Shown here: positions 1 to 64,000 of the stretch, piece after piece
Layout of the letters: every line of letters starts with the position of its first letter
Position numbering within the stretch: position 1 is the first letter of the stretch
Assembly: GCA_963734565.1 (NCBI GenBank)
Contig: CAVTHM010000003.1
Location: forward strand, 139,610-203,609
Direction of reading: 5' to 3'
Length of the DNA stretch: 64,000 bases
Source of the DNA: an uncultured Thermoleophilia bacterium
GTDB taxonomy: Bacteria > Actinomycetota > Thermoleophilia > Gaiellales > Gaiellaceae
Notes under the pieces: model-generated
Databases searched by the model: none
The model's input: the letters and a program-made list of their open reading frames with translations, nothing else
Told to the model about the DNA's origin: nothing
Program-made: the position numbers and the translations under genes

Positions 1-716
1 TCGAGGCCAACCCGCGCGCGTCCCGCACGGTCCCGTTCGCGAGCAAGGCGACCGGCGTGAACCTCGTCGGCGCCGCATGTGCGCTCGCCGCCGGGCACCG
101 GCTCGCCGACCTCGACCTGCCCTGGGGCCGCACTCCCACGGAGGTGGCCGTCAAGGCCGCCGTGCTCCCGTTCGCGCGCTTCCCGGGCAGCGACCCGGTG
201 CTCGGGCCCGAGATGCGCTCCACCGGCGAGGTCATGGCCTCCGGCCCGGACTTCTCGAGCGCGTTCGCAAAGGCCGAGCGCGCCGCCGGCCGGCGCCTCC
301 CCGAAGGCGGCACGGCGTTCCTCTCGGTGACCGACGGCGACAAGCCCGCGGTCGTGGATGTGGCCCGCAAGCTGGCCGGCCTCGGCTTCGAGCTGGTCGC
401 GACGTCGGGCACGGCCGCGGTGCTCACCGCGGCCGGGCTGGCAGTTCGCGGCGTGCGCAAGGTCACCGAGGACGGCGACGGCCCGACGGTCGTCGACCTG
501 ATCCGGCGGCGCCGTTGCGACCTCGTCGTCAACACACCGCAGGGCTCCGGCGCCCGCACGGACGGCTACCTGATCCGCGAGGCCGCGCTCGTCGCGCGCA
601 TCCCGTGCATCACGACGCTCGCCGGCGCGGCGGCGGCGGCCGAGGCGATCGCGAGCGCGCGCGCCGGCCGCGCGGTATCCCTCCAGGAACGGCATGCCCA
701 GGCGAGAAGCGCGTAG
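1..716 (+). CDS. carB: carbamoyl-phosphate synthase large subunit, C-terminal fragment (MGS-like allosteric domain); 5' end lies outside the window
   Basis: The frame is open from the window edge. Translation reads ..NPRASRTVPFASKATGVNLV..GPEMRSTGEVM..AFLSVTDGDKP..LGFELVATSGTA.., typical of the CarB C-terminus, and pyrK/pyrD follow. Confidence 0.85.
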   Translation, partial: EANPRASRTVPFASKATGVNLVGAACALAAGHRLADLDLPWGRTPTEVAVKAAVLPFARFPGSDPVLGPEMRSTGEVMASGPDFSSAFAKAERAAGRRLPEGGTAFLSVTDGDKPAVVDVARKLAGLGFELVATSGTAAVLTAAGLAVRGVRKVTEDGDGPTVVDLIRRRRCDLVVNTPQGSGARTDGYLIREAALVARIPCITTLAGAAAAAEAIASARAGRAVSLQERHAQARSA

Positions 717-1368
717 CGTCACCGGGAGCGAGCGCGTCGGCCCGTACACGCTGCTGCGCGTCGGGCGAGGCGGGCTCGACCCCGGCGTGCCGGGCCAGTT
801 CTTCATGCTGTTGCCGCCCGGCCGGCTGCTGCCGCGGCCGATGAGCCTCTGCCTGGCGCCGCGCGGCGAGCTCGCGTTTCTGATCGACCCGATCGGGCCG
901 GGCACGCGTGCCCTGGCCGGGCTCGCTGCGGGCGACCGGCTCACGGTCTTCGGCCCGCTCGGCAGCGGCTTCCGCCTCGACGTCGAGCGGCCGCTGATCG
1001 TCGGCGGCGGGATCGGCGTTGCGCCGTTCCCGTACGTGTCGGAGCAGCTCGGCAGCCCGCCCGCCGTGCTCGGCTTCCGCACCGCGCACCATGCGGAGGC
1101 GGCCGAGCTCCTCTCCGGCGCCGAGGTCGTGCTCGAGCCGACGTACGTGACCGAGGCAATGCCGTCGGGCCACGACGTCCTCGCGTGTGGGCCCGAGCCG
1201 ATGCTCGAGGCCGTCCGTGCGCTCGCCCCCGGCGCCCAGCTCGCCTGGGAGGCGCCGATGGTGTGCGGCTACGGCGCCTGCTACGGCTGCGTGGTCGAGA
1301 TCGACGGAGCGCTCCGCCGCCTCTGCGTCGAGGGGCCGGTGCTGGAGGCAGCCGGGGCGGCGGCGTGA
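694..1368 (+). CDS. pyrK: dihydroorotate dehydrogenase (type 1B) electron-transfer subunit
   Basis: An FAD/NAD-binding-like N-terminus is followed by a C-terminal 2Fe-2S motif, ..MVCGYGACYGCVV... The stop overlaps the pyrD GTG start (GTGA). Confidence 0.8.
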   Translation: MPRREARSVTGSERVGPYTLLRVGRGGLDPGVPGQFFMLLPPGRLLPRPMSLCLAPRGELAFLIDPIGPGTRALAGLAAGDRLTVFGPLGSGFRLDVERPLIVGGGIGVAPFPYVSEQLGSPPAVLGFRTAHHAEAAELLSGAEVVLEPTYVTEAMPSGHDVLACGPEPMLEAVRALAPGAQLAWEAPMVCGYGACYGCVVEIDGALRRLCVEGPVLEAAGAAA

Positions 1369-2234
1369 TCCGCATCCTCAACGGCTCGGGCTGCCTCGAC
1401 GCGCTGACCGCTCCGGAGGTCGCGCGCTCGCTGGACGCCTTCGTGACGAAGACGGTCACGCCGCTGCCGCGCGAGGGCAACGCGCCCGTGAGGATCGCCG
1501 AGGTCGACGGCGGGATGCTCAACTCGATCGGCCTCCAGAACCCGGGCATCGAGCGCTTCGTCGCCGAGTACCTCCCGCGCCTGCGCGAGCTCGGCGTGCC
1601 CCTCTGGGTGTCCGCGGGCGGGTTCCGCGCGGCCGACTACGGCGAGGTATGCGCCGCGCTCGACGGCGAGCAGGGCATCGAGGCGGTCGAGCTCAACGTG
1701 TCATGCCCCAACGTGGAGGAGGCCGCGGACACGGTTGCGGAGCTGGTCGCCGCCGCTCGCGAGGCCACCGCGCGCACCCTCTACGTGAAGCTCTCGGCCG
1801 CCGTCCCGGACGTGGCCGACCTCGCCAGAGCGGCAGAGTCTGCGGGCGCCGACGGTTTCACGCTGGTCAACACGCTCCGCGGGCTCGCGCTCGACGAACG
1901 GCTGCGGCCACGGCTCGCGCGGGGCGCCGGCGGCCTGTCCGGCCCTGCGCTCAAGCACGTCGCACTCGCCGCGGTATGGGCTTGCCGCCGCACAACGGCG
2001 CTCCCGATCGTCGGGCTCGGCGGCGTCATGACCGGTCGCGACGCACTCGAGCTCGTTGCCGCAGGGGCAAACGCCGTGGCCCTCGGAACGGTCCTCTTCG
2101 CCGACCCGGACGCGCCTGCACGAGTCCGGGTCGAGCTGGCGGACGCCGTTGTCTCTCTTGGCGTCAGCGACCCGAGCGAGCTCGTCGGCTTCGCGCACCA
2201 GCGCGGTGGCCAACTGGTGACCGCCCGGAACTAG
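1365..2234 (+). CDS. pyrD: dihydroorotate dehydrogenase 1B catalytic subunit
   Basis: Translation reads VIRILNGSGCLDA..MLNSIGLQNPG..ELNVSCPN..GADGFTLVNT..GGLSGPALK..GLGGV. The GTG at 1365 is in frame with ORF 1185-2234 and is coupled to the pyrK stop. Confidence 0.85.
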   Translation: MIRILNGSGCLDALTAPEVARSLDAFVTKTVTPLPREGNAPVRIAEVDGGMLNSIGLQNPGIERFVAEYLPRLRELGVPLWVSAGGFRAADYGEVCAALDGEQGIEAVELNVSCPNVEEAADTVAELVAAAREATARTLYVKLSAAVPDVADLARAAESAGADGFTLVNTLRGLALDERLRPRLARGAGGLSGPALKHVALAAVWACRRTTALPIVGLGGVMTGRDALELVAAGANAVALGTVLFADPDAPARVRVELADAVVSLGVSDPSELVGFAHQRGGQLVTARN

Positions 2235-2284
2235 ACGAAAGTATCGGTTTCAAAAAGTCCTGCAAACGGGCGTGTTTGTGCCTC

Positions 2285-2312
2285 TTGCACGGCGCTGCGA
2301 ATCTGGTAGCCT
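2285..2312 (+). promoter_or_regulatory. possible promoter for mihF (TTGCAC-N16-TAGCCT)
   Basis: The hexamers resemble -35/-10 boxes (TAnnnT). The -10 ends about 10 nt before the GTG at 2323, which would give a leaderless or short-leader mRNA. Confidence 0.3.
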
Positions 2313-2322
2313 CCCGCGCTCA

Positions 2323-2652
2323 GTGATCGCGACCAAGTCCGCCACACAGGCTCCGCTCCGGTCTCCGGACCAGCGGATGGAGGCTCTCAAGCGAGCCAAC
2401 GACATCCGTGTCCGGCGCGCGCAGCTCAAGAAGGATCTCAAGGTGGGGCGTGTTTCGATCCACGAAATCTTGCGCAATCCGCCCGAGTACGTCTCGACGG
2501 CGAAGGTGTTCGACATCCTCATGGCGGTGCCCAAGTTCGGGCGCGTGAAGGCGACGCGCTACCTCAACCAGGCGCGCATCAGCCAGTCGAAGACGGTCGG
2601 TGGCCTCTCCGAGCGGCAGCGCACGGAGCTGATCGGTCTCTTCAGCCGCTAG
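2323..2652 (+). CDS. mihF: actinobacterial-type integration host factor (MihF-like)
   Basis: Translation reads ..ALKRANDIRVRRAQLKKDLK.GR..I.EIL..PPEYV.TAKVFDILMAVPKFGRVKA...L....ISQSKTVGGLSERQR.EL.., and the gene sits directly upstream of gmk-rpoZ as in Actinobacteria. The exact start is uncertain (2272 or 2323). Confidence 0.7.
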   Translation: MIATKSATQAPLRSPDQRMEALKRANDIRVRRAQLKKDLKVGRVSIHEILRNPPEYVSTAKVFDILMAVPKFGRVKATRYLNQARISQSKTVGGLSERQRTELIGLFSR

Positions 2653-2668
2653 CCCGGCCGGCCGCGCG

Positions 2669-3247
2669 ATGCCCAGGCCCGTCTTCGTCGTGACCGGGCC
2701 GTCAGGAGCCGGCAAGGGCACGCTCGTTCGCGCGCTGCTCGACCGCTTCGACGAGCTGCGCCTCGCGATCTCGGCGACGACGCGCGAGCGGCGGCCGGGT
2801 GAGACGGACGGCGTCGAGTACCGATTCCTGTCGGAGGACGATTTCGAGCGGCGGGTGCGGGAGGGCGAGTTCCTCGAGCACGTCGGGTTCGCCGGGCACC
2901 GGTACGGGACGCTCCGGTCCGAGGTCGACCGGATCGGGGCGGGCGGGCACTGTGCGGTGCTCGAGCTCGAGATCGAGGGAGCGCTGCTCGCGCGCGACGC
3001 GCTCGAGGGCGCCGTCGCGATCTTCGTCACCGCTCCGCTCGAGGTTCTTGAGCGCCGGCTGCGCGAGCGGGCGACCGAGAGCACCGGCGAGATCCAGGAG
3101 CGGCTCGCCATCGCGCGCGGTCAGCTCGAGCATGCCGACGAGTTCGATTACGTCGTCGCCAACGACGATCTGCCGACGGCCGTGGAGGCGATCGCGGCCG
3201 TCGTGGCACGGGCGCTCGAGAACCACATGTACCATGCGCGGCCGTGA
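2669..3247 (+). CDS. gmk: guanylate kinase
   Basis: P-loop GPSGAGKGTL, plus ..ATTRERRPGE.DGVEY.F.. and ..EFLEH..F.G..YGT... Confidence 0.9.
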   Translation: MPRPVFVVTGPSGAGKGTLVRALLDRFDELRLAISATTRERRPGETDGVEYRFLSEDDFERRVREGEFLEHVGFAGHRYGTLRSEVDRIGAGGHCAVLELEIEGALLARDALEGAVAIFVTAPLEVLERRLRERATESTGEIQERLAIARGQLEHADEFDYVVANDDLPTAVEAIAAVVARALENHMYHARP

Positions 3248-3474
3248 GCTATCCACGCATCGACCATCTGCTCGAGAACGCCGACGGCCGCTACTCGCTC
3301 GTGATCGTGGCCGCCAAGCGTGCGCGGCAGATCAACAACTATCACCAGCAGCTGGGTGAGGGCACGTTCGAGGACTTCGCCCCGCCGCTCGTGGAGTCGC
3401 GCTCCAAGAACTACTTGACGATGGCCCTCGAAGAGATCGCCGAGGGCAAGATCAAGTCCGCGTACAAGAGCTAG
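3244..3474 (+). CDS. rpoZ: DNA-directed RNA polymerase subunit omega
   Basis: Translation reads ..IDHLLENADGRYSLVIVAAKRARQINNY.. in a 76-aa product located after gmk. Confidence 0.85.
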   Translation: MSYPRIDHLLENADGRYSLVIVAAKRARQINNYHQQLGEGTFEDFAPPLVESRSKNYLTMALEEIAEGKIKSAYKS

Positions 3475-3515
3475 CGCCGTAGCCGCCGCGAGGCGGCGAG
3501 CGGCACAATGCTCGC

Positions 3516-4682
3516 ATGGCGCGCGTCTTGCAGGGCGTTTCCGGCGGGATCGCGGCGTACAAGGCGTGCGAGCTGACACGGCTGCTCGTCAAGGCGGGCC
3601 ACGACGTGACGCCGCTGCTGACGCCGGGCGCCGAGCGGTTCGTCACCGCTGAGACCTTCCGCGCGCTCGCGCGCGTGGAGAACGATCCGGGACCGTACCC
3701 GCACCTCGAGCGGGCCGACCTCTACGTCATCGCGCCCGCGACCGCGCACACGCTCGCGAAGCTCGCGCACGGGCTGGCCGACAACGTCGTCACCGAGGCG
3801 GCACTCGCGCACCGCGGGCCGCTCGTCGTCGCGCCGGCGATGAACGTGCGCATGTGGGAGCACCCGGCGACGCAGGCGAACGTCGCGCTGCTGCGCGAGC
3901 GCGGCGTCGAGCTCGTCGGCCCGGCCAAGGGCGAGCTGGCAGAGGGCGAGTGGGGTGCGGGCCGCATGGCCGAGCCGGAGGAGATCTTCGCCCGCTGCGC
4001 CGCGCTCCTCGGATCAAGTAACAGTCTGTTACAAGGCAAGCGGGTCGTCGTCAGCGCGGGCGGGACGCGCGAGCCGGTCGACGCGGTGCGCTTCGTGGGC
4101 AACCGCTCGTCGGGTCGCATGGGCGTGGCGCTCGCCGAGGAGGCGCGCCGCCGCGGCGCGGACGTGACGCTGCTCGCCGCGAACCTTTCGGTGCCCGCGC
4201 CGGTAGGTATCGACGTGGTGGAGACGCCGACGGCCGCGGACGTGGAGCGCGAGGCGCTGGCACGCGCCGACGCGGACGTGGTGATCATGGCCGCGGCCGT
4301 CGCGGACTACCGCCCGGCTGAGGCGCTTGCCGCCAAGCGGCCGAAGGACGACGCAGGCTGGTCGCTCGCGCTCGAGCCGACCGTTGACGTTCTCCGTGCG
4401 CTCGGGGAGCGGCGACCGACCCGGGGACAGGTGCTCGTCGGCTTCGCGGCCGAGACCGGCGACGGCGGCCTCGAGCGCGCCGGTGAGAAGCTCACTCGCA
4501 AACGGCTCGACCTGATCGTCTACAACGATGTGAGCGCCAACGGCGTCGGCTTCGACAGCGAGGAGAACGAGGTCGTGATCGTCTCGCCCGAAGGGCAGCG
4601 GGCCGTGCCGCGCGGCCCGAAGGCGCAGATCGCGGCGGCCGTCATCGACGAGGTCGTGCGGGTGCTGAATGGACGCCAGTAG
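3516..4682 (+). CDS. coaBC: bifunctional phosphopantothenoylcysteine decarboxylase / phosphopantothenate-cysteine ligase
   Basis: Flavoprotein N-domain (GVSGGIAAYKA..L.R.L.KAGH.V) and CoaB domain (GKRVVVSAGGTREPVDAVRFVGNRSSGRMG). The interdomain linker contains the 24-bp cassette at 4014-4037. Confidence 0.9.
   Translation: MARVLQGVSGGIAAYKACELTRLLVKAGHDVTPLLTPGAERFVTAETFRALARVENDPGPYPHLERADLYVIAPATAHTLAKLAHGLADNVVTEAALAHRGPLVVAPAMNVRMWEHPATQANVALLRERGVELVGPAKGELAEGEWGAGRMAEPEEIFARCAALLGSSNSLLQGKRVVVSAGGTREPVDAVRFVGNRSSGRMGVALAEEARRRGADVTLLAANLSVPAPVGIDVVETPTAADVEREALARADADVVIMAAAVADYRPAEALAAKRPKDDAGWSLALEPTVDVLRALGERRPTRGQVLVGFAAETGDGGLERAGEKLTRKRLDLIVYNDVSANGVGFDSEENEVVIVSPEGQRAVPRGPKAQIAAAVIDEVVRVLNGRQ
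4014..4037. repeat. AT-rich palindromic cassette, copy 1 (tCAAGTAACAGTCTGTTACAAGGC), in frame inside coaBC
   Basis: It matches copies 2 and 3 (40820-40843 and 40890-40913) over 23 of 24 bp. The core is GTAACAG-T-CTGTTAC. It encodes SSNSLLQG using codons unusual for this genome (TCA AGT AAC AGT TTA CAA). Confidence 0.85.
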
Positions 4683-5637
4683 CGAGCCCGGCCTGCGCCC
4701 GGTCGCCGGCACGCCCGGCGTGCTCGACGCGGTCGCGGCCAATGTCGCGAGGGTCATCCACGCACCGGCCGAGACGCTCCGCCTCTGCGTGATCTGCCTC
4801 GCGAGCGAGGGGCACCTGATCATCGAGGACTTCCCGGGCGTCGGGAAGACGATGCTCGCCAAGGCGCTCGCGCGCTCGATCGACTGCTCCTTCTCGCGGC
4901 TTCAGTTCACGCCCGACCTGCTCCCGTCCGACGTGACCGGCGTGAACGTCTTCAACCAGCGCCTCAACGAGTTCGACTTCCGGCCGGGCCCGGTCTTCAC
5001 CAACCTGCTGCTCGTCGACGAGGTCAACCGCGCGTCGCCGAAGACGCAGGCAGCCCTGCTCGAGTGCATGCAGGAGGACCAGGTGACGGTCGACGGCGTC
5101 ACCTACGAGCTGCCGCGGCCGTTCATGGTGATGGCGACCCAGAACCCGGTCGAGTACGAGGGCACCTACCCGCTCCCGGAGGCGCAGCTCGACCGCTTCA
5201 CACTGCGGATCTCGATCGGCTACCCGCCGCTCGCGGACGAGGCCGCGATGCTGCGCGAGCAGACCAGCGAGCCGCCGCTCGAATCGCTCGAGCCGGTCGC
5301 GACCGCGGACGCCGTCCGGCAGGTGATCGCGGACGCGCGCGAGGTGTACGTCGAGGAGAGCGTCAACCGCTACGTCGTCGCGCTCCTTCGCCACACGCGC
5401 GCGGACTCGCGGCTCGCGCTCGGCGCCAGCCCGCGCGCCGGCGTCGCGCTGCTGCGCGTCGCGAAGGCGCTCGCGCTCTCGGAGGGCCGCGGCTACGTCC
5501 AGCCCGACGACGTCAAGAGCCTCGCGGTGCCCGTGCTCGCGCACCGGCTGATCGTCGCGCCGGAGGTGCGCGCGACCGGGTTCGGCGCCGAGGACGCGAT
5601 CCGCGACGCGCTCGCGACCACGCCGGTCCCGGTCTAG
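4669..5637 (+). CDS. MoxR-family AAA+ ATPase
   Basis: Translation reads ..HLIIEDFPGVGKTMLAKALARS....FSRLQFTPDLLPSDVTG..VF......F.F.PGPVF.N.LL.DE.NRA.PKTQ.ALLE.M.E.QV.., followed by a DUF58 gene. Confidence 0.85.
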   Translation: MDASSEPGLRPVAGTPGVLDAVAANVARVIHAPAETLRLCVICLASEGHLIIEDFPGVGKTMLAKALARSIDCSFSRLQFTPDLLPSDVTGVNVFNQRLNEFDFRPGPVFTNLLLVDEVNRASPKTQAALLECMQEDQVTVDGVTYELPRPFMVMATQNPVEYEGTYPLPEAQLDRFTLRISIGYPPLADEAAMLREQTSEPPLESLEPVATADAVRQVIADAREVYVEESVNRYVVALLRHTRADSRLALGASPRAGVALLRVAKALALSEGRGYVQPDDVKSLAVPVLAHRLIVAPEVRATGFGAEDAIRDALATTPVPV

Positions 5638-5696
5638 GAGCGACTGATGGAGCACGCCGGGGCGACTCAGAGTCCGCTTCGTCAGGCCCTCCTCAC

Positions 5697-6890
5697 GTGA
5701 CGGCGCGCGGCCGGCTGACGCTCGCGCTCGGCGCCGCGACGTACATCGTGGCCTGGCTCCTCGGCGCGCGAGTGCTGTATCCGGTGGCGGTCGGCCTCGC
5801 CGGCGCCGCGCTCGTCGCCGCGCTGTGGGTGCGGCTCGCGGCCCGGCCCGAGCGCGTGACGCGCCGGCCCGCGGGCGACACGCTGCTCGAGGGCGAGGAC
5901 GTCCGCGTGGACGTGGTAGCCGAGCTCGCCCGCGGCGTGCGTCCCGCGGCGCTGCTCGTGACCGAGCGTCTCGGCCGTCTGGGCGAGCAGCAGGTGCGCC
6001 TGAGCGTGGACGGGCGCCGCGCCCACGGGCGCTACCTGCTCGCCAAGGTCCCGCGCGGCCGCTACCGCTTCGAGGATGCGCGCGTCGCGATCGAGGATCC
6101 GTTCGGCCTCGCTCGCGCGGAGCGTGCGCTGGGCGAGGGCGGCGCGCTGCTCGTCCACCCGCGGCTCGTCGAGCTCGGGAGCCTCTTCACCGAGACGGGC
6201 ATGGGTGGGCACGGCGGCCGACGTCTCCTCCTGCGCCGGCCGTCGGGCTTCGAGCTGCACGGCGTGCGGGAGTACCAGCAGGGCGAGTCGCTGCGCCGCG
6301 TCCACTGGCCGTCGACGGCCAAGCGCGCCGCGCTCATGGTCAAGGACCTGGAGGACGCCCCCCGTGACGCGCTCGCGATCGTCCTCGACGCCGCGGGCGG
6401 AGCCGTGGCCGGGCCGAGCTTGGACGTCCAGGTGCGGGCCGCGGGCTCGCTCCTGCGGGCGTACTCGAACCGTGGCCGTCGCGCGCTGCTCGCGATCAAC
6501 GGCACGGCGCCGTCGTATCAGCGCGTCGAATCGGAGGGGGATTGGCAGGCGGCCTACGACGCGCTGGCGGCAGTCGAGCCGGCGCCGGCGCGGCCGCTCG
6601 CTGGGCTACTCGTGGCGGACGGCGGCCCGGTGGCGCGCGCTGCCGAGCTCGTTGCGGTCGTGGCGGTGCTCCCGCGCGACCTCGTCGATCGCTTCGTGCA
6701 GCGCGCGGCGAGTGGGCACCCGACGAGCCTGGTGCTCGTCGACGCGCCGTCCTTCGCCGGCCGGCCGTCACCGTCGTCGCCCGAGCTGCTCCGGCTGTCC
6801 GCGGCCGGCGTGGCGGTGACCGTGATCCGCAGCGGCGAGGACCTCGCGGCGGCGCTCAGCGGGGCACGCCCTCTGGCGGCCCATGCGTAG
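5697..6890 (+). CDS. DUF58 domain protein (MoxR-associated)
   Basis: Two N-terminal TM helices, then ..GVREYQQGESLRRVHWPSTAKRAALMVKDLE... The GTG at 5697 is in frame within ORF 5064-6890; the upstream part of that ORF is the out-of-frame overlap with moxR. Confidence 0.75.
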   Translation: MTARGRLTLALGAATYIVAWLLGARVLYPVAVGLAGAALVAALWVRLAARPERVTRRPAGDTLLEGEDVRVDVVAELARGVRPAALLVTERLGRLGEQQVRLSVDGRRAHGRYLLAKVPRGRYRFEDARVAIEDPFGLARAERALGEGGALLVHPRLVELGSLFTETGMGGHGGRRLLLRRPSGFELHGVREYQQGESLRRVHWPSTAKRAALMVKDLEDAPRDALAIVLDAAGGAVAGPSLDVQVRAAGSLLRAYSNRGRRALLAINGTAPSYQRVESEGDWQAAYDALAAVEPAPARPLAGLLVADGGPVARAAELVAVVAVLPRDLVDRFVQRAASGHPTSLVLVDAPSFAGRPSPSSPELLRLSAAGVAVTVIRSGEDLAAALSGARPLAAHA

Positions 6891-9138
6891 GACGCTGATC
6901 GTCTGGCCGCTGCCGGCCGCGGTGATCGCCCTCGCGTGGCTGCGGGTCGAGGATCCGCGCGGCAGCGGCTCGCGGGTCGTGGCGGTGCTGGTGCTCGCGT
7001 TGCTGCCCGCCCTCCTCCGCCCGCCGGTCGCGCGCGGCGTCGCGGCGGGTGCCGCCGTGCTCGTCGGCGCCGTCGCCGCGGCGGACGTCTCGCCGCTGGC
7101 GCTGCGCCCGTTCGACGACGAACCGTTCTTCTCGGCGATCTATGACCGCGCCGCGTCGGGCCTGCGGGCGTTCTACGAGATCGGGCTCCCGTTCGACGCG
7201 GTCGCCCGCAGCGAGATGCACGCGCTCGTGCTGTTCGCGATCTTCACGTTCGCGCTGCTGCTCGCACTCGCGGTGCGCGCAGGACGGCCGGTGCTCGCAT
7301 GCCTCGTGCTCGTCGCCGGGGCGGGTTGGCCGTCGGTGCTGCTCGTCGGCCCGGGCGACCTCACGCGCGGCGCCGTGATCCTCGCCACCTGCCTGTTCCT
7401 CCTGGCGGCGATGCGGCCGGGCCGGCGCCTCGTGCGGCCTGCGCTGGTGGCCGGCGTCGCCGTGCTCGCTGCAGCCCTCGCCGCCTCGACGTCGTCGGCG
7501 GTCGCCCGCGGCAGCGTCCTCGACTGGCAGAACTGGAGCCCGTACGTGCAGGGGCAGCGCGTCAGCGTCGACTTCGTCTGGCGCGGCCAGTACCAGGGCA
7601 TCCGCTTCCCTGACCACCCGACGACGGTCTTCGAGGTGCAGGCGCCGGACGACTCGCGCTACTGGCGGGCGACCACTCTCGACACGTTCGACCAGGACGC
7701 CTGGGAGGAGTCGCTGCGCGTCACCGTCGGCGTGGCGGACCAGGGACGAGACGAGCTCTTCAACGACGCGACGCTGCCGACGCAGGCGCGTAACCGGAAG
7801 CGCTGGCTCGAGCAGCGCGTCGTCGTCCAGGCGCTCCGCGACGACCACCTGCCGGCAGCGGCGACGCCCGTCGCGTGGGAGCACCGCAGCGAGGTCGGCC
7901 AGCTCTACTCCGAGGGCGGCGTCGCGATCAGGCCGGGCGGCCTGCAGCGCGGCGAGTCGTACACGGTCTGGAGCTACGCCGCGCAGCCGCGACCGAAGGC
8001 GCTCGCCCGCCTCGGGCCGGACTACCCGGCCGGCGACCTCGAGCGCGACCTGGCCGTCTGGGGCGGCGACACGGTCGAGCCGTTCGGCACACGCCGGCGC
8101 GAGGTTCTGATCGACGTGCTGTTCGTGAACGACCCGGCGGTCGCCGCCTACGCGCCGCTCTACCGCCTGGCCCAGCGCGTGGTCGGCAATGCGCCGACGC
8201 CGTATGCGGCTGCCGTCGCCCTCGAGGCCTGGTTCCGGACGGGCGGCGGGTTCGTCTACGACGAGCAGCCGCCGCAGGCTCCGGGCATGCCTGCGCTCGT
8301 CGGCTTCGTGACGAAGACGCGCGCCGGCTACTGCCAGCACTACGCGGGCGCGATGGCGCTGATGCTGCGGTACCTGGGGATTCCGGCCCGCGTCGCAGGC
8401 GGTTTCACGAGCGGCCGCTGGAACCGCGACCGGGAGCGCTGGATCGTCTCGGACACGGACGCGCATGCCTGGGTGGAGGTCTGGTTCCCGGGCTACGGCT
8501 GGCTCCCCTTCGACCCGACGCCGTCGCGCGGCAGCTTCGACGCGCCGTACTCGAACGCGTCGGCGACGTTCGACGCGGGCGCTGCGGTGACCGCGCTCGG
8601 CGCCGGCGGCGGGCTCGGGCTCGAGGCGCTGCTCAAGCTTGCGCGCCAGCACAACCGGCCGCCGGTCCCCGGCGGCGTCGACCTTCCGGCAGGCTCGTCG
8701 AGCGGGTCGGCCAGCGTACGGAGCGGACGCTCAGCCGCCCTCGGTCTCGTGCTGATCGCCGGGCTGCTGTTCGTCACGGCGCTCGCGGCGGTGAAATGGA
8801 CGCGCCGGCGGCTGCGCTACCTGGCGCGTGACCCGCGCCGGGTGGCCGCCGCGTGCCGCCGCGAGCTCGAGGAGCTGGCCGCCGACCAGGGGGTCCGCGT
8901 CCCGGCCGCCGCCACGCCGGCCGAGGTCGCGGCGCTCCTGCGCGGCGAGCTCGGCGTCGACGGCGGGCCGCTGGCGCGCGCCATCACGGCCGCGCGCTTC
9001 TCGCCTCCCGCCGAAGCGGGCTCCGCCGCTACCCGGGCGCGCCGCGAGGTCGCGACCCTGCGCCGCGAGCTCCGCAGCCGCCTGTCGCTCCGCGCCCGCG
9101 TTCGCGGCCTCGTCTCGCTCCGCTCGCTGCGCGCGTGA
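6883..9138 (+). CDS. transglutaminase-like membrane protein (MoxR/DUF58 operon partner)
   Basis: Multiple N-terminal TM segments and a transglutaminase core, ..AGYCQHYAGAMALMLRYLGIPARVAGGF..DAHAWVEVWFPGYGWLPFDPTP... Confidence 0.8.
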   Translation: MRRTLIVWPLPAAVIALAWLRVEDPRGSGSRVVAVLVLALLPALLRPPVARGVAAGAAVLVGAVAAADVSPLALRPFDDEPFFSAIYDRAASGLRAFYEIGLPFDAVARSEMHALVLFAIFTFALLLALAVRAGRPVLACLVLVAGAGWPSVLLVGPGDLTRGAVILATCLFLLAAMRPGRRLVRPALVAGVAVLAAALAASTSSAVARGSVLDWQNWSPYVQGQRVSVDFVWRGQYQGIRFPDHPTTVFEVQAPDDSRYWRATTLDTFDQDAWEESLRVTVGVADQGRDELFNDATLPTQARNRKRWLEQRVVVQALRDDHLPAAATPVAWEHRSEVGQLYSEGGVAIRPGGLQRGESYTVWSYAAQPRPKALARLGPDYPAGDLERDLAVWGGDTVEPFGTRRREVLIDVLFVNDPAVAAYAPLYRLAQRVVGNAPTPYAAAVALEAWFRTGGGFVYDEQPPQAPGMPALVGFVTKTRAGYCQHYAGAMALMLRYLGIPARVAGGFTSGRWNRDRERWIVSDTDAHAWVEVWFPGYGWLPFDPTPSRGSFDAPYSNASATFDAGAAVTALGAGGGLGLEALLKLARQHNRPPVPGGVDLPAGSSSGSASVRSGRSAALGLVLIAGLLFVTALAAVKWTRRRLRYLARDPRRVAAACRRELEELAADQGVRVPAAATPAEVAALLRGELGVDGGPLARAITAARFSPPAEAGSAATRARREVATLRRELRSRLSLRARVRGLVSLRSLRA

Positions 9139-9854
9139 CGCCCGAGATCGTCGTCATGGCCGCCGGAGAGGGCACCCGGCTTCGGCCGGTCACGGAACGC
9201 TGGGCGAAGCCGGTGCTGCCGGTCGACGGCCGGCCCGTGCTGGCGACGCTCCTGCGCGAGATCGCCGCGGCGGGAGTCGCCCGCGTGTGGCTCGTCACCG
9301 GCCATCTCGCGGAGCAGGTCGAGGCACTCGCCGGCGACGGCTCCGCGTTCGGGCTCGAGATCCGGCCCGTCCGCCAGCCGCAGGCACTCGGCTCCGCCGA
9401 CGCCGTGCGCCGCGCCCTGGACGCGGGCGCCGAGCCGCCGCTCCTCCTCACCGCCGCCGACACGGTGTTCGCCCCAGGCGCCGTGAGCGAGTTCGCCGAG
9501 GCGTGGGAGGCGAGCGGCGCCGAGGGCGCAGTCGCCGTCCGCCGCCTGCCCGGCCGCCCGCCGAGCACGCGCATCGGGGTCGAGGGCGACCGCGTCGTGC
9601 GCGTGCCGGACCCCGGGTCGGACACCGACCTGACCGCCGCACCGCTGTGGGCGTTCGACGACGCGATCGCGGAAGAGATCCGCAACGTGTGCGAGCCGCC
9701 GTTCGTCGCGCCGTTCGAGGTGGCGCCCGCGTTCCAGCGCGCGATCGACGCCGGCCGGCACGTCCTATCCCACAAAACGGGGCCTACCCGTGACTTGACC
9801 GATCCGCTTGACTTGGTGGAGGAGAACTTCACGTACCTCCGGGGGTTGCTGTGA
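9135..9854 (+). CDS. sugar-phosphate nucleotidyltransferase family protein
   Basis: N-terminal ..VVMAAGEGTRLRPVTERWAKPVLPV.GRP.. and ..QPQALGSADAV... The start is either GTG 9135 (overlapping the previous stop) or ATG 9156. Confidence 0.7.
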   Translation: MTPEIVVMAAGEGTRLRPVTERWAKPVLPVDGRPVLATLLREIAAAGVARVWLVTGHLAEQVEALAGDGSAFGLEIRPVRQPQALGSADAVRRALDAGAEPPLLLTAADTVFAPGAVSEFAEAWEASGAEGAVAVRRLPGRPPSTRIGVEGDRVVRVPDPGSDTDLTAAPLWAFDDAIAEEIRNVCEPPFVAPFEVAPAFQRAIDAGRHVLSHKTGPTRDLTDPLDLVEENFTYLRGLL

Positions 9855-10204
9855 GCGACACGACCTACGACCTGTTTCAGCTCGGGCGCAGGCATCTGCG
9901 CAAGGGCATGGCTGCGCAGGCGACGGTGCCGCTCGAGAAGGCAAAGCGGCGCGAGCCCGGGAAGGCCTCGATCCGCGAGGCGCTCGGGATCGCGTACTTC
10001 CGCATCCAGCGCTACCGCGAGGCCGAGAAGGAGTTCCGGGCCGTGCTCGAAATCTCGCCGGCCGACGACTACGCGCACTACGCGCTCGGCCGCTGTCTCG
10101 AGAAGCAGGGCAAGACGCACGAGGCGAACGGCCACTTCAAGCTCGCGAGCCAGATGCGGCCCGAGAGCGCCGACTACTCCTCGCGGATCCGCGACCTCGA
10201 CTAG
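9851..10204 (+). CDS. TPR-repeat protein
   Basis: A 117-aa product with TPR-like A..Y....Y..A...F..AL...P signatures and high GC3. Confidence 0.6.
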   Translation: MSDTTYDLFQLGRRHLRKGMAAQATVPLEKAKRREPGKASIREALGIAYFRIQRYREAEKEFRAVLEISPADDYAHYALGRCLEKQGKTHEANGHFKLASQMRPESADYSSRIRDLD

Positions 10205-10375
10205 CGCGCCGCGTCCGTACTTCGGGGCACGCGCGATCAGGGCGGCTCCCGATGGATTCGCGGCCTCTTCGTAGCACGGTTCCGCTGCACTCTCCCGCCA
10301 GGAGCGCGGCCGACCGTGCTCACGCACGGCCGGGCGCGCGTCCGGGCCGCGAGAGGCTGAGGAGAGGAGGCCGCA

Positions 10376-12157
10376 ATGCGGTCGAAGACCTTCTTGGCAG
10401 CGGTGCTGGTGGCGCTGTTCGCCCTACCGGCAGTCGCGAATGCCGCGCCGCCGCCGAACGACAACCGGGCGAGCGCGCAGGTCATCCCGTCGTTCCCGGC
10501 CCAGATCGCCGGGACGACGGTGGAGGCGACCGTGGAGCGGCTCGACCCGCAGGTATCGAAGTGCGGCAGCGTCGAGGGAACCGTCTGGTACCGGATCAAC
10601 CAGGCACCGGACGGGACACTCGCGCTCGCCGTCAAGGCGGCAGACTTCGCACCGGTCCTGCGCGTCTACCAGCAGCATCCGAGCAGCATCGAGGAGCTGA
10701 CGTGCGCGTCGGCGAAGAGCGGCGCCGAGGCGGCAGTGGCCTTCCAGCCGACGCGCGGCAACACGTACCTGATCCTCGTCGGTCGCCGCACCGGCACGGC
10801 CGACGCCGCGTTCACGCTCACTGCGAAGCTCTTCCTGCCGCCCGCCAACGACACAGCCGTGGGAGCGAAGCGGATCGGGAAGCTTCCCGGACGCGTCTCC
10901 GGCGCCACGCTCGGGGCGACGAGCGACGATGCCGACCCGTCTCGCTGCGGGATCGCGGGCGGCACCGTCTGGTACGCGTTGCCCCACACCTCGTCGGACC
11001 GCATCGCCGTGACGCTGAGGGCACATGGCAACCTCGACGCGGCGATGGCCGTCGTGCGCGGGATCCGATCGCGGGTCGGCATCGTCGGCTGCGGCTCGAC
11101 GAACGAGCGCGGCGTGCTCCAGGGCCTCGTGAGCCTGGACCGCGACGCGTCGTATGCGATCGTCGTCGGCCAGCAGTCCGGCTCGAAGCCGGGCGACTTC
11201 ACGCTCGACGTGGTCGGCTCGGCTCCGCCGGAGCGGGCGCCCGGACGGCACCTGACCGCGGAGCACGTCGCGTCCACCCTGAACGGGCTTACCGACGTCA
11301 ACGACATCTGGTGGATGCACTGCGAGCCGGGCGACACGTACAACATCGCCCTGGCGTCGGCGGCCGACGTGTCGCTGAGCCTGAAGATGAAGGGCAAGCG
11401 CGGCGCGATCCGCACGCTCGGGAAGGGCGGCTACACGGCCTTCACGCCCGGCCCGGACGGCGGCGGCCGCTACGTCCTCGAGGTGCAGGCGCCGGCTTCT
11501 CTGAAGACCGTTTCCTACCACCTCGTCGTCCGCGAGGCCGGCGTCGACGACCTCGGCGTCGGGCTCGAGTTGCCGAACCTGAAGACGATGCACGGCAGCC
11601 TCGCGCCGCAGCGCGCCGACCTGGTCGACCTCTACCACTTCGACGTCGAGAAGCTGAGCGAGGTACGGATCGGCCTGAGCACGTCGGGCGGCTACGAGGT
11701 CGTCCTCATGCGCGACAACGGCGGGAGGGTCGGCTCTTCCCGCTCGGAGATCGCCACGCGCCTCGACCGCGGCCGCTACGTCGTCGCGGTTCGAAGCGCG
11801 GCGGGCCGCCCCGCGGCGGGCTACGGCCTGTCGCTCGTGATCCGGTCGCTCACCTCCATGACGCTCACCACGAGCGCGCGAGAGGTGCTCCCGGGCACCG
11901 CGTTCACGATCACACCCGTCGTCGCGCCGTCGCCAAACGGCGGCTCGGTGAAGCTCCAGATCGACCGGTTCGACCCGCTCACCGGCTGGCACTTCCACCG
12001 GATCTACCGGATCGCGCCGGGTGCGTCACTCTCGTGGACGCCGCCCGCGGCAGGACGCTGGCGCGTCCGCGCGTCGTACCTCGGCACGCTCCAGTTCAGC
12101 CCGAGCAGGACGGCCTACGTCGCCCTGCTGGTGGCGAAGCCGCTGCCGACACCGTGA
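10376..12157 (+). CDS. exported repeat protein, function unknown
   Basis: Signal peptide [23 protein letters not shown] preceded by RBS GGAGAGGAGG. There is an internal duplication: [20 protein letters not shown]....C.....GTVWY and [20 protein letters not shown]....C.....GTVWY. Confidence 0.6.
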
Positions 12158-12165
12158 ACCACCAT

Positions 12166-12197
12166 CCGGGCGGGCCCGCTTCGGCCGGCCCGCCCGG
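12166..12197. terminator. GC-rich hairpin between convergent genes (possible bidirectional terminator)
   Basis: CCGGGCGGGCC-N10-GGCCCGCCCGG, an 11-bp perfect stem 9 nt after the stop at 12157. There is no clear U-tract. Confidence 0.45.
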
Positions 12198-12395
12198 CTA
12201 GAGACGGAGCCCTGGCCCTGCGCCTGCGAGATGCCGGCCGCCATGAGCTCGGCCGACGTCACCGGGCAGCGGGAACCGGACTTCACGACCGGCAGGTGGA
12301 GCGGCCGGCGGAGCTTCGCCTACGGGTCGGTGCCAGAGCCCGCCGGCGCGGCCGCCGTCAGCGCGGCCACGGCAGCCGGCAGCAGGAGCGCGCGT

Positions 12396-12644
12396 CTACC
12401 AGTCATCGTCATCCCCTGCGACCTGTGGGACGGCCGGCCAGGGGCGGGCCATCACGCGCCGGTAGTAACGGAGCGAGATCGTCACCTGCGCGGCGACCAG
12501 CGAGCCGAGTGCGAGGCCGACGAGCGCGGCGCCAGCCTTGCCGTCGACGAGTGCGAGCAGCGCGCCCACGACGATGAGCGCGACCAGGCTTTGCCTGGCC
12601 AGGCTCCAGAGCTGGTGGTCGCGGCGATCCGCGTCGTCGGTCAC
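12396..12644 (-). CDS. small membrane protein (hypothetical)
   Basis: The GTG-initiated 82-aa product [54 protein letters not shown].. has two hydrophobic helices. The opposite-strand reading is charged low-complexity sequence. Confidence 0.4.
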
Positions 12645-12662
12645 CCTCTTAGTGTTCCCGCC

Positions 12663-13097
12663 ATGCGGGCGGTCGTCCAGCGGGTCACACGCGCCCGGGT
12701 GACGGTCGCCGGCGAGACGGTCGGGCAGATCGGGCCCGGGCTGCTCGTACTCATCGGGGTCGCGGAGGACGACGGGGAGGAGGAGGCCGAGGCGCTGGCC
12801 GGCAAGGTCGCGCGGCTGCGCATCTTCGAGGACGAGGCCGGCAAGTTCGACCGCAGCGTCACGGACACCGGCGGCGCCGTCCTCGCGGTCAGCCAGTTCA
12901 CGCTGATCGCCGACACGCGCAAGGGGAACCGCCCCAGCTTCTCGCACGCGGCGCGGCCCGAGCAGGCGAGCGCGCTCTTCGACCGGTTCTGCGCCGCGCT
13001 CCGCGAGCTCGGGCCGACGGTCGAGACCGGCACCTTCGGCGCACGCATGGACGTGGAGCTCGTCAACGACGGCCCCGTGACGATCGTGCTCGGTTGA
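12663..13097 (+). CDS. dtd: D-aminoacyl-tRNA deacylase
   Basis: Translation reads [31 protein letters not shown]...D.......LA.KV..LRIFED..GK...S......[18 protein letters not shown]. The long upstream extension of the ORF (12021-) was rejected. Confidence 0.9.
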
Positions 13098-13915
13098 GCA
13101 CCGAGGCGCTCGCTTTGGCCCTGGCCGCTGCCGCGCTGCATGCGGGCTGGAACCTGCTGCTCGCGCGTGCGCGTGACGTCCAGGCGGCCACGGCCGTCGC
13201 GGTGGCGCTCTCGGCGGTGATCTTCGCGCCGCTCGCAGTCCTCACGTGGCGGACGGACGGCGATGTCTGGCCGTACGTCGTCGCCTCGGCCGCGCTCGAG
13301 CTCGCCTACTTCGCGCTGCTCGCGTACGCCTACGAGCGGGCCGAGCTCAGCGTCGTCTACCCGGTCGCACGCGGCGGCGCGCCGGTGCTCGTCCTGATCC
13401 TGTCGGTGCCGCTGCTCGACGCGGACGTCTCGGTGGCGGCCGCGCTTGGCGTGGCGGCAGTCACGGCGGGCGTGCTGCTCATTCGCGGCACCGGGCACGC
13501 GAACGCAGCGGCGCTTGTGCTGGGCGGTGCGATCGCTGCCTGCATCGCGGGCTACACGCTGGTCGACAGCCGCGGGATCGACCACGCCAGCGCGATCGCC
13601 TACGCGTGGCTCGTCGCCGGTGTCCCCGGCCTGGCGCTCGTCGCCTGGACGTGGAGACGCCGCGGCTCGGCTGCGCTCCGCAGCGAGCTCGGGCCGCACA
13701 CGCTGGCGGCGGCCGTCGCGATGCTCGGCGCGTACACGCTCGTCCTGCTCGCGCTGCGCCTGGCGCCCGCGGCCTCGGTCGCCGCGGTGCGCGAGACGAG
13801 CGTCGTCATCGCCGTCCTGCTCGCCGCCCTCGTGCTCCACGAGCGCGTCACCCGCACGCGCGTGATCGGTGCGGCGGTCGTCGTCGGCGGCGTCGTGCTG
13901 CTCGCGTCAGCGTAG
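13094..13915 (+). CDS. EamA/DMT-family transporter
   Basis: About 10 hydrophobic segments and a duplicated EamA-like pattern (..[12 protein letters not shown].. and ..[16 protein letters not shown]..). Confidence 0.75.
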
Positions 13916-15151
13916 GGCGCGCACCGCCGCGAGCGCACGGTCGATCTCGGCTTCCGTGTTGAAGACGGCCGGCGCGAGCCGCGCGTACGGCGGGGAGTAC
14001 GGCGTGACGGTCGCGACGATCCGCCGCCGCGTGAGCGCGGCCACGACCGCGTCCGGGCTGAGCCGGTCGACCTCGAAGCAGACGATGCCCGCGGAGAGCG
14101 CCGCCGCCACCGGTGTGTGCAGCGTCACGTGGCCCATCTCCGCCAGGGCCGCCTTCACGCGCCGGGCCAGCTCGTGGATCCGGGCGGTGACGCGCGCCTT
14201 GCCGATGCGCTGGTGGAAGCGGAACGCCTCAGCAAGCGCCCAGCGGTGCTCGAACGAGTGGAAGCCGCCCGGCGTCATCTCCGCGCCCGGCGTTCGCGCG
14301 CTCGAGAAGGTCGGGATCGTGGCCGTCACCGAGCTCCACGCGTCGGTCCGGCCCCACACGAGCCCGGTGCCGCGTGGCCCGAACAGCCACTTGTGGCAGC
14401 CGGACACGAGGAAGTCGCAGCCGAGCGCGCCGACCGTGGCGTTCTCCGCGCCCAGGCCGTGCACGCCGTCGACGCAGAGGAGCACGCCCTCCGGCAGCGC
14501 CTTCGCGATATCGGTCACGGGCAGCTTCACGCCGGTGCTCGAGTGCACCCACGTGATCGCCACTGCGCGCGTCCGCGGGCCGACGGCGCCCTTCAGCGCC
14601 GAGACAATCGCGTCCGCCGACGCGTTCCGCGACCGCTCGTAGAGCCTGACCTTCCGCACCGTGGCGCCGCTGCGCGCCGCCTTGAGCTCGAGCGAGCGGT
14701 GCGTCGCGTAGAAGTCGTGCGTGGTGGTGACGACCTCGTCGCCGGCCTTCAGCTCGAGCCCGTTGTAGAGCAGCCCGAGCCCCATCGTGGTCGAGTCGGT
14801 GAGCGCGATGTCGGCGCCGCGCGCGCCCAGGTAGGACGCCGCGGCCCGCAACACGTCGGCCTCGAGCTCGTCGCCGTGGGCGTGCAGGTAGCCGACCGGG
14901 TTGGCGTCAAGGCCGCGCCGGTGGCGGTCGATCGCCGCCCGCACGGGCGCCGGGTGCGAGGCGAGGTACAGGCCGCCCAGCTGGACGAGCCGCGGGTCGT
15001 GCTGGAACGAGCGCCGGACCTCGTCCCAGGACGGGGCTGCGGCGGGCGTGGCCGAGGCGGCCAGCTCCTCCAGATCGGCGAAGCGCCCAGCCGCACCGGC
15101 GGCGGCCAACGCGAGGCCGGTGCGGACGAGAAACGCACGCCGATCGATCAC
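13907..15151 (-). CDS. class-V aminotransferase / cysteine-desulfurase-like PLP enzyme with Tat-type signal
   Basis: N-terminal MIDRRAFLVRTGLALAAAGAAG (twin-arginine motif). The fold-type I pattern ..CVDGVHGLGA......GCDFLVSGCHKWLFGPRGTGL.. includes the PLP lysine in HKW. Confidence 0.75.
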   Translation of the reverse strand: MIDRRAFLVRTGLALAAAGAAGRFADLEELAASATPAAAPSWDEVRRSFQHDPRLVQLGGLYLASHPAPVRAAIDRHRRGLDANPVGYLHAHGDELEADVLRAAASYLGARGADIALTDSTTMGLGLLYNGLELKAGDEVVTTTHDFYATHRSLELKAARSGATVRKVRLYERSRNASADAIVSALKGAVGPRTRAVAITWVHSSTGVKLPVTDIAKALPEGVLLCVDGVHGLGAENATVGALGCDFLVSGCHKWLFGPRGTGLVWGRTDAWSSVTATIPTFSSARTPGAEMTPGGFHSFEHRWALAEAFRFHQRIGKARVTARIHELARRVKAALAEMGHVTLHTPVAAALSAGIVCFEVDRLSPDAVVAALTRRRIVATVTPYSPPYARLAPAVFNTEAEIDRALAAVRALR

Positions 15152-15202
15152 AGGTCAGTTGCTACCATGGCCGCACCGCATTTCACCGGTTTGTTGGGAA
15201 AT

Positions 15203-15226
15203 GGGCGCTCGGCGCCCGTTTTTTTT
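15203..15226 (+). terminator. intrinsic terminator/attenuator in the rimP-nusA leader
   Basis: GGGCGC-UCG-GCGCCC, then G and eight consecutive T (15219-15226), ending 18 nt before the rimP ATG. No plus-strand gene lies upstream. Confidence 0.7.
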
Positions 15227-15243
15227 GAGCGAGGCAGAAAGGC

Positions 15244-15693
15244 ATGGCAGACATCCACGACAAGGAACGAGCGCTGTTCGCAGAGGTCGCGCCGCAGGTC
15301 GAGCGCGACGTCCCCGGCGTGCAGGTGCTCGCCCTCGAGCTTTCCGGACGCGAGGCGTTCACGGTCTACGTCGACCACCCGGCCGGCGTGGACATCGCGC
15401 TCTGCGAGCGCGTCACGAGCGTCCTCCGGCCGTACCTGCAGGAGTACACCGTGGAGGTCTCCTCGCCCGGCAGCGAGCGCCCGGTCCGGAGGCCCGAGCA
15501 CTTCGCGGAGGCCGTGGGCCACAAGGTCGCGCTGCGCATGTCGGAGGAGGTCGGCGGCCGCCGCAAGCTCCGCGGCGAGGTGCTCGCCGCCGGCGACACG
15601 GCGGTGACTGTCTCGACCGGTGACGAGCCCGTGGACGTCCCCTATGCAGCAATTGTCCGCGGGAACCTGATCGACGAAGAGGTGACGACATGA
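15244..15693 (+). CDS. rimP: ribosome maturation factor RimP
   Basis: Translation reads ..L.L.L......V.V.VD.P.GV....CE.V...L........Y.LEVSSPG.ERP.., directly upstream of nusA. Confidence 0.85.
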
Positions 15694-17105
15694 GCCGAGA
15701 GATTGTCGAAGCGGTCCGCGAGCTGGAGCGCGAGAAGAACCTGGAGAGCGGCGTGCTGGTCAGCGCGCTGCGCGACGGCCTGCTCGCCGCCTACAAGAAG
15801 ACTCCGGGCGCCTACCGCCACGCGACGGTGGACCTCGACGACGAGGGCGAGTTCCGCGTGATCGCCATCCACATGCCCGCGGACCTCGAGGAGAAGCTCC
15901 TCGACGAGGCCCGCGAGCGCGCGCTGACCGACCTCGAGCGCATCGAGGAGGAGACGGGCGAGCGCCAGCACACGCTGCTTTCCGACGACGATCTCCAGAT
16001 CGACTGGGACGAGGTCCCCGAGAACCTGATCGAGCGCGAGGACGTGACGCCGGAGGGCTTCGGCCGCATCGCCGCGCAGACGGCGAAGCAGGTCATCCAG
16101 CAGCGCATCCGCGAGGCGGAGCGCCAGATCATGTACGAGGAGTACATCGACCGCGTGAGCGAGGTCGTCACCGGCATCGTCCAGCAGGCCGGCGACCGCA
16201 ACAACGTGCTCGTTGACCTCGGCAAGGTCGAGGCGCTGCTGCCGCGCTCCGAGCAGGTCGACGGCGAGCGCTACGAGCAGGGCTCGCGCATCAAGGCGGT
16301 CATCACCGAGGTGCGCTCGGGAACGAAGGGCCCGCAGGTGATCCTGTCGCGCCGCGACCCGGAGCTGATCCGGACGCTCTTCGAGCTCGAGGTGCCGGAG
16401 ATCGCCGACGGGCTCGTCGAGATCCGCGGCGTCGCCCGTGAGCCGGGCTACCGCTCGAAGATCGCGGTCGAGTCGCATACGCAGGGCGTCGACCCGGTCG
16501 GCGCGTGCGTCGGCCCGCGCGGCTCGCGCGTCCGCATGGTCGTGTCGGAGCTGCGCGGCGAGAAGATCGACATCATCCCGTGGAACACGGAGCCGGCGCG
16601 GTTCATCGCCAAGGCCCTGTCGCCCGCGCGCGTGCGCGAGGTGCTCGTCGACGACGACACGCGCGAGGCGACCGTGATCGTCCCGGAGGACCAGCTGGCG
16701 CTGGCGATCGGCAAGGAGGGGCTGAACGCCCGCCTGGCCACGCGGCTCACCGGCTGGAAGATCGACATCACATCCGATGTCGAGTTCGCGCAGCAGGAGG
16801 CCGAGGCGGCCTTCGGCGGCGGCGAGCGCGGGGAGGAGGAGTTCTCCGGTCGCTGCGCCGCGATCCTCGCGAACGGCAAGCGCTGCCCGAACGCCTCGCT
16901 CCCGGGCACCCGCTTCTGCGGGATCCCCGCCCACCAGGAGCTCGCGAGCAAGGCACCGGAGGAGCTCGTCGGCCAGGTCGTGCAGATCGGCGGCCCGTCG
17001 GTCAACGGCGACGACGAGGCGGACGCGGACGAGGCGCCTGTCGACCTCGAGGGCGAGCCGGTGGCCGCTGCCGCCGACGAGACCGAGGAGCGCGCCGGCG
17101 AGTGA
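15690..17105 (+). CDS. nusA: transcription termination/antitermination factor NusA
   Basis: Translation reads ..[20 protein letters not shown]..(S1)..G.I.....R......V.LG..EA.LP..EQ...E.Y..G.R.KA.I..V........P.V.LSR..PEL...LFE.EVPEI..G.VEI...AREPG.R.KIAV..., followed by KH domains. Confidence 0.95.
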
Positions 17106-17343
17106 TGCCGACGCGCACGTGCGCAGGGTGCGGCCGCAAGGCCGAGCAGGCGGAGCTCGTACGCTTCGTCGCCCCTGAAGGCGTCCTGACGCCAGGCCGG
17201 CGCGCACCCGGCCGCGGCGCGTACACGTGCCGGAGCGTCGACTGCTTCGAGCAGGCGCGCGCCCGGCACGGCTTCGACCGCACCCTCCGCCGGGCGGTGC
17301 GGGTCGATCCCGCGCTCGCTCGTCTCTACACTGGAGCCCACTG

Positions 17344-17344
<1 letters not shown>
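17105..17344 (+). CDS. ylxR: YlxR/DUF448 family RNA-binding protein
   Basis: [19 protein letters not shown]..........GRGAY.C....C, in the canonical position between nusA and infB. The ATG overlaps the nusA stop (GTGATG). Confidence 0.8.
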
Positions 17345-19341
<1,997 letters not shown>

Positions 19342-19461
19342 CGCCCAAGACTGTCCCGGTGTTGCGGCTGGCGTTGCCGTGGTCCGGGCGGAGCCCAGCT
19401 TGCCTGGGCGGGAGCCACGTCGCGCGAAGTCGCGTGTGACGTCAGCGGGGAAAGGGGTAGC

Positions 19462-19578
19462 TCGAAGGGGAAAACCCGCGCAGCAGGGGTTGCCCCTTCG
19501 AATAGAGCGAAGCGGTCACGCACTCGGGAAACCCGAGCGCGCCCGCGGCGCACTCGGGTTTCCCGAGTGCGCCCGCGG
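19462..19578 (+). repeat. stem-loop plus a 30-bp tandem hairpin repeat downstream of infB
   Basis: Hairpin UCGAAGGGG..CCCCUUCGA at 19462-19501. Two 30-bp units follow (19519-19548 and 19549-19578): CGCACTCGGG-AAA-CCCGAGCGCGCCCGCGG and CGCACTCGGG-TTT-CCCGAGTGCGCCCGCGG. Confidence 0.6.
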
Positions 19579-19651
19579 CGCCGATCTCGCCAGGTTGCGG
19601 CAGCCGTGACGATGGCCGCGCGCAGGCGCACTCTTCAGTAGGACGTCGGGT

Positions 19652-21091
19652 CTAGCGCTTCGGTTGGCGCGGGCCGGGGCGCTTCTCGAGCCGGAGCACG
19701 TAAAGGCCGCTCAGCATGTCGCTCGCGAGCACGTAGCGGTCCGCGATCGCCACGCCCCAGGTGGCGCGGCAGCCGCCACCCGGGCACAGCCGGTCGTTCG
19801 GATCGGCGGCGGGCGAGGGCAGGAACTGCGCCAGCACGGTCGGACGGGACGGCTTGCTGATGTCGGCCGCGATCACGCCCTGCGTGTACCACGAGAAGAA
19901 GGCTTGGCTCCCGCTCACGTCTGGGTCGTGCACGCCGTTCATGAAGGGCGAGCTGCCCTCCGGCACCGGCTGCGAGGCGGCCGGGATCCAGAGCTGGCCG
20001 AGTCGGCGCGGGCGCGCCGGTTTCGACACGTCGTAGAAGGTGGGGAGGCCGCCGCCGGTCTCGTGCGTCTCGACGAGCACGTTCCCGTTCTGCGCGAACG
20101 CGGCCGAGTGCGTGTTGTCCGACGGCTGCGTGCGGCCCAGGTAGCGCGGGTGGGCGGGATCGGTCGTGTCGAGGATCACCGTGCCGAGGTCCCAGTACGA
20201 GAGGTACGCGCGCGTCCCGGCCGAGTTCGAGCGGACCGAGTGGACGAAGCGGTCGACGGCGGTCGCGTGGGGCGGGATGCCCAGGTCGCGCCACGCGCCC
20301 CAGGAGCCGACCTCGACAGGGGCGGACGGGGTGCTGACGTCGAAGATGCGGAAGTCGGGATGGCCGGGCGTCGTCGAGACCCGCTTCGCCGGGTCGTAGT
20401 CGGGCGAGGTCATCGTCTCGGCGTCGATGACGGCCGTGTAGACGTAGGCCGAGCCCGTCCGCGGCTGCAGCCAGATCTCGTGCGAGCCGCGCACGGTGGT
20501 GGGGACGAGCGCCAGGCGCCGCGGCGCGCGCGGGTCGGTCACGTCGTAGAGGCCGAAGCCGCGGAACGCGCCGTCGCGGCAGTGCTGGAAGCTCGTGACG
20601 GCGAGGTCGCCCGTGAACGCCGGCGTCGCCACGTGCTGGACGATCGTCTTCTCGGTCCACGAGCCTGCGACCTCCGGCTCGGCAGCGCCGGACGCGAAGG
20701 TCGAGACGCGAAGCGGGTGGGAGGGACGCGACAGGTCGTAGACGCGGACGCCGTTCGACGGGCACTCCGGGCCGCCCCAGCTGGAGAGGTACGCGTGGCC
20801 GTGGAGGTACGAGACGTCGGCGGCGTAGCCCTCGTGCGGGTTGGCGTGGCCGACGAGGCGCAGGCGGTACGGCGTCGCGAGCGCGTGTGCCCGCGTGGCC
20901 GTCGCGGCGGGGGCGACGAACGACGTCGACCAGGCGGACGGGAACATGGCCGCGTAGGCGCTCACTCCGACACCTGCTGTGGCGCCCGCGTGCAGCTCGC
21001 ACGCGACCGCCTCGGCCGCGCCCAGGGCGAGCGTGGCGATTGCCGCGGCGATGACGGCCAGGGAGCGCACTGCCTTCACTTTGACGTCCAC
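19652..21091 (-). CDS. exported LVIVD-repeat (beta-propeller) protein
   Basis: Signal-like N-terminus and six repeats of the [YF]D[VLI][ST]xPxxP type (VYDLSRPSHP, LYDVTDPRAP, IFDVSTPSAP, LDTTDPAHP, FYDVSKPARP, ADISKPSRP). Confidence 0.65.
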   Translation of the reverse strand: MDVKVKAVRSLAVIAAAIATLALGAAEAVACELHAGATAGVGVSAYAAMFPSAWSTSFVAPAATATRAHALATPYRLRLVGHANPHEGYAADVSYLHGHAYLSSWGGPECPSNGVRVYDLSRPSHPLRVSTFASGAAEPEVAGSWTEKTIVQHVATPAFTGDLAVTSFQHCRDGAFRGFGLYDVTDPRAPRRLALVPTTVRGSHEIWLQPRTGSAYVYTAVIDAETMTSPDYDPAKRVSTTPGHPDFRIFDVSTPSAPVEVGSWGAWRDLGIPPHATAVDRFVHSVRSNSAGTRAYLSYWDLGTVILDTTDPAHPRYLGRTQPSDNTHSAAFAQNGNVLVETHETGGGLPTFYDVSKPARPRRLGQLWIPAASQPVPEGSSPFMNGVHDPDVSGSQAFFSWYTQGVIAADISKPSRPTVLAQFLPSPAADPNDRLCPGGGCRATWGVAIADRYVLASDMLSGLYVLRLEKRPGPRQPKR

Positions 21092-21117
21092 CGCAGCGGC
21101 GCAGTTGGCGAACTATC

Positions 21118-21426
21118 GTGGACCGCATGAGCGCCGGGTACGTCGGCATCGTCACCGTGGACCTGCACTTCGCCGACGCCGGGTCGCTGAAGGGCAAGCG
21201 CAAGCATGTGCAATCCGCGAAGGCGCAGCTCCAGAACCGCTTCGGCGCGTCGGTCGCCGAGGTCGACCACCACGAGCTCTGGCAGCGGGCGCGCCTGACG
21301 CTGGCCTGTGTCGCGCGTGAGCACCACGAGCTCGACGGGTTGCTCGACGGCGCGCTGCGGTACCTGCACGGGCAGGAGTACGAGGTGACGTGGTCGGAAC
21401 GGCAGATCGTGGTCCCGCATGAGTGA
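21118..21426 (+). CDS. DUF503 family protein (YlxP-like)
   Basis: Translation reads ..VG.V.VDLH...A.SLKGKR..V.S.K..L.N.F..SVAEVDH.ELWQRA.L...., immediately upstream of rbfA. Confidence 0.75.
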   Translation: MDRMSAGYVGIVTVDLHFADAGSLKGKRKHVQSAKAQLQNRFGASVAEVDHHELWQRARLTLACVAREHHELDGLLDGALRYLHGQEYEVTWSERQIVVPHE

Positions 21427-21766
21427 GCGGATGCGCCGCGTCAACGAGTCGGTGCTCCAGGTGCTCGCGGAGGCCATCGGCGGCCTCAAGGACCCGCGCA
21501 TCGGCCTCGTCACCGTCACGGGCGTCCAGACGTCGCCCGATCTGCGTGCGGCGCGCGTCTACGTCAGCGTGCTCGGCAGCGCGAAGAAGCGCGAGCGCTC
21601 GATCGAGGCGCTGTCCGCCGCGCACGGCGTGCTCCAGGCGCGGATCGCGAGCGAGCTGCGCCTCAAGCGGACGCCCACGCTGACCTTCGAATACGATCCG
21701 ACCGTCGAGCAGGGCATGCGCATGTCGCACCTGATCGACGAGCTCGCACCCCATGACGAACCCTGA
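21419..21766 (+). CDS. rbfA: ribosome-binding factor A
   Basis: Translation reads ..R..RVNE.V..VLAE.I..LKDPR.G.VTVTGV..SPDLR.A.VYVSVLG...... Confidence 0.85.
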   Translation: MSERMRRVNESVLQVLAEAIGGLKDPRIGLVTVTGVQTSPDLRAARVYVSVLGSAKKRERSIEALSAAHGVLQARIASELRLKRTPTLTFEYDPTVEQGMRMSHLIDELAPHDEP

Positions 21767-22751
21767 CCTCACCCGCGTCGCGGACGCGATCCGCGAGCAC
21801 GACCGCTTCCTCGTGGCCACCCACGAGAACCCGGACGGCGACGCGCTCGGCTCGCTGCTCGCGACGACGCTCGGGCTGCGGGCGCTCGGCAAGGACGCGG
21901 TCATGTTCCTGTCGGGGAGCGTCCCGCTCCCGGCCGAGTACAAGTTCCTGGCGCTCGGCGACCTCGTCCGGGGCGACGCGCCGGCCGACGTGACCGAACG
22001 CGTGCTCGTGGCGGTCGACTGCGCCCAGGCGAGCCGGCTCGGCTCGGCGGCGGAGGGCCTGCTCGCGGCACCGGTCGTGCTGGACGTCGACCACCACCAT
22101 GACAACACCGAGTTCGGGCACCTCAACTGCGTGGTGGCGGACGCCTCCTCGACGGGCGAGATCATCCGCGACCTGCTGGCCGAGCTCGGCGTCGCCCTGA
22201 CGCCCGAGCTGGCCGAGGCGCTCTACGTCGCGCTCGTCACCGACACGGGGCGGTTCCAGTACTCGAATACGACGCCGAAGGCGCACCGGCTCGCCGCCGA
22301 GCTGCTCGAGGCGGGCGTCGACGTGCAGCGCGTGTTCCGCGGCGTCTACGAATCGATCCAGTTCGCGAAGCTGAAGCTGCTGGCGCGCGCGCTCGAGCGC
22401 GCGAGGATCTACGACGGCGGTCGCGTGGTCGTCTCGTACCTGCTCGCGAACGACTTCGCCGAGGTCGGCGCCGAGGAGCCGTACTCGGAGGGGATCATCG
22501 ACTTCCTCCGGGCCGTCGAGGGCGCCGAGCTCTCGGTGCTGATCCGCGAGCCGCCCCGGGCCGGCGCGCCGCGCCACCGCATCAGCCTGCGGGCGAACGC
22601 CGACGAGCTCGACGTGTCGGCGATCGCACGCGCATCGGGCGACGGCGGCGGCCACCGCCAGGCGGCGGGCTTCTCGAGCCAGCTGTCCGTGGACGAGATC
22701 ACCGACTTCGTTCGGCGCGAGTTCGCGGCGGCGACGTCGCAGGCCGCCTAG
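21753..22751 (+). CDS. nrnA: DHH/DHHA1 phosphoesterase (NrnA-like oligoribonuclease / pAp phosphatase)
   Basis: Translation reads ..F.VATHENPDGDALGS.. , ..DHHHDN..FG.. and the DHHA1 motif GGGH. Confidence 0.8.
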   Translation: MTNPDLTRVADAIREHDRFLVATHENPDGDALGSLLATTLGLRALGKDAVMFLSGSVPLPAEYKFLALGDLVRGDAPADVTERVLVAVDCAQASRLGSAAEGLLAAPVVLDVDHHHDNTEFGHLNCVVADASSTGEIIRDLLAELGVALTPELAEALYVALVTDTGRFQYSNTTPKAHRLAAELLEAGVDVQRVFRGVYESIQFAKLKLLARALERARIYDGGRVVVSYLLANDFAEVGAEEPYSEGIIDFLRAVEGAELSVLIREPPRAGAPRHRISLRANADELDVSAIARASGDGGGHRQAAGFSSQLSVDEITDFVRREFAAATSQAA

Positions 22752-22913
22752 TGCCCCGTCAGGTGATGCTGTCGAGCTTCTGGGTCGTCAGCACCAAGCG
22801 AGAGGCCGCACTCGGCCGCAGGGCAAGGTTGTACACCTTGTCAAGGGCGAGGGTGGGCTCTCGCGCAGCGTGATGGCGGGCCAGGGGCCGGCGTGTATCG
22901 CCTGATGGGGCAC
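22751..22913 (+). other. 163-bp rod-like inverted-repeat element flanked by TA (MITE-like insertion or structured RNA)
   Basis: The 19-nt ends GUGCCCCGUCAGGUGAUGC and GUAUCGCCUGAUGGGGCAC pair. Further internal helices and an apical hairpin lie at 22822-22842. The flanks are TA|element|TA, and the first G of the element completes the nrnA TAG stop. Confidence 0.55.
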
Positions 22914-22923
22914 TAGCGGCGCC

Positions 22924-23610
22924 ATGCCCCCGAAGGGCCTCGAGCCGACCGGGATCATCCTCGCCGACAAGCCGGCCGGGCGCTCGTCGTTCGCCGTCGT
23001 CGCCGAGGTGCGGCGGCGGACCGGCGCCAAGACGGGTCATGCGGGAACTCTCGACCCTTTCGCGACTGGGCTGCTCGTATTGTTGTCCGGACGAGCAACT
23101 AAGCTCGCTCAATGCTTCGTCGGTCTCGACAAGCGTTACCTCACGGACGTCGACCTGCGTTCCCGGACGACGACGGGCGATCCGGAGGGGGAGGAGGTCG
23201 AGCCGCACGAGGCGCCGTCCGCGGACGAGCTCGAGGCGCGGCTCGCGGACCTCCGCGGGACGATCGAGCTGCCGATCCCGGCCGCCTCCGCGGTCAAGAT
23301 CGGCGGTGAGCGCGCGTATCGCCTGCACCGACGCGGCGTGGCGGTCGACATGCCGCTCCGGCGCTCGCAGGTACACACGCTCGACGTCATCTCCTATCGC
23401 GACGGCATCGCCGCTCTCGACCTGCGCGTCAGCTCGGGCACGTACGTGCGGGCGATCGCGGACGCCCTCGGCGGGCACTGCGTGACCCTGCGGCGCACGG
23501 AGGTCGGGCCGTTCTCCGTCGACGAGGCCGACGCGGAGCGCGTCCTGCCCGTGGACGAGGCGCTAGGCCGCCTTCCGCCGGAAGCGCTCCGTCCGGCACC
23601 GGCGGCGTGA
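22924..23610 (+). CDS. truB: tRNA pseudouridine(55) synthase
   Basis: Translation reads ..GI.L.DKP.G.SSF.VV..VRR.....K.GHAGTLDPFATGLL.LL.G.ATKL.. Confidence 0.9.
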   Translation: MPPKGLEPTGIILADKPAGRSSFAVVAEVRRRTGAKTGHAGTLDPFATGLLVLLSGRATKLAQCFVGLDKRYLTDVDLRSRTTTGDPEGEEVEPHEAPSADELEARLADLRGTIELPIPAASAVKIGGERAYRLHRRGVAVDMPLRRSQVHTLDVISYRDGIAALDLRVSSGTYVRAIADALGGHCVTLRRTEVGPFSVDEADAERVLPVDEALGRLPPEALRPAPAA

Positions 23611-24482
23611 CGGTCGCCCGCTCTCCCCACGAGTTCGCCGCGCGGCCGCGCGCGGTGGCGATCGGCACGTTCGACGGAGTGCACGTGGGGCACCAGCGCG
23701 TCCTGCGCGCGGCTGTCGACGCCGGCCTGACGCCGACGGTGGTGACCTTCGACCCGCACCCGCGCGTCGCGCTCGGGCACCGCGTCGAGCTGCTCACGAC
23801 ACTGCAGCGGCGGCTGGAGCTGTTCGCCGACGCGGGCATCGAGGACGTCCTGGTCGTCGACTTCACGCAGGAGCTGGCGACGGTCGAGGCAGCGGACTTC
23901 GCCGAGCAGTTCCTGCGCGGGATCGGGGCTGAGGTCGTCGTGGCCGGCGCCGACTTCCGCTTCGGACGCGGCCGGGAGGGTGACCTCGCCCTGCTCGGGC
24001 GGCTCGGCCTGGACGCGCGCACGGTGCCGCTGGTCGAGGGCGTCTCCTCGACGCTGATCCGCGGGCTGCTCCGTGCCGGCGAGGTGGACCGCGCCGCACC
24101 GCTCCTCGGCCGCCCGGTCGAGGTCGACGGCATCGTCGTCAGCGGTGACGCACGCGGCGGCACGCTCGGCTTCCCGACCGCGAACGTCCAGGTCGAGCCG
24201 AGCCTGCTCATCCCGGCCCACGGCATCTACGCCGGCGCCGCCGCGGGACGGCGCGCGGCCACGTCGATCGGCGTGAACCCGCACTACGGCGGCGCCGAGC
24301 TGCGCGTCGAGGCGTTCCTGCTCGACTACGAAGGTGACCTCTACGGGCAGCGGCTGATCGTCGAGCTGTGGCAGCGGCTGCGCGACGAGCGCGCCTTCGC
24401 GAGCGAGCGCGACCTGATCGACCAGATCGCCCGCGACGTCGAGCAGACCCGGGCAGCTGAGCATCCTCTGAAGCGTGCTTGA
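23607..24482 (+). CDS. ribF: bifunctional riboflavin kinase / FMN adenylyltransferase
   Basis: Translation reads ..VAIGTFDGVHVGHQ.VL.. and a C-terminal kinase block ..G.V..GD.RGGTLGFPTAN......P..G.YA........GV.N.G.......E.FLLD..GDLYG.. Confidence 0.9.
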   Translation: MTVARSPHEFAARPRAVAIGTFDGVHVGHQRVLRAAVDAGLTPTVVTFDPHPRVALGHRVELLTTLQRRLELFADAGIEDVLVVDFTQELATVEAADFAEQFLRGIGAEVVVAGADFRFGRGREGDLALLGRLGLDARTVPLVEGVSSTLIRGLLRAGEVDRAAPLLGRPVEVDGIVVSGDARGGTLGFPTANVQVEPSLLIPAHGIYAGAAAGRRAATSIGVNPHYGGAELRVEAFLLDYEGDLYGQRLIVELWQRLRDERAFASERDLIDQIARDVEQTRAAEHPLKRA

Positions 24483-24556
24483 CGACGAGGCGCCGCGGAG
24501 GTATTCCTCTTCGCGAGTCGGCCCCTCCCCAGCGGGCCGCTGAAAAGGAGGCACCG

Positions 24557-24964
24557 ATGCTCAGCACGGCAAAGATCGGCGCGGTGATCCCCGTCTCGGA
24601 CCTCGAGCGCGGGATCGAGTTCTACGGCCGGACGCTCGGCCTCGGGACGCCAGAGCGCGACGACATCGAGGACAACCCCGGCGCGCGGTTCCCGATCGGG
24701 GGCGGTGAGCTCTACATCTACAAGAGTGTCGGCGCGGGCCAGAGCAAGCACACGCTGTGTGCGTTCGAGGTCGACGACATCGAGCAGGAGGTCGACGATC
24801 TCCGCGGCCGCGGTGTCGCGATCGAGGAGTACGACATGCCGGGGATGAAGACCGAGAACGGCATCCTCGACATGGGCGGCGGCATCAAGGGCGCCTTCTT
24901 CAAGGATCCGGACGGCAACATCCTCGGGCTCGGGCAGCGCACCCGCGTAGGGGCCGCCGTCTAA
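24557..24964 (+). CDS. VOC/glyoxalase-family protein
   Basis: ATG preceded by AAAAGGAGG. Translation reads ..VSDLERGIEFY...LGL.......FKDPDGNILGL. Confidence 0.75.
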   Translation: MLSTAKIGAVIPVSDLERGIEFYGRTLGLGTPERDDIEDNPGARFPIGGGELYIYKSVGAGQSKHTLCAFEVDDIEQEVDDLRGRGVAIEEYDMPGMKTENGILDMGGGIKGAFFKDPDGNILGLGQRTRVGAAV

Positions 24965-26352
24965 CCGAGTACGCGGGCGGCGCCGTCCCGGCGTGGATCG
25001 CCGGCGGCGCCGTTCGGCGTCACTGCGCTGACGCCGCCGAAGTAGTGATGGAGCGTGTCCCAGCGGCGAACGGTCCAGCCGCGCTCCTCGAGCTCGGCGA
25101 GCCCGTGCTCGTCGACGCCGGGCTCGGCGTTGATGACGCGCCCGGCCGGGTGGAAGCGCGGCCGCGCGACCGCCTCGTCCACCGCCAGCCCTTCGTCGAG
25201 CACGCCGGCGAGCGCCCCCACGAGCGCCGTCCGGATGCGCGTCCCGCCGGCCGCACCACCGGCGAACACGACCTGCCCGTCGGCGTCCAGCGCGATGAGC
25301 GGCGCCGTCATGCTCTCCATGCGCTCGCCCGGAACCAGCGGCCCGCGGACAAGGTCGGCCTCGCCAAGCATGCTGTTCAGGTGCAGGTCGAGACCGGGGA
25401 GCCAGTCGCCGGTCCCCAGCCCGAGCGTCGTCGTGACGACGCAGACGTCGCCTCGCTCGTCGACCACGACCACGTTCGTCGTGTGGCCGTCCCGGTCGGG
25501 CACGGCCGCCAGCGCGTCGACGAGCGCCACCACGCGCTCGGCCGGGCTGAGCTCCGCGAGGCTCTCCAGCCGCTCCAGTGCAGGCGGCACCTCTGACAGC
25601 CCGCCGCGGGTGAGGGCGACCCCGTCGAGGTACGGGCAGGCCAGCGGGTCGCGCCAGTCGGCCTCGTAGGCGGCCAGGTCGGCGGCGGTGACGCTCCCGT
25701 CGAGCTCCACGCAGAGCTCCACGAGCGCGCGGCCGATCGTTCCCGAGTACGCAGAGGCCGCGCCTTCCTCCGTGAGGAGCTCGAGCGCGTGGACGACCCC
25801 CGGCTGCTCGACGGCCGCGCCCGTCTCGAGCAGCCGGCCCTGCGGCGCGTAGATCTCCGCCCCGCGGTTCATCGTGAACACCGGCTCGAGCATCCGCAGG
25901 CACGCCGCGTGTGCGCCCGTCAGCAGCGCGCCCTCGCGCGCCATCCGAAGCGCAGGCTCGACGAGCTGCTCCCAGCGGAGCCGTCCATGCGCGCGCCAGA
26001 GCGCATCGAGCCCGGCCGGAACCCCCGGTACGCCGCAGGTCGCCGGCCCGATGGCGTAGTGGATGAGCTCCTCGCCGAACGGCACGCCCACGTACTCGAA
26101 CGCGTGCTCGCGCCCGTCGCCGCCGAGGCCGGGCACGGCGACGAAGAAATCAAGGTTCCGGGCGGCGCCGGCGCGCGCGTCCCAGTAGATCGCGTGCCCG
26201 CCGCCGAGCAGCCCGGTCATCAGCGTCTCGGCCACGCAGGACACGAACGAGGCCGCGACGGCTGCGTCCGCGGCAGATCCTCCCGCCTCCAGGATCTCGA
26301 CACCGGCGTCCACGGTCGCCGGATGGCCTGCGGCGACCGCGACCTTCACCAT
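24961..26352 (-). CDS. ggt: gamma-glutamyltransferase-family protein without a signal peptide
   Basis: Translation reads ..[23 protein letters not shown]......VAE..M.GLGGG.., a putative autoprocessing site ..[11 protein letters not shown].. and ..GGAAG.RI.. Confidence 0.8.
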
Positions 26353-26653
26353 GGAAGTATCGCGCGCACTGCGTCAACCGCGGCAACGCGTCAAGTTCAG
26401 CGGCACTCGAGCAGCTCGCCGTCGGGGCGACGGCGTCGGCCACGCAGTCGTCGTTTCCGCTCTCGCCGAACAGAGCGGCCTCGCCCGGGCACGCCGCAGC
26501 CCACGACGGCCCTGCAAAGCAGCTGTGGCGAGGCGTGGGCGAAGAGCGGCAAAACGGCTTCGCTGCTACCCTCCCGCGAGACCGCAGCCTCGGCCGCTCG
26601 CGTCCTTCCTTCGCGGCGCGCGGGGACTGCGGAGTCGTTCTGCAAGGAGGCAC

Positions 26654-26923
26654 ATGACCCTCACCAAGGAAGCCAAGCTCGACATCATCGGCAAGCACCG
26701 CCAGCACGACTCGGACACCGGGTCGCCGCAGGTGCAGATCGCATTGCTGACGACGCGCATCAACGAGCTCACCGAGCATCTCCGCACGCACGCGAAGGAC
26801 CACTACTCGCGCCGCGGCCTGCTCAAGCTCGTGGGCCGGCGCCGCCGGCTCCTGAACTACCTCCAGCGCGAGGATCTTGAGGCCTACCGCGCGCTGATCA
26901 AGGAGCTCGGCCTCAGGCGCTAG
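26654..26923 (+). CDS. rpsO: 30S ribosomal protein S15
   Basis: Translation reads ..[43 protein letters not shown]......YR.LI..LGLRR, with RBS AAGGAGG. Confidence 0.95.
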
Positions 26924-26936
26924 AGAAGACACCCGC

Positions 26937-26998
26937 GAGGGGTGGAAGTTTGAGCGAGCCCCGCGCAGCGGTGGGGCTGACCCAAACCTCCACCTTTC
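26937..26998 (+). promoter_or_regulatory. long stem-loop between rpsO and pnp (rpsO terminator / pnp autoregulatory leader; Actino-pnp-like location)
   Basis: GGUGGAAGUUUG (26941-26952) pairs with CAAACCUCCACC (26983-26994) with one mismatch. An inner helix AGCCCC/GGGGCU and an outer G.U/A-U extension add to it. Confidence 0.55.
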
Positions 26999-27022
26999 GC
27001 CAGAAGGACGGAGGACAGATAG

Positions 27023-29503
27023 ATGGCAATTGCCACTGAGCGCGAGACGAAGGTCTCGACGACGGTCGGCGACCAGGAAATCAGCTTCGAGACGGGGAAA
27101 CTGGCCAAGCAGGCCGACGGCTCCGTGCTGGTTCGGTCGGGCGACACGATGGTGCTCGCGACGGCCATGGGCCGGATGGAGCCGCGTGAGGGCGCGGACT
27201 TCTTCCCGCTGACCGTGGACGTCGAGGAGCGCATGTACGCCGCCGGGAAGATCCCCGGCGGTTTCTTCAAGCGGGAGGGGCGCCCCACCGAGCGCGCAAT
27301 CCTCACCGCCCGCATGATCGACCGCCCGATCCGGCCGCTGTGGCCGAAGGGCTACCGCAACGAGACGCAGGTCATCTGCACCGTGCTCTCGGCCGACCTG
27401 ATCACCCCGCACGACATCCTGTGCATCAACGGCGCGTCGGCGGCGCTGATGATCTCGCCGCTGCCGTTCATGGGCCCGGTCGGCGCCGTGCGCGTCGGCC
27501 TGATCGACGGCGAGCTCGTCCTCAACCCGACGCTCCCGCAGATCGAGGAGGAGACGACGCTCGACCTGATCGTCGTCGGCACGAAAGAGGGCCTGACGAT
27601 GGTCGAGGCAGGCGCCCAGGAGGTGCCCGAGTCGACGCTGCTCGAGGCCCTCGACATCGCGCATCGCGAGATCATCAAGCTCTGCGAGGCGCAGGAGGAT
27701 CTCCGGGAGCAGGCCGGCAAGGCCAAGTGGCTCGACCCGGACATCACCGCCGAGCTCGAGCAGCAGGTCACGGGGCAGATCCGCGACCGGATCGCCGCCG
27801 AGGGCCTGCGTGCCGCGGACGGCGTCACGGAGGAGCTCCTGCCGGAGCTGAGCATGGACTCGACCGAGGACGACGTCCAGAACACGGTCCAGCGCAAGTC
27901 GAGCCTGGCGATCATCGTCGAGCGCACGCGCCTCGACGCCGTGCTCGGCCCGGTTCGCGAGCAGTTCGAGAGCGACCTCCGGGCCCTGACGGACGCCGAG
28001 CAGGACTCGAAGGAGCTCAAGTCCGCCAAGCGCCAGCTGCTCTTCGACCGCATCGTCGAGACCGTCCAGCTGCCGTTCCCGGTCGGCCCCGCCGTCGGCG
28101 AGGGCGAGCCGGCGACCGTCAAGGACTCGATGACCAAGAACTACGTCAAGAAGGCCGCCGAGGCGATCTACAAGGAGCTCGTCCGCCGCAAGATCGCGGT
28201 CGACAAGCAGCGCCCCGACGGCCGTGGCCCGGAGGAGATCCGCCCGATCACGTGCGAGGTGACTATCTCACCGCGCACGCACGGCTCGGGCCTCTTCACG
28301 CGCGGCCAGACGCAGATCCTGTCGCTGCTCACCCTGGGCACTGCCAAGGAGGGCCAGCGGATCGACGACCTGTCGCTCGAGAGCGACCGCCGCTTCATGC
28401 ATCACTACAACTTCCCGCCCTACTCGGTCGGGGAGACGGGCTTCATGCGCGGCCCCAAGCGCCGCGACATCGGCCACGGTGCGCTCGCCCAGCGGGCGCT
28501 CGAGGCGGTCATCCCGCCGACGGACGAGTTCCCCTACACGATCCGCATCGTGTCCGAGACGCTCGAGTCGAACGGCTCGTCGTCGATGGGCTCGGTCTGC
28601 GGCTCGACGCTCGCGCTGATGGACGCTGGCGTGCCGATCAAGGCGCCCGTGAGCGGCATCGCGATGGGCCTCGTCAAGGAGGGCGACGACTACGTCATCC
28701 TCACCGACATCCAGGGCGCCGAGGATCACCTCGGGGACATGGACTTCAAGGTGGCGGGCACGCCCGACGGCATCACCGCGTTGCAGATGGACATCAAGAT
28801 CACCGGCGTCACGCAGGAGATCATGCGCGGCGCGCTCGAGCAGGCTGCGCGGGCGCGGGCGTCGATCCTCGAGAAGATGCTCGAGGCGATCCCGGAGCCG
28901 CGCGGCGAGCTCGCCGACCACGCACCGCGCATCACGTCGGTCAAGATCGACCCCGAGCAGATCGGGCTCGTCATCGGCAAGGGCGGCGAGACGATCCGCT
29001 CGCTCGAGGGCGATTACGACGTCCAGATCGACATCGAGGAGGACGGCACGATCCTCATCTACGCGACCGAGGGCACCAAGTCGGACGCAGCGATCTCGGC
29101 GATCAAGGCGATCACGAAGGAGCCCGAGGTGGGCGACACCTACACGGGCAAGGTCGTGAAGACGACCGACTTCGGCGCGTTCGTCGAGCTGAAGAAGGGC
29201 ACGGACGGGCTGCTGCACGTCTCGAACGTCGGCCCGGGCCGCGTGAAGCACATCGAGGACGTGATGACGCGCGGCGACGTCCTGGACGTGCTCGTCCAGG
29301 AGGTCGACAAGCAGCGCAACCGCATCGGCCTCAAGCTGATCGCGAAGCACGAGAACGGCTCGCTCGTCCAGCCCGAGGAGCTGGTCGAGCGTGCGAAGGA
29401 CGCGCCGGACCGTCCGCGCGAGGAGCGTCCGCCTCGTCGTGACGGCGACCGCGGTGGTCGCGGCGGCCGCGGTCGCGACCGCGCCGGCTCGCCCCGGGAG
29501 TAG
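27023..29503 (+). CDS. pnp: polyribonucleotide nucleotidyltransferase (PNPase) with an Arg/Gly/Asp-rich C-terminal tail
   Basis: Two RNase PH domains, KH (..IG.VIGKGGETIR.L..) and S1 (..G..Y.GKVVKTTDFGAFVEL..G.DGLLH.S..). Confidence 0.95.
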   Translation: MAIATERETKVSTTVGDQEISFETGKLAKQADGSVLVRSGDTMVLATAMGRMEPREGADFFPLTVDVEERMYAAGKIPGGFFKREGRPTERAILTARMIDRPIRPLWPKGYRNETQVICTVLSADLITPHDILCINGASAALMISPLPFMGPVGAVRVGLIDGELVLNPTLPQIEEETTLDLIVVGTKEGLTMVEAGAQEVPESTLLEALDIAHREIIKLCEAQEDLREQAGKAKWLDPDITAELEQQVTGQIRDRIAAEGLRAADGVTEELLPELSMDSTEDDVQNTVQRKSSLAIIVERTRLDAVLGPVREQFESDLRALTDAEQDSKELKSAKRQLLFDRIVETVQLPFPVGPAVGEGEPATVKDSMTKNYVKKAAEAIYKELVRRKIAVDKQRPDGRGPEEIRPITCEVTISPRTHGSGLFTRGQTQILSLLTLGTAKEGQRIDDLSLESDRRFMHHYNFPPYSVGETGFMRGPKRRDIGHGALAQRALEAVIPPTDEFPYTIRIVSETLESNGSSSMGSVCGSTLALMDAGVPIKAPVSGIAMGLVKEGDDYVILTDIQGAEDHLGDMDFKVAGTPDGITALQMDIKITGVTQEIMRGALEQAARARASILEKMLEAIPEPRGELADHAPRITSVKIDPEQIGLVIGKGGETIRSLEGDYDVQIDIEEDGTILIYATEGTKSDAAISAIKAITKEPEVGDTYTGKVVKTTDFGAFVELKKGTDGLLHVSNVGPGRVKHIEDVMTRGDVLDVLVQEVDKQRNRIGLKLIAKHENGSLVQPEELVERAKDAPDRPREERPPRRDGDRGGRGGRGRDRAGSPRE

Positions 29504-30022
29504 ATGGAGGGCCAGGGGTCGTCCCCCGCACGGGGACGGCCCCTGGAGCCCACGTTTCGCCGGCCGCTGCACTACCACCTGTTCGTAGCGCCCGTGCGGC
29601 TCGCCATCGGCGCGGGCGGACTCGTCGCCGCGCTCATCGCCGGCGCCGAGCCTGCGCCCGCGCTGTTCGCGTTCGCGCTGGGCGCGTTCGGCTTCGGCGT
29701 GTCGATGGTGTCGGCCGACCGTGTGTTCGCCGGCGGCACGAAGGCGATGCCGGCACCGCCGCACGTGGTCGAATCGCGCCTGTCGACGCTGGCCGCAGCG
29801 CTCTGGCCGAGCACCGTCGGCGTCGCCGTCCTGCTCGTCATCTCACTCGGCGTGAACGCGACGCTTGCCGCTCTCCTGGCCGGAGTCCAGGCGGGCATGG
29901 GCGTGGCAGGGCTGCTCTCGGCGCTGCGCATTGCAGGGCGCGAGGAGCAGCTCGGCGGGCGCCTCCTCACCGATCGGCGCGTGAGCGCCGTGTATCTCGC
30001 GCCATTCGAGCCGCCGGATTGA
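29504..30022 (+). CDS. hypothetical membrane protein
   Basis: High GC3 throughout and about four hydrophobic helices. The ATG abuts the pnp stop. Confidence 0.5.
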   Translation: MEGQGSSPARGRPLEPTFRRPLHYHLFVAPVRLAIGAGGLVAALIAGAEPAPALFAFALGAFGFGVSMVSADRVFAGGTKAMPAPPHVVESRLSTLAAALWPSTVGVAVLLVISLGVNATLAALLAGVQAGMGVAGLLSALRIAGREEQLGGRLLTDRRVSAVYLAPFEPPD

Positions 30023-30187
30023 CGCACTTCCGGCACGGTCCTGTCACCCACGCGTAGGCCGTTCCGGATTAGGGTCGAACCGGAGGGAGGCAAGCGGCCG
30101 GCCCCCGGGCGTCATGGCCGGGGGGACTTGTCCGGCCTGGACACGTTTGCCCGTTGCCGGCACGGCCGGCGGAGTAGCGTCCCGCGC

Positions 30188-30985
30188 GTGATCGATCAGC
30201 TCCGCGTGAAGCCAGGCGACCCGCCCGGACTCGACAAGCGTGACCCGGGGTACCGGCTGGGGCTCGAGAAGGACGAGGGCAAGCGCCGGCTCGACGAGCT
30301 GCACGAGCGGCTCGACGTCCTCCAGTACCGCCTGTACGCCGAGAGCAAGCGTGCGGTCCTCGTCGTCCTCCAGGGCATCGACGGCTCGGGTAAGGACGGC
30401 GTCATCCGCAGCGTGTTTCGCGGACTGAACCCGCAGGGCTGCCGGGTTGCGTCGTTCAAGGCGCCGACGCCGAACGAGCTGGCGCACGATTACCTGTGGC
30501 GCGTCCATGCCGTCACGCCCGCACACGGCGAGATCGGCATCTTCAACCGCTCGCATTACGAGGACGTCGTGACCGTGCGCATGCTCGAGCTCGCGCCGGA
30601 AGAGGTCTGGCGCCGACGCCCGCACCACATCAACGAGTGGGAGCGGGTGCTCGTCGACGAGGGCGCGTCGATCGTGAAGGTGTTCCTCCACGTCTCGAAG
30701 GACGAGCAGCTGAGGCGCTTCAAGGAGCGGCTCGAGAACCCGGAGAAGGCGTGGAAGTTCCGCAAGGCCGACCTCGACGTGCACGAGCGGTACGACGAGT
30801 ACATGGCCGCCTACGAGGACGCGATCGCCGAGACGTCCACGGAGTGGGCGCCGTGGCACGTCGTCCCCGCCGACCACAACTGGGTGAAGGCGCTCGCTGT
30901 CGCAGAGCTCCTCGTCGCCGAGCTCGAGCGCACGGATCCGCAGCTGCCGGAGCCCGACCCGGAGACCGCGAAGCTGAAGCTCTAG
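30188..30985 (+). CDS. polyphosphate kinase 2 family protein (PPK2)
   Basis: Translation reads ..VLQGIDGSGKDG.I..VF.GLNPQG..V.SFK.PT..E..HDYLWR.H...P..GEIGIFNRSHYEDV... The start is taken at GTG 30188; the ORF is open from 30128. Confidence 0.8.
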   Translation: MIDQLRVKPGDPPGLDKRDPGYRLGLEKDEGKRRLDELHERLDVLQYRLYAESKRAVLVVLQGIDGSGKDGVIRSVFRGLNPQGCRVASFKAPTPNELAHDYLWRVHAVTPAHGEIGIFNRSHYEDVVTVRMLELAPEEVWRRRPHHINEWERVLVDEGASIVKVFLHVSKDEQLRRFKERLENPEKAWKFRKADLDVHERYDEYMAAYEDAIAETSTEWAPWHVVPADHNWVKALAVAELLVAELERTDPQLPEPDPETAKLKL

Positions 30986-32802
30986 ACGAGCGCTTCCTCG
31001 TCGCGGAACGCGTCCCGCGCCACGAGCCGCGCGTAGGCACCGCCGAGCTCGAGCAGCTCCTCGTGCGTGCCGCGCTCGATCACGCGGCCGTGGTCGAGGA
31101 CGAGGATCTGGTCGGCGTCGCGGATCGTCGAGAGGCGGTGCGCGATCGTGATCGTCGTGCGGCCCTCGGCGAGCCGGTCGAGCTCCGCCTGTACGGCGCT
31201 CTCGGTGCGCGTGTCGAGCGCGCTTGTCGCCTCGTCCAGGATGAGCACCGCCGGGTTGCGCAGGACGGTCCGCGCGATCGCCATGCGCTGCTTCTCGCCG
31301 CCGGAGAAGCGGTAACCGCGCTCGCCGACCATGGTGTCGTAGCCGTCCTCGAGGCTGACGATCAGCTCGTGGATGTGCGCCGCGCGCGCCGCTTCCTCGA
31401 TCTCCTCGTCCGTCGCCTCCGGCTTCGCGAAGCGGAGGTTGTCGCGGATGGTCGCGTGGAAGAGGTACGTCTCCTGCGAGACGACGCCGATCGTCGCGGC
31501 GAGTGACTCGAAGGTCACGTCCCGGATGTCGATCCCGTCCAGGAGCACACGCCCGCGGTCGACCTCGTAGAGGCGGGCGGCGAGGTAGCCGAGCGTCGTC
31601 TTGCCGGAGCCGGTCTCGCCGACGATGGCCGTTCGCGTCCCTGCGGGCACAACGAACGACACGTCCTCGAGCGTCCACGGCGCATCAGCGTCGTAGCGGA
31701 ACCAGACGCCGTCGAAGGTGACGTCGCCGCGGCACGGCGGCAGCGGCACCGCGTCGGGCCGCTCGTCGATCTCCACTGGCAGGTCGAGGTACTCGAAGAT
31801 CCGGTCGAAGAGCGCGAGCGAGGTCTGTACGTCGACGCCGACCGAGAGCAGTGACCCAAGTGGGAAGAAGAGGCGGGTCTGGAGCGTGGTGAAGGCGATC
31901 ACCGTGGCGTAGTTGATGTCCCCGAAGCCGGCGTACCAGTAGACGAGCGCGGGCATGATCGAAAAGCTCATCTGGATCGAGGCCATGACCCACCGGCCGG
32001 CCATCCGCGACTTGACCTCGAGATTGGCCAGGTTCTCGGACTCGCGCTCGAACCGCTCCGCCAGCTCGGTGCCGCGTCCCATCGTCTTGCCGAGCAGGAT
32101 CCCGGAGACGGACAGCGATTCCTCGACGAGCGTCGACATGTCGGCGAGCATCCCCTGCATCCGCGAGGTGATCCGCCGGCGCTCGCTGCCGACCCGCCGG
32201 CTGAGCAGCACGAAGAACGGCAGGAGAATGAGCGAGAAGATCGCGAGCTGCCAGCTCAGCAGGAACATGGCGATGACCGCGGCGCCGACCGTCGCGACGT
32301 TCGAGACGATCGAAGTCGCGGTCGAGGTGACGACGTTCTGGATGCCGCCGATGTCGTTCGCGATCCGCGACTGGATCTCGCCGGTGCGCGTGCGCGTGAA
32401 GAAGGCCAGCGAGAGGCGCTGGAGGTGGCGGTACACGGCCGAGCGCAGGTCGTGCATCACGCGCTGGCCGACGACGTTCGACAGGTACGTGGAGAGGACG
32501 CCGAGCACGCCGGTGGCGATCGCGATCGCGATCAGGCCGAGCACGAGCTTGTTCAGCCACGCCTGGTCGCCCGCCGGCAGCGCGATGAAGACGTCGCGGA
32601 TCAGGAACGGCGTGATCATCCCGATCCCCGCCGAGACGAGGATCAGGGCGAGGACGGCGCTCAGCCGAAGCCGGTAGGGCCGGAAGAGCGCGAAGACGCG
32701 GCGCAGGTTCGCCTTGCGCACGGCAGGGTCCTCGGGGCGCACGACGGGCTCGCGCCCCTCGAAGCTGCGGCGGCCACCGTCCGGGTGCTGTCTAGTCCTC
32801 AT
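30982..32802 (-). CDS. ABC exporter, fused permease and ATPase (MsbA/type-1 exporter fold)
   Basis: Six-TM N-domain, Walker A GETGSGKTT, signature FSGGEKQR and Walker B ILILDEATSALD. Confidence 0.85.
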   Translation of the reverse strand: MRTRQHPDGGRRSFEGREPVVRPEDPAVRKANLRRVFALFRPYRLRLSAVLALILVSAGIGMITPFLIRDVFIALPAGDQAWLNKLVLGLIAIAIATGVLGVLSTYLSNVVGQRVMHDLRSAVYRHLQRLSLAFFTRTRTGEIQSRIANDIGGIQNVVTSTATSIVSNVATVGAAVIAMFLLSWQLAIFSLILLPFFVLLSRRVGSERRRITSRMQGMLADMSTLVEESLSVSGILLGKTMGRGTELAERFERESENLANLEVKSRMAGRWVMASIQMSFSIMPALVYWYAGFGDINYATVIAFTTLQTRLFFPLGSLLSVGVDVQTSLALFDRIFEYLDLPVEIDERPDAVPLPPCRGDVTFDGVWFRYDADAPWTLEDVSFVVPAGTRTAIVGETGSGKTTLGYLAARLYEVDRGRVLLDGIDIRDVTFESLAATIGVVSQETYLFHATIRDNLRFAKPEATDEEIEEAARAAHIHELIVSLEDGYDTMVGERGYRFSGGEKQRMAIARTVLRNPAVLILDEATSALDTRTESAVQAELDRLAEGRTTITIAHRLSTIRDADQILVLDHGRVIERGTHEELLELGGAYARLVARDAFRDEEALV

Positions 32803-32858
32803 AGACAGAAGGTAGCCCCGCGGCCTGGCGCTGCGCGGGACGCGGATACGATCCGCCC

Positions 32859-34148
32859 GTGCAGCGGTACGTCCTCTCCGAGCTCGACACGGGGATGCGG
32901 GTCGTGACGGAGAAGGTGCGCGGCGTGCGGTCGGTCGCGGTCGGCTTCTGGATCGGCGCCGGCTCCCGCGACGAGCGCAGCGCCAAGGCAGGCGCGTCGC
33001 ACTTCATCGAGCACCTGCTCTTCAAGGGCTCGCGCAACTACTCGGCGCAGGAGATCGCGTCGATCTTCGACCGGCTCGGGGGCGAGCTGAACGCGGCCAC
33101 CTCACGCGAGAACACGGTCGTCTACGCGCGCGTCCCTGACGACAAGCTCGAGCTGGCCATCGACGTGATGACCGACATGGTCTACACGCCGCTCTTCGCC
33201 GAGCTCGACGCCGAGCGCGCAGTCGTCCTCGAGGAGATCGCGATGTACGAGGACACACCGCAGGAGTACGTCCACGACCTGATCTCCGAGGCGGTCTTCG
33301 GGCGGCACCCGCTCGGCAGGCCGGTGGTGGGGACGGCGGACATCATCTCCTCGATCTCGCGGCGGTCGCTCGCGTCGTACCACCACGCGATGTACGCGCC
33401 CGGGAACGTGGTTGTCGCGGCGACCGGCAACCTCGAGCACGAGCAGCTGCTGACGCTCCTCGACCAGGCGACCGAGAAAGCGGTCGAGGCCCCGCGCCGG
33501 CCGATCCGCTCGCCGCTCGTGCGCGCCCCGGCCCCGGGGCTGCGCTTCCAGTCGAAGAAGACCGAGCAGTACCACGTGTGCCTCGCGGCGCCAGGGATTG
33601 CGCGCTCGGACCGCCGCCGCTTCGTCGTCTCGCTGCTCGACGCGATCCTGGGCGGGTCGGCGTCGTCGCGGCTCTTCCAGGAGATCCGTGAGAAGCGCGG
33701 GATGGCGTATTCCGTCTACACGTTCGCGTCGCAGTACACCGATACGGGCCAGGTCGGGCTCTACGTGGCGACGCGCGAGGACAACCTGCGGGAATGTCTG
33801 GACGTCGCCGTCGAGCAGATCCTCGACATCGCATCGGGGAACCTGACCGAGGACGAGCTCGAGCGCGCCAAGGACAACCTGAAGAGCCGGATCATGCTCG
33901 CGATGGAGTCGACGTCGAACCGCATGTCGCGGCTCGGCAAGTCGCTCATCACGAACACAGAGATCATGGCGCTGCCGCGGATCATCGCGGAGGTCGAGGC
34001 GGTCACCACGGAGGCGGTCGCGGAGCTCGCAGGGCTGCTGCTCTCGCCGGACAAGCTCTCGGCAGCCGGCGTTGGCCCGCGCGAGGACCGGTTCCTGCGC
34101 GCGGTCGAGCGCGTCAGCCCGGCGCTCGTGGCGCGCGCAGCCGCATGA
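32859..34148 (+). CDS. M16-family (pitrilysin/insulinase-like) zinc peptidase
   Basis: HxxEH motif (ASHFIEHLLFKGS). The gene occupies the conserved actinobacterial position between pnp and dapB. Confidence 0.85.
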   Translation: MQRYVLSELDTGMRVVTEKVRGVRSVAVGFWIGAGSRDERSAKAGASHFIEHLLFKGSRNYSAQEIASIFDRLGGELNAATSRENTVVYARVPDDKLELAIDVMTDMVYTPLFAELDAERAVVLEEIAMYEDTPQEYVHDLISEAVFGRHPLGRPVVGTADIISSISRRSLASYHHAMYAPGNVVVAATGNLEHEQLLTLLDQATEKAVEAPRRPIRSPLVRAPAPGLRFQSKKTEQYHVCLAAPGIARSDRRRFVVSLLDAILGGSASSRLFQEIREKRGMAYSVYTFASQYTDTGQVGLYVATREDNLRECLDVAVEQILDIASGNLTEDELERAKDNLKSRIMLAMESTSNRMSRLGKSLITNTEIMALPRIIAEVEAVTTEAVAELAGLLLSPDKLSAAGVGPREDRFLRAVERVSPALVARAAA

Positions 34149-34786
34149 AGATTGCGCTCTTCGGCGCAGAGGGCAAGGTCGGCTCGGTGCTCGGCCAGGC
34201 GCTCGCCGCCGAGGGGCACGAGGTGACTCCGATCGAGCAGGGCGACGAGGTGGCGCTCGCCGGCCACGACGCGGCCGTGGACTTCACGCAGCCCGACGCC
34301 GTGGCGCACAACGTGCTCGCCGGGCTCGAGCAGGGCGTTCCGGCGGTGGTCGGAACGACGGGGCTCCAGCCGGACGAGCTCGAGCGGATCGACGCGACCG
34401 CTCGCGACCGCGGGCTGGCGGTGTTCCTCGCGCCGAATTTCGCGATCGGCGCCGTGCTGATGATGCGGTTCGCCGCGCAGGCGGCGAAGTACATGCCGCG
34501 CGCGGAGATCGTCGAGCTGCACCACGACACAAAGCTCGATGCGCCATCGGGCACCGCGAAGGCGACGGCGGCGCTCATCGGCGACGGGACGCCTATCCAT
34601 TCAGTGCGACTGCCGGGCCTCGTGGCGCACCAGGAGGTGCTGTTCGGCGGCCCCGGCCAGCTGCTGACGATCCGCCATGACACCAGCTCGCGCGAGGCGT
34701 TCGTCCCCGGCGTGCTGCTGGCACTCGCGCGGCTGGACGAGCTGCCGGCCGGGCTCACGGTCGGGCTGGACGCGCTGCTGGACTGA
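34145..34786 (+). CDS. dapB: 4-hydroxy-tetrahydrodipicolinate reductase (short form)
   Basis: Translation reads MKIALFGAEGKVG.., ..VVGTTG.., ..APNFAIGAVLM.., ..EIVELHH..K.DAPSGTA. The ATG at 34145 overlaps the previous stop (ATGA). Confidence 0.85.
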   Translation: MKIALFGAEGKVGSVLGQALAAEGHEVTPIEQGDEVALAGHDAAVDFTQPDAVAHNVLAGLEQGVPAVVGTTGLQPDELERIDATARDRGLAVFLAPNFAIGAVLMMRFAAQAAKYMPRAEIVELHHDTKLDAPSGTAKATAALIGDGTPIHSVRLPGLVAHQEVLFGGPGQLLTIRHDTSSREAFVPGVLLALARLDELPAGLTVGLDALLD

Positions 34787-34791
34787 GCAGC

Positions 34792-34986
34792 GTGCCGATG
34801 CGCCCGCGCACCTGGGCTCTGATCGGCGGGGTCGTCGCGTTACTGGCGATCGGCAAGTTCCTGCTGGACGGTGACTCCGTCCCGGGCTCGCTCGCCGCTG
34901 GGGCGATCTTCGGCGCCCTGACCTACGTCTTCTTCTGGCTGCGCACCGCCCTGGTCGAGCGCCGCGAGCGGCGCCGCCACTCGTAG
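34792..34986 (+). CDS. small membrane protein (hypothetical)
   Basis: A 64-aa product with two hydrophobic helices (WALIGGVVALLAIGKFLL and AAGAIFGALTYVFFWL) and high GC3. Confidence 0.4.
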   Translation: MPMRPRTWALIGGVVALLAIGKFLLDGDSVPGSLAAGAIFGALTYVFFWLRTALVERRERRRHS

Positions 34987-34996
34987 GCGAGCGCCC

Positions 34997-35725
34997 TTAG
35001 GGCAGCTTGAGCCCGACGAAGACCGCCCAGCCGAGCAGGGCTCGCCGCCACTCGAGCTGGTCGCTGCGACGGCGCTCGTGCGCGCTGCGAACCTCGTCGG
35101 CCCCGGGGTGGCCGGCGTTGTCGACGAGCCACTCCTCCACCGCCCGCCAGTGCAGGCTCTCGTAGCGGTCCCAGTCGTCCTCGGACGCGGCGATCACGCC
35201 CGTGACAGCGAAACCCGCCTCGGCGAGCCGGCTGGACGTCCCGGCCAGGTCGACGTAGCCGTCGGCGGCCATTCCTTCGGGAAGCGGCCAGCTGCGCCAG
35301 AACGGTTCCCCGATCGCGACGAAGCCGCCGCTGCGCACAGCCGGCCGGAGCGCCGCTGCGGCATCGGCGATCGTTCCCCAGACGAACGCAGCGCCCAGGC
35401 AGAGCCCCGCGTCGTACGCACCGGCCTCGAGCTCCACCTCAGCGGCGTCGGCGGTCTCGACGGTGATCAGCGAGTCGAGGCCCTCGGCTGCGGCGCGGGC
35501 GCGCGCCTCGTCCGCGAACGCCTCACGCACCTCGATCCCCTCGATGCGGCAGCCGTGCATCCGCGCGAGGATGCGCGCCGGCCCGCCCTTGCCGCAGGCG
35601 ATGTCGAGCACGCGGCTGTCGGGCGAGAGGCGAAGGTACTCGCCGAGCAGGCGGATCTTGTCCTCGCTCGTCGGGTTCTGGAGCTCGTGGTCGCGCTCGA
35701 CGATCTCCCAGGGCCAGTAGGGCAC
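34997..35725 (-). CDS. class I SAM-dependent methyltransferase
   Basis: Motif I ..VLDIACGKGGPARILA... The gene is co-directional with, and 4 nt downstream of, the FtsX-like permease gene. Confidence 0.75.
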   Translation of the reverse strand: MPYWPWEIVERDHELQNPTSEDKIRLLGEYLRLSPDSRVLDIACGKGGPARILARMHGCRIEGIEVREAFADEARARAAAEGLDSLITVETADAAEVELEAGAYDAGLCLGAAFVWGTIADAAAALRPAVRSGGFVAIGEPFWRSWPLPEGMAADGYVDLAGTSSRLAEAGFAVTGVIAASEDDWDRYESLHWRAVEEWLVDNAGHPGADEVRSAHERRRSDQLEWRRALLGWAVFVGLKLP

Positions 35726-35729
35726 CGGG

Positions 35730-38303
35730 CTACTCGTACGCGAGCGCTTCGAGCGGCTTGAGCCGTGCCGCGCGCCGCGCCGGGAAGACCGCGGCCAGCA
35801 CGCCGACCAGCATCGTCGCGATCGCGAACACGATCAGCGAGCCGACCGGCAGCGAGAACGTGATGAAGTCCACCCGCGCGACGAGCAGCCCGCCGAGCAC
35901 GATGCCGAGGACGATGCCGATCGCGCCGCCGAGCGACGCGGTGATGACGCTCTCCCAGCGGATCATCCGGCGCACCTGGCGGCGGGTCATCCCGACCGCG
36001 CGGAGCATCCCGATCTCACGTGTGCGCTCGAACACGGTGAGCACGAGCGTGTTGACGATCCCGATGAGGCTGACGACGACGGACAGCGCCAGCAGCACGT
36101 AGAGCACGTTCAGCACGGACTGCAACGCGGCGATCTGGTTGTCGACGAACTCGGTCTTCGTCTGCACCTTCGCGTTCGGGAACGCCTTCAGCGCCTCGTC
36201 GAGTCGCGCCTGGTTGGCGTGGTTCGTGCCGCCTTCGACCGTCAGGAACGAGAAAAGGTTGCGCGGCGAGTCGTAGTTGCGGTCGAAGACGGCCTGCGAG
36301 AACGTCACGGCGCCGAAGGGCGATCCGCCGGCCGGCGGATCGAAGATCCCGTGGAGTTTCAGGTGCAGCGTCGTGCCGCGCGGCGTCAGCACCGTCACCG
36401 GCGAGCCCATGTCGAGGTGATGGTCCTTGGCGTAGTTCTTGTCGACGAAGACGCCGTCGTTGCCGAGGGTCGCCAGCACCTGCTGCGAGCCCTGCGTCCA
36501 GTCGAGCTTGAAGATCTTCGCCGCGTCGGGGTTCACGGCCGTCGCCTGCTCGACACTGCCGAAGACCTTCGCCTCGCCCGCGCGCACGTTGGCGACGGCG
36601 GTCACGCCCGGCACCTTCGCGGCCGCGTCGGCGGCGGAGGTGGGGATCGGCGTGAAGTTGTTCTGCGCCGTGATGGCGTAGTCGGCGTTCCAGATGCTGT
36701 TGACGGCGTTGCGGAAGCTGCTGGTGATCCCGGCCGCCAGCACCGCGACGAGCGTGACCAGCGCGAGGCCGATCATCAGGGCGGACGCGGTCGAGGCGGT
36801 GCGCTCCGGGTTGCGCTGCGAGTTCTCGCGCGCGAGCGTGCCGGCCACCCCGCCGATCCGCGCGGCCGGCCAGCCGAGCACGGTCGACAGCGGCCGCACG
36901 AGCTTGGCGGACAGCAACGAGACGCCCACGAAGATGAGCAGGGCGCCGACGCCCATCCAGAGCAGGATCGCGGTCGTGCCGAGGCCGGAGCCGAACAGCC
37001 CGAAGCTGAGCGCGGCGAAACCGAGGATGGTCGTCACGAGGGCCACCCAGGGCCGGAAGCGGGCGTAGCGCCCGGGCGGCAGCGTCGCGCCCTCGCGGAC
37101 CGCCGCGATCGGCGGCACGCGCGTCGCGCGAAACGCAGGGCGGAGGCTCGCGAGCAGCGTCACGATGATCCCCGCGAGCATCGCCACGATCACGGTGCGC
37201 GGCAGCAGCACGAGCCCGTTGTTCGGGAGCGTGAAACCGACCGCGTCGAACAGCTTGAAGAGCCCGGTTGCCAGGCCGAGCCCGACGAGCACGCCGACGA
37301 TCGAGGCCAGCACGCCCATCACGAGTGCCTCCACGATCACCGACCCGAGCACCTGCCGCCGCGAGGCCCCGATCGTCCGCAGGGTGGCGAACTCGCGCAT
37401 GCGCTGCGCGATCGTGATCGAGAGCGAGTTGGCGATCACGAAGACGCCGACGAAGAGCGCGATGAAGCCGAAGGCGAGCAGGAAGTCCTGGAGGAACGAG
37501 ACGAACTGGGTCGCGCCCTCGGCGTCCTTGCTCGCCTGCGCCTCGCCGGTCCGCACCTGCGTGCCGGCCGGCAGGATCGGCCGGATCTGCTTGACGAGCT
37601 GCTGCGGCGTGACCCCGCTGCGGGCGCTCGCACGGATCTGGTCGAGCTTGCCGACCTTGTCGAAGAGCCGCTGCGCCGTCGGCAGGTCGAAGCCCGCGAG
37701 CGTCGCGCCGCCGAGGCTCGAGGCGCCTCCGAAGTGGACGAGCCCGGAGATGTGCATCCGCCGCACCGGCCCGACGCCCTGGACGCCGATCTCCTGGCCG
37801 ACCTTCAGGTCCTTCTTGGACGCGGTCGCGCTGTCGACGACCACCTGGTTCGCGCGCGGCCAGGTCCCGTCCGTCAGCTCGAGGGCCGACAGCTCGGGCC
37901 GCGTCGGGTCGACGCTGAAGCCCAGGTTCGGCGCACCGCCGAAGACGATCGCCTTGCCGCCCGAGCCGACGAGCTGGGCCTCGCCGGCAACGCCGCCGAC
38001 CGCTTCGGCGACATCGGGCAGCCCGCGGACGCGCTGGAGCAGCGCCTGGCCGAACGGCGGCTGCGTCGAGTTCGAGTCGCTCGACAGGTCGAACGCGCTC
38101 TTGCCGGTGATGGTCGCGTCGGTGCCGCGGTAGACCTCGGTGAAGATCCCCGAGAACGCGCGGTTGATCGAGTCGGTGAGGACGAACGTCCCGGTGACCA
38201 GCGCGACGCCGAGCACGATCGCCAGGGCGGTGAGGACCGTGCGGAGCTTCCGGCCGAGCATCCCACGTAGCGCGACCTTGACCATCGCGGCCAGCCTAGT
38301 CAC
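35730..38303 (-). CDS. ABC transporter permease with two FtsX-like domains (MacB-type); no adjacent ATPase gene
   Basis: An 857-aa product with two copies of the ..A.RxREIGxLRAxGxxRRQV.. FtsX signature (..QRMREFATLRTIGASRRQV.. and ..ERTREIGMLRAVGMTRRQV..). Confidence 0.8.
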   Translation of the reverse strand: MTRLAAMVKVALRGMLGRKLRTVLTALAIVLGVALVTGTFVLTDSINRAFSGIFTEVYRGTDATITGKSAFDLSSDSNSTQPPFGQALLQRVRGLPDVAEAVGGVAGEAQLVGSGGKAIVFGGAPNLGFSVDPTRPELSALELTDGTWPRANQVVVDSATASKKDLKVGQEIGVQGVGPVRRMHISGLVHFGGASSLGGATLAGFDLPTAQRLFDKVGKLDQIRASARSGVTPQQLVKQIRPILPAGTQVRTGEAQASKDAEGATQFVSFLQDFLLAFGFIALFVGVFVIANSLSITIAQRMREFATLRTIGASRRQVLGSVIVEALVMGVLASIVGVLVGLGLATGLFKLFDAVGFTLPNNGLVLLPRTVIVAMLAGIIVTLLASLRPAFRATRVPPIAAVREGATLPPGRYARFRPWVALVTTILGFAALSFGLFGSGLGTTAILLWMGVGALLIFVGVSLLSAKLVRPLSTVLGWPAARIGGVAGTLARENSQRNPERTASTASALMIGLALVTLVAVLAAGITSSFRNAVNSIWNADYAITAQNNFTPIPTSAADAAAKVPGVTAVANVRAGEAKVFGSVEQATAVNPDAAKIFKLDWTQGSQQVLATLGNDGVFVDKNYAKDHHLDMGSPVTVLTPRGTTLHLKLHGIFDPPAGGSPFGAVTFSQAVFDRNYDSPRNLFSFLTVEGGTNHANQARLDEALKAFPNAKVQTKTEFVDNQIAALQSVLNVLYVLLALSVVVSLIGIVNTLVLTVFERTREIGMLRAVGMTRRQVRRMIRWESVITASLGGAIGIVLGIVLGGLLVARVDFITFSLPVGSLIVFAIATMLVGVLAAVFPARRAARLKPLEALAYE

Positions 38304-38340
38304 GGCATGCCTGCTCGCCGCCTGCTCCTAGACTCGGGGT

Positions 38341-38745
38341 GTGGACGTCCTCGCCTCACCGCTTGCCGATGCGACCCTTGCCCCGGCCGGCTCCGAGCTC
38401 GTCCTCGTCGAGTGGGTCGACCCTGGGGGCGACCCGGGCGACCCGCAGCCGCTCGCGCCGTTCCATGTCCACCACCGCGACGACGAGGCCTGGTACGTGA
38501 TCGAGGGCGCGCTCGGCTTCCGGGTCGGCGACGAGCAGGTGGTCGCGCGCGCCGGCGACGCCGTGATCGTTCCGCACGGCACGCCGCACACGTTCTGGAA
38601 CGCCGCGGCCCAGCCGTGCCGCTACCTGATCGCGATGACGCGCGAGATCAAGGCGATCATCGACGAGGCACACGCGCTCGAGGACCGGAGCCCGGACGCC
38701 CTCGGCGACGTCTTCCGGCGGCACGACAGTGACCTCGTCGACTGA
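38341..38745 (+). CDS. cupin-domain protein
   Basis: Translation reads ..FHVHHRDDEAWYVIEGALGFRVGDE......GDAV.VP.GTPHTF.N.., a two-His/Glu cupin motif. Confidence 0.65.
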   Translation: MDVLASPLADATLAPAGSELVLVEWVDPGGDPGDPQPLAPFHVHHRDDEAWYVIEGALGFRVGDEQVVARAGDAVIVPHGTPHTFWNAAAQPCRYLIAMTREIKAIIDEAHALEDRSPDALGDVFRRHDSDLVD

Positions 38746-39391
38746 CCAGCGCGTCCGCGCGTACCTCTACGAGCGGTTCGTCGCGCTTGGCTCGCCGCCC
38801 GCCGTGGGCGAGACGGCCGACGCGCTCGGCCTGAAGGTGAACGAGGCTGAGGCTGCGTACCGGCGTCTCGCCGACGCGCACGTCATCGTTCTCAAGCCGG
38901 GCACGACCGACGTCTGGATGGCGGCGCCGCTCTCGGCGCGGCCGACACCGTTCCTCGTCACGACGTCGCTCGGGACGCACTTCGGCAACTGCGTCTGGGA
39001 TGCGCTCGGCATCGCGGCGATGCTGGGCCACGACGCGCGCATCGACACCGACTGCGCGGACTGCGGCGCGTCCATGCGGCTCGAGGTTCGGGCCGGTGAG
39101 CTCGACGCGGAAGGCGTTGCGCACTTCGCCGTCCCCGCCGCGCACTGGTGGGACGACATCGGCCACACCTGAGCGACCATGCTGGCCTTCCGGTCGGAAG
39201 CGCACGTCGACGCCTGGTGCGAGCAGCGCGGCCTGGAGCGCGGCGCCTCGTTCCCGCTGGGGACCTGCTGGCGGCTTGCACAGGCCTGGTACGGCGACCG
39301 CCTGTCGCCCGAGTGGAGCCGCCGCACGCCGGCCGAGGCGCAGGAGGTCTTCGATCACCTCGGGCTGACGGGCGATTTCTGGCGCTTATGA
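38729..39391 (+). CDS. MerB-like (alkylmercury lyase family) protein with an in-frame TGA at 39170-39172: candidate selenocysteine codon, otherwise a nonsense-interrupted pseudogene
   Basis: ORFs 38729-39172 and 39179-39391 share one frame. The joined product matches MerB blocks (..GNCVWDALGIAAMLG.., ..DCADCGASMRLEV.., ..T[TGA]ATMLAFRSEAHVDAW..). The TGA appears to align with catalytic Cys159 of MerB. Confidence 0.65.
39185..39201 (+). promoter_or_regulatory. SECIS-like hairpin downstream of the in-frame UGA
   Basis: G-(C bulge)-CUUCC-GGUC-GGAAG-C. The GGUC loop occupies nt 23-26 counted from the U of UGA; as I recall it, E. coli fdhF has bulged U17 and a GGUC loop at nt 22-25. Confidence 0.45.
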
Positions 39392-39445
39392 ATCCACGGT
39401 CTGCGGGATGTCGTACCCCAGACAACGAAATAGGATGGAGAACCG

Positions 39446-39697
39446 ATGCCTCTTTACATGGACATGCACACCATCGACGGCGGCGTGACCCTCGACGATG
39501 TCGCCGAGGCTCACCGCAGAGATCTCGAGGTACAGGGCAAGTACGGCGTCGACTACAAGTCGTACTGGGTCGACGAGTCGTCGGGCAAGGTCTTCTGCCT
39601 CGTCGAGGCTCCGGACCCCGAGACGGCAGCGCACGTGCACGCCGAGGCGCACGGCCTCGTCGCCGACGACATCTGGGAAGTCAAGCAGGGCAGCTAG
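39446..39697 (+). CDS. DUF4242-family small protein
   Basis: MPLYMDMHTI.GGVTLDDVAEAH..DL.VQ.KYGV.Y..YWVDE..GKVFCLVEAPD.E.A..VH.EAHGLVAD.I.EV, with RBS AGGATGGAG. Confidence 0.7.
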   Translation: MPLYMDMHTIDGGVTLDDVAEAHRRDLEVQGKYGVDYKSYWVDESSGKVFCLVEAPDPETAAHVHAEAHGLVADDIWEVKQGS

Positions 39698-39931
39698 GAG
39701 GGATTGGCGGAACGTCGCTCGTCGCAGGGGTGCGATGCTCGTCCCGAGGCTAGGACGCAGGGAGCGTTCGTATGCTTGTCATACGGGCGCGACTGAGGAC
39801 GACGCATCGGGGCGAGCAGCGCGGCCCGGCGGCTCAGACGTCGTTTCGCCAAGCCCTCCTGACCCGCGAACGCTCCGGCACGCTCGGCTCCGCGAGGAGC
39901 CGGGCGGGGCGCGGAGTACACTCTTCCCAGC

Positions 39932-40816
39932 GTGCTGGGCGAGCTGCTGACGGCGATCGTCACGCCGTTCCACGAGGACGGCTCGATCGACGTGGAGCAG
40001 TTCCGGGCGCTCGCCCGCTACCTGGTCGACCACGGCTCGGACGGCATCGTCGTCGCGGGCACCACCGGCGAGTCGCCGACGCTCTCGGACGACGAGAAGC
40101 TGACCCTTTTCGAGGCGGCGGTGGACGAGCTCGGCGGCCGCGCGACCGTCGTGGCGGGCACGGGCACGTACGACACGGCGCAGTCCGTCCACCTCACCGA
40201 GCGCGCGCACGAGCTCGGCGTCGACGGGCTCCTCGTCGTCACGCCGTACTACAACAAGCCGCCGCAGCGCGGCATCGTCGCGCACTTCCGCGCGATCTCC
40301 GAGGCGAGCGACAAGCCGATCGTCGTCTACAACATCCCAGGCCGCGTGATCGTGAACATCGAGCCGGAGACGATCACCGAGCTCGCCGAGATCCCGAGCG
40401 TGAGGGCCGTCAAGCAGGCGAACGCCGACCTCGCGCAGGCGCGGCACATCGTCGAGAACACAGGGCTCACCCTGTACGCGGGCGACGACAACCTCGTCTA
40501 TCCGTTCCTCGAGCTCGGCGGCACCGGCGGGATCTGCGTGCGGACGCACATCGCCGGCGACCGCTTCCGGGAGCTGGTGCGCCTGTTCCGCGCCGGCGAC
40601 GCGGCTGGAGCCAAGCTGATCCACGAGGAGCTGACACCGCTCTTCGAGCTCGACGCGATCGCGGTCAACCCGATCCCGATCAAGACCGCGCTGAACATGC
40701 TCGGCCACTCGGTCGGCGGCTTCCGGCTGCCGCTCGTCGACGCGACGGACGCCGAGCGCGAGGCGATCCGCGTCGCCCTGGATCGCGCCGGCGTGCGCGC
40801 CCCGGCCGCCGCCTGA
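39932..40816 (+). CDS. dapA: 4-hydroxy-tetrahydrodipicolinate synthase
   Basis: Translation reads ..TAIVTPF..DGSID......L...LV..GSDG.VV.GTTGESPTLS..EK.., ..TPYYNKP.Q.G...HF..I........YNIPGR.., and the active-site region ..VKQA.. Confidence 0.9.
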   Translation: MLGELLTAIVTPFHEDGSIDVEQFRALARYLVDHGSDGIVVAGTTGESPTLSDDEKLTLFEAAVDELGGRATVVAGTGTYDTAQSVHLTERAHELGVDGLLVVTPYYNKPPQRGIVAHFRAISEASDKPIVVYNIPGRVIVNIEPETITELAEIPSVRAVKQANADLAQARHIVENTGLTLYAGDDNLVYPFLELGGTGGICVRTHIAGDRFRELVRLFRAGDAAGAKLIHEELTPLFELDAIAVNPIPIKTALNMLGHSVGGFRLPLVDATDAEREAIRVALDRAGVRAPAAA

Positions 40817-40819
40817 GCG

Positions 40820-40843
40820 CCAAGTAACAGTCTGTTACAAGGC
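40820..40843. repeat. AT-rich palindromic cassette, copy 2 (CCAAGTAACAGTCTGTTACAAGGC)
   Basis: Identical to copy 3. It starts 4 nt after the dapA stop. Confidence 0.85.
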
Positions 40844-40889
40844 GTCTCGGGCCAACCACTGCGGCCGCGCGTCACTCGAGCCGCTCAGA

Positions 40890-40913
40890 CCAAGTAACAG
40901 TCTGTTACAAGGC
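40890..40913. repeat. AT-rich palindromic cassette, copy 3 (CCAAGTAACAGTCTGTTACAAGGC)
   Basis: It lies exactly 70 bp from copy 2. Its TTA (40905-40907) is the complement of the TAA stop of the minus-strand HD-GYP gene. Confidence 0.85.
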
Positions 40914-42590
40914 TGCTTGGGCGGTGACCGCGTCGCCGGCACGTCGCGCGAGGCCGAGCACTTCCGGCTCGTCCGTGTAGAGCCGCTCCATCGCCTCGAT
41001 GACCACGGGGCAGAACTGCGTCCCGGCGTGGGTGCGCAGCTCCTCGACCGCCTCCGGGATGCTGCGGCCGAGCCGGTAGGGCCGGTCGCTCGTCAGCGCG
41101 TCGAACGCGTCGGCAACGAGCACGATCCGCGCCGGTAGCGGGATCTCGTCGCCCGCCTTGCCGTCCGGATAGCCGGCGCCGTCGATCCGCTCGTGGCTCG
41201 AGCGGGCGACCTGCAGAACGATGGGGTGGAGGCCAACCTCCGAGAGGATGTACTCGGAGATCACCGGATGTTCCTTCATGATCGCCCACTCGTCGTCGTC
41301 GAGCGGGCCAGGCTTCTGGAGGATGCGCTCCGGGATCCCGATCTTGCCGATGTCGTGCAGCAGCGCGCCGACCTCGACCGCCTCCAGGTCCGGGCCGTGG
41401 AAGCCGAGCCGGCGCGCGAGAGCGACGGCCACACCGGCAACGCGCTCCGTGTGGCCGCCTGTGTAGAAGTCCTTCGCCTCCATGCTCTTCGACAGCGCCG
41501 CGATGGTCGCCAGGTGCGTGCGGCGCACGTGCTCGACGAGGTCGGCGCTCTCGAGCGCCGTCGCGAGCTGCGGCACGATCGCCTCGCGGAGCCGGAGCCA
41601 GCGTGCCTCGTCCAGCGCGCCGCTGAGCTCGATGTCGAGCTTGCCGACCACCTTGCCGCCGGCGATCAGCTCGCGGCCCGTCGGCGCGTCGGCGTCGTGC
41701 ACGGACACGCGTGCTCCGGTGACACGCGCGAGCGCCTCGCGCGCGTACGAGACGAGCTCGGGGCGGTCGTGGGCCCGCGTCGCCAGCCCGCTCGCGAACT
41801 GCAGCACGGCCTGGAGATCGCCGTTCCGCGTGCCCAGCTCCTCGTTCGCGACGCGCAGCTCCTCGTTGGCGCGGCGCACCTCGGCGACGCCCGCCTTGCT
41901 GCGCTCGACGTACTGGCGCATCGAGAACATCATCATCGCCGGCGGCAGCGCGAAGGCCGCCAGGCCGGCGAGACCCATCGCGTCGTAGGCCGCAGTGAGC
42001 GCGTAGGCGAGCGGCGCGGCCACGAGGTAGTACGGGGTGAGCCAGCGGAAGCGCTCCCGCCACACCTCGAGCGGGGCAGCACGCTCGGCGAGCGCGAACG
42101 CAACGACGAGCAGCCCGACGTTGACGACCATGTAGGCCGCACCTGCGGCGACGGCCGCCGCGACGGCAGGGACCGGCGTCGCCTCGAGGCCCGCGTACAC
42201 GGCCGCGCCCGCGCCGGCCGAGAGCATGAACTGGGCGGTGTCGAAGATCCCGCGATTGATGCGGCCGCGCCGCGCGACGAAGTTGGCGACGCCCATCAGC
42301 GCCGCCGCCGCCATCGCCGGCCCCACGCCGAAGGTGAACCCGATCGCCAGCAGCCCGACGCTCGCGAAGCTCGTTGCGCCGCGGCCGTAGACCTCGATCG
42401 GGAGGAGCTGCAGCAGAAGCGTCAGCCCGACGAAGGCGATCAGCGCGGGCGCCTGTCCGGCGACCACCCCGCTCACCGACCCGATGACGAACAACTGCGC
42501 CGCGGCGGCGGCGCAGACGACGATCGAGACGTAGACGTTGGGGTCGCGCCGGGCCTCGCTGCCCGACACGCTCACTGCATGGGAGTTCAC
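40905..42590 (-). CDS. membrane-anchored HD-GYP domain protein (probable c-di-GMP phosphodiesterase)
   Basis: Multi-TM N-terminal half, a coiled segment, then ..YTGGHTERVAGVAVALA..LHDIGKIGIPE.IL.KPG.L...E...M..HP......HHERIDGAGYPDG.. Confidence 0.85.
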   Translation of the reverse strand: MNSHAVSVSGSEARRDPNVYVSIVVCAAAAAQLFVIGSVSGVVAGQAPALIAFVGLTLLLQLLPIEVYGRGATSFASVGLLAIGFTFGVGPAMAAAALMGVANFVARRGRINRGIFDTAQFMLSAGAGAAVYAGLEATPVPAVAAAVAAGAAYMVVNVGLLVVAFALAERAAPLEVWRERFRWLTPYYLVAAPLAYALTAAYDAMGLAGLAAFALPPAMMMFSMRQYVERSKAGVAEVRRANEELRVANEELGTRNGDLQAVLQFASGLATRAHDRPELVSYAREALARVTGARVSVHDADAPTGRELIAGGKVVGKLDIELSGALDEARWLRLREAIVPQLATALESADLVEHVRRTHLATIAALSKSMEAKDFYTGGHTERVAGVAVALARRLGFHGPDLEAVEVGALLHDIGKIGIPERILQKPGPLDDDEWAIMKEHPVISEYILSEVGLHPIVLQVARSSHERIDGAGYPDGKAGDEIPLPARIVLVADAFDALTSDRPYRLGRSIPEAVEELRTHAGTQFCPVVIEAMERLYTDEPEVLGLARRAGDAVTAQAAL

Positions 42591-42591
42591 C

Positions 42592-42963
42592 TTATCCCCA
42601 TGTATCGGCCGAATTCCCGTCGCTTGTAGCGTCGAGCGCGATCCGTCGGACGCCGAACGAGGCGGCGAGCCGGTTCAGGTCGCGAGCCTTCACGACGGCG
42701 CTGCGTGCGCTGATCAGGCGCAGCCGCTTGCCGTCGACGACATCTCCGTTGGGCACCCGTCCGAAGACGATGACGTGCACCTCACGGCTCCCGGCGAAGC
42801 GCAGGCAGCGCGCCTGGCCCGCCCGGTAGAAGCCCTTCACGCAGGCGGCCTGGACGACCTGCCGGTCGATGCTCCGGCGCGCGAAGGCCGGGCCGGCGAA
42901 CGCGAGCACGGCGAGCGCCGCGAGGAGCGCCGGAAGCGCAGCGTACGTCTTGGAGGGCCGCAT
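42592..42963 (-). CDS. small exported protein (hypothetical), upstream of and abutting the HD-GYP gene
   Basis: Signal peptide MRPSKTYAALPALLAALAVLAFAGPAFA. The stop lies 1 nt from the HD-GYP start. Confidence 0.5.
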   Translation of the reverse strand: MRPSKTYAALPALLAALAVLAFAGPAFARRSIDRQVVQAACVKGFYRAGQARCLRFAGSREVHVIVFGRVPNGDVVDGKRLRLISARSAVVKARDLNRLAASFGVRRIALDATSDGNSADTWG

Positions 42964-43063
42964 ACCCTCGTTCTCACGGTCACGGGGGACGACCGCACCC
43001 CCCTGAAGGGGTACGCGATCAACTCGATCGAGGGATTCAGGGGCGCGGCGTTAGGATCCCCAG

Positions 43064-44710
43064 GTGCTGCGGATCATCCCGCTCGGCGGCCTCGGCGAGG
43101 TCGGCAAGAACACCATGGTCTACGAGGTCGACGGCGAGATCGTCGTCGTGGACGCCGGACTCGCGTTCCCGCGCGACGAGCAGCTCGGCATCGACCTCGT
43201 CCTGCCCGACCTCACGTACCTGCGCGAGAACGCCTCGCGCGTGCGCGCGGTACTGCTGACCCACGGCCACGAGGATCACGTCGGCGGCCTGCCGTACCTG
43301 CTGCGCGAGGTGCCGGTGCCCGAGGTCTGGGCGACGAAGCTCACGCTGGCGCTCGTCCAGTCGAAGCTCGACGAGCACGGCCTGCTGCGCTCCGTAGAGC
43401 TGCGCGAGGCCGACCCCGAAGGCGAGCCCGTGCAGCTGGGCGCCTTCCGCGTCGAGTGGGTGCGCATGGCGCACTCGATCCCGGACACCACGGCGATCGT
43501 CCTCGAGACGTCCGCCGGCCGGGTCGTGCACACCGGCGACTACAAGATCGACCACACGCCGGTGGACGGCATCCGCACCGACGTGGGCCGGCTCGCCGAC
43601 ATCGGCAACCGCGGCGTCGACCTGCTCGTCGGCGACTCGACGAACGCCGAACGGCCGGGCGTAACCCGCTCCGAGAAGGTCGTCGGCGAGGCCTTCCGCC
43701 AGCTGATCCCCGTCCGCGACGGGCGCATCTTCGTCTCGTCCTTCGCCTCGAACGTCCATCGCATGCAGCAGGCGGTCAACGTCGCCGCCGAGGTGGGGCG
43801 GAAGGTCTGCGTCGTCGGCCGCTCGATGCGCAAGACGATGAACATCTCGCGCAACCTCGGCTACATCGACATCCCCGACGACATGCTGCTCAAGCCGCCG
43901 GACCTCGACGAGTACCCGCGTGGTCGCACGCTCGTGCTGTGCTCGGGGAGCCAGGGCGAGCCGCTCTCGGCGCTCACGCGAATCGCGTACAACGACCATC
44001 CATCGATCACCGTCGAGCGCGGGGACACCGTGATCATCTCGGCCAAGCCGATCCCGGGCAACGAGCTGCGCGTCCACGACACGATCAACGGCCTCGCGAA
44101 GCTGGGGGCCGAGGTCCTGCACGAGGAGAACGCGGTCGTGCACGTGTCGGGTCACGCAAACGCCGAGGAGCTCCGCACCGTGCTCTCGCTCGTGCGGCCG
44201 CGCTGCGTGATGCCGGTACACGGCGAGTACCGGATGCAGGCCGCGCACGCCCGCCTTGCGGAGGAATCTGGTGTTGCACCCGAATCGATCGTGATCGCCG
44301 AGAACGGCGACGTGGTCGAGCTGACACCGGATGCGATCCGCATCGCCGACCACGTCCACGCGGGCGTGACGTTCGTCGACGGACTCGGCGTCGGGGACGT
44401 GCGCGACGTCGCGATCCGGGACCGGCAGCGGCTCTCGGAGGACGGCGTCGTGATCGTCGTTGCAACGCTCGCGCCCTCGAACGGCGGGATGACCTCGCCG
44501 CCGGAGCTGATCGTGCGCGGCGTCGGCGACGCCCAGCCCATGCTCGACGAGCTCCGCGAGGAGGCCGACCAGGTGCTCCGCGCCTGCCTGGCCCAGAACA
44601 TCACCGAGATCAAGCTCCTCCAGGAGCACCTGCACGACAGCGTCGGCCAGCTGCTCTACGACCGCACCCGCCGCCGGCCGATGATCCTGCCGGTCATCGT
44701 CGAGATCTGA
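43064..44710 (+). CDS. rnj: ribonuclease J
   Basis: Translation reads ..IPLGGLGE.GKN..V.E.......DAG..FP..........PD..YL......V.A...THGHEDH.GGLPYLL.. with beta-CASP and C-terminal domains. Confidence 0.9.
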   Translation: MLRIIPLGGLGEVGKNTMVYEVDGEIVVVDAGLAFPRDEQLGIDLVLPDLTYLRENASRVRAVLLTHGHEDHVGGLPYLLREVPVPEVWATKLTLALVQSKLDEHGLLRSVELREADPEGEPVQLGAFRVEWVRMAHSIPDTTAIVLETSAGRVVHTGDYKIDHTPVDGIRTDVGRLADIGNRGVDLLVGDSTNAERPGVTRSEKVVGEAFRQLIPVRDGRIFVSSFASNVHRMQQAVNVAAEVGRKVCVVGRSMRKTMNISRNLGYIDIPDDMLLKPPDLDEYPRGRTLVLCSGSQGEPLSALTRIAYNDHPSITVERGDTVIISAKPIPGNELRVHDTINGLAKLGAEVLHEENAVVHVSGHANAEELRTVLSLVRPRCVMPVHGEYRMQAAHARLAEESGVAPESIVIAENGDVVELTPDAIRIADHVHAGVTFVDGLGVGDVRDVAIRDRQRLSEDGVVIVVATLAPSNGGMTSPPELIVRGVGDAQPMLDELREEADQVLRACLAQNITEIKLLQEHLHDSVGQLLYDRTRRRPMILPVIVEI

Positions 44711-44751
44711 CGCGGGTTGTCGCGGTCAGGCCCGCGGCGCAGGATTGACAC

Positions 44752-47628
44752 GTGACCGAGCTTCCCGCCGGCACCGTCACGTTCCTGTTCACGGACATGG
44801 AGGGGTCCACGCGACTGCTCTCGGCGCTCGGGCGCGAGCGCTACGGGCAAGTACTGGCCGCGCATCACCGCCTGCTGCGCGCCGTGTTCGAGGAGCACCG
44901 GGGCTTCGAGGTCGACACCCAGGGCGATGCGTTCTTCGTCGTCTTCCGGACAGCCGCCGACGCTGTAGCCGCCGCCGTCGCCGGGCAGCGGGCACTCGCC
45001 GAGCACGAGTGGCCCGAAGGCGCCCAGCCGCGCGTGCGTATGGGCCTGCACAGCGGCGAGGCGCTGCTCGAGGGCAACCACTACGTCGGCGTCGCCGTCC
45101 ACCGCGCGCAGCGCGTGTCATCCGCGGCCCACGGCGGGCAGATCCTCGTGTCCAACTCCACCCGCGAGCTGGTCGCCGACGAGCTGCCCTCGGGCGTCGT
45201 CGTCCTGCGCGACCTCGGCCTGCAGCAGCTGAAGGATCTCGACCGGCCGGAGCATGTCTTCCAGCTCGAGGCCGAGGGGCTGCAGCGCGCGTTCCCGCCG
45301 ATTCGCGGGAAAGCCCCCGCGCCGACCGGGCTGCGCCGCTGGGTGCCGCGCACGCGCTGGGCCCGCGCCGCCGCTGCCGTCACGGCACTCGCGCTCGTCG
45401 CCGCGATCCTCGCCGGGGCGCTGCTCAGGGGCGGAGACGGCGAGCCGCTCGCGCTCGGCTTGGAGGACGCCCTGGCGGCCGTCAACCCGGGCTCCGGCAA
45501 CGTGGATGACCGGTTCGCCGCAGGCGCAACTCCGTCCGCCGTGGCCGTGGGCGAGGGCGCGGTCTGGGTGCTGAGCTCCGACGACCGCACCATCTCGCGC
45601 ATCGACCCAGCCAGCGGCGAGCGCGTGCCGTTCACGACAAGCGCGACGCCGCTTGACCTCGCCACCGGTGCCGGATCGCTCTGGGTCGGGACCGGGTCGC
45701 AGCTCGCCGCCGTGCAGACTACGGGGCCGGTGATGACGGGGCTGGCCAAGGTTGCCCCGGGCACCCGCGCCGAGCGCAGCACGATCACGCTTCCACGCGA
45801 GGGCGGCGCCGTCTCGAACCGGAGCCAGCAGCATGTCGCCGTCGCCGACGACTTCGTCTGGGTCATCGGGCCCGACTACTCGATTTCGAGGGTTGATCGC
45901 GACACCGGCGAACGGGTCGCGACGCAGCGAGCCTTCCCCGCCGACGCCATCGCTGCCTCGGGCAAAGAGGTCTGGGCGATGCAGAACAGCGGGATAGTCG
46001 TGCAGCTCGACCCGCAGACCGGCGCGATACGGCGACGCGTGAAGCTGCCGGCAACCGCGCTCGACGCACTCGCGGTGGGAGAGGGCGCCGCATGGGCGAC
46101 CGCGGACGTGGACGGCGACCTGTGGCGCATCGACGTCGCCGGCAGCGGTCGGCCGTCATCGATTCCGGTCGGCGAAGGCGCGGGCGCCGTTGCCGTCGGC
46201 GAGGGCAAGGTCTGGGTGGCCAACCCCCTCCGCGGGACGATCGTTCAGGTGAGCCCGGGCTCGAACGCCGTCGAGCGAACGATTCCGGTCGGCGGCACTC
46301 CCCGCGCGCTCGCGGTCGGCGAGGGGAAGGTCTGGGTCGCAGTCACCACGGACGGCGGCACGGTCGCAGCCTCGAGCGGCCACGAGCAGGGCCTTCCCGC
46401 ATCGTTTTGCGACCAGGTCTTCTACGGCGGCGAGGGCTCGCCCGACTTCCTGATCGCGTCCGACCTGGCACTCCAGGGTGACGGCCGCCTTGCGAACGTC
46501 CAGATGGCGCAGGCGATCGCCTTCGTGGTGCGCACGCGGGGCTTCAAGGCCGGGTCGCACCGCATCGGCTACCAGTCCTGCGACGACTCGATCGCGCGCA
46601 CGGGCATCTTCGACGTGGACAAGTGCGCGGCGAACGCACGCGCCTACTCGGCCAATCCGAAGGTGATCGGAGTCGTCGGGACGTTCAACTCGCCCTGCGC
46701 GCTCGAGGAGGTGCCGATACTCAACCGCGCGCCGGGCCGAGGGCTCGCGATGATCTCGCCCACGAACTCGGCCATCGGGCTCACGCGCTACGGGCCGGGC
46801 GTCCCCCCGGGGACGATCACGCGCGTGTACCCGACGGGGAGGCGGAACTACGTCCGCGTGTACCCGACGGACGACTACGAGGCGGCGGGGTCGGCGCAGC
46901 TCGCCAGGCAGCTCGGCGCCCGACGCGTGACGGTTCTCTCGGACGGCGACCGGTTCTTCTCGGAGCCGCTCGTGGAGAGCTTCCGGACGGCGGCGCGCGC
47001 CCTCGGCGTGCGCGTGACGAGCGTGCGCCGCTGGGACCCCCATGCCCGGAGCTATCGCGCGGTCGCACGGCAGATCGCGCGCGAGCATCCGCAGGCCGTC
47101 TACCTGGCCGGCATCCTCGACGCGAACGGCGGGCAGGTCGTCAAGGACGTGCGCGGCGCGCTCGGCCCGCGCGTGCCCCTGCTCGGATCGAGCGGCTTCA
47201 CGCCGATCTCCTTCCTGTTCGAGCGGGCCGGCCCGTCGGCGCGCGGCATGTACGTCAGCGTCGCCGGGAAGGTCACGCCGAAGCTCGGCGCGCGCGCCCG
47301 GCGTTTCGTCAGCGAGTTCGGCTCGACCCAGCACGGGGCCGAAGTCGAGCTCCCGTCGATCTACGCCGCCCAGGCAGCCGAGGTGCTGCTCGACGCGATC
47401 GCACGGTCGGACGGCACGCGAGCGAGCGTGATCGAGGAGCTGTTCAAGACGCGCGTGCGCAACGGCATCCTCGGCAGCTTCGCGTTCGACCGAAACGGCG
47501 ACACGACGCTGAACGAGGTGACGATTCTCCGTGCGGAGGAGCCCGGCGGCGGCTCGACGGTCCAGAGCGTCGACGGGGCGGCGGTCGACCGCGTGCTCGT
47601 GCCGCCTCCGAAGCTCGTCGGCGGGTAG
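44752..47628 (+). CDS. multidomain protein: class III adenylate/guanylate cyclase, TM segment, YVTN/beta-propeller-like repeats, and a periplasmic-binding-protein type I (Leu/Ile/Val-binding-like) domain
   Basis: N-terminal GTVTFLFTDMEGSTRLL...G......H.......F..H.G......GD.FF.VF. One hydrophobic helix (..AAAAVTALALVAAILAGALL..). Repeated ..P.A.AVGEG.VWV.. units. C-terminal ..IGVVGTFNS.CA.......N......ISP.NS...LT.. PBP1 signature. Confidence 0.8.
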   Translation: MTELPAGTVTFLFTDMEGSTRLLSALGRERYGQVLAAHHRLLRAVFEEHRGFEVDTQGDAFFVVFRTAADAVAAAVAGQRALAEHEWPEGAQPRVRMGLHSGEALLEGNHYVGVAVHRAQRVSSAAHGGQILVSNSTRELVADELPSGVVVLRDLGLQQLKDLDRPEHVFQLEAEGLQRAFPPIRGKAPAPTGLRRWVPRTRWARAAAAVTALALVAAILAGALLRGGDGEPLALGLEDALAAVNPGSGNVDDRFAAGATPSAVAVGEGAVWVLSSDDRTISRIDPASGERVPFTTSATPLDLATGAGSLWVGTGSQLAAVQTTGPVMTGLAKVAPGTRAERSTITLPREGGAVSNRSQQHVAVADDFVWVIGPDYSISRVDRDTGERVATQRAFPADAIAASGKEVWAMQNSGIVVQLDPQTGAIRRRVKLPATALDALAVGEGAAWATADVDGDLWRIDVAGSGRPSSIPVGEGAGAVAVGEGKVWVANPLRGTIVQVSPGSNAVERTIPVGGTPRALAVGEGKVWVAVTTDGGTVAASSGHEQGLPASFCDQVFYGGEGSPDFLIASDLALQGDGRLANVQMAQAIAFVVRTRGFKAGSHRIGYQSCDDSIARTGIFDVDKCAANARAYSANPKVIGVVGTFNSPCALEEVPILNRAPGRGLAMISPTNSAIGLTRYGPGVPPGTITRVYPTGRRNYVRVYPTDDYEAAGSAQLARQLGARRVTVLSDGDRFFSEPLVESFRTAARALGVRVTSVRRWDPHARSYRAVARQIAREHPQAVYLAGILDANGGQVVKDVRGALGPRVPLLGSSGFTPISFLFERAGPSARGMYVSVAGKVTPKLGARARRFVSEFGSTQHGAEVELPSIYAAQAAEVLLDAIARSDGTRASVIEELFKTRVRNGILGSFAFDRNGDTTLNEVTILRAEEPGGGSTVQSVDGAAVDRVLVPPPKLVGG

Positions 47629-47972
47629 TCGCCGCGGAATCGTCAGCTCGTGAGCCTCGTCGACCGGCTCCGTGAGCTCTTTCGCCCCAGGCTGCCGAGT
47701 CGAGCAAGACGTCGAGCGCGCGCGGGCAGAAGCAGCGCGTCTCCGGCGAGACGTACTACCGCGACACCGGCATCGACCCTTCATGATCCGCCGCTTTGTC
47801 GCCTGGGTGCGGTTCCGCTGGCACAACCGCCCCAAGCCGGCCGGTTCAACACAGCGGACCTCGACCGCGACCGCTGGAGCCATGTGCCCGACGGCGAGCA
47901 GTACGACCGCACGCCCAAGTGGCCCGACTGCTTCTAGTGCGCAATCCGCGCTCACGTCCCTAGACTCAGATC

Positions 47973-48533
47973 GTGAGCGTCGTTCAGTCATCGAGCCGTC
48001 CCGGATGGCCGGAGGTACTGGCCTTCCACGCGGCCGACACCGGCACGGGCCCGCGCGTGATCGCGCAGCTGCGCGCGTGTGAGGTCTCGGCGCTCGCCTT
48101 CTGCCGGCTGCTCGAGCGCTGGGCCCGCGGCGACGCGGATCCCTGCACGCCGGGCAGGCGCGAGGCCGCGTTCCGCCGCGCCGCCGAGCGCGTCGAGACG
48201 GCGCTGGTCGGGCTCGAGGAGCCGCTCGGCCGCTACCTGCTCGAGCTCGAGCCCGACGAAGCCGAGTGCGCGTCGTGGTACGGCGAGCCGTCGAACGCCG
48301 AGTTCGTCGAGTGGGAGCCGGTGCTCCGCCGCGCAGGCGTCTCAGCGTCGGCGGCGCGGGTGACGCGCGCGTATCTCGAGCTGGCGGTCTTCGTCCGCGC
48401 GCTCGAGGGCCTCGCGTCGGCGGCCCAGTGGGACGCCGTTCCCGACCGCTCGGCCCTGTGGGCGGGCCTGTTCGACCTGCGCGAGAACCTCCTGAACGGC
48501 GCCGCGCAGGATCTGCGCGCGCTGGCTGCGTAA
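47973..48533 (+). CDS. hypothetical protein
   Basis: A 186-aa product with uniformly high GC3. No family was recognised. Confidence 0.55.
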   Translation: MSVVQSSSRPGWPEVLAFHAADTGTGPRVIAQLRACEVSALAFCRLLERWARGDADPCTPGRREAAFRRAAERVETALVGLEEPLGRYLLELEPDEAECASWYGEPSNAEFVEWEPVLRRAGVSASAARVTRAYLELAVFVRALEGLASAAQWDAVPDRSALWAGLFDLRENLLNGAAQDLRALAA

Positions 48534-48546
48534 CCCTGCCCCGCAG

Positions 48547-48644
48547 CACGCGGTAAGACCGTTACCCGTTTGAGACGGCCGCGCTCGGCAGGCGAGCAAG
48601 ACCGAGGGACAGGATTCATCCTGTCCCTCACCCGTCTGAGACAA
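48547..48644 (+). repeat. intergenic hairpin repeat, unit 1
   Basis: CACGCGGTAAGAC..ACCCGTTTGAGAC..TCGGCAGGCGAGCAAGACC-[GAGGGACAGGA-TTCA-TCCTGTCCCTC]-ACCCGTCTGAGACA. The 11-bp perfect hairpin lies at 48604-48629. Confidence 0.75.
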
Positions 48645-48726
48645 CTCGTCGTCGGTAGAGCGCTGGTCGATACGGACAGGCGAGGCGCCTCGACACGCGG
48701 TAAGACGATCTCCACTCCGCATGTCG

Positions 48727-48836
48727 TCTTGCTCGGCTCGCGAGAGCGAGCGCTCTGAGACGGGTGAGGGACAGGATGAATCCTGTCCCGTCGGTCTCAC
48801 GGGTCTCCGAGCGCGAGCGGTCTCAGACGGGTGAGC
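48727..48836 (-). repeat. intergenic hairpin repeat, unit 2 (inverted orientation)
   Basis: The reverse complement aligns with units 1 and 3: ..CACCCGTCTGAGAC..GGGACAGGATTCATCCTGTCCCTCACCCGTCTCAGAGCGCTCGC..AGCCGAGCAAGA. Confidence 0.7.
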
Positions 48837-48879
48837 AACCAGCGCGCTTCCGAGAGCGGGCTGTTCAAGACCGGCGCGC

Positions 48880-49000
48880 CACGCGGTAGGACGCACACCC
48901 GTCTGAGACAACCGCAATCGGCAGGCGAGCAAGACCGAGGGACGGGATTCATCCTGTCCCTCACCCGTCTTAGAGCGCTCGCCCACGGAGCCGAGCAAGA
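48880..49000 (+). repeat. intergenic hairpin repeat, unit 3
   Basis: Clearly homologous to unit 1 over about 95 bp (by-eye alignment, with substitutions). The hairpin at 48937-48962 carries an A-to-G change that keeps pairing as G.U. The unit ends 58 nt before the ftsK ATG. Confidence 0.75.
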
Positions 49001-49058
49001 TGCCATGCGCGCGAGGACCGAAAGGGGCGGGCGTTGCGGCGTCGAAAGATGCGGCCCG

Positions 49059-51293
49059 ATGGCTCGCCGTGCCACGAAGAAGCGTCCCCTGCGCCAGCGC
49101 AAGCCCGCGCGCGTGAAGCGGCGCACCCAGCGCAAGCAGCGCAACCGCAGCCACCACCGTCCCGAGCTGATCGGGCTCGCGCTGCTCGCGGCCGGGCTCT
49201 TCCTCGCTTCGCTGCTGTATCTGGGCTGGGACGGCGGCGCGGCGGGGGAGAAGATCGTCGACGGCCTCGACCAGCTCATCGGCGACCTGAGCTACCTGCT
49301 GCCGATCGTGCTTGTCGCGTTCGGCGCGCTGCTCGTGACGCGCTCGCAGCTCCTCGACATGCGCCCCTTCCGGACCGGGAGCACGATCGTCATGCTCGGC
49401 CTCTTCCTCGTGCTCGGGCCGAGCGCGGGGATGATCGGCCAGGGGCTCGACGCGATGGTCGGCCGCTTCATCGGGAGCACCGGCCGGGTCCTGCTCGGCG
49501 TCACCGCGACGATCGCCGGCGTGCTGCTCCTCACGGGCGCTTCGGTCGGCGCCATTCTCCGCCGCACGCACCACGTCGTGCGCCGTGCCGGCAGTGCCGC
49601 CCGCAAGGCTCCCGCGCGCACGCGCCTGCGCGAGACCCCCGCCACGATCGCCCAGCTGCCGGCGCTCACCGTCCCGCACGAGCCGCCCGTCGACGCCGCG
49701 GCGGCTTTCCCCGACGTCATCGGCGAGCCGGAGGTCATGGAACGCGCATCGCAGCTGGAGCTCACGCCCGACGAGCCGGACGAGCTCTCAGAAGAACTCT
49801 CCCTGTCGTCCGCCAGGCAGCACGGCGAGTACCGCCTCCCGGACCGCGCGCTCCTGCGGCGCTCGCCGCCCGCGTCCGGCGGCGGCGCCGACGTCACCGA
49901 CCAGGTCGCAGGCGCGCTCGTCTCCGCACTCGGCCACTTCGGCGTGGAGGCGAACGTCACCGGCCAGATCTCCGGCCCGCGCGTCACGCGCTACGAGCTC
50001 CAGCTCGCGCCCGGCACCAAGATGTCGAAGGTCTCCGCGCTGAAGGACGACCTGTCCTACGCGCTCGCGACGACCGAGATCCGCATCCTGGCGCCGATCC
50101 CGGGCAAGCAGGCCGTGGGCGTCGAGGTGCCGAACCTGAGCCCGAACCTCGTCACGCTCGGCGACATCTACGGCGACGTCCCGCAGACCGCCAGCCCGGT
50201 GTCGGTCTGGCTCGGCAAGGACATCTCAGGGAACGCGGTCTGGACGGACCTGGCGCGCATGCCGCACCTGCTGATCGCCGGCACCACCGGCTCCGGCAAG
50301 TCCGGCTGCATCAACACGATCCTCACCTCGGTCCTGCTGCGGTCGACGCCCGACGAGGTGCGCCTGATCCTGATCGACCCGAAGCGCATCGAGCTGGCCT
50401 ACTACGAGTCGATCCCGCACCTGCTCACGCCGGTGGTCTCGAGCCCGAAGGAGGCCTCGACGGTGCTCGCCAACGTGGTCGCCGAGATGGAGAAGCGCTA
50501 TGAGCGGCTCGCAACCGTCCGCGCGCGCAACTTGCCCGAGGCGAACCGCTCATTCCGCAAGCGCGGGGAGGAGGAGCTGCCGTACCTGCTCGTCGTGATC
50601 GACGAGCTCGCCGACCTGATGATGATCTCGCCGCAGGCAGTGGAGGATGCGGTCATCCGCCTGGCGCAGAAGTCGCGCGCGGTCGGCATCCACCTCGTGC
50701 TCGCCACGCAGCGGCCGTCCGTGGACGTCATCACCGGGATGATCAAGGCGAACGTCCCGTCGCGGATCGCGTTCGCCGTGTCGAGCCAGACGGACTCGCG
50801 CGTGATCCTCGACCAGTCCGGCGCCGAGAGCCTGCTGGGCCAGGGCGACATGCTCTTCAAGCCGCTCGGCACGTCGCGCCTGCAGCGCCTGCAGGGCGCC
50901 TACGTGACGGAGGAGGAGATCGCCCTGATCGTGGAGCAGGCGCGCGCCCAGCGCGAGCAGGAGCTCGACGAGTCGCTGCTGCAGCCGCCCGAGGACGGGC
51001 CCGACGTCGAAGCCTCCGATGACGACTTCGACCCCGACGAGGATCCGCTGCTCGACCGGGCGATCGAGATCGTCGTGCAGACGCAGACCGCATCGGTCTC
51101 GCTCATCCAGCGCCGCCTGCGCGTCGGGTATACGCGCGCGGGCCGCCTGATCGACATGCTCGAGCGCCGCGGGATCATCTCCGGCTACGAGGGCTCGAAG
51201 CCGCAGGCGCGTGCTCGTCGACGAAGGCGATCTTCAGCGCGTCCTGACCAGCGTCTGACGCGCGGCGCCGAACCACTCTGTAACCGCTGCTAA
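49059..51293 (+). CDS. ftsK: DNA translocase FtsK/SpoIIIE; the last ~17 codons probably lie in the +1 frame, giving a true stop near 51258
   Basis: Basic N-terminus and TM helices; Walker A GTTGSGKSGCIN; ..VVIDELADLMM..; ..HLVLATQRPSVDVITG.IKAN.P.RIAF.V.S..DSR.ILD..GAE.LLG.GDML..; gamma domain ..IQRRLRVGYTRAGRLIDMLE.RGI... Confidence 0.85.
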   Translation: MARRATKKRPLRQRKPARVKRRTQRKQRNRSHHRPELIGLALLAAGLFLASLLYLGWDGGAAGEKIVDGLDQLIGDLSYLLPIVLVAFGALLVTRSQLLDMRPFRTGSTIVMLGLFLVLGPSAGMIGQGLDAMVGRFIGSTGRVLLGVTATIAGVLLLTGASVGAILRRTHHVVRRAGSAARKAPARTRLRETPATIAQLPALTVPHEPPVDAAAAFPDVIGEPEVMERASQLELTPDEPDELSEELSLSSARQHGEYRLPDRALLRRSPPASGGGADVTDQVAGALVSALGHFGVEANVTGQISGPRVTRYELQLAPGTKMSKVSALKDDLSYALATTEIRILAPIPGKQAVGVEVPNLSPNLVTLGDIYGDVPQTASPVSVWLGKDISGNAVWTDLARMPHLLIAGTTGSGKSGCINTILTSVLLRSTPDEVRLILIDPKRIELAYYESIPHLLTPVVSSPKEASTVLANVVAEMEKRYERLATVRARNLPEANRSFRKRGEEELPYLLVVIDELADLMMISPQAVEDAVIRLAQKSRAVGIHLVLATQRPSVDVITGMIKANVPSRIAFAVSSQTDSRVILDQSGAESLLGQGDMLFKPLGTSRLQRLQGAYVTEEEIALIVEQARAQREQELDESLLQPPEDGPDVEASDDDFDPDEDPLLDRAIEIVVQTQTASVSLIQRRLRVGYTRAGRLIDMLERRGIISGYEGSKPQARARRRRRSSARPDQRLTRGAEPLCNRC

Positions 51294-51393
51294 CTGCCCG
51301 AAGGGCCCCGGCGTCTCATTCAATGTAGGGGTCGAAACCCGTATAGGATCGCGCGGGTTTCACAAAGATCAGTTACCCGAGGAGGGAATTTCT

Positions 51394-52416
51394 GTGAGAA
51401 GCAAACGCTCTGCTGCGCTCGCGCTTGCGCTTGCGGCCGCCGTGCTTGCCGCTCTCGTGGCGAGCTCGGTCGGCACCGCGTCGCGTGCGGCACTTACGAA
51501 GGCGGCAATCGTGACGGACACGGCCGGCCTCAACGACCGGTCGTTCAACCACCTGGCCAACCTCGGCCGCCTGAAGGCGCAGAAGGATCTCAAGATCCAG
51601 TCGCGCGCCTTCATCTCGAAGTCCAGCCAGGACTACCTGCCGAACATGGTCGCGGCCGCGCAGGGCGGCTACGAGGCAGTCGTCGCCAACGGCTTCCTGC
51701 TCGCGACCGACCTGAACACGGCGGCGCAGCAGTTCCCGGACACGAAGTGGGCGATCGTCGACTTCCCGTGGGTCGCGCTGACCGACAAGCCGAAGAACGT
51801 CGTCGGCCTGACCTTCAAGTCGGAGGAGTCCGGCTACCTGGTCGGCTACCTCGCCGGTCTCATGACCAAGCGTGAGGGTGGCAAGCAGGTCGTCAGCGCC
51901 GTCGGCGGTCAGAAGATCCCGTCGGTGGACAACTGGATCGCCGGCTACCGCGCCGGTGCCCAGAGGGCCAACCCGGGGATCAAGGTCCTGATCGACTACT
52001 CGAACCAGTTCCCGCCGTCGGCCGCGCCGAAGTGCAAGGAGCTCGCCCTGAAGCAGATCGCCAAGGGCTCGCATGTGGTCTTCCAGGTCGCCGGTGGTTG
52101 CGGCCTCGGCGCCCTCGACGCCGCGAAGACGAAGGGCAAGTGGGGCATCGGCGTCGACGCCGACCAGTCCTACCTCGGCTCGCACATCCTGACGTCGGGC
52201 GTGAAGCGCGTCGACAACGCCGTGTACACGTTCTTCCAGAAGGCCAAGGCCGGCACGCTGAAGACCGGCACTGACCTCGTCTTCAACCTGAAGAACGGCG
52301 GCCAGGACGTGGGCAAGATCAGCCCGAAGTGCCGCTGCGCCAAGGAAGTCCTCAAGATGAAGGCGCTCGAGCCGCTCATCAAGCGCGGGATCATCAAGCC
52401 CCCGAGCAAGCTGTAA
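51394..52416 (+). CDS. BMP-family (PnrA/Med-like) ABC substrate-binding protein, nucleoside-type
   Basis: Signal-like N-terminus, then ..AIVTDTAGLNDRSFN.., ..V.A.GF........A..FPD.K.AIVD.. and ..GIGVDADQ... Confidence 0.85.
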   Translation: MRSKRSAALALALAAAVLAALVASSVGTASRAALTKAAIVTDTAGLNDRSFNHLANLGRLKAQKDLKIQSRAFISKSSQDYLPNMVAAAQGGYEAVVANGFLLATDLNTAAQQFPDTKWAIVDFPWVALTDKPKNVVGLTFKSEESGYLVGYLAGLMTKREGGKQVVSAVGGQKIPSVDNWIAGYRAGAQRANPGIKVLIDYSNQFPPSAAPKCKELALKQIAKGSHVVFQVAGGCGLGALDAAKTKGKWGIGVDADQSYLGSHILTSGVKRVDNAVYTFFQKAKAGTLKTGTDLVFNLKNGGQDVGKISPKCRCAKEVLKMKALEPLIKRGIIKPPSKL

Positions 52417-52448
52417 CCAGTCTCAGCATCAGCTCTCAGCATCCGCTG

Positions 52449-52486
52449 AAACAGAGAGGGCGCCGCCAGGCGCCCTCTCTGTTTTT
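52449..52486 (+). terminator. intrinsic terminator/attenuator between the SBP gene and the ABC ATPase gene
   Basis: AAACAGAGAGGGCGCC-GCCA-GGCGCCCUCUCUGUUU, a 13-16 bp stem, followed by a U-run (UUUUU). Confidence 0.8.
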
Positions 52487-52509
52487 CCAGCCCCATAGAA
52501 TCGCGCCGG

Positions 52510-54036
52510 ATGGCCGACGAACCGCCCGTCCTCGAGCTGCGCGGGATCACGAAGCGCTTCCCGGGGATCGTCGCCAACGACAGCATCGACTTCGACGTCC
52601 GCCACGGCGAGGTGCACGCGCTGCTCGGGGAGAACGGCGCCGGCAAGTCGACGCTGATGAACATCGTCTACGGCCTGTACACGGCCGACGAGGGCGAGAT
52701 CCGCATCAACGGCGAGCCGGTCGTCATGCACTCGCCCCAGGACGCGATTACGCGCGGGATCGGGATGGTGCACCAGCACTTCATGCTCATCCCGGTGATG
52801 ACGGTGGCGGAGAACATCGTGCTGGCCAACGAGCCGCAGGCACATGGGCGTCTTCCTCGACGAACAGGCCGCAGGGCGGCGCGTGCGCGAGCTGGCGAAG
52901 ACCTTCAACTTCAACATCGACCCCGACGCGAAGATCCAGAACATCACCGTCGGCCAGCAGCAGCGCGTCGAGATCCTGAAGGCGCTCTACCGCAACGCCG
53001 ACATCCTCATCCTCGACGAGCCGACCGCGGTGCTGACGCCGCAGGAGGCGCTCGACCTGTTCGAGATCCTCCGCACGCTCGTCAAGGAGGGCATGTCGGT
53101 CATCTTCATCAGCCACAAGCTGCACGAGGTGCGCGAGATCGCGGACCGGATCAGCGTGCTGCGCCGCGGCAAGAAGATCGACACCGTGCCGGCGGGCGCC
53201 ACCGAGCAGGAGCTCGCGCGCATGATGGTCGGCCGCGAGGTGCTGCTGCGCGTCGACAAGGCACCGCCGACCCCGGGCGACGTGCTGCTCGAGATCGAGG
53301 ACCTCCGTGCCGTCGACGACCGCGACCTCACTGCAGTGAACGGCGTCAGCCTCAACGTGCGCGCCGGCGAGATCGTCGGCATCGCAGGCGTCGACGGTAA
53401 CGGCCAGACGGAGCTGATCGAGGCCATCACCGGCCTGCGCAAGCCGACCGGCGGCACGATCCGCCTCGCCGGCAAGGACATCACGCAGGCGAGCGTGCGC
53501 GACCGGCTCGACGCCGGCATGGGGCACATCCCCGAGGATCGCCTGCGCCTCGGCCTGGTGCTCGAGTTCTCCCTCGCAGAGAACCTCGCGCTGCACGACT
53601 ACCGTGAGCCGCCCATCTCGACGCGCGGCTGGCTCCGGCCGGCGAAGATGCTCGAGATCGGCCGCCGGTTGATCAGCGAGTTCGACGTGCGCGGCGCCGG
53701 GCCGACTTCGCCTGCCTCGGCACTCTCGGGCGGCAACCAGCAGAAGCTCGTCGTCGCGCGCGAGGTCAACCGCGACCCGCGCCTCCTGATCGCGGCGCAA
53801 CCGACGCGCGGGTTGGACGTCGGCGCCATCGAGTTCCTCCACAAGCGCCTCATCAAGGAGCGCGACGAGGGCCGCGCGATCCTCCTGCTCTCGCTCGAGC
53901 TCGAGGAGATCCTGTCGCTCTCTGACCGCATCCTCGTGATCTACGAGGGCCAGATCGTGGGCGAGTACGGGACGGACGTCGACGCCGAGACGCTGGGGCT
54001 GGCGATGATCGGCGCAACGCGCCAGGAGACCGCTGC

Positions 54037-54040
<4 letters not shown>
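52510..54040 (+). pseudogene. ABC transporter ATPase with two fused ATP-binding domains (BMP/nucleoside-type), interrupted by a +1 frame change near 52838-52850 (genuine frameshift or sequencing error)
   Basis: Frame A has Walker [10 protein letters not shown] and ..[25 protein letters not shown], then junk. Frame B (ORF 52844-54040) continues [22 protein letters not shown]...[30 protein letters not shown].. and the whole second domain (LSGGNQQK..). Confidence 0.75.
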
Positions 54041-55364
<1,324 letters not shown>

Positions 55365-55368
<4 letters not shown>

Positions 55369-56585
55369 GCACGCTCGCAGAGGCACCACGGCGGCTCACC
55401 TGGGCGCGCCTCACCGAGGCCCGCTCGATCGGGATCATCGGCATCGTGCTCGGCGGGCTGGCCGCCTGGGTCGCGCTGCCGCCGCTCACCGTGCGGTCGC
55501 CGTACTTCCCGGTCACCCTGGGCCTGCTCGCCGCCTTCGCCGGCATCTGGTCCGTCACCCGCGGCGGCGGCAAGCCCGGCTGGGGAGCAATCGTCATCGG
55601 CATCCTCGGGATGGCGCTCGGGATTGCCGCGACGGTCTCGAGCGAGTCGAACCTGGCCGACGTCGTCCTGTGGTCGGCGCTCTTCGCCTCGATGCTCCGC
55701 TACGCGACGCCGCTGACCTTCGCGGCCATCGGCGGGCTCTTCTCGGAGCGCACCGGCGTCGTGAACATCGGGCTGGAGGGGGACATGCTGATGGGCGCCT
55801 TCTTCGGCATCTGGGGCGCCGACGTGACGGGCTCGTGGGAGCTCGGCATCGTCATCGCCGCGCTCGCGGGCATGGGCCTCGCGCTCGTCCACGCCTTCTT
55901 CTGCATCAACCTGCGGGCCGACCAGATCGTGATCGGGACGGCGATCAACTTCCTCGCGCTCGGCATCACCGGCTACCTGTACGTGGACATCTACGGCGAG
56001 GAGGGCACGCCGACCGACATCCCCGGGATCCCCGACGTGAACCTCGGCCGGGTGCAGGACATCCCGTTTATCGGGCCGATCTTCGGGAGCCTCAACCTGA
56101 TGATCTGGCTCAGCTTCCTGACGGTGATCCTGTCGTACCTGATCATCTTCCGGACGCCGATCGGGCTACGCATGCGCTCCGTCGGCGAGCACCCGCGCGC
56201 CGCCGACACCGTCGGCATCTCGGTGTACGGGATCCGCTACGCGGGCGTCCTGATCTCCGGTGGGCTGGCCGCGCTCGGCGGGGCGTACCTTTCGCTCGGG
56301 TTCGTCCACACGTTCGACCAGAACATCACCGGCGGCCGCGGCTTCATCGCGCTGGCGGCGCTGATCTTCGGCAACTGGCGGCCGTTCGGGGCATTCGCGG
56401 CGACGCTGCTCTTCGGCTTCTCGAGCGCCCTTGCCGACCGCCTGCCCGACTACTTTTCCTCGGGCAGCCAGGTGCCGTTCTTGTTCAGCACCCTCCCGTA
56501 CGTGCTCACCCTGATCGCAGTCGCCGGGATCATCGGCCGGTCGACCCCGCCAGCTGCCGATGGCCGTCCGTACGTCAAGCAGTAG
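55365..56585 (+). CDS. ABC transporter permease (BMP/nucleoside-type), second subunit
   Basis: A 406-aa polytopic protein with ..ERTGVVNIGLEG.ML.GAF.. and ..VGEHP.AADT.GI.V...RY......G.LA.LGGAYL... The start overlaps the previous stop (ATGA). Confidence 0.85.
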
Positions 56586-56925
56586 CGCGCCACGTCCGTC
56601 GGTCCGGGGGAGTGCGCGCGCAGCACTTACCCTGGGGCTGATCGGCGTCCTCTCGCTGCCTGCTGCGATCCTGATCGCGTACGAGACGGACTGGTGGTCG
56701 TACCTCGAGTCGACGTGGGCGGCGATCCCCGCGACCGTCTTCGGGCTCGCCGCGGTGATCACCGGCGGGCGGGCCAAGGTGAACGCGGGCCGGTCGGTGC
56801 TCCCCGTGGACGGCCTGGGCGCCGCCCGCTGGGGACGAAGGCTCGGGTGGCTCTCGCTCTATTTCGCGGCCACCGCGGGGCTGTCGCTCGCCGTCTACGC
56901 GTACGAGACGTACCTGTCGGGTTAA
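56560..56925 (+). CDS. hypothetical membrane protein
   Basis: High GC3 and three to four hydrophobic helices. The only in-frame start is ATG 56560, overlapping the permease 3' end by 26 nt. Confidence 0.45.
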   Translation: MAVRTSSSSAPRPSVRGSARAALTLGLIGVLSLPAAILIAYETDWWSYLESTWAAIPATVFGLAAVITGGRAKVNAGRSVLPVDGLGAARWGRRLGWLSLYFAATAGLSLAVYAYETYLSG

Positions 56926-56942
56926 GACCCGTTCGGCCGAGG

Positions 56943-56971
56943 GTGACCCGGACCCGGATCGGCTCTACAAT
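56943..56971 (+). promoter_or_regulatory. possible promoter GTGACC-N17-TACAAT, 9 nt upstream of the rodZ-like GTG (leaderless or near-leaderless)
   Basis: TACAAT at 56966-56971 is conspicuous in this GC-rich DNA. The downstream genes through recX are tightly packed or overlapping. Confidence 0.4.
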
Positions 56972-56980
56972 CGTCCCCTC

Positions 56981-57721
56981 GTGTTCGAGATCGGGAACAG
57001 CCTCCGCGAGGCGCGCGTCCGCCAGGCGCTCGACTTCCCGGAGATCGAGCAGGCGACGAAGATTCGCGGGAAGTACCTGCGCGCCCTCGAGGACGAGAAT
57101 TTCGAGCAGCTGCCCGGGCAGACATACGTCAAGGGCTTCCTGCGCACGTACGCCGACTACCTCGGGCTCGAAGGGCAGCTCTACGTGGACGAGTACAACT
57201 CGCGCTACGTCGCCGCCGGCGAGGAGGAGGCGCCGGCGCGGTTCCGCAGCGGCGGCGCGATGCCGCGCTCGACCCGGATGATGTCGAGCGCCGTGCTGAT
57301 CGCGCTCACCGCGATCGCCGTGGCGGCGGCGCTCGTCATCGTGGCCTGGAAGTTCGGCGGGAACCGCGGCGTGGTCGACGTCGGCAACGACAAGCCCGCC
57401 GCGAAGCAGAAGCCGCACCGGACGAAGAAGCAGCACAAGCAGGCGCCGTCGACCCAGACGGGCGTTCGCCTCGTCGTCAGCGCGACGAAGGGCAACTCGT
57501 ATGTCGAGGTGCACAAGGGCGCCTCCCCGGCAGGCGCGATCGTGTACGCGGGCACGCTCGAGCGCGGCCACCACCAGGTGTTCACCCAGCGGCACCTCTG
57601 GCTGCGGATCGACGATCCGCGCAACGTCGTCGTGAAGCTCAACGGGCTGCGCACGCAGCTCCGGGGCGCGGGTCACGTCGACCTCGCCCTGACCAACCGA
57701 GGCCTGAAGACGGTCACTTGA
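56981..57721 (+). CDS. RodZ-like helix-turn-helix membrane protein (HTH_25 + TM + DUF4115-like C-terminus)
   Basis: Translation reads ..IG..LREAR......L.EIE..TKIR.KYL.ALE...F..LPG..YVKGFLR.YA.YLGL.., a single TM helix (AVLIALTAIAVAAALVIVAW) and a C-terminal beta-rich domain. Confidence 0.7.
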   Translation: MFEIGNSLREARVRQALDFPEIEQATKIRGKYLRALEDENFEQLPGQTYVKGFLRTYADYLGLEGQLYVDEYNSRYVAAGEEEAPARFRSGGAMPRSTRMMSSAVLIALTAIAVAAALVIVAWKFGGNRGVVDVGNDKPAAKQKPHRTKKQHKQAPSTQTGVRLVVSATKGNSYVEVHKGASPAGAIVYAGTLERGHHQVFTQRHLWLRIDDPRNVVVKLNGLRTQLRGAGHVDLALTNRGLKTVT

Positions 57722-58992
57722 CGTCGCGGCCGCGCGCCGCGGTCGTGCTCACGGGCTCCGAGCTGGTCCGCGGCCAGCGCACGGACCGCAACGGGCCGTT
57801 TCTCGCCCGCGAGCTCGTCTCGCTCGGCTTCGAGCCGGCGCGGCTGGTCATCGTCGGCGACGATCCGGACGACCTCGAGGCGGCGCTGCGCGACGGGCTC
57901 GAAGCCGACCTGCTCGTCACCTCCGGCGGGCTCGGGCCGACGCACGACGATCGGACGATCGAGCTGCTCGCGCGTGTGACCGGCCGCGAGCTCGCGCTTG
58001 ACGAGGGGCTGCGGGCGGAGATCGAGGGCATCTCGCGGGCGATCTCGAAGCGGTTCAAGCGGCCCTACGCGGACTTCCAGCCGGGGATCGTGAAGCAGGC
58101 GACGCTGCCGGCCGGCGCGCTGTCGCTCGGGCTCGCGGGGACGGCGCCGGGCGTGCTGCTCGAGGAGCGAGAGTGCATCGCGATCGCGCTGCCCGGGCCG
58201 CCACCGGAGCTGCAGCGATTGTGGCGGGCGGCGCTCGAGTCGGAACCGATGGGGCGGCTGCTGGCGCGCGTCCCGCCCGCGGACGAACGGGTCATCCGGG
58301 TGTACGGCGCGACCGAGTCGGCGGTGGCGCGCGCCTTCGAGGAGGCAGGCGGAGAGGGGGACGGGCTCGTCGCGACCATCTGCGCCCACGACTTCGAGAT
58401 ACGCGTCGACCTCGTGGCCGACCCGGGCGCGGAGGAGCGCGCGGCCGCCGTGGAGGAGGCGCTCGTCGCGACGCTCGAGCCGTACGTGTTCGCGCGCGAC
58501 GGCCGGACGGTGGAGGAGATCGTGCTCGAGCTGTGCCGGGAGCGCGGCTGGACGCTCGCGGCGGCGGAGTCCTGCACCGGCGGCCTCGTCGCGGCGCGGC
58601 TCACGTCGATCCCCGGGTCGAGCGACGTCGTGGCGGGCGGCGTGGTCTCGTACTCCAACGCGGTCAAGGAGGCAGAGCTCGGCGTGCCGCATGTGCTGCT
58701 CGAGGAGCATGGCGCCGTCTCGGCGGAGGCAGCGGCTGCGATGGCGGCCGGCGTGCGCGAGCGGCTCGGCGTGGAGGTGGGCATGGCCGTGACGGGCATC
58801 GCCGGTCCGGGCGGCGGCACGCCGTCCAAGCCGGTCGGGCTCGTCTTCCTGCATGCGTCGTCGCCGGAGGGCGAGAAGGCGCTGGAGCTGCAGATGCCGG
58901 GCGACCGCGACGCGATTCGCTCGCGCGCGGCCGCCGCGGCGCTGCACCTCACGCGGCGTCTTCTGACACAGAGTCGCGACAGTTCCGCATGA
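57718..58992 (+). CDS. cinA: CinA-family protein (MoCF-binding domain + nicotinamide-nucleotide amidase PncC domain)
   Basis: Translation reads ..TGSELV.G...D.N......L...G........VGDD.......L........L..TSGGLGPT.DD.T.. and a C-terminal ..AESCTGGL.AA.LT..PGSS......GVV.YSN..K...LGV.. block. Confidence 0.85.
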   Translation: MTSRPRAAVVLTGSELVRGQRTDRNGPFLARELVSLGFEPARLVIVGDDPDDLEAALRDGLEADLLVTSGGLGPTHDDRTIELLARVTGRELALDEGLRAEIEGISRAISKRFKRPYADFQPGIVKQATLPAGALSLGLAGTAPGVLLEERECIAIALPGPPPELQRLWRAALESEPMGRLLARVPPADERVIRVYGATESAVARAFEEAGGEGDGLVATICAHDFEIRVDLVADPGAEERAAAVEEALVATLEPYVFARDGRTVEEIVLELCRERGWTLAAAESCTGGLVAARLTSIPGSSDVVAGGVVSYSNAVKEAELGVPHVLLEEHGAVSAEAAAAMAAGVRERLGVEVGMAVTGIAGPGGGTPSKPVGLVFLHASSPEGEKALELQMPGDRDAIRSRAAAAALHLTRRLLTQSRDSSA

Positions 58993-59546
58993 CGTCGCCG
59001 GGTACCGTCGGCGGCGATGAGCGGATACGCCTCTTCGTCGCCCTGCGGCTGCCCGAGCCCGTCGTCGACACGCTCGTGTGCTGGCAGCGCGACGTGCTCG
59101 GCGGCAGCGATGCGCGGACGATCCCGCGGGAGAACCTGCACGTGACCGTCGCGTTCCTCGGCTCGCGGCCGGCGGGCGACGTCGAGCCGATCCTCGGCGA
59201 GCTGCGCGAGGCGGCGGCGGGCGCGCGGCCGATCGTGCTCGGCCCGCGCGACTACCGCGAGACGCCGCGCGTCGCGATGCTGCGGCTCACCGACCGCGAC
59301 CACCACGCGCACGACTTCGCGCAGGACATGGGGCGGCGGCTCGCGGAGGGCGGCTTCTACGAGCCGGAGCGGCGCCGGTGGTTGCCGCACGTGACCGTTC
59401 TCCGCTTCCGGACGCCGCCGCGCCTGCGGCCCGGGCTACCGGAGCTCGGCGACTTCAGTCCGTCCGATGCCGCTCTCTACCATTCCGTCCTGCGGCCGAG
59501 CGGGGCGCAGTACGCAGTGATCGAATCCGCAGCGCTAGGAGGTTGA
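58989..59546 (+). CDS. thpR: RNA 2',3'-cyclic phosphodiesterase (2H family, ThpR/LigT-like)
   Basis: Two HxT motifs (..NLHVTVAFLG.. and ..LPHVTVLRF..). The ATG at 58989 overlaps the cinA stop. Confidence 0.8.
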   Translation: MTSPGTVGGDERIRLFVALRLPEPVVDTLVCWQRDVLGGSDARTIPRENLHVTVAFLGSRPAGDVEPILGELREAAAGARPIVLGPRDYRETPRVAMLRLTDRDHHAHDFAQDMGRRLAEGGFYEPERRRWLPHVTVLRFRTPPRLRPGLPELGDFSPSDAALYHSVLRPSGAQYAVIESAALGG

Positions 59547-59552
59547 GAGAAC

Positions 59553-60656
59553 GTGGATCGCGAGCAAGCACTCGACGTCGCCCTGAGCCAGATCGAGCGG
59601 CAGTACGGCAAGGGGTCGGTCATGAAGATGAGCGACCAGGCGCACGTGTCGACAGGGGCAGTGTCGACCGGCTCGCTCTCACTCGATCTCGCGCTGGGCG
59701 TGGGCGGCTTGCCGCGCGGCCGCATCGTCGAGATCTTCGGCCCGGAGTCCTCGGGGAAGACGACGCTCGTCTACCACGTGATCGCAGAGGCGCAGCGGCA
59801 AGGCGGCATCTGCGCGTTCATCGACGCCGAGCACGCGATGGACCCGATCTACGCGCGCAAGATCGGCGTCAACACCGACGACCTGCTCGTGTCGCAGCCC
59901 GACCACGGGGAGCAGGCGCTCGAGATCGCCGAGCTGCTCGTGCGCTCCGGCGCACTGGACGTCGTCGCCGTCGACTCCGTCGCGGCGCTGACGCCGAAGG
60001 CCGAGATCGAGGGCGAGATGGGCGACAGCCACGTGGGCTTGCAGGCGCGCCTCATGTCGCAGGCGCTGCGCAAGCTGGCCGGCACGCTCAACCGCACCGA
60101 CACGATCTGCATCTTCACGAACCAGCTGCGCGAGAAGATCGGCGTGATGTTCGGCAACCCGGAGACGACGCCGGGCGGCCGCGCGCTCAAGTTCTACTCG
60201 TCGGTCCGGCTCGACATCCGCCGCATCGAGACGCTGAAGGACGGGGTGGAGGCATTCGGCAACCGCGTACGCGTCAAGGTGGTCAAGAACAAGGTCGCGC
60301 CGCCGTTCAAGCAGGCCGAGTTCGACATCATCTACGGCTCCGGCATCCCGTGGGAGGGCACGCTGCTCGACACCGGGATCGACCGCAAGATCGTGCAGAA
60401 GTCGGGCTCGTTCTTCAGCTTCGAGGACGAGCGGCTCGGCCAGGGGCGCCAGAACGCGACGGCGTTCCTGCGCGAGCACCCGGACCTCGGGCAGAAGATC
60501 CTCGCGAAGCTGCAGGCCGAGCTCGGGCCGGACCAGGTCGTGTCGGCGCGGCTCGAGACGCCACCTGCCTCCGCGAACGGGGATGCTCCGGCAGTGGACG
60601 AGCCGGCCGAGGTCATTGCAGAGGAAGAAGAGGTCGTCGCCGCCGCCAAGAAGTAA
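59553..60656 (+). CDS. recA: recombinase RecA
   Basis: Translation reads ..IE.QYGKGS.MK........[70 protein letters not shown]... Confidence 0.97.
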
Positions 60657-60663
60657 CCCGACC

Positions 60664-61257
60664 GTGACGGGCCTGCACGAGGCTCGGCGAGGTCAGGTCG
60701 CCGTCGAGCTCGACGGCGAGTCGTGGCGCGTGCTGCCTGTGCAGGCCGTGGCCGACGCAGGCCTCTGGGTCGGGTGCACGCTCGACCGCGAGCGGGCACG
60801 GGGGCTGGCGCGCGGCCGGCGGCGCACAGCGGCGCTCGCGGCGGCCGGATCGGCGCTGCGGCGGCGGGCCCTCTCTGAGTGGGAGCTCGACGTCCGCCTT
60901 CAGCGACGCGGTGTGTCCGGCGGCGACCGGGAAGAGGCACGCCGCACGCTCGTCGCCGCGGGCTACCTGGACGATGCACGTTTTGCGGCCGCGCGTGCTG
61001 CATCGCTCTCCGAGCGGGCGAGCGGGGACGCGCTCATCCGACAGGACCTCGAGCAGCGTGGCATCGCACCGGAGCTGATCGAGGAGGCGCTGTCCGCGCT
61101 TCCGCCTGAGAGCCAGCGCGTGCGTGACGAGCTCCGTCGGCGTGGAAACGGCCCGGCGACGCTCCGGCGCCTGGCCGCGCGCGGCTTCGCGCCCGAGCTG
61201 CTGGACGATCTTGCAGCCGCGCCCGTTGCACCGCCGGACGACGACGTTGTACGATAG
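60664..61257 (+). CDS. recX: recombination regulator RecX
   Basis: Immediately follows recA. Repeated three-helix modules (..RRALSEWELDVRLQRRGVS.....R.L.A.GYLDD.RFA.A.........G...I...L..RGI..). The GTG at 60664 is in frame in ORF 60583-61257. Confidence 0.8.
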   Translation: MTGLHEARRGQVAVELDGESWRVLPVQAVADAGLWVGCTLDRERARGLARGRRRTAALAAAGSALRRRALSEWELDVRLQRRGVSGGDREEARRTLVAAGYLDDARFAAARAASLSERASGDALIRQDLEQRGIAPELIEEALSALPPESQRVRDELRRRGNGPATLRRLAARGFAPELLDDLAAAPVAPPDDDVVR

Positions 61258-61507
61258 GCGCAGCCTCACACGACAAAGAGCCTGCATAACGCGGTTTTCC
61301 ATTCGTTCCTGACTCCGATCACTTGACTCCAAGCGACCCAGCATCGTCCGACGAGAAACGACCCAGTAGACACCTGAGCCGCTTCTAGCTGGACCCTGAC
61401 GGGCCCCTCGGGCTCCGCTTCACCCATCGCGTTGTGCGGTCCATTGCCGGACTGAGGCTTCAGCGCGCCAACGCGAGCCCGGACGCCCGGGAGAAAGGCT
61501 GGAGCCG

Positions 61508-63040
61508 ATGCTGATCGTGACGGGGATCCTGATCGGGCTCCTGCTCGGTGCAGCCGTCGTGCTCATCATCCTGCGCTCGGCCGCCGGAGCACGCGCCACG
61601 GCCGCTCACCGGACACGCGACGAGCTCCTCGAGGAGGCGACGCGCCAGGCGGAGACGATCCGCCGTGAGGCGCACATCGAGGCGCGCGAGCAGGCGGTCA
61701 AGGTGCGCGCCGAGCTGGAACGGGAGCTGAACGACCAGCGCGCGCGGCTGCAGAAAAGCGAGGAGCGGCTGCTGTCCCGCGAGGACGAGCTCGAGCGGAA
61801 GAACGTCGAGCTCGAACGCCGCGAACAGGGCGTCGCCGACCGCGAGGAGCACGCGAAGCAGCTGCAGCTCGAGCTGAAGGAGGCGAACGAGCGCGAGGTG
61901 CACCTGCTCGAGTCGATCGCCGGCATGACCGTCGGCGAGGCGAAGGCGATGCTGCTCGAGCGCTCGGAGGATCTGATCCGGCACGAGCTCGCGCGGCGTG
62001 TGCGCCAGCACGAGGAGGAGGCGCAGGCCGAGGCGAGGAGGCGCGCGCGCAACCTCGTCGCCGACGCGCTGCAGCGGGTCGCCGCGAGCCACGCCGCCGA
62101 GACGACGGCCTCGGTGATCGAGCTCCCGTCCGACGACATGAAGGGCCGCATCATCGGCCGCGAGGGCCGCAACATCCGTACGCTCGAGCACCTGACCGGC
62201 GTCGACGTGATCGTCGACGACACGCCCGAGTCGGTCGTCCTGTCGTCGTTCGACGGCATCCGCCGCGAGATCGCGAAGCTCACGCTCCAGCGCCTGATCG
62301 AGGACGGCCGGATCCACCCGGCGCGGATCGAGGAGATGTACTACCAGGCGAAAGCGGAAATCGAAGAGCACATGCGCGAGGCGGGCGCGCAGGCCGTCTT
62401 CGAGGCCAACTGCGGCGACTTCCACGAGGAGATCGTCAAGCTCCTCGGTCGGCTGCACTACCGCACGAGCTACGGCCAGAACGTCCTCAAGCACACACTC
62501 GAGGTCGTCCACCTCGCCGGCCTGATGGCCGCGGAGCTCGGCGCGAACGTGAAGGTGGCGAAGCGCGCCGCGATGCTCCACGACCTTGGGAAGGCCCTGA
62601 CGCACGAGGTCGAAGGCTCGCACGCCGCCATATCGGCCCAGTACGCGAAACGATACGGCGAGTCGGCCGCGGTCGTGCACGCGATCGAGGCGCACCACTA
62701 CGAGATCCAGCCGCAGACCGTCGAGGCGGTGCTCCTGATCGCCTCCGACGCCATCTCCGGCTCGCGGCCGGGCGCCCGCGGCGACAGTCTCGAGAACTAC
62801 GTCAAGCGGCTCGAGGCGCTGGAGGAACTGGCCGCCAAGCACCCGGGCGTCGAGAAGGTGTACGCGCTCCAGGCCGGCCGCGAGATCCGCGTGATCGTCA
62901 AGCCCGGCGAGGTGGACGACGACACGGCCGTGCTCCTCTCGTTCGAGATCGCCCGCGACATCGAGGAGCATCTCGAGTACCCGGGGCAGATCAAGGTGAC
63001 CGTCATCCGCGAGTCGCGCGCCGTCGAGTTCGCCAAGTAG
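61508..63040 (+). CDS. rny: ribonuclease Y
   Basis: N-terminal TM helix, a coiled-coil, KH (..D.MKGRIIGREGRNIR.LE..TGVD.I.DDTPE.V.LS.FD..RREIA...) and HD (..LL..L.YRTSYGQNVL.H..EV.HLAG.MA.ELG......KRA..LHD.GKA..). Confidence 0.92.
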   Translation: MLIVTGILIGLLLGAAVVLIILRSAAGARATAAHRTRDELLEEATRQAETIRREAHIEAREQAVKVRAELERELNDQRARLQKSEERLLSREDELERKNVELERREQGVADREEHAKQLQLELKEANEREVHLLESIAGMTVGEAKAMLLERSEDLIRHELARRVRQHEEEAQAEARRRARNLVADALQRVAASHAAETTASVIELPSDDMKGRIIGREGRNIRTLEHLTGVDVIVDDTPESVVLSSFDGIRREIAKLTLQRLIEDGRIHPARIEEMYYQAKAEIEEHMREAGAQAVFEANCGDFHEEIVKLLGRLHYRTSYGQNVLKHTLEVVHLAGLMAAELGANVKVAKRAAMLHDLGKALTHEVEGSHAAISAQYAKRYGESAAVVHAIEAHHYEIQPQTVEAVLLIASDAISGSRPGARGDSLENYVKRLEALEELAAKHPGVEKVYALQAGREIRVIVKPGEVDDDTAVLLSFEIARDIEEHLEYPGQIKVTVIRESRAVEFAK

Positions 63041-63062
63041 CGAGGGCTACCATCAGACGCCG

Positions 63063-64000
63063 ATGAGGCGGTATTTCGTCACCACGTTCGGCTGCCAGAT
63101 GAACGCCCACGACTCCGAGCGCATCAAGGGCACGCTCGAGTCGCTCGGGCTCGGCGAGGCGCCGTCGCGCGAGCAGGCGGACATCCTCGTGTTCAACACC
63201 TGCACGATCCGCGAGAAGCCGGACACGAAGTTCGCCGCCTACATGGGCGACGCGGCCGCGCAGAAGCGGCGCGACCCGGAGACGATCGTGGCCGTCGGCG
63301 GCTGCTACGCGGAGGCGCAGCGCGAGCGGCTGTTCGACCTCTATCCGTTCGTGGACGTCGCATTCGGGCCGGGCACGATCCCGCACCTGTCCGACTGGAT
63401 CGGCGCGAACGGCGAGGGCGTCGCCCGCTCGCAGTTCGGCATCGCGGAGGAGCGCTCGTTCTCGGCCGTGCTGCCGATGCACCGCGAGCGCCGCTTCCAG
63501 GCCTGGGTGCAGGTGTCGATGGGCTGCAACTCGACGTGCGCGTACTGCATCGTCCCGGCCGTCCGCGGCCGCGAGGTGAGCCGCCGGCCCGGCGAGATCG
63601 TCGCCGAGATCACAGGGCTGGCACGCCAGGGCGTGCGTGAGGTGACGCTGCTCGGCCAGAACGTCAACTCGTGGGGCCGCGACCTGCGCCCGGGGATCGC
63701 GACCGAGTTCGGCGAGCTGCTGCGTGCCGTGGACGCGATCGACGGCATCGACCGGATCCGCTTCACCAGCCCGCACCCGAAGGACTTCCGCGAGCCGGTC
63801 ATCGCGGCGATGGCCGTGTGCGACGCCGTCTGCGAGCACATCCACCTGCCGCTGCAGTCGGGCTCGACGCGCATCCTCAAGGCAATGCGCCGCACCTACT
63901 CGGCGGAGCGGTACATCGCGCTCGCCGGGCGACTGCGCGCCGCCGTGCCGGATCTCGCGCTCGGCACCGACATCATCGTCGGCTTCCCGGGCGAGACCGA
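63063..64000 (+). CDS. miaB: tRNA-2-methylthio-N6-dimethylallyladenosine synthase (radical SAM methylthiotransferase); 3' end lies outside the window
   Basis: My own translation from ATG 63063 reads MRRYFVTTFGCQMNAHDSERIKG..ADILVFNTCTIREKP......GGCYA.. with radical-SAM motif ..SMGCNSTCAYCIVP... It is absent from the ORF track because it runs off the window. Confidence 0.85.
   Translation, partial: MRRYFVTTFGCQMNAHDSERIKGTLESLGLGEAPSREQADILVFNTCTIREKPDTKFAAYMGDAAAQKRRDPETIVAVGGCYAEAQRERLFDLYPFVDVAFGPGTIPHLSDWIGANGEGVARSQFGIAEERSFSAVLPMHRERRFQAWVQVSMGCNSTCAYCIVPAVRGREVSRRPGEIVAEITGLARQGVREVTLLGQNVNSWGRDLRPGIATEFGELLRAVDAIDGIDRIRFTSPHPKDFREPVIAAMAVCDAVCEHIHLPLQSGSTRILKAMRRTYSAERYIALAGRLRAAVPDLALGTDIIVGFPGET

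What the first reader, a model, noticed from the sequence alone, without database searches (positions are those of the whole stretch)
4014..4037. 24-bp AT-rich palindromic cassette inserted in frame in the CoaC-CoaB linker of coaBC
The segment TCAAGTAACAGTCTGTTACAAGGC is 23/24 identical to two other copies 36.8 kb away (40820-40843 and 40890-40913).

It is exactly eight codons (SSNSLLQG). It lies in the variable linker just before the conserved GKRVVVSAGGTREP block of CoaB.

Its codons (TCA, AGT, AAC, AGT, TTA, CAA) clash with the near-universal G/C third positions of this genome. The core GTAACAG-T-CTGTTAC is a perfect 7-1-7 palindrome bracketed by CAAG...CAAG.

An exact 23-mer recurring three times in 64 kb of otherwise unrelated sequence cannot be chance. 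It looks like a tiny mobile or copy-pasted element, or a dimeric-protein binding site tolerated inside an essential gene.
Basis: seen in the sequence. Interest (0 to 1): 0.6.

Follow-up and report, generated by a model that had tools for sequence, protein, structure and literature searches.

The report
Tiny palindromic repeat inside coaBC
The 24-bp AT-rich palindrome in coaBC is one of about 47 near-identical copies of a REP-like repeat in a soil Gaiellaceae genome; most copies sit just after genes and a few are read in frame in enzyme linkers, which is a new example of a known kind of bacterial repeat.

Summary
GTAACAGTCTGTTAC occurs exactly three times in the window. The coaBC copy is eight in-frame codons (SSNSLLQG) between the CoaC and CoaB domains.

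It belongs to a genome-wide family, GCC-WW-GTAACAG-W-CTGTTAC-WW-GGC, with 47 exact cores in this 4-Mb Gaiellaceae MAG. Most copies lie at gene 3' ends, and seven ORFs take their stop codon from the element. Six copies are in frame in five genes (coaBC, polA, a biotin carboxylase, a dnaE2-like gene, a SelA-like gene), always read SN(S/R)LL(Q/L)G.

Sister families of the same design share the genome or replace F1 in congeners. The coaBC linker slot holds whichever family dominates each genome. Between G000 and its nearest relative the arms are about 98% conserved, while the centre and flanks drift.

The genome's only Y1 transposase gene is flanked by a different repeat. I found no target-site duplication and no parent IS.

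Best reading: an untagged REP-like palindromic repeat, with the coaBC copy a tolerated passenger. Intragenic REPs in polA, dnaE2 and photolyase genes are already published (PMC3733652). This is therefore a new member of a known kind. The slot-swapping and the lack of net length change are the unexplained parts.

The parts
4014..4037 (.). F1 palindromic element, intragenic copy (core 4018-4032, centre 4025). Read on the + strand as codons TCA AGT AAC AGT CTG TTA CAA GGC = SSNSLLQG of CoaBC.
3516..4682 (+). coaBC (388 aa). Flavoprotein/CoaC domain aa 3-163, DFP/CoaB domain aa 172-356. The element encodes aa 167-174, at the domain junction.
40820..40843 (.). F1 element, first unit of a doublet. 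It starts 4 nt after the TGA stop of the dapA-like ORF.
   Evidence: the orthologous copy is present in G008
40890..40913 (.). F1 element, second unit of the doublet (centres 70 bp apart). Its TTA at 40905-40907 is the TAA stop of the minus-strand HD-GYP-type ORF, and it also supplies that ORF's last two codons.
   Evidence: the G008 orthologue has the centre variant GTAACAAACTGTTAC
39932..40816 (+). dapA-like ORF (294 aa) whose 3' end abuts the doublet. The name is my reading of the translation.
40905..42590 (-). HD-GYP-type ORF (561 aa), convergent with the dapA-like ORF, terminating inside the second element. The name is my reading of the translation.

Best explanation
The 24-mer is one member of a family of REP-like (repetitive extragenic palindrome-like) elements in a Gaiellaceae (Thermoleophilia) genome.

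The unit is a 25-bp AT-rich dyad, GCC-WW-GTAACAG-W-CTGTTAC-WW-GGC. As single-stranded DNA or RNA it can fold into a hairpin of up to 11 bp with a 3-nt loop.

Copies are kept near-identical by a sequence-specific process, either copying from active members or recognition by an unidentified trans-acting protein. This step is inferred. They accumulate where they do least harm: directly after stop codons and, rarely, in frame in inter-domain linkers.

The coaBC copy is such a passenger. Its reading frame has no stop and gives a small polar/aliphatic peptide, SSNSLLQG. The last residues, LQG, mimic the native L-x-G that precedes the CoaB GKR motif, so the enzyme tolerates it.

Shown here: family membership, copy number, location bias, arm-specific conservation, turnover of families between species, and in-frame copies in five genes.

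Inferred: how copies spread, and whether they act as RNA/DNA hairpins (mRNA 3'-end stabilisers or terminators) or are simply selfish.
For: - **Copy number and anatomy.** 47 exact cores in G000, and a 25-bp conserved unit.
- **Hairpin potential.** -10.3 kcal/mol (z = -6.5) for the symmetric form, -5.4 for the asymmetric form, -3.5 for the coaBC copy.
- **Location.** 37 of 40 intergenic copies lie in tandem or convergent spacers. 20 of 40 are within 40 bp of a gene 3' end. Seven ORFs use the element's own TAA as stop.
- **In-frame copies.** Six copies in polA, a biotin carboxylase, a PHP/dnaE2-like gene (two copies), coaBC and a SelA-like gene. All lie at domain boundaries and all are read SN(S/R)LL(Q/L)G.
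- **Sister families of the same design in the same genome.** F2 has 54 copies and F3 about 12.
- **Patchy, complementary distribution in the genus.** F1: G000 47, G008 37, G010 15, G004 14, G005 5, G002 2, and 0 in six others. AGTGGC-N5-GCCACT: G001 49, G003 48, G007 14, G011 10, G000 5. GCAACAG-W-CTGTTGC: only G005 (11) and G002 (9).
- **Orthologous conservation.** Orthologous G000/G008 copies are 98.4% identical in the core against about 82-90% in flanks. Differences are confined to the 3-nt centre.
- **Indels.** Doublets present in one species and absent in the other, located at stop codons.
- **Published match.** The same behaviour is published for REPs: 3' ends, supplying stop codons, and intragenic copies in polA, DnaE2 and photolyase (PMC3733652).
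Against: - No cognate transposase was found. The only Y1_Tnp gene in G000 is flanked by a different repeat (GGTGCCAGGC), and no Y1 gene in the genus has such palindromes within 1.5 kb.
- There is no GTAG or CGTC tag.
- No clear target-site duplication and no parent IS with matching ends were found.
- Intragenic copies add little or no length (0 aa in coaBC, about +1-3 in the carboxylase, about +2-4 in polA), which does not fit simple insertion.
- Different families occupy the same slots in different species, which random transposition does not predict.
- The assembly is only 71% complete, so a partner gene could be missing.
Confidence: 0.7

Rival explanations
1. The palindromes are double-stranded binding sites for a homodimeric DNA-binding protein, with paralogues for the sister families. 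Candidates would be a nucleoid-associated or chromosome-organising factor, or a global regulator. On this reading the half-sites are WWGTAAC, separated by a 5-bp spacer. The coaBC copy would be a site that happens to lie in a gene, as parS or Noc sites often do (the parS/Noc comparison is from my own knowledge).
For: - Perfect dyad symmetry, with arms conserved and the centre free to vary between G000 and G008.
- Families differ by paired, symmetry-preserving changes, for example F1 against F1'.
- The CCAAG half-site is present on at least one side in every copy; the TT...AA state is never seen.
- Whole families are lost in some lineages, as expected after loss of a trans factor.
- No transposase partner was found.
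Against: - Copies sit mainly at gene 3' ends and in convergent spacers, and are depleted from divergent (promoter) spacers: 3 of 40 against about 8 expected.
- Sites are near-identical rather than degenerate.
- Tandem doublets and triplets, tandem duplications and 100-150-bp indels are typical of repeats.
- Three or four families of one design, with swaps at fixed sites, would need several co-evolving proteins and site sets.
Confidence: 0.17
2. The motif arises in situ and spreads by a molecular drive rather than by insertion. The drive could be biased uptake and recombination, as for DNA uptake sequences, or short-patch templated conversion that overwrites resident sequence.
For: - Little or no net length change at intragenic copies, and the element's translation mimics native residues: L-x-G before GKR in CoaB, and G before HA in the carboxylase.
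- Family swaps at fixed slots.
- A hybrid F1/F1' copy in G002 coaBC.
- Intragenic copies are enriched in DNA-maintenance genes, as reported for uptake sequences (that report is from my own knowledge).
Against: - Only about 50 copies per 4 Mb, against roughly one per kb for known uptake sequences (from my own knowledge).
- A 25-bp palindrome is too long to arise stepwise.
- Clean indels of whole doublets and a clean +8-codon copy in G002 coaBC show insertion or deletion events.
- No competence evidence was examined.
Confidence: 0.08
3. Chance similarity or a sequencing or assembly artefact (adapter or chimeric junction).
For: The genomes are MAGs. Some centre differences between G000 and G008 (C>T at +1, G>A at -1) could be long-read consensus errors at a modified motif.
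Against: - None of 100 shuffles reach the observed count.
- Reversed-pattern controls give 0.
- Copies recur at orthologous sites in independently assembled genomes and stay in frame in conserved genes.
Confidence: 0.01

Closest known systems
REPs, repetitive extragenic palindromes, including the GTAG- and CGTC-tagged super-families (Di Nocera et al. 2013, PMC3733652; definition in PMC12306157)
   Same: - Short (20-40 bp) palindromic units with a common consensus, in tens to hundreds of copies.
- Mostly less than 20-40 bp downstream of ORFs, in tandem or convergent spacers.
- Singlets, dimers and clusters; sometimes supplying the stop codon.
- Several families per genome, unevenly distributed among related species.
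- Occasional intragenic copies in linkers, notably in polA, DnaE2 and photolyase genes.
- CGTC REPs also lack a dedicated transposase.
   Different: - No GTAG or CGTC terminal tag.
- Arms are a perfect 7-1-7 dyad with a strictly A/T centre and A/T-flipping WW steps.
- AT-rich in a 71% GC actinomycete.
- Low copy number.
- No RAYT flanked by these units.
- Different families occupy the same orthologous slots, including slots inside coding sequences.
REPIN-RAYT systems (Bertels and Rainey 2011, PMC3116915; PMC8049555)
   Same: - Doublets 48-77 bp apart that can fold into long hairpins.
- Vertical persistence at orthologous sites.
- Whole populations absent from some lineages, as after loss of the mobilising gene.
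- 'Orthoswitch' of REP classes between related strains (PMC3686654).
   Different: - The two units of a doublet are each self-palindromic and are not consistently inverted.
- Non-core sequence of doublets is unique to each locus.
- The genome's single RAYT-like gene is associated with another repeat (GGTGCCAGGC), not with F1-F3.
Rickettsia palindromic elements (RPEs) (reviewed in PMC10969869)
   Same: Palindromic repeats found in frame inside unrelated housekeeping genes, at positions compatible with protein fold and function.
   Different: RPEs are about 100-150 bp and add 30-50 residues. This unit is 24-25 bp (8 residues), adds little or no net length, and is mostly extragenic.
MITEs
   Same: Small, non-coding, multi-copy, with inverted-repeat character and presence/absence differences between relatives.
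   Different: Far below MITE size (70-300 bp). No consistent target-site duplication, no internal sequence, and no parent IS whose ends match.

Membership tests
REP (generic definition, PMC12306157) | Short (about 14-40 nt) palindromic stem-loop unit | tested here: met
   25-bp conserved unit. Folds to an 11-bp stem with a 3-nt loop at -10.3 kcal/mol, z = -6.5.
REP (generic definition, PMC12306157) | Many copies per genome sharing one consensus | tested here: met
   47 exact 15-bp cores, about 52 with up to 2 mismatches; reversed-pattern control 0.
REP (generic definition, PMC12306157) | Mostly extragenic, near gene 3' ends, in tandem or convergent spacers | tested here: met
   11 convergent, 26 tandem, 3 divergent. 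20 of 40 within 40 bp of a 3' end. Based on my own crude gene calls.
GTAG- / CGTC-tagged REP super-families (PMC3733652) | Conserved GTAG or CGTC tetramer at one end of the palindrome | tested here: not met
   The position matrix gives GCC-WW-GTAAC... on both sides, with no GTAG or CGTC.
REPIN-RAYT | A cognate single-copy RAYT (Y1/HUH transposase) gene flanked by the same REPs | tested here: not met
   The one Y1_Tnp ORF (C7:555536-556159) is flanked by GGTGCCAGGC repeats. No F1-F3-type palindrome lies within 1.5 kb of the 10 Y1 loci fetched across the genus (L055-L064). G002 has F1/F1' but no Y1 hit. Caveat: the assembly is 71% complete.
REPIN-RAYT | The replicative unit is two REPs in inverted orientation forming one long hairpin | tested here: inconclusive
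   12 doublets in G000. Three G008-only doublets fold into long hairpins. But the units are self-symmetric, their asymmetric WW states are often direct rather than inverted, and the spacers are unrelated.
MITE | Terminal inverted repeats plus a target-site duplication, derived from an IS | tested here: not met
   No consistent duplication at three empty/filled site pairs. No isolated half-sites marking IS ends. The unit is only 25 bp.
Rickettsia palindromic elements | Palindromic repeat inserted in frame in ORFs that remain functional | tested here: met
   Six in-frame F1 copies in five conserved genes, with all invariant CoaBC residues intact. Function of the proteins was not tested.
Rickettsia palindromic elements | Unit of about 100-150 bp encoding a conserved peptide of 30-50 aa | tested here: not met
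   The unit is 24-25 bp, 8 aa.
Transcription-factor operator / regulon | Sites lie in promoter regions upstream of regulated genes and are degenerate | tested here: not met
   Depleted from divergent spacers and mostly downstream of stops. Arms are invariant in 47 copies.
DNA uptake sequences | Very high density (about one per kb), with a competence-linked uptake bias | tested here: not met
   About one copy per 85 kb. Uptake bias is not testable with these tools.

The most novel reading that the evidence does not exclude
The palindromes do not spread by ordinary insertion. They occupy long-lived 'slots', including codons of essential genes. An unidentified sequence-specific system would overwrite the resident hairpin with the genome's currently dominant family, by templated hairpin replacement or concerted conversion. 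That would explain three things: the same coaBC, SelA-like and intergenic slots carrying F1, F1', F3-type or hybrid palindromes in different species; the near-zero net length change; and the arms-only conservation. A weaker add-on is that the rare-codon hairpins at domain boundaries have been co-opted as translational or mRNA-processing pauses.
Probability: 0.15. Interest if true: 0.7.

Novelty: new member of a known kind. Interest (0 to 1): 0.4.

Why it matters
It extends REP-like palindromic repeats to an uncultured, high-GC actinomycete lineage (Gaiellaceae). In the papers I searched I found nothing on repeats in this group.

It also gives an unusually small and clean example of repeat DNA read as protein in essential enzymes: coaBC, polA and a biotin carboxylase.

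Related families occupy the same orthologous slots, with hybrid intermediates and no RAYT. This makes the genus a good natural data set for an open question raised for CGTC-type and untagged REPs: how palindromic repeats without a dedicated transposase are propagated and homogenised.

For annotation, it explains AT-rich codon islands and element-derived stop codons in these genomes.

Tried and rejected
- **RAYT/IS200 partnership.** Searched PF01797 across the genus and inspected the flanks. No association with F1-F3. The Y1 gene has its own GGTGCCAGGC repeat.
- **Longer covarying hairpin beyond the 25-mer.** Self-complementarity at positions ±13-37 is no higher than the cross-copy control.
- **Doublets as copies of one MITE.** Non-core parts share no sequence.
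- **Target-site duplications.** Three empty/filled pairs gave only weak, inconsistent candidates.
- **Parent IS with F1 half-sites as ends.** Only 13 scattered half-sites, none IS-like.
- **Phage origin.** No exact match in viral contigs.
- **Known RNA family.** No Rfam hit in the window.
- **Population evidence from public runs.** Only relatives are present, and depth collapses over the linker, so the result is uninformative.
- **Orientation of the asymmetric state relative to the upstream gene.** 10 against 6, not significant.
- **GC-decay reading.** I considered that the GC-rich linkers of G004 and G012 are decayed copies of the element. I rejected this because the residual identity is explained by conserved P/L/G codons.
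- **The 17-bp palindrome at 39769-39785.** Single-copy and unrelated.

Full report
**Observation.** The sequence is as described. TCAAGTAACAGTCTGTTACAAGGC lies at 4014-4037 and CCAAGTAACAGTCTGTTACAAGGC at 40820-40843 and 40890-40913. The 15-bp core GTAACAG-T-CTGTTAC occurs three times; the mean in 100 dinucleotide-preserving shuffles is 0.01, and none reach three.

The first copy is in frame in a 388-aa ORF (3516..4682, +) as SSNSLLQG, immediately before GKRVVVSAGGTREP. Pfam places it between the Flavoprotein/CoaC domain (aa 3-163) and the DFP/CoaB domain (aa 172-356). It aligns with the linker of the solved M. smegmatis CoaBC (6TGV), and stand-alone CoaB structures begin at about this point. 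GC3 of the gene is 0.924 outside the element and 3/8 inside it (p = 1.8e-4).

The other two copies form a doublet between a dapA-like ORF and a convergent HD-GYP-type ORF. The first starts 4 nt after the dapA-like TGA. The second supplies the last two codons and the TAA stop of the minus-strand ORF.

**Genome-wide family.** The window is part of a 4.0-Mb, 7-contig, 71% GC genome estimated at 71% complete. Relatives' record titles place it in Gaiellaceae (Thermoleophilia), a group of soil MAGs.

The genome holds 47 exact cores GTAACAG-[A/T]-CTGTTAC, and about 52 with up to 2 mismatches; the reversed-pattern control gives 0. A position matrix shows a 25-bp conserved unit, GCC-WW-GTAACAG-W-CTGTTAC-WW-GGC.

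- The centre is always A or T.
- The WW steps are AA or TT. The states AA..TT, AA..AA and TT..TT occur, but TT..AA never does.
- Flanks beyond ±12 are not self-complementary above a cross-copy control, so the unit really is about 25 bp.
- As single-stranded DNA the symmetric form folds at -10.3 kcal/mol (z = -6.5), the asymmetric form at -5.4, and the coaBC copy at -3.5.
- Twelve pairs lie 48-77 bp apart.

**Where copies sit.** These figures use my own GC3-based gene calls, which are crude. Among the 40 intergenic copies, 26 are in tandem spacers, 11 in convergent spacers and 3 in divergent spacers; about 8 would be expected in divergent spacers. Twenty are within 40 bp of a gene 3' end, and seven ORFs end on the element's own TAA.

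Six copies are truly intragenic and in frame.

| Gene | Peptide and position | Basis |
|---|---|---|
| coaBC | SSNSLLQG, between CoaC and CoaB domains | Pfam, |
| polA | PSNSLLQG, aa 362-369, between the 5'-3' exonuclease and polymerase domains | Pfam, |
| Biotin carboxylase/BCCP protein | PSNSLLQG, aa 303-310, between CPSase_L_D2 and Biotin_carb_C | Pfam, |
| PHP-domain dnaE2-like ORF (two copies) | PSNRLLQG and PSNSLLQG | Pfam PHP domain, |
| SelA-like gene | ASNSLLLG, before the FSGDKLLGGPQ motif | identity by my reading of that motif |

All six use the SN(S/R)LL(Q/L)G frame and none uses the other open frame (QVTVCY).

**Sister families.** K-mer and palindrome censuses found further families of the same design.

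- F2, C-TTW-ACAGGGAC-W-GTCCCTGT-WAA-G: 54 copies, with doublets and triplets 44-51 bp apart.
- F3, WWW-GTGGCTC-W-GAGCCAC-WWW: about 12 copies.

F2 also occurs in frame in ORFs that I read as a phosphomannomutase, an alpha/beta-hydrolase and a two-domain sugar enzyme. Three tandem units lie in a photolyase-like ORF. Those gene identities are by inspection only.

**Distribution among relatives.** F1 is confined to the genus and is patchy within it.

| Family | Copy numbers |
|---|---|
| F1 | G000 47, G008 37, G010 15, G004 14, G005 5, G002 2; none in six congeners; at most chance-level hits outside the genus |
| AGTGGC-N5-GCCACT (mostly AGTGGCTG-W-CAGCCACT; same 7-1-7 layout, frame WWGT..C.G-W-C.G..ACWW) | G001 49, G003 48, G007 14, G011 10, G004 6, G000 5, G010 3, G006 3, G008 2, G002 1 |
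| F1', GCAACAG-W-CTGTTGC (both arms changed together) | only G005 (11) and G002 (9) |

The second family is roughly complementary to F1. Families therefore turn over between species by symmetry-preserving changes.

**The coaBC slot.** Alignment of orthologues shows that the slot between ...ARCAALL and GKRV holds different sequences in different genomes.

| Genome | Content of the slot |
|---|---|
| G000 | F1 |
| G002 | F1/F1' hybrid, with eight extra codons relative to G009 |
| G008 (95% identical protein) | F1 with a 24-bp palindromic expansion at its centre |
| G003, G007 | AGTGGC-GGACA-GCCACT-type palindrome |
| G010, G001 | F3 (one mismatch in G001) |
| G009, G004, G005 and other genera | no palindrome |

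The slot thus tends to carry the family that dominates each genome. The same happens at two other sites.

- At one intergenic site G008 has F1 where G000 has F3.
- In the SelA-like gene, G000 and G008 have F1, G005 has F1' read in another frame, five congeners have no palindrome and a shorter loop, and outgroups have 9-10 aa.

In the biotin carboxylase, the identical DNA AGT AAC AGT CTG TTA CAA GG is present in G000, G008, G010 and G005. It is absent, with GC-rich codons of similar length, in G006, G007, G009, G004 and G001.

**Insertion or overwriting?** In G000 the coaBC linker is no longer than in G004 or G012. The carboxylase segment is 14 aa against 11-13 in congeners and 15 in outgroups. 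polA gains about 2-4 aa. The element's LQG or LLG coincides with native L-x-G residues. Only G002 coaBC looks like a clean +8-codon insertion. This does not fit simple insertion and remains unexplained.

Clear indels do exist, however. Three doublets of about 104-154 bp are present in G008 and absent in G000, all abutting stop codons, and each folds into a long hairpin. Their non-core sequence is locus-specific, and I found no consistent target-site duplication. Singlet/doublet differences and tandem duplications are also seen.

**Conservation pattern.** Most G008 copies are at orthologous positions in G000. In 13 ungapped pairs the 24 core positions are 98.4% identical, against 82% for flanks counted without gaps; BLAST flank identities are 87-95% (p = 5e-18).

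G000 copies that seemed to lack a G008 partner are in fact present there with changes in the centre. Across 20 pairs, differences cluster at positions -1, 0 and +1, mostly C>T at +1 and G>A at -1. Flanks beyond ±12 diverge at a similar rate, and the arms are almost invariant. The centre also flips A/T between orthologues.

Both a hairpin (stem constrained, loop free) and a dimer-binding site (half-sites constrained, spacer free) predict this pattern. The centre changes could partly be long-read consensus errors at a modified motif; I could not test that.

**Partner search.** G000 has one Y1_Tnp (IS200/RAYT-like) ORF, at C7:555536-556159. It is preceded by two GGTGCCAGGC repeats, members of a separate family with about 77 core matches, typically in pairs about 110 bp apart. 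No F1-F3-type palindrome lies within 1.5 kb of any Y1 locus fetched from the genus. Y1 presence does not track F1. No IS ends match F1 half-sites. There are no viral-contig matches and no Rfam family. Public runs contain only relatives and were uninformative.

**Comparison with what is known.** The generic REP definition (short, palindromic, consensus-sharing, multi-copy, mostly extragenic near gene ends; PMC12306157) is met.

Di Nocera et al. (PMC3733652) already describe the following:
- REPs within 20 bp of ORF 3' ends
- REPs that supply stop codons
- several families per genome
- uneven distribution among species
- intragenic copies in flexible linkers, with a striking excess in DNA polymerase I, DnaE2 and a photolyase
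- CGTC REPs without a transposase
- untagged REP-like families noted as under-explored

Nunvar et al. (PMC3686654) describe 'orthoswitches' of REP classes. RPEs are the classic in-frame palindromic elements but are about 150 bp (PMC10969869).

The present elements fail the GTAG/CGTC tag test and the RAYT-flanking test, so I do not file them under those families. They behave like REPs. I found nothing on repeats in Gaiellales.

**Verdict.** This is a real feature, correctly spotted. It is best explained as an untagged REP-like palindromic repeat whose coaBC copy is a tolerated in-frame passenger (confidence 0.7). A dimeric-protein binding site is the main rival (0.17).

It is a new member of a known kind. 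The parts worth following up are the conserved slots with family swapping, the lack of net length change at intragenic copies, and the missing mobilising factor.

Noticed in passing
G000 C7:555409-556159 and genome-wide (not in the window): A separate GC-rich repeat with core GGTGCCAGGC(AC) has about 77 core matches, typically in direct pairs about 110 bp apart. One pair lies directly upstream of the genome's only Y1_Tnp (RAYT-like, 207-aa open frame) gene. This is probably the genome's classical REPIN-RAYT system, and it is distinct from the AT-rich palindromes.
   Followed up: partly
window 19418-19434; G000 genome-wide; tandem array at C7:863214-863839: A repeat of roughly 100 bp containing CGTCGCGCGAAGTCGCG, preceded by a GGCGGAGCCCGGCTTGCCCGGGCGGGAGCC hairpin, has 55 copies. 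One copy is in the window, after infB. Four are in tandem with a period of about 208 bp. No Rfam match in the window.
   Followed up: partly
G000 C4:5428-5540 (not in the window): Three tandem 48-bp units of the F2 palindrome family are read in frame (LTGTVPVRDDAPGRGAF repeated) in a loop of a photolyase-like ORF. F2 is also in frame in ORFs I read as a phosphomannomutase, an alpha/beta-hydrolase and a two-domain sugar enzyme.
   Followed up: partly
G000 C4:13999-14994 (not in the window): The PHP-domain dnaE2-like ORF that carries two F1 copies ends after 331 aa with an out-of-frame-looking tail. It may be a pseudogene or an assembly frameshift.
   Followed up: no
G008 coaBC linker (L032, near locus position 2000): In the closest relative the coaBC element has a 24-bp expansion at its centre (GTAACCGTCT-TCTTCCTGAAGTCCTTGG-AGACGGGTTAC). 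The added sequence includes an inverted copy of the neighbouring arm, which looks like hairpin-templated growth of the palindrome.
   Followed up: no
window 39769-39785: The 17-bp palindrome CGTATGCTTGTCATACG upstream of the dapA-like ORF is single-copy in the genome (CGTATG-N5-CATACG occurs 5 times). It is unrelated to the F1 family.
   Followed up: yes
G007 (three selA-like loci: C7, C15, C33): G007 has three nearly identical SelA-like genes on different contigs and 7% estimated contamination. This suggests strain redundancy in that MAG.
   Followed up: no

Follow-up and report, generated by a model that had tools for sequence, protein, structure and literature searches.

Within the window (the whole 64,000-nucleotide stretch of DNA analysed here), a gene of the mercury-lyase type appears to be broken by an in-frame TGA codon, raising the question of whether the open reading frames (ORFs) on its two sides are pieces of a damaged gene, two separate genes, or one gene in which the UGA is read as selenocysteine (Sec). 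An initial annotation had proposed the last, placing Sec in a MerB-family gene at the column of the catalytic residue Cys159 of MerB and pointing to a downstream hairpin with a GGUC loop like that of Escherichia coli fdhF. Comparative evidence strongly supports this proposal: the locus almost certainly holds a single intact gene, the stop codon of which would encode Sec at a metal-binding catalytic site. We assign a probability of about 0.88 to the full reading, namely a single functional gene in which a SECIS-like minihelix directs Sec to the UGA of a MerB-fold enzyme.

One reading frame continues through the UGA

Current gene callers split the locus into an ORF of 147 amino acids (38729-39172, GTG start, ending at the TGA at 39170-39172) and another of 70 amino acids, and the same split annotation is seen in public records. 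As had been noted at the outset, the two ORFs share one frame and are separated solely by the TGA and two sense codons, and the frame runs on through GCG ACC ATG as far as the TGA at 39392-39394 (Table 1). The joined product of 220 amino acids, with Cys written at the stop, gave a single match to PF03243 (MerB) that scored 102.3 bits (cutoff 27) and took in residues 68-189 as well as the whole profile (positions 1-126 of 126). Because this match spans the UGA at full profile length, a single MerB domain lies across the stop, as expected from the earlier view that the joined product is one MerB-family protein.

The sequence beyond the TGA has the properties of coding DNA. Approximately 73 codons remain open there in the window gene, and 72-81 codons do so in nearly all family loci. 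Mean amino-acid identity in the family is 52% downstream of the TGA versus 46% upstream, and the entropies at the three codon positions (1.03/0.85/1.51 downstream versus 1.03/0.91/1.55 upstream) follow a coding-type pattern. Comparison with the closest relatives gave a dN/dS of 0.19-0.26 downstream of the TGA, indicating that this part of the gene is under purifying selection.

Table 1. Coordinates of the predicted selenoprotein gene and its features in the window
Feature	Coordinates	Strand	Description and evidence
MerB-family gene, predicted selenoprotein	38729..39394	+	220 residues; GTG start; in-frame UGA = Sec148; terminator TGA 39392-39394
C88-V-W-D91 codons, with the Cys and Asp of the catalytic triad (Cys96 and Asp99 in MerB)	38990..39001	+	Alignment; C88, W90 and D91 invariant in 144 family members
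C109-A-D-C112 codons, family-specific CxxC pair	39053..39064	+	Conservation among 144 members
UGA read as selenocysteine (predicted), residue 148, equivalent to MerB Cys159	39170..39172	+	MerB alignment; TGA kept in relatives; Cys in full-length homologues
SECIS-like minihelix	39185..39201	+	Fold; conserved structure; compensatory changes at two pairs; synonymous-codon constraint; absence in Cys forms

The UGA falls on a catalytic column of MerB

HMMER alignment to crystallised MerB (3f2g, 3fn8) placed the TGA on Cys159, C88 on Cys96 and D91 on Asp99, in agreement with the columns given in the initial annotation. The window protein thus keeps the Cys and the Asp of the MerB triad and has the UGA in place of its second Cys, a pattern suggesting that the geometry of the site is preserved and that one ligand is chemically different, Sec standing in for Cys. 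The family also has invariant residues without a MerB counterpart, namely H132, E157 and the C109/C112 pair (of the 144 members, 97% keep C109 and 93% keep C112). These residues may point to a chemistry or a substrate different from those of MerB, and C109/C112 could possibly form a second metal-binding or hand-off site.

For the structure, an AF2 model of the Cys-containing homologue P0014, which is 50% identical to the window protein, stood in for the latter. The model (pLDDT 94.5) found its best Foldseek matches in the PDB in MerB2 (5c17) and MerB (3f0o), with TM scores of 0.6-0.72, probability 1.00, E values of approximately 1e-10 and some 195 aligned columns. By this modelled homologue, the family has the three-dimensional fold of MerB.

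The TGA is conserved across phyla

Relatives were taken as the best 80 loci in species-representative genomes and 80 loci from metagenomes. The Cys159 column holds TGA at 80/80 of the genome loci and 79/80 of the metagenome loci, and never TAA or TAG. In one relative the codon reads GGA. The TGA-bearing relatives span soil-dwelling Actinomycetota, Acidobacteriota, Chloroflexota and Gemmatimonadota, among others, and represent at least six phyla. In a protein search, 115 of the 120 best matches terminate exactly at ...WWDDIG[FHY]T, and the rare full-length homologues (P0014, P0021, P0025, P0026 and L130) carry Cys at the TGA column. Inspection of this column, which the initial annotation had suggested, returned two of the signs by which selenoproteins are recognized: an in-frame UGA that is conserved together with the coding sequence downstream of it, and homologues with Cys at the same position. 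Sec forms outnumber Cys forms by approximately 160:2 in the sampled DNA; even a metagenome scan seeded with Cys forms recovered 79 Sec forms and one Cys form, and the Cys-form control is therefore limited to two sequences.

True termination at the UGA, either throughout the family or following loss of Sec decoding in the source genome, would instead produce separate polypeptides of 147 and 70 amino acids, the second starting at ATG 39179. An ATG does stand two codons past the TGA in 116/148 genes, gene callers and NCBI alike annotate two genes, and the 64-kb window contains no Sec machinery. Yet the codon in question is ATC or ATT in the other 32/148 genes (22%), and a separately initiated downstream protein is therefore impossible in those genes. 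Moreover, the stop is TGA in every case and the other stops never occur here. Two products would share a single MerB domain between them, with the loss of a catalytic ligand, whereas the Cys homologues are contiguous proteins. A selected RNA hairpin also lies at the position expected of a SECIS, and genes with TGC at the codon have lost it. Taken with these observations, two polypeptides seem quite unlikely.

A conserved SECIS-like hairpin follows the UGA

The minihelix starts 13 nt downstream of the UGA and comprises a core stem of CUUCC (39187-39191) and GGAAG (39196-39200) closed by the apical loop GGUC (39192-39195), with an outer pair G39185-C39201 and a bulged C39186. Counted from the U of the UGA, the loop occupies nt 23-26, exactly as first described. 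The site agrees on every point with the published model of bacterial SECIS elements (bSECIS), having a 4-nt loop that begins with GG, a spacing of 19 nt between UGA and loop, a folding energy of -8.9 kcal/mol and a stem of 5 bp with a further outer pair.

The E. coli fdhF SECIS, as given in the initial annotation with its GGUC loop at nt 22-25, proved exact in 5419/5426 E. coli genomes, under fdhF. Both elements are short minihelices located inside the coding sequence directly 3′ of the UGA, and both carry a GGUC tetraloop, which in fdhF is the loop bound by SelB, with G23/U24 as the contacts. They differ in that the window loop is one nucleotide further from the UGA and in the bulge at nt 17. 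An fdhF-like bulge had been claimed for the window hairpin; it holds for the window lineage, where the bulged nucleotide is C rather than the U17 of fdhF, but not for most orthologues, which have a continuous stem (CUCUUCC/GGAAGAG, 7-9 bp in most family members).

Taken alone, the window hairpin is unremarkable, being thermodynamically weak and not significant. The 23-nt minihelix has z = -1.3, with 19/200 shuffled sequences folding as well, RNAfold prefers a competing fold on a 60-nt stretch, and searches of Rfam around the TGA site found nothing relevant. A loose scan of the high-GC window for a TGA followed by a 5-bp hairpin with open frames on both sides gave 57 matches; with these sites taken as background, a GGUC loop occurs in none except that at 39192-39195. 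The significance of the hairpin and the TGA arises entirely from the comparison with relatives.

Across the family the structure is kept, with compensatory base changes, which answers the question raised earlier of whether TGA-containing orthologues conserve it. The loop is GGUC in 118/143 distinct sequences. Pair 18-31 is C-G in 135 sequences and G-C in 5, and pair 22-27 appears as C-G, U-A, A-U and G-C. The stem is made of codons for the conserved peptide L-F-R-S-E-E-H, and the hairpin is absent in both Cys forms examined (L081 and L130).

The two ORFs could also be joined without Sec, either by near-cognate read-through with insertion of Trp or Cys or by reassignment of the UGA, and the hairpin would then stimulate read-through. 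Sequence data identify the inserted residue only indirectly, and stop-codon read-through stimulated by a downstream structure exists in other systems. Against decoding of this kind, UGA is the terminal stop in 92/146 genes of the same family, and the code has therefore not been reassigned. Homologues have Cys, a metal ligand, at the position, which makes the classic Sec/Cys pair, the loop is the very tetraloop of fdhF, and SelB and SelA occur in carrier lineages. We consider it highly improbable that the UGA is decoded as anything other than Sec.

A second possibility at the level of the RNA is that the hairpin is a mere by-product of the conserved peptide and has no function of its own. The peptide corresponds to the F-x-S block of MerB, the covariation score over the whole alignment is modest and many pairs never vary, all of which would fit such an origin. 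The synonymous positions, however, are constrained far beyond the codon usage of the same genes: at the hairpin versus elsewhere, Arg is CGG in 86% versus 29%, Ser is TCG in 89% versus 32%, Glu is GAA in 79% versus 31% and Phe is TTC in 100% versus 78%. Furthermore, compensatory changes alter the amino acid and keep the pair (CGG/TCG to TGG/TCA or AGG/TCT, and CTC...GAG to CTG...CAG), and the Cys form L081 encodes an identical FRSEEH by CGC TCC GAG and forms no such hairpin. These constraints leave a pure peptide origin with very little to recommend it, and they argue for a function of the RNA itself.

Selenocysteine genes and assembly quality

With SelA, SelB and SelD of E. coli as bait, we searched the window and all fetched loci for Sec genes. 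Neither selA, selB, selD nor tRNA-Sec was found in the 64-kb window or in the fetched flanks of close relatives, and ARAGORN detected no tRNA-Sec in the window or in approximately 1.5 Mb of loci. A 'SelB' match in the window is IF-2 (infB, 17227-19341, next to nusA), and a 'SelD' match in the locus L056 was dropped as an AIR-synthase-like protein lacking the N-terminal Cys/Sec motif. Indirect support for Sec decoding comes from relatives. One relative's contig (L012) encodes the C-terminal winged-helix domain of SelB (PF09107, 67 bits; the 3′ end of selB) 10 kb from its TGA gene, and selA-selB operons are present on related Actinomycetota contigs. SelA proteins are also named in metagenome-assembled genomes (MAGs) of Actinomycetota and Pyrinomonadaceae, none of which could be linked to the assembly that contains the window.

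Frameshifts break up the selA-selB genes in sister contigs and the source assemblies are visibly noisy, and the GGA-bearing relative lies in a single-run contig; nevertheless, the alternative that the initial annotation itself had raised, a nonsense pseudogene or base-call error in which TGC or TGT was mutated or misread to TGA, can be set aside with next to no residual doubt, since the same TGA recurs in 159/160 independent relatives, as it does in the two closest, which come from other samples and show 84-87% identity, purifying selection acts on the part beyond it, and an assembly artefact shared across sequencing platforms and projects is implausible.

The gene stands alone

Within 10 kb on each side of the gene lie pnp, dapB, a MacB-type ABC transporter, dapA, an HD-GYP gene and RNase J, which are housekeeping genes. 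No merR, merA, merT or merP was present within the same distance on either side, and neither a SAO-type transporter nor other conserved neighbours were found at the window locus or across the 160 loci, where no gene family is common to more than 10 loci. The cupin neighbour recurs in one other locus, and the SCO4226-like gene is otherwise confined to the closest relatives in the Gaiellaceae, in which the upstream gene is an esterase and not a cupin; this pattern is inherited synteny and not a functional module. The idea that the cupin, the lyase-like gene and the DUF4242 gene form a new small system was rejected because no conserved neighbourhood was found.

A clade distinct from SaoL and from MerB of mer operons

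Although the initial annotation was aware of no characterised Sec-containing enzyme of the MerB type, one had already been described as a predicted, not biochemically characterised, protein. SaoL (selenocysteine-assisted organometallic lyase, NCBIfam NF040728) is a MerB-like selenoprotein of predicted function, with Sec162 aligned to Cys159 of MerB (Haft & Gwadz, bioRxiv 10.1101/2022.07.06.499078; J Bacteriol 2023), and has been entered in selenoprotein catalogues (PMC9312934, PMC13188914). SaoL and the window protein both belong to the MerB superfamily, have Sec at the Cys159 column and keep the equivalents of Cys96 and Asp99, and both families are routinely mis-annotated as truncated proteins ending at the UGA (bioRxiv 10.1101/2022.07.06.499078). 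However, the window protein scores only 40 bits against the NF040728 cutoff of 140, in its N-terminal part only (profile positions 11-134). SaoL has a C-U dipeptide where the window protein has H-T-U-A-T (family consensus [FYH]-[TN]-U-x-T), and the window family has its own invariants H132, E157 and the CxDC pair. SaoL is part of a nine-gene SAO locus and is reported only from strict anaerobes among the Firmicutes, Deltaproteobacteria and spirochaetes, whereas the window gene is stand-alone and its family comes from soil-metagenome members of the four phyla named above.

MerB and MerB2 of mer operons (PDB 3f0o, 3f0p, 5c17) share with the family the Pfam family, the aligned Cys/Asp/Cys columns and, by the modelled Cys homologue, the fold. 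Identity is nevertheless approximately 20%, and the scores of 39 bits (versus 193 for NF009710) and 28.3 bits (versus 200 for NF033555) fall far below the equivalog cutoffs. The third ligand is Cys in MerB and predicted to be Sec in the window family, which also has a conserved C-terminal extension (...GLTGxFWxL). Judged by sequence, the window gene belongs to a clade separate from SaoL, and its family is distinct from MerB of mer operons as well. No model in NCBIfam release 20 recognises the family, the 2026 selenoprotein catalogue has SaoL as its sole entry for the MerB fold and the main text of the GOS paper does not mention MerB; an earlier listing of the clade in Haft & Tolstoy 2025 or in the supplementary tables of BSepDB is possible.

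Proposed function and implications

The features described here allow us to propose how the protein is made and might act. As the ribosome approaches the UGA at 39170, the mRNA minihelix with GGUC at nt 23-26 would recruit SelB-GTP-Sec-tRNA(Sec), by analogy with fdhF of E. coli, and the UGA would be recoded to Sec during translation. The product would be a cytosolic MerB-fold enzyme with the active site Cys88/Asp91/Sec148, in which, by homology to MerB, an organometallic substrate would be held through its metal by the thiolate and the selenolate, and the aspartate would protonate the departing carbon, so that the carbon-metal bond is cleaved. A selenolate is the stronger nucleophile of the two ligands, its pKa being lower and its affinity for soft metals very high. 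We infer that Sec is inserted in the source organism, that the enzyme is a lyase and what its substrate is; the proposed lyase function draws on homology to MerB at approximately 20% identity. The gene stands alone at its locus and belongs to a large family with far more Sec than Cys forms. With a SECIS loop identical to that of E. coli fdhF, it seems suited to tests of expression and read-through in that host.

In public records, the window gene and hundreds of its orthologues appear as a truncated 'organomercurial lyase' followed by a 70-amino-acid hypothetical protein, and a family model would correct many records. The ratio of Sec to Cys forms suggests that selenium has been strongly selected for at a catalytic site that binds metal, and the largely aerobic soil lineages that carry the family are not usually considered rich in selenoproteins. 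If Hg-C or similar bonds are cleaved, the family would be a candidate for organomercury degradation that mer-operon surveys have missed and that depends on selenium supply. More tentatively, the window gene may be the type example of an unrecognised, mer-independent selenoenzyme family, present in hundreds of species from the phyla that dominate soil and using Cys/Asp/Sec for carbon-metal cleavage, for example in the demethylation of trace methylmercury or other organometal(loid)s. Were this so, there would be a direct link between the availability of selenium in soil and the turnover of organomercury beyond classical mer resistance.

A single MerB domain is interrupted by TGA at the catalytic column

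The MerB-like reading frame continues past its internal TGA through GCG ACC ATG to a terminal TGA at 39392–39394, giving 220 sense positions and one internal TGA. When Cys was put in place of that TGA for profile search, the joined product gave one match to Pfam MerB (PF03243; residues 68–189, profile positions 1–126 of 126, 102 bits, with the cutoff at 27); because this match spans the whole profile, the TGA interrupts a single MerB domain, and the two ORFs form one product, as the initial annotation had read them. Its placement of the TGA on the catalytic Cys159 column of MerB also held in the HMMER alignment to crystallised MerB (3f2g, 3fn8), where C88 corresponds to Cys96, D91 to Asp99 and the TGA to Cys159.

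Features of the window around the MerB-like gene (nt 1 of the hairpin is the U of UGA)
Feature	Position	Strand	Remarks
nusA	15690–17105
infB	17227–19341
Cupin gene	38341–38745		Upstream; the MerB-like gene, starting with GTG, overlaps its last 17 nt (38729–38745)
MerB-like ORF, first part	38729–39172	+	GTG start, 147 aa, ends at TGA 39170–39172
C109-x-x-C112 codons	39053–39064
H132 codon	39122–39124	+	Family-invariant
Hairpin core	39187–91 paired with 39196–200	+	Loop GGUC, 39192–95 (nt 23–26)
E157 codon	39197–39199	+	Family-invariant
SCO4226-like gene	39446–39697		PF14026, putative nickel-binding, 83 aa; directly downstream of the selenoprotein gene

The TGA and the frame beyond it are conserved

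Among the 120 best protein matches, 115 are 138–169 aa long and end exactly in ...WWDDIG[FHY]T. Inspection of the aligned column found Cys or TGA in homologues, with Cys in four full-length proteins (P0014, P0021, P0025 and P0026), save for a single Gly (P0022). A DNA scan of one genome per species yielded at least 529 relatives, and all of the best 80 loci, which were analysed, carry TGA at this column; they belong to Acidobacteriota (31), Actinomycetota including Gaiellaceae (27), Chloroflexota (10), Gemmatimonadota (8), Planctomycetota (2), Neomarinimicrobiota (1) and Rhodobacteraceae (1). Even a metagenome scan seeded on purpose with Cys forms brought up 79 genes with TGA and a single one with TGC. 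Neither TAA nor TAG occurs as the internal stop in these genome and metagenome loci, and the true terminators of the same genes are TGA (92), TAG (35) and TAA (19). The P0022 locus (L082:68–775), known from one 1.3-kb contig of a single sequencing run, has GGA (Gly) instead of TGA with the GGUC hairpin intact. This may reflect a read error, a mutation of recent origin or a genuine variant that is inactive.

In nearly all loci, 72–81 codons can be read past the TGA before the frame closes, and amino acid conservation downstream of the TGA matches or exceeds that upstream (mean pairwise identity 52% versus 46%). Codon-position entropy follows the same pattern on both sides (1.03/0.85/1.51 downstream, 1.03/0.91/1.55 upstream), and dN/dS against the two closest relatives, Gaiellaceae from other samples (L166, 87% identity; L167, 84%), is 0.19–0.26 downstream and 0.13–0.15 upstream. 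It follows that, in the window's own lineage, the stretch beyond the TGA is translated and purifying selection acts on it. A separately initiated downstream protein cannot be the rule across the family, as the codon at 39179, ATG in the window, is ATC or ATT in 32 of 148 genes.

A SECIS-like hairpin is maintained in TGA-containing genes

The hairpin reported after the TGA is present, and the E. coli fdhF SECIS used for comparison, with its GGUC loop at nt 22–25, matches exactly in 5,419 of 5,426 E. coli genomes. From the window alone, the hairpin would not exceed chance: the minihelix has −8.9 kcal/mol (z = −1.3), a 60-nt fold at the site favours a competing helix, and a loose scan for TGA followed 14–37 nt downstream by a stem of 5 bp or more with G in its loop, and flanked by open frames, gave 57 matches in the high-GC window, so that such a pattern means little in high-GC DNA without support from homologues. 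The case depends on relatives.

From the gap-free alignment of the 80 downstream segments (alignment A2), RNAalifold predicts a five-pair stem with a GGUC loop. For the nine-pair helix, 86.5% of cells are paired, versus 46–60% with the 3′ partner slid. Across 143 distinct sequences, the loop is GGUC in 118, pair 18–31 is C-G in 135 and G-C in 5, and pair 22–27 is C-G (112), U-A (7), G-C (5) or A-U (3). Compensatory changes include CGG TCG (Arg-Ser) to TGG TCA (Trp-Ser) or AGG TCT (Arg-Ser), and CTC...GAG (Leu...Glu) to CTG...CAG; several alter the encoded residue and preserve the pair. Synonymous codon use is much more restricted at the hairpin than in the rest of the same genes: CGG for Arg (86% versus 29%), TCG for Ser (89% versus 32%), GAA for Glu (79% versus 31%) and TTC for Phe (100% versus 78%); Fisher p-values exaggerate the significance of this bias because the sequences are related, but its direction is unambiguous. 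The Cys forms, serving as controls, behaved as expected: L081 encodes the same F-R-S-E-E-H through TTC CGC TCC GAG and has no folding advantage over shuffled sequence (z = +0.36), and L130 has no such hairpin either. The element agrees with the published bacterial SECIS model (PMC13188914) on every criterion. An Acidobacteriaceae subgroup (L051, L052, L056, L060 and L061; A2 columns 19–30) has CGT GCA for CGG TCG, giving a 4-bp stem and a six-nt CGUGCA-type loop with no GGUC tetraloop; still within that model, this could represent a SECIS variant, perhaps paired with a different SelB.

Together, the TGA, the Cys homologues, the downstream selection and the hairpin, kept in TGA-containing orthologues, bear out the core call of a Sec-containing MerB-family gene, and we consider it probable (roughly 0.88) that the window gene is a real, intact selenoprotein gene.

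Sec machinery and gene neighbourhood

No tRNA genes and no selA, selB or selD were found within the 64-kb window, where a SelB match proved to be infB and was rejected. Related genomes lend indirect support. An Actinomycetota MAG with a TGA copy (L012) carries, 10 kb upstream of that copy on the same contig, the 3′ end of selB (L012:2–235); the last 78 residues of this gene match the SelB winged-helix domain (PF09107, 66.9 bits), and the locus begins within it. Its sister contigs contain the corresponding selA-selB operon, frameshifted into 4–5 ORFs (L164:6967–10282, L165:6963–10282), and such frameshifted operons account for dozens of 40–136-aa 'SelB C-terminal domain' database proteins. These assemblies are indel-rich and noisy. 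MAGs of Actinomycetota and Pyrinomonadaceae also include proteins annotated as SelA.

The 17-nt overlap suggests that the cupin and MerB-like genes are co-transcribed. The proposed three-gene system did not survive comparison: no neighbour family is common to more than 10 of 160 loci, and the two closest Gaiellaceae relatives keep the SCO4226-like gene, adjacent in no locus beyond these two, and have an esterase (PF00756) in the cupin's place, abutting or overlapping the MerB-like start as the cupin does. The cupin/SCO4226-like context reflects local synteny and does not amount to a system. In the database, protein P0019 is called as an esterase-MerB fusion. Housekeeping genes make up the wider neighbourhood (pnp, dapB, a MacB-type ABC transporter, dapA, an HD-GYP gene, RNase J); the selenoprotein gene is inserted in a conserved actinobacterial housekeeping region that holds nusA and infB and, beyond them, pnp, dapB, dapA, RNase J and ftsK.

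Relation to MerB and SaoL

The predicted model of the Cys homologue P0014 (pLDDT 94.5) best matches MerB2 (5c17) and MerB (3f0o and others) in the PDB (TM 0.6–0.72, about 195 columns). C88, W90, D91, H132, P136, U148, E157 and W187 are invariant in 144 family members, and the C109/C112 pair is 93–97% conserved. The conserved triad and fold make carbon-metal lyase function a reasonable prediction. The present protein scores under the MerB equivalog cutoffs. H132, E157 and the CxxC (CxDC) pair have no counterpart in MerB, so the chemistry may be MerB-like and the substrate not an organomercurial; these residues may form a second metal site or reflect a different catalytic detail.

The initial annotation knew of no characterised Sec-containing MerB-type enzyme, yet SaoL, a MerB-like selenoprotein with Sec162 aligned to MerB Cys159 and a C-U motif, had been described; it is encoded in a nine-gene SAO locus and reported only from strict anaerobes (Haft & Gwadz, bioRxiv 10.1101/2022.07.06.499078). 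The selenoprotein catalogues of 2022 and 2026 list no other protein with the MerB fold (PMC9312934, PMC13188914). The present protein has Sec on the same catalytic column and differs from SaoL in score (40 bits against a cutoff of 140), motif and locus. The present clade is not mentioned in any of the papers searched, and in NCBI a close relative is split into an 'organomercurial lyase' of 144 aa and a hypothetical protein of 70 aa; the clade seems to lack annotation. Within the MerB superfamily it forms a second clade with Sec, which looks independent of the first, occurs widely among soil bacteria and is, by a large majority, in the Sec form.
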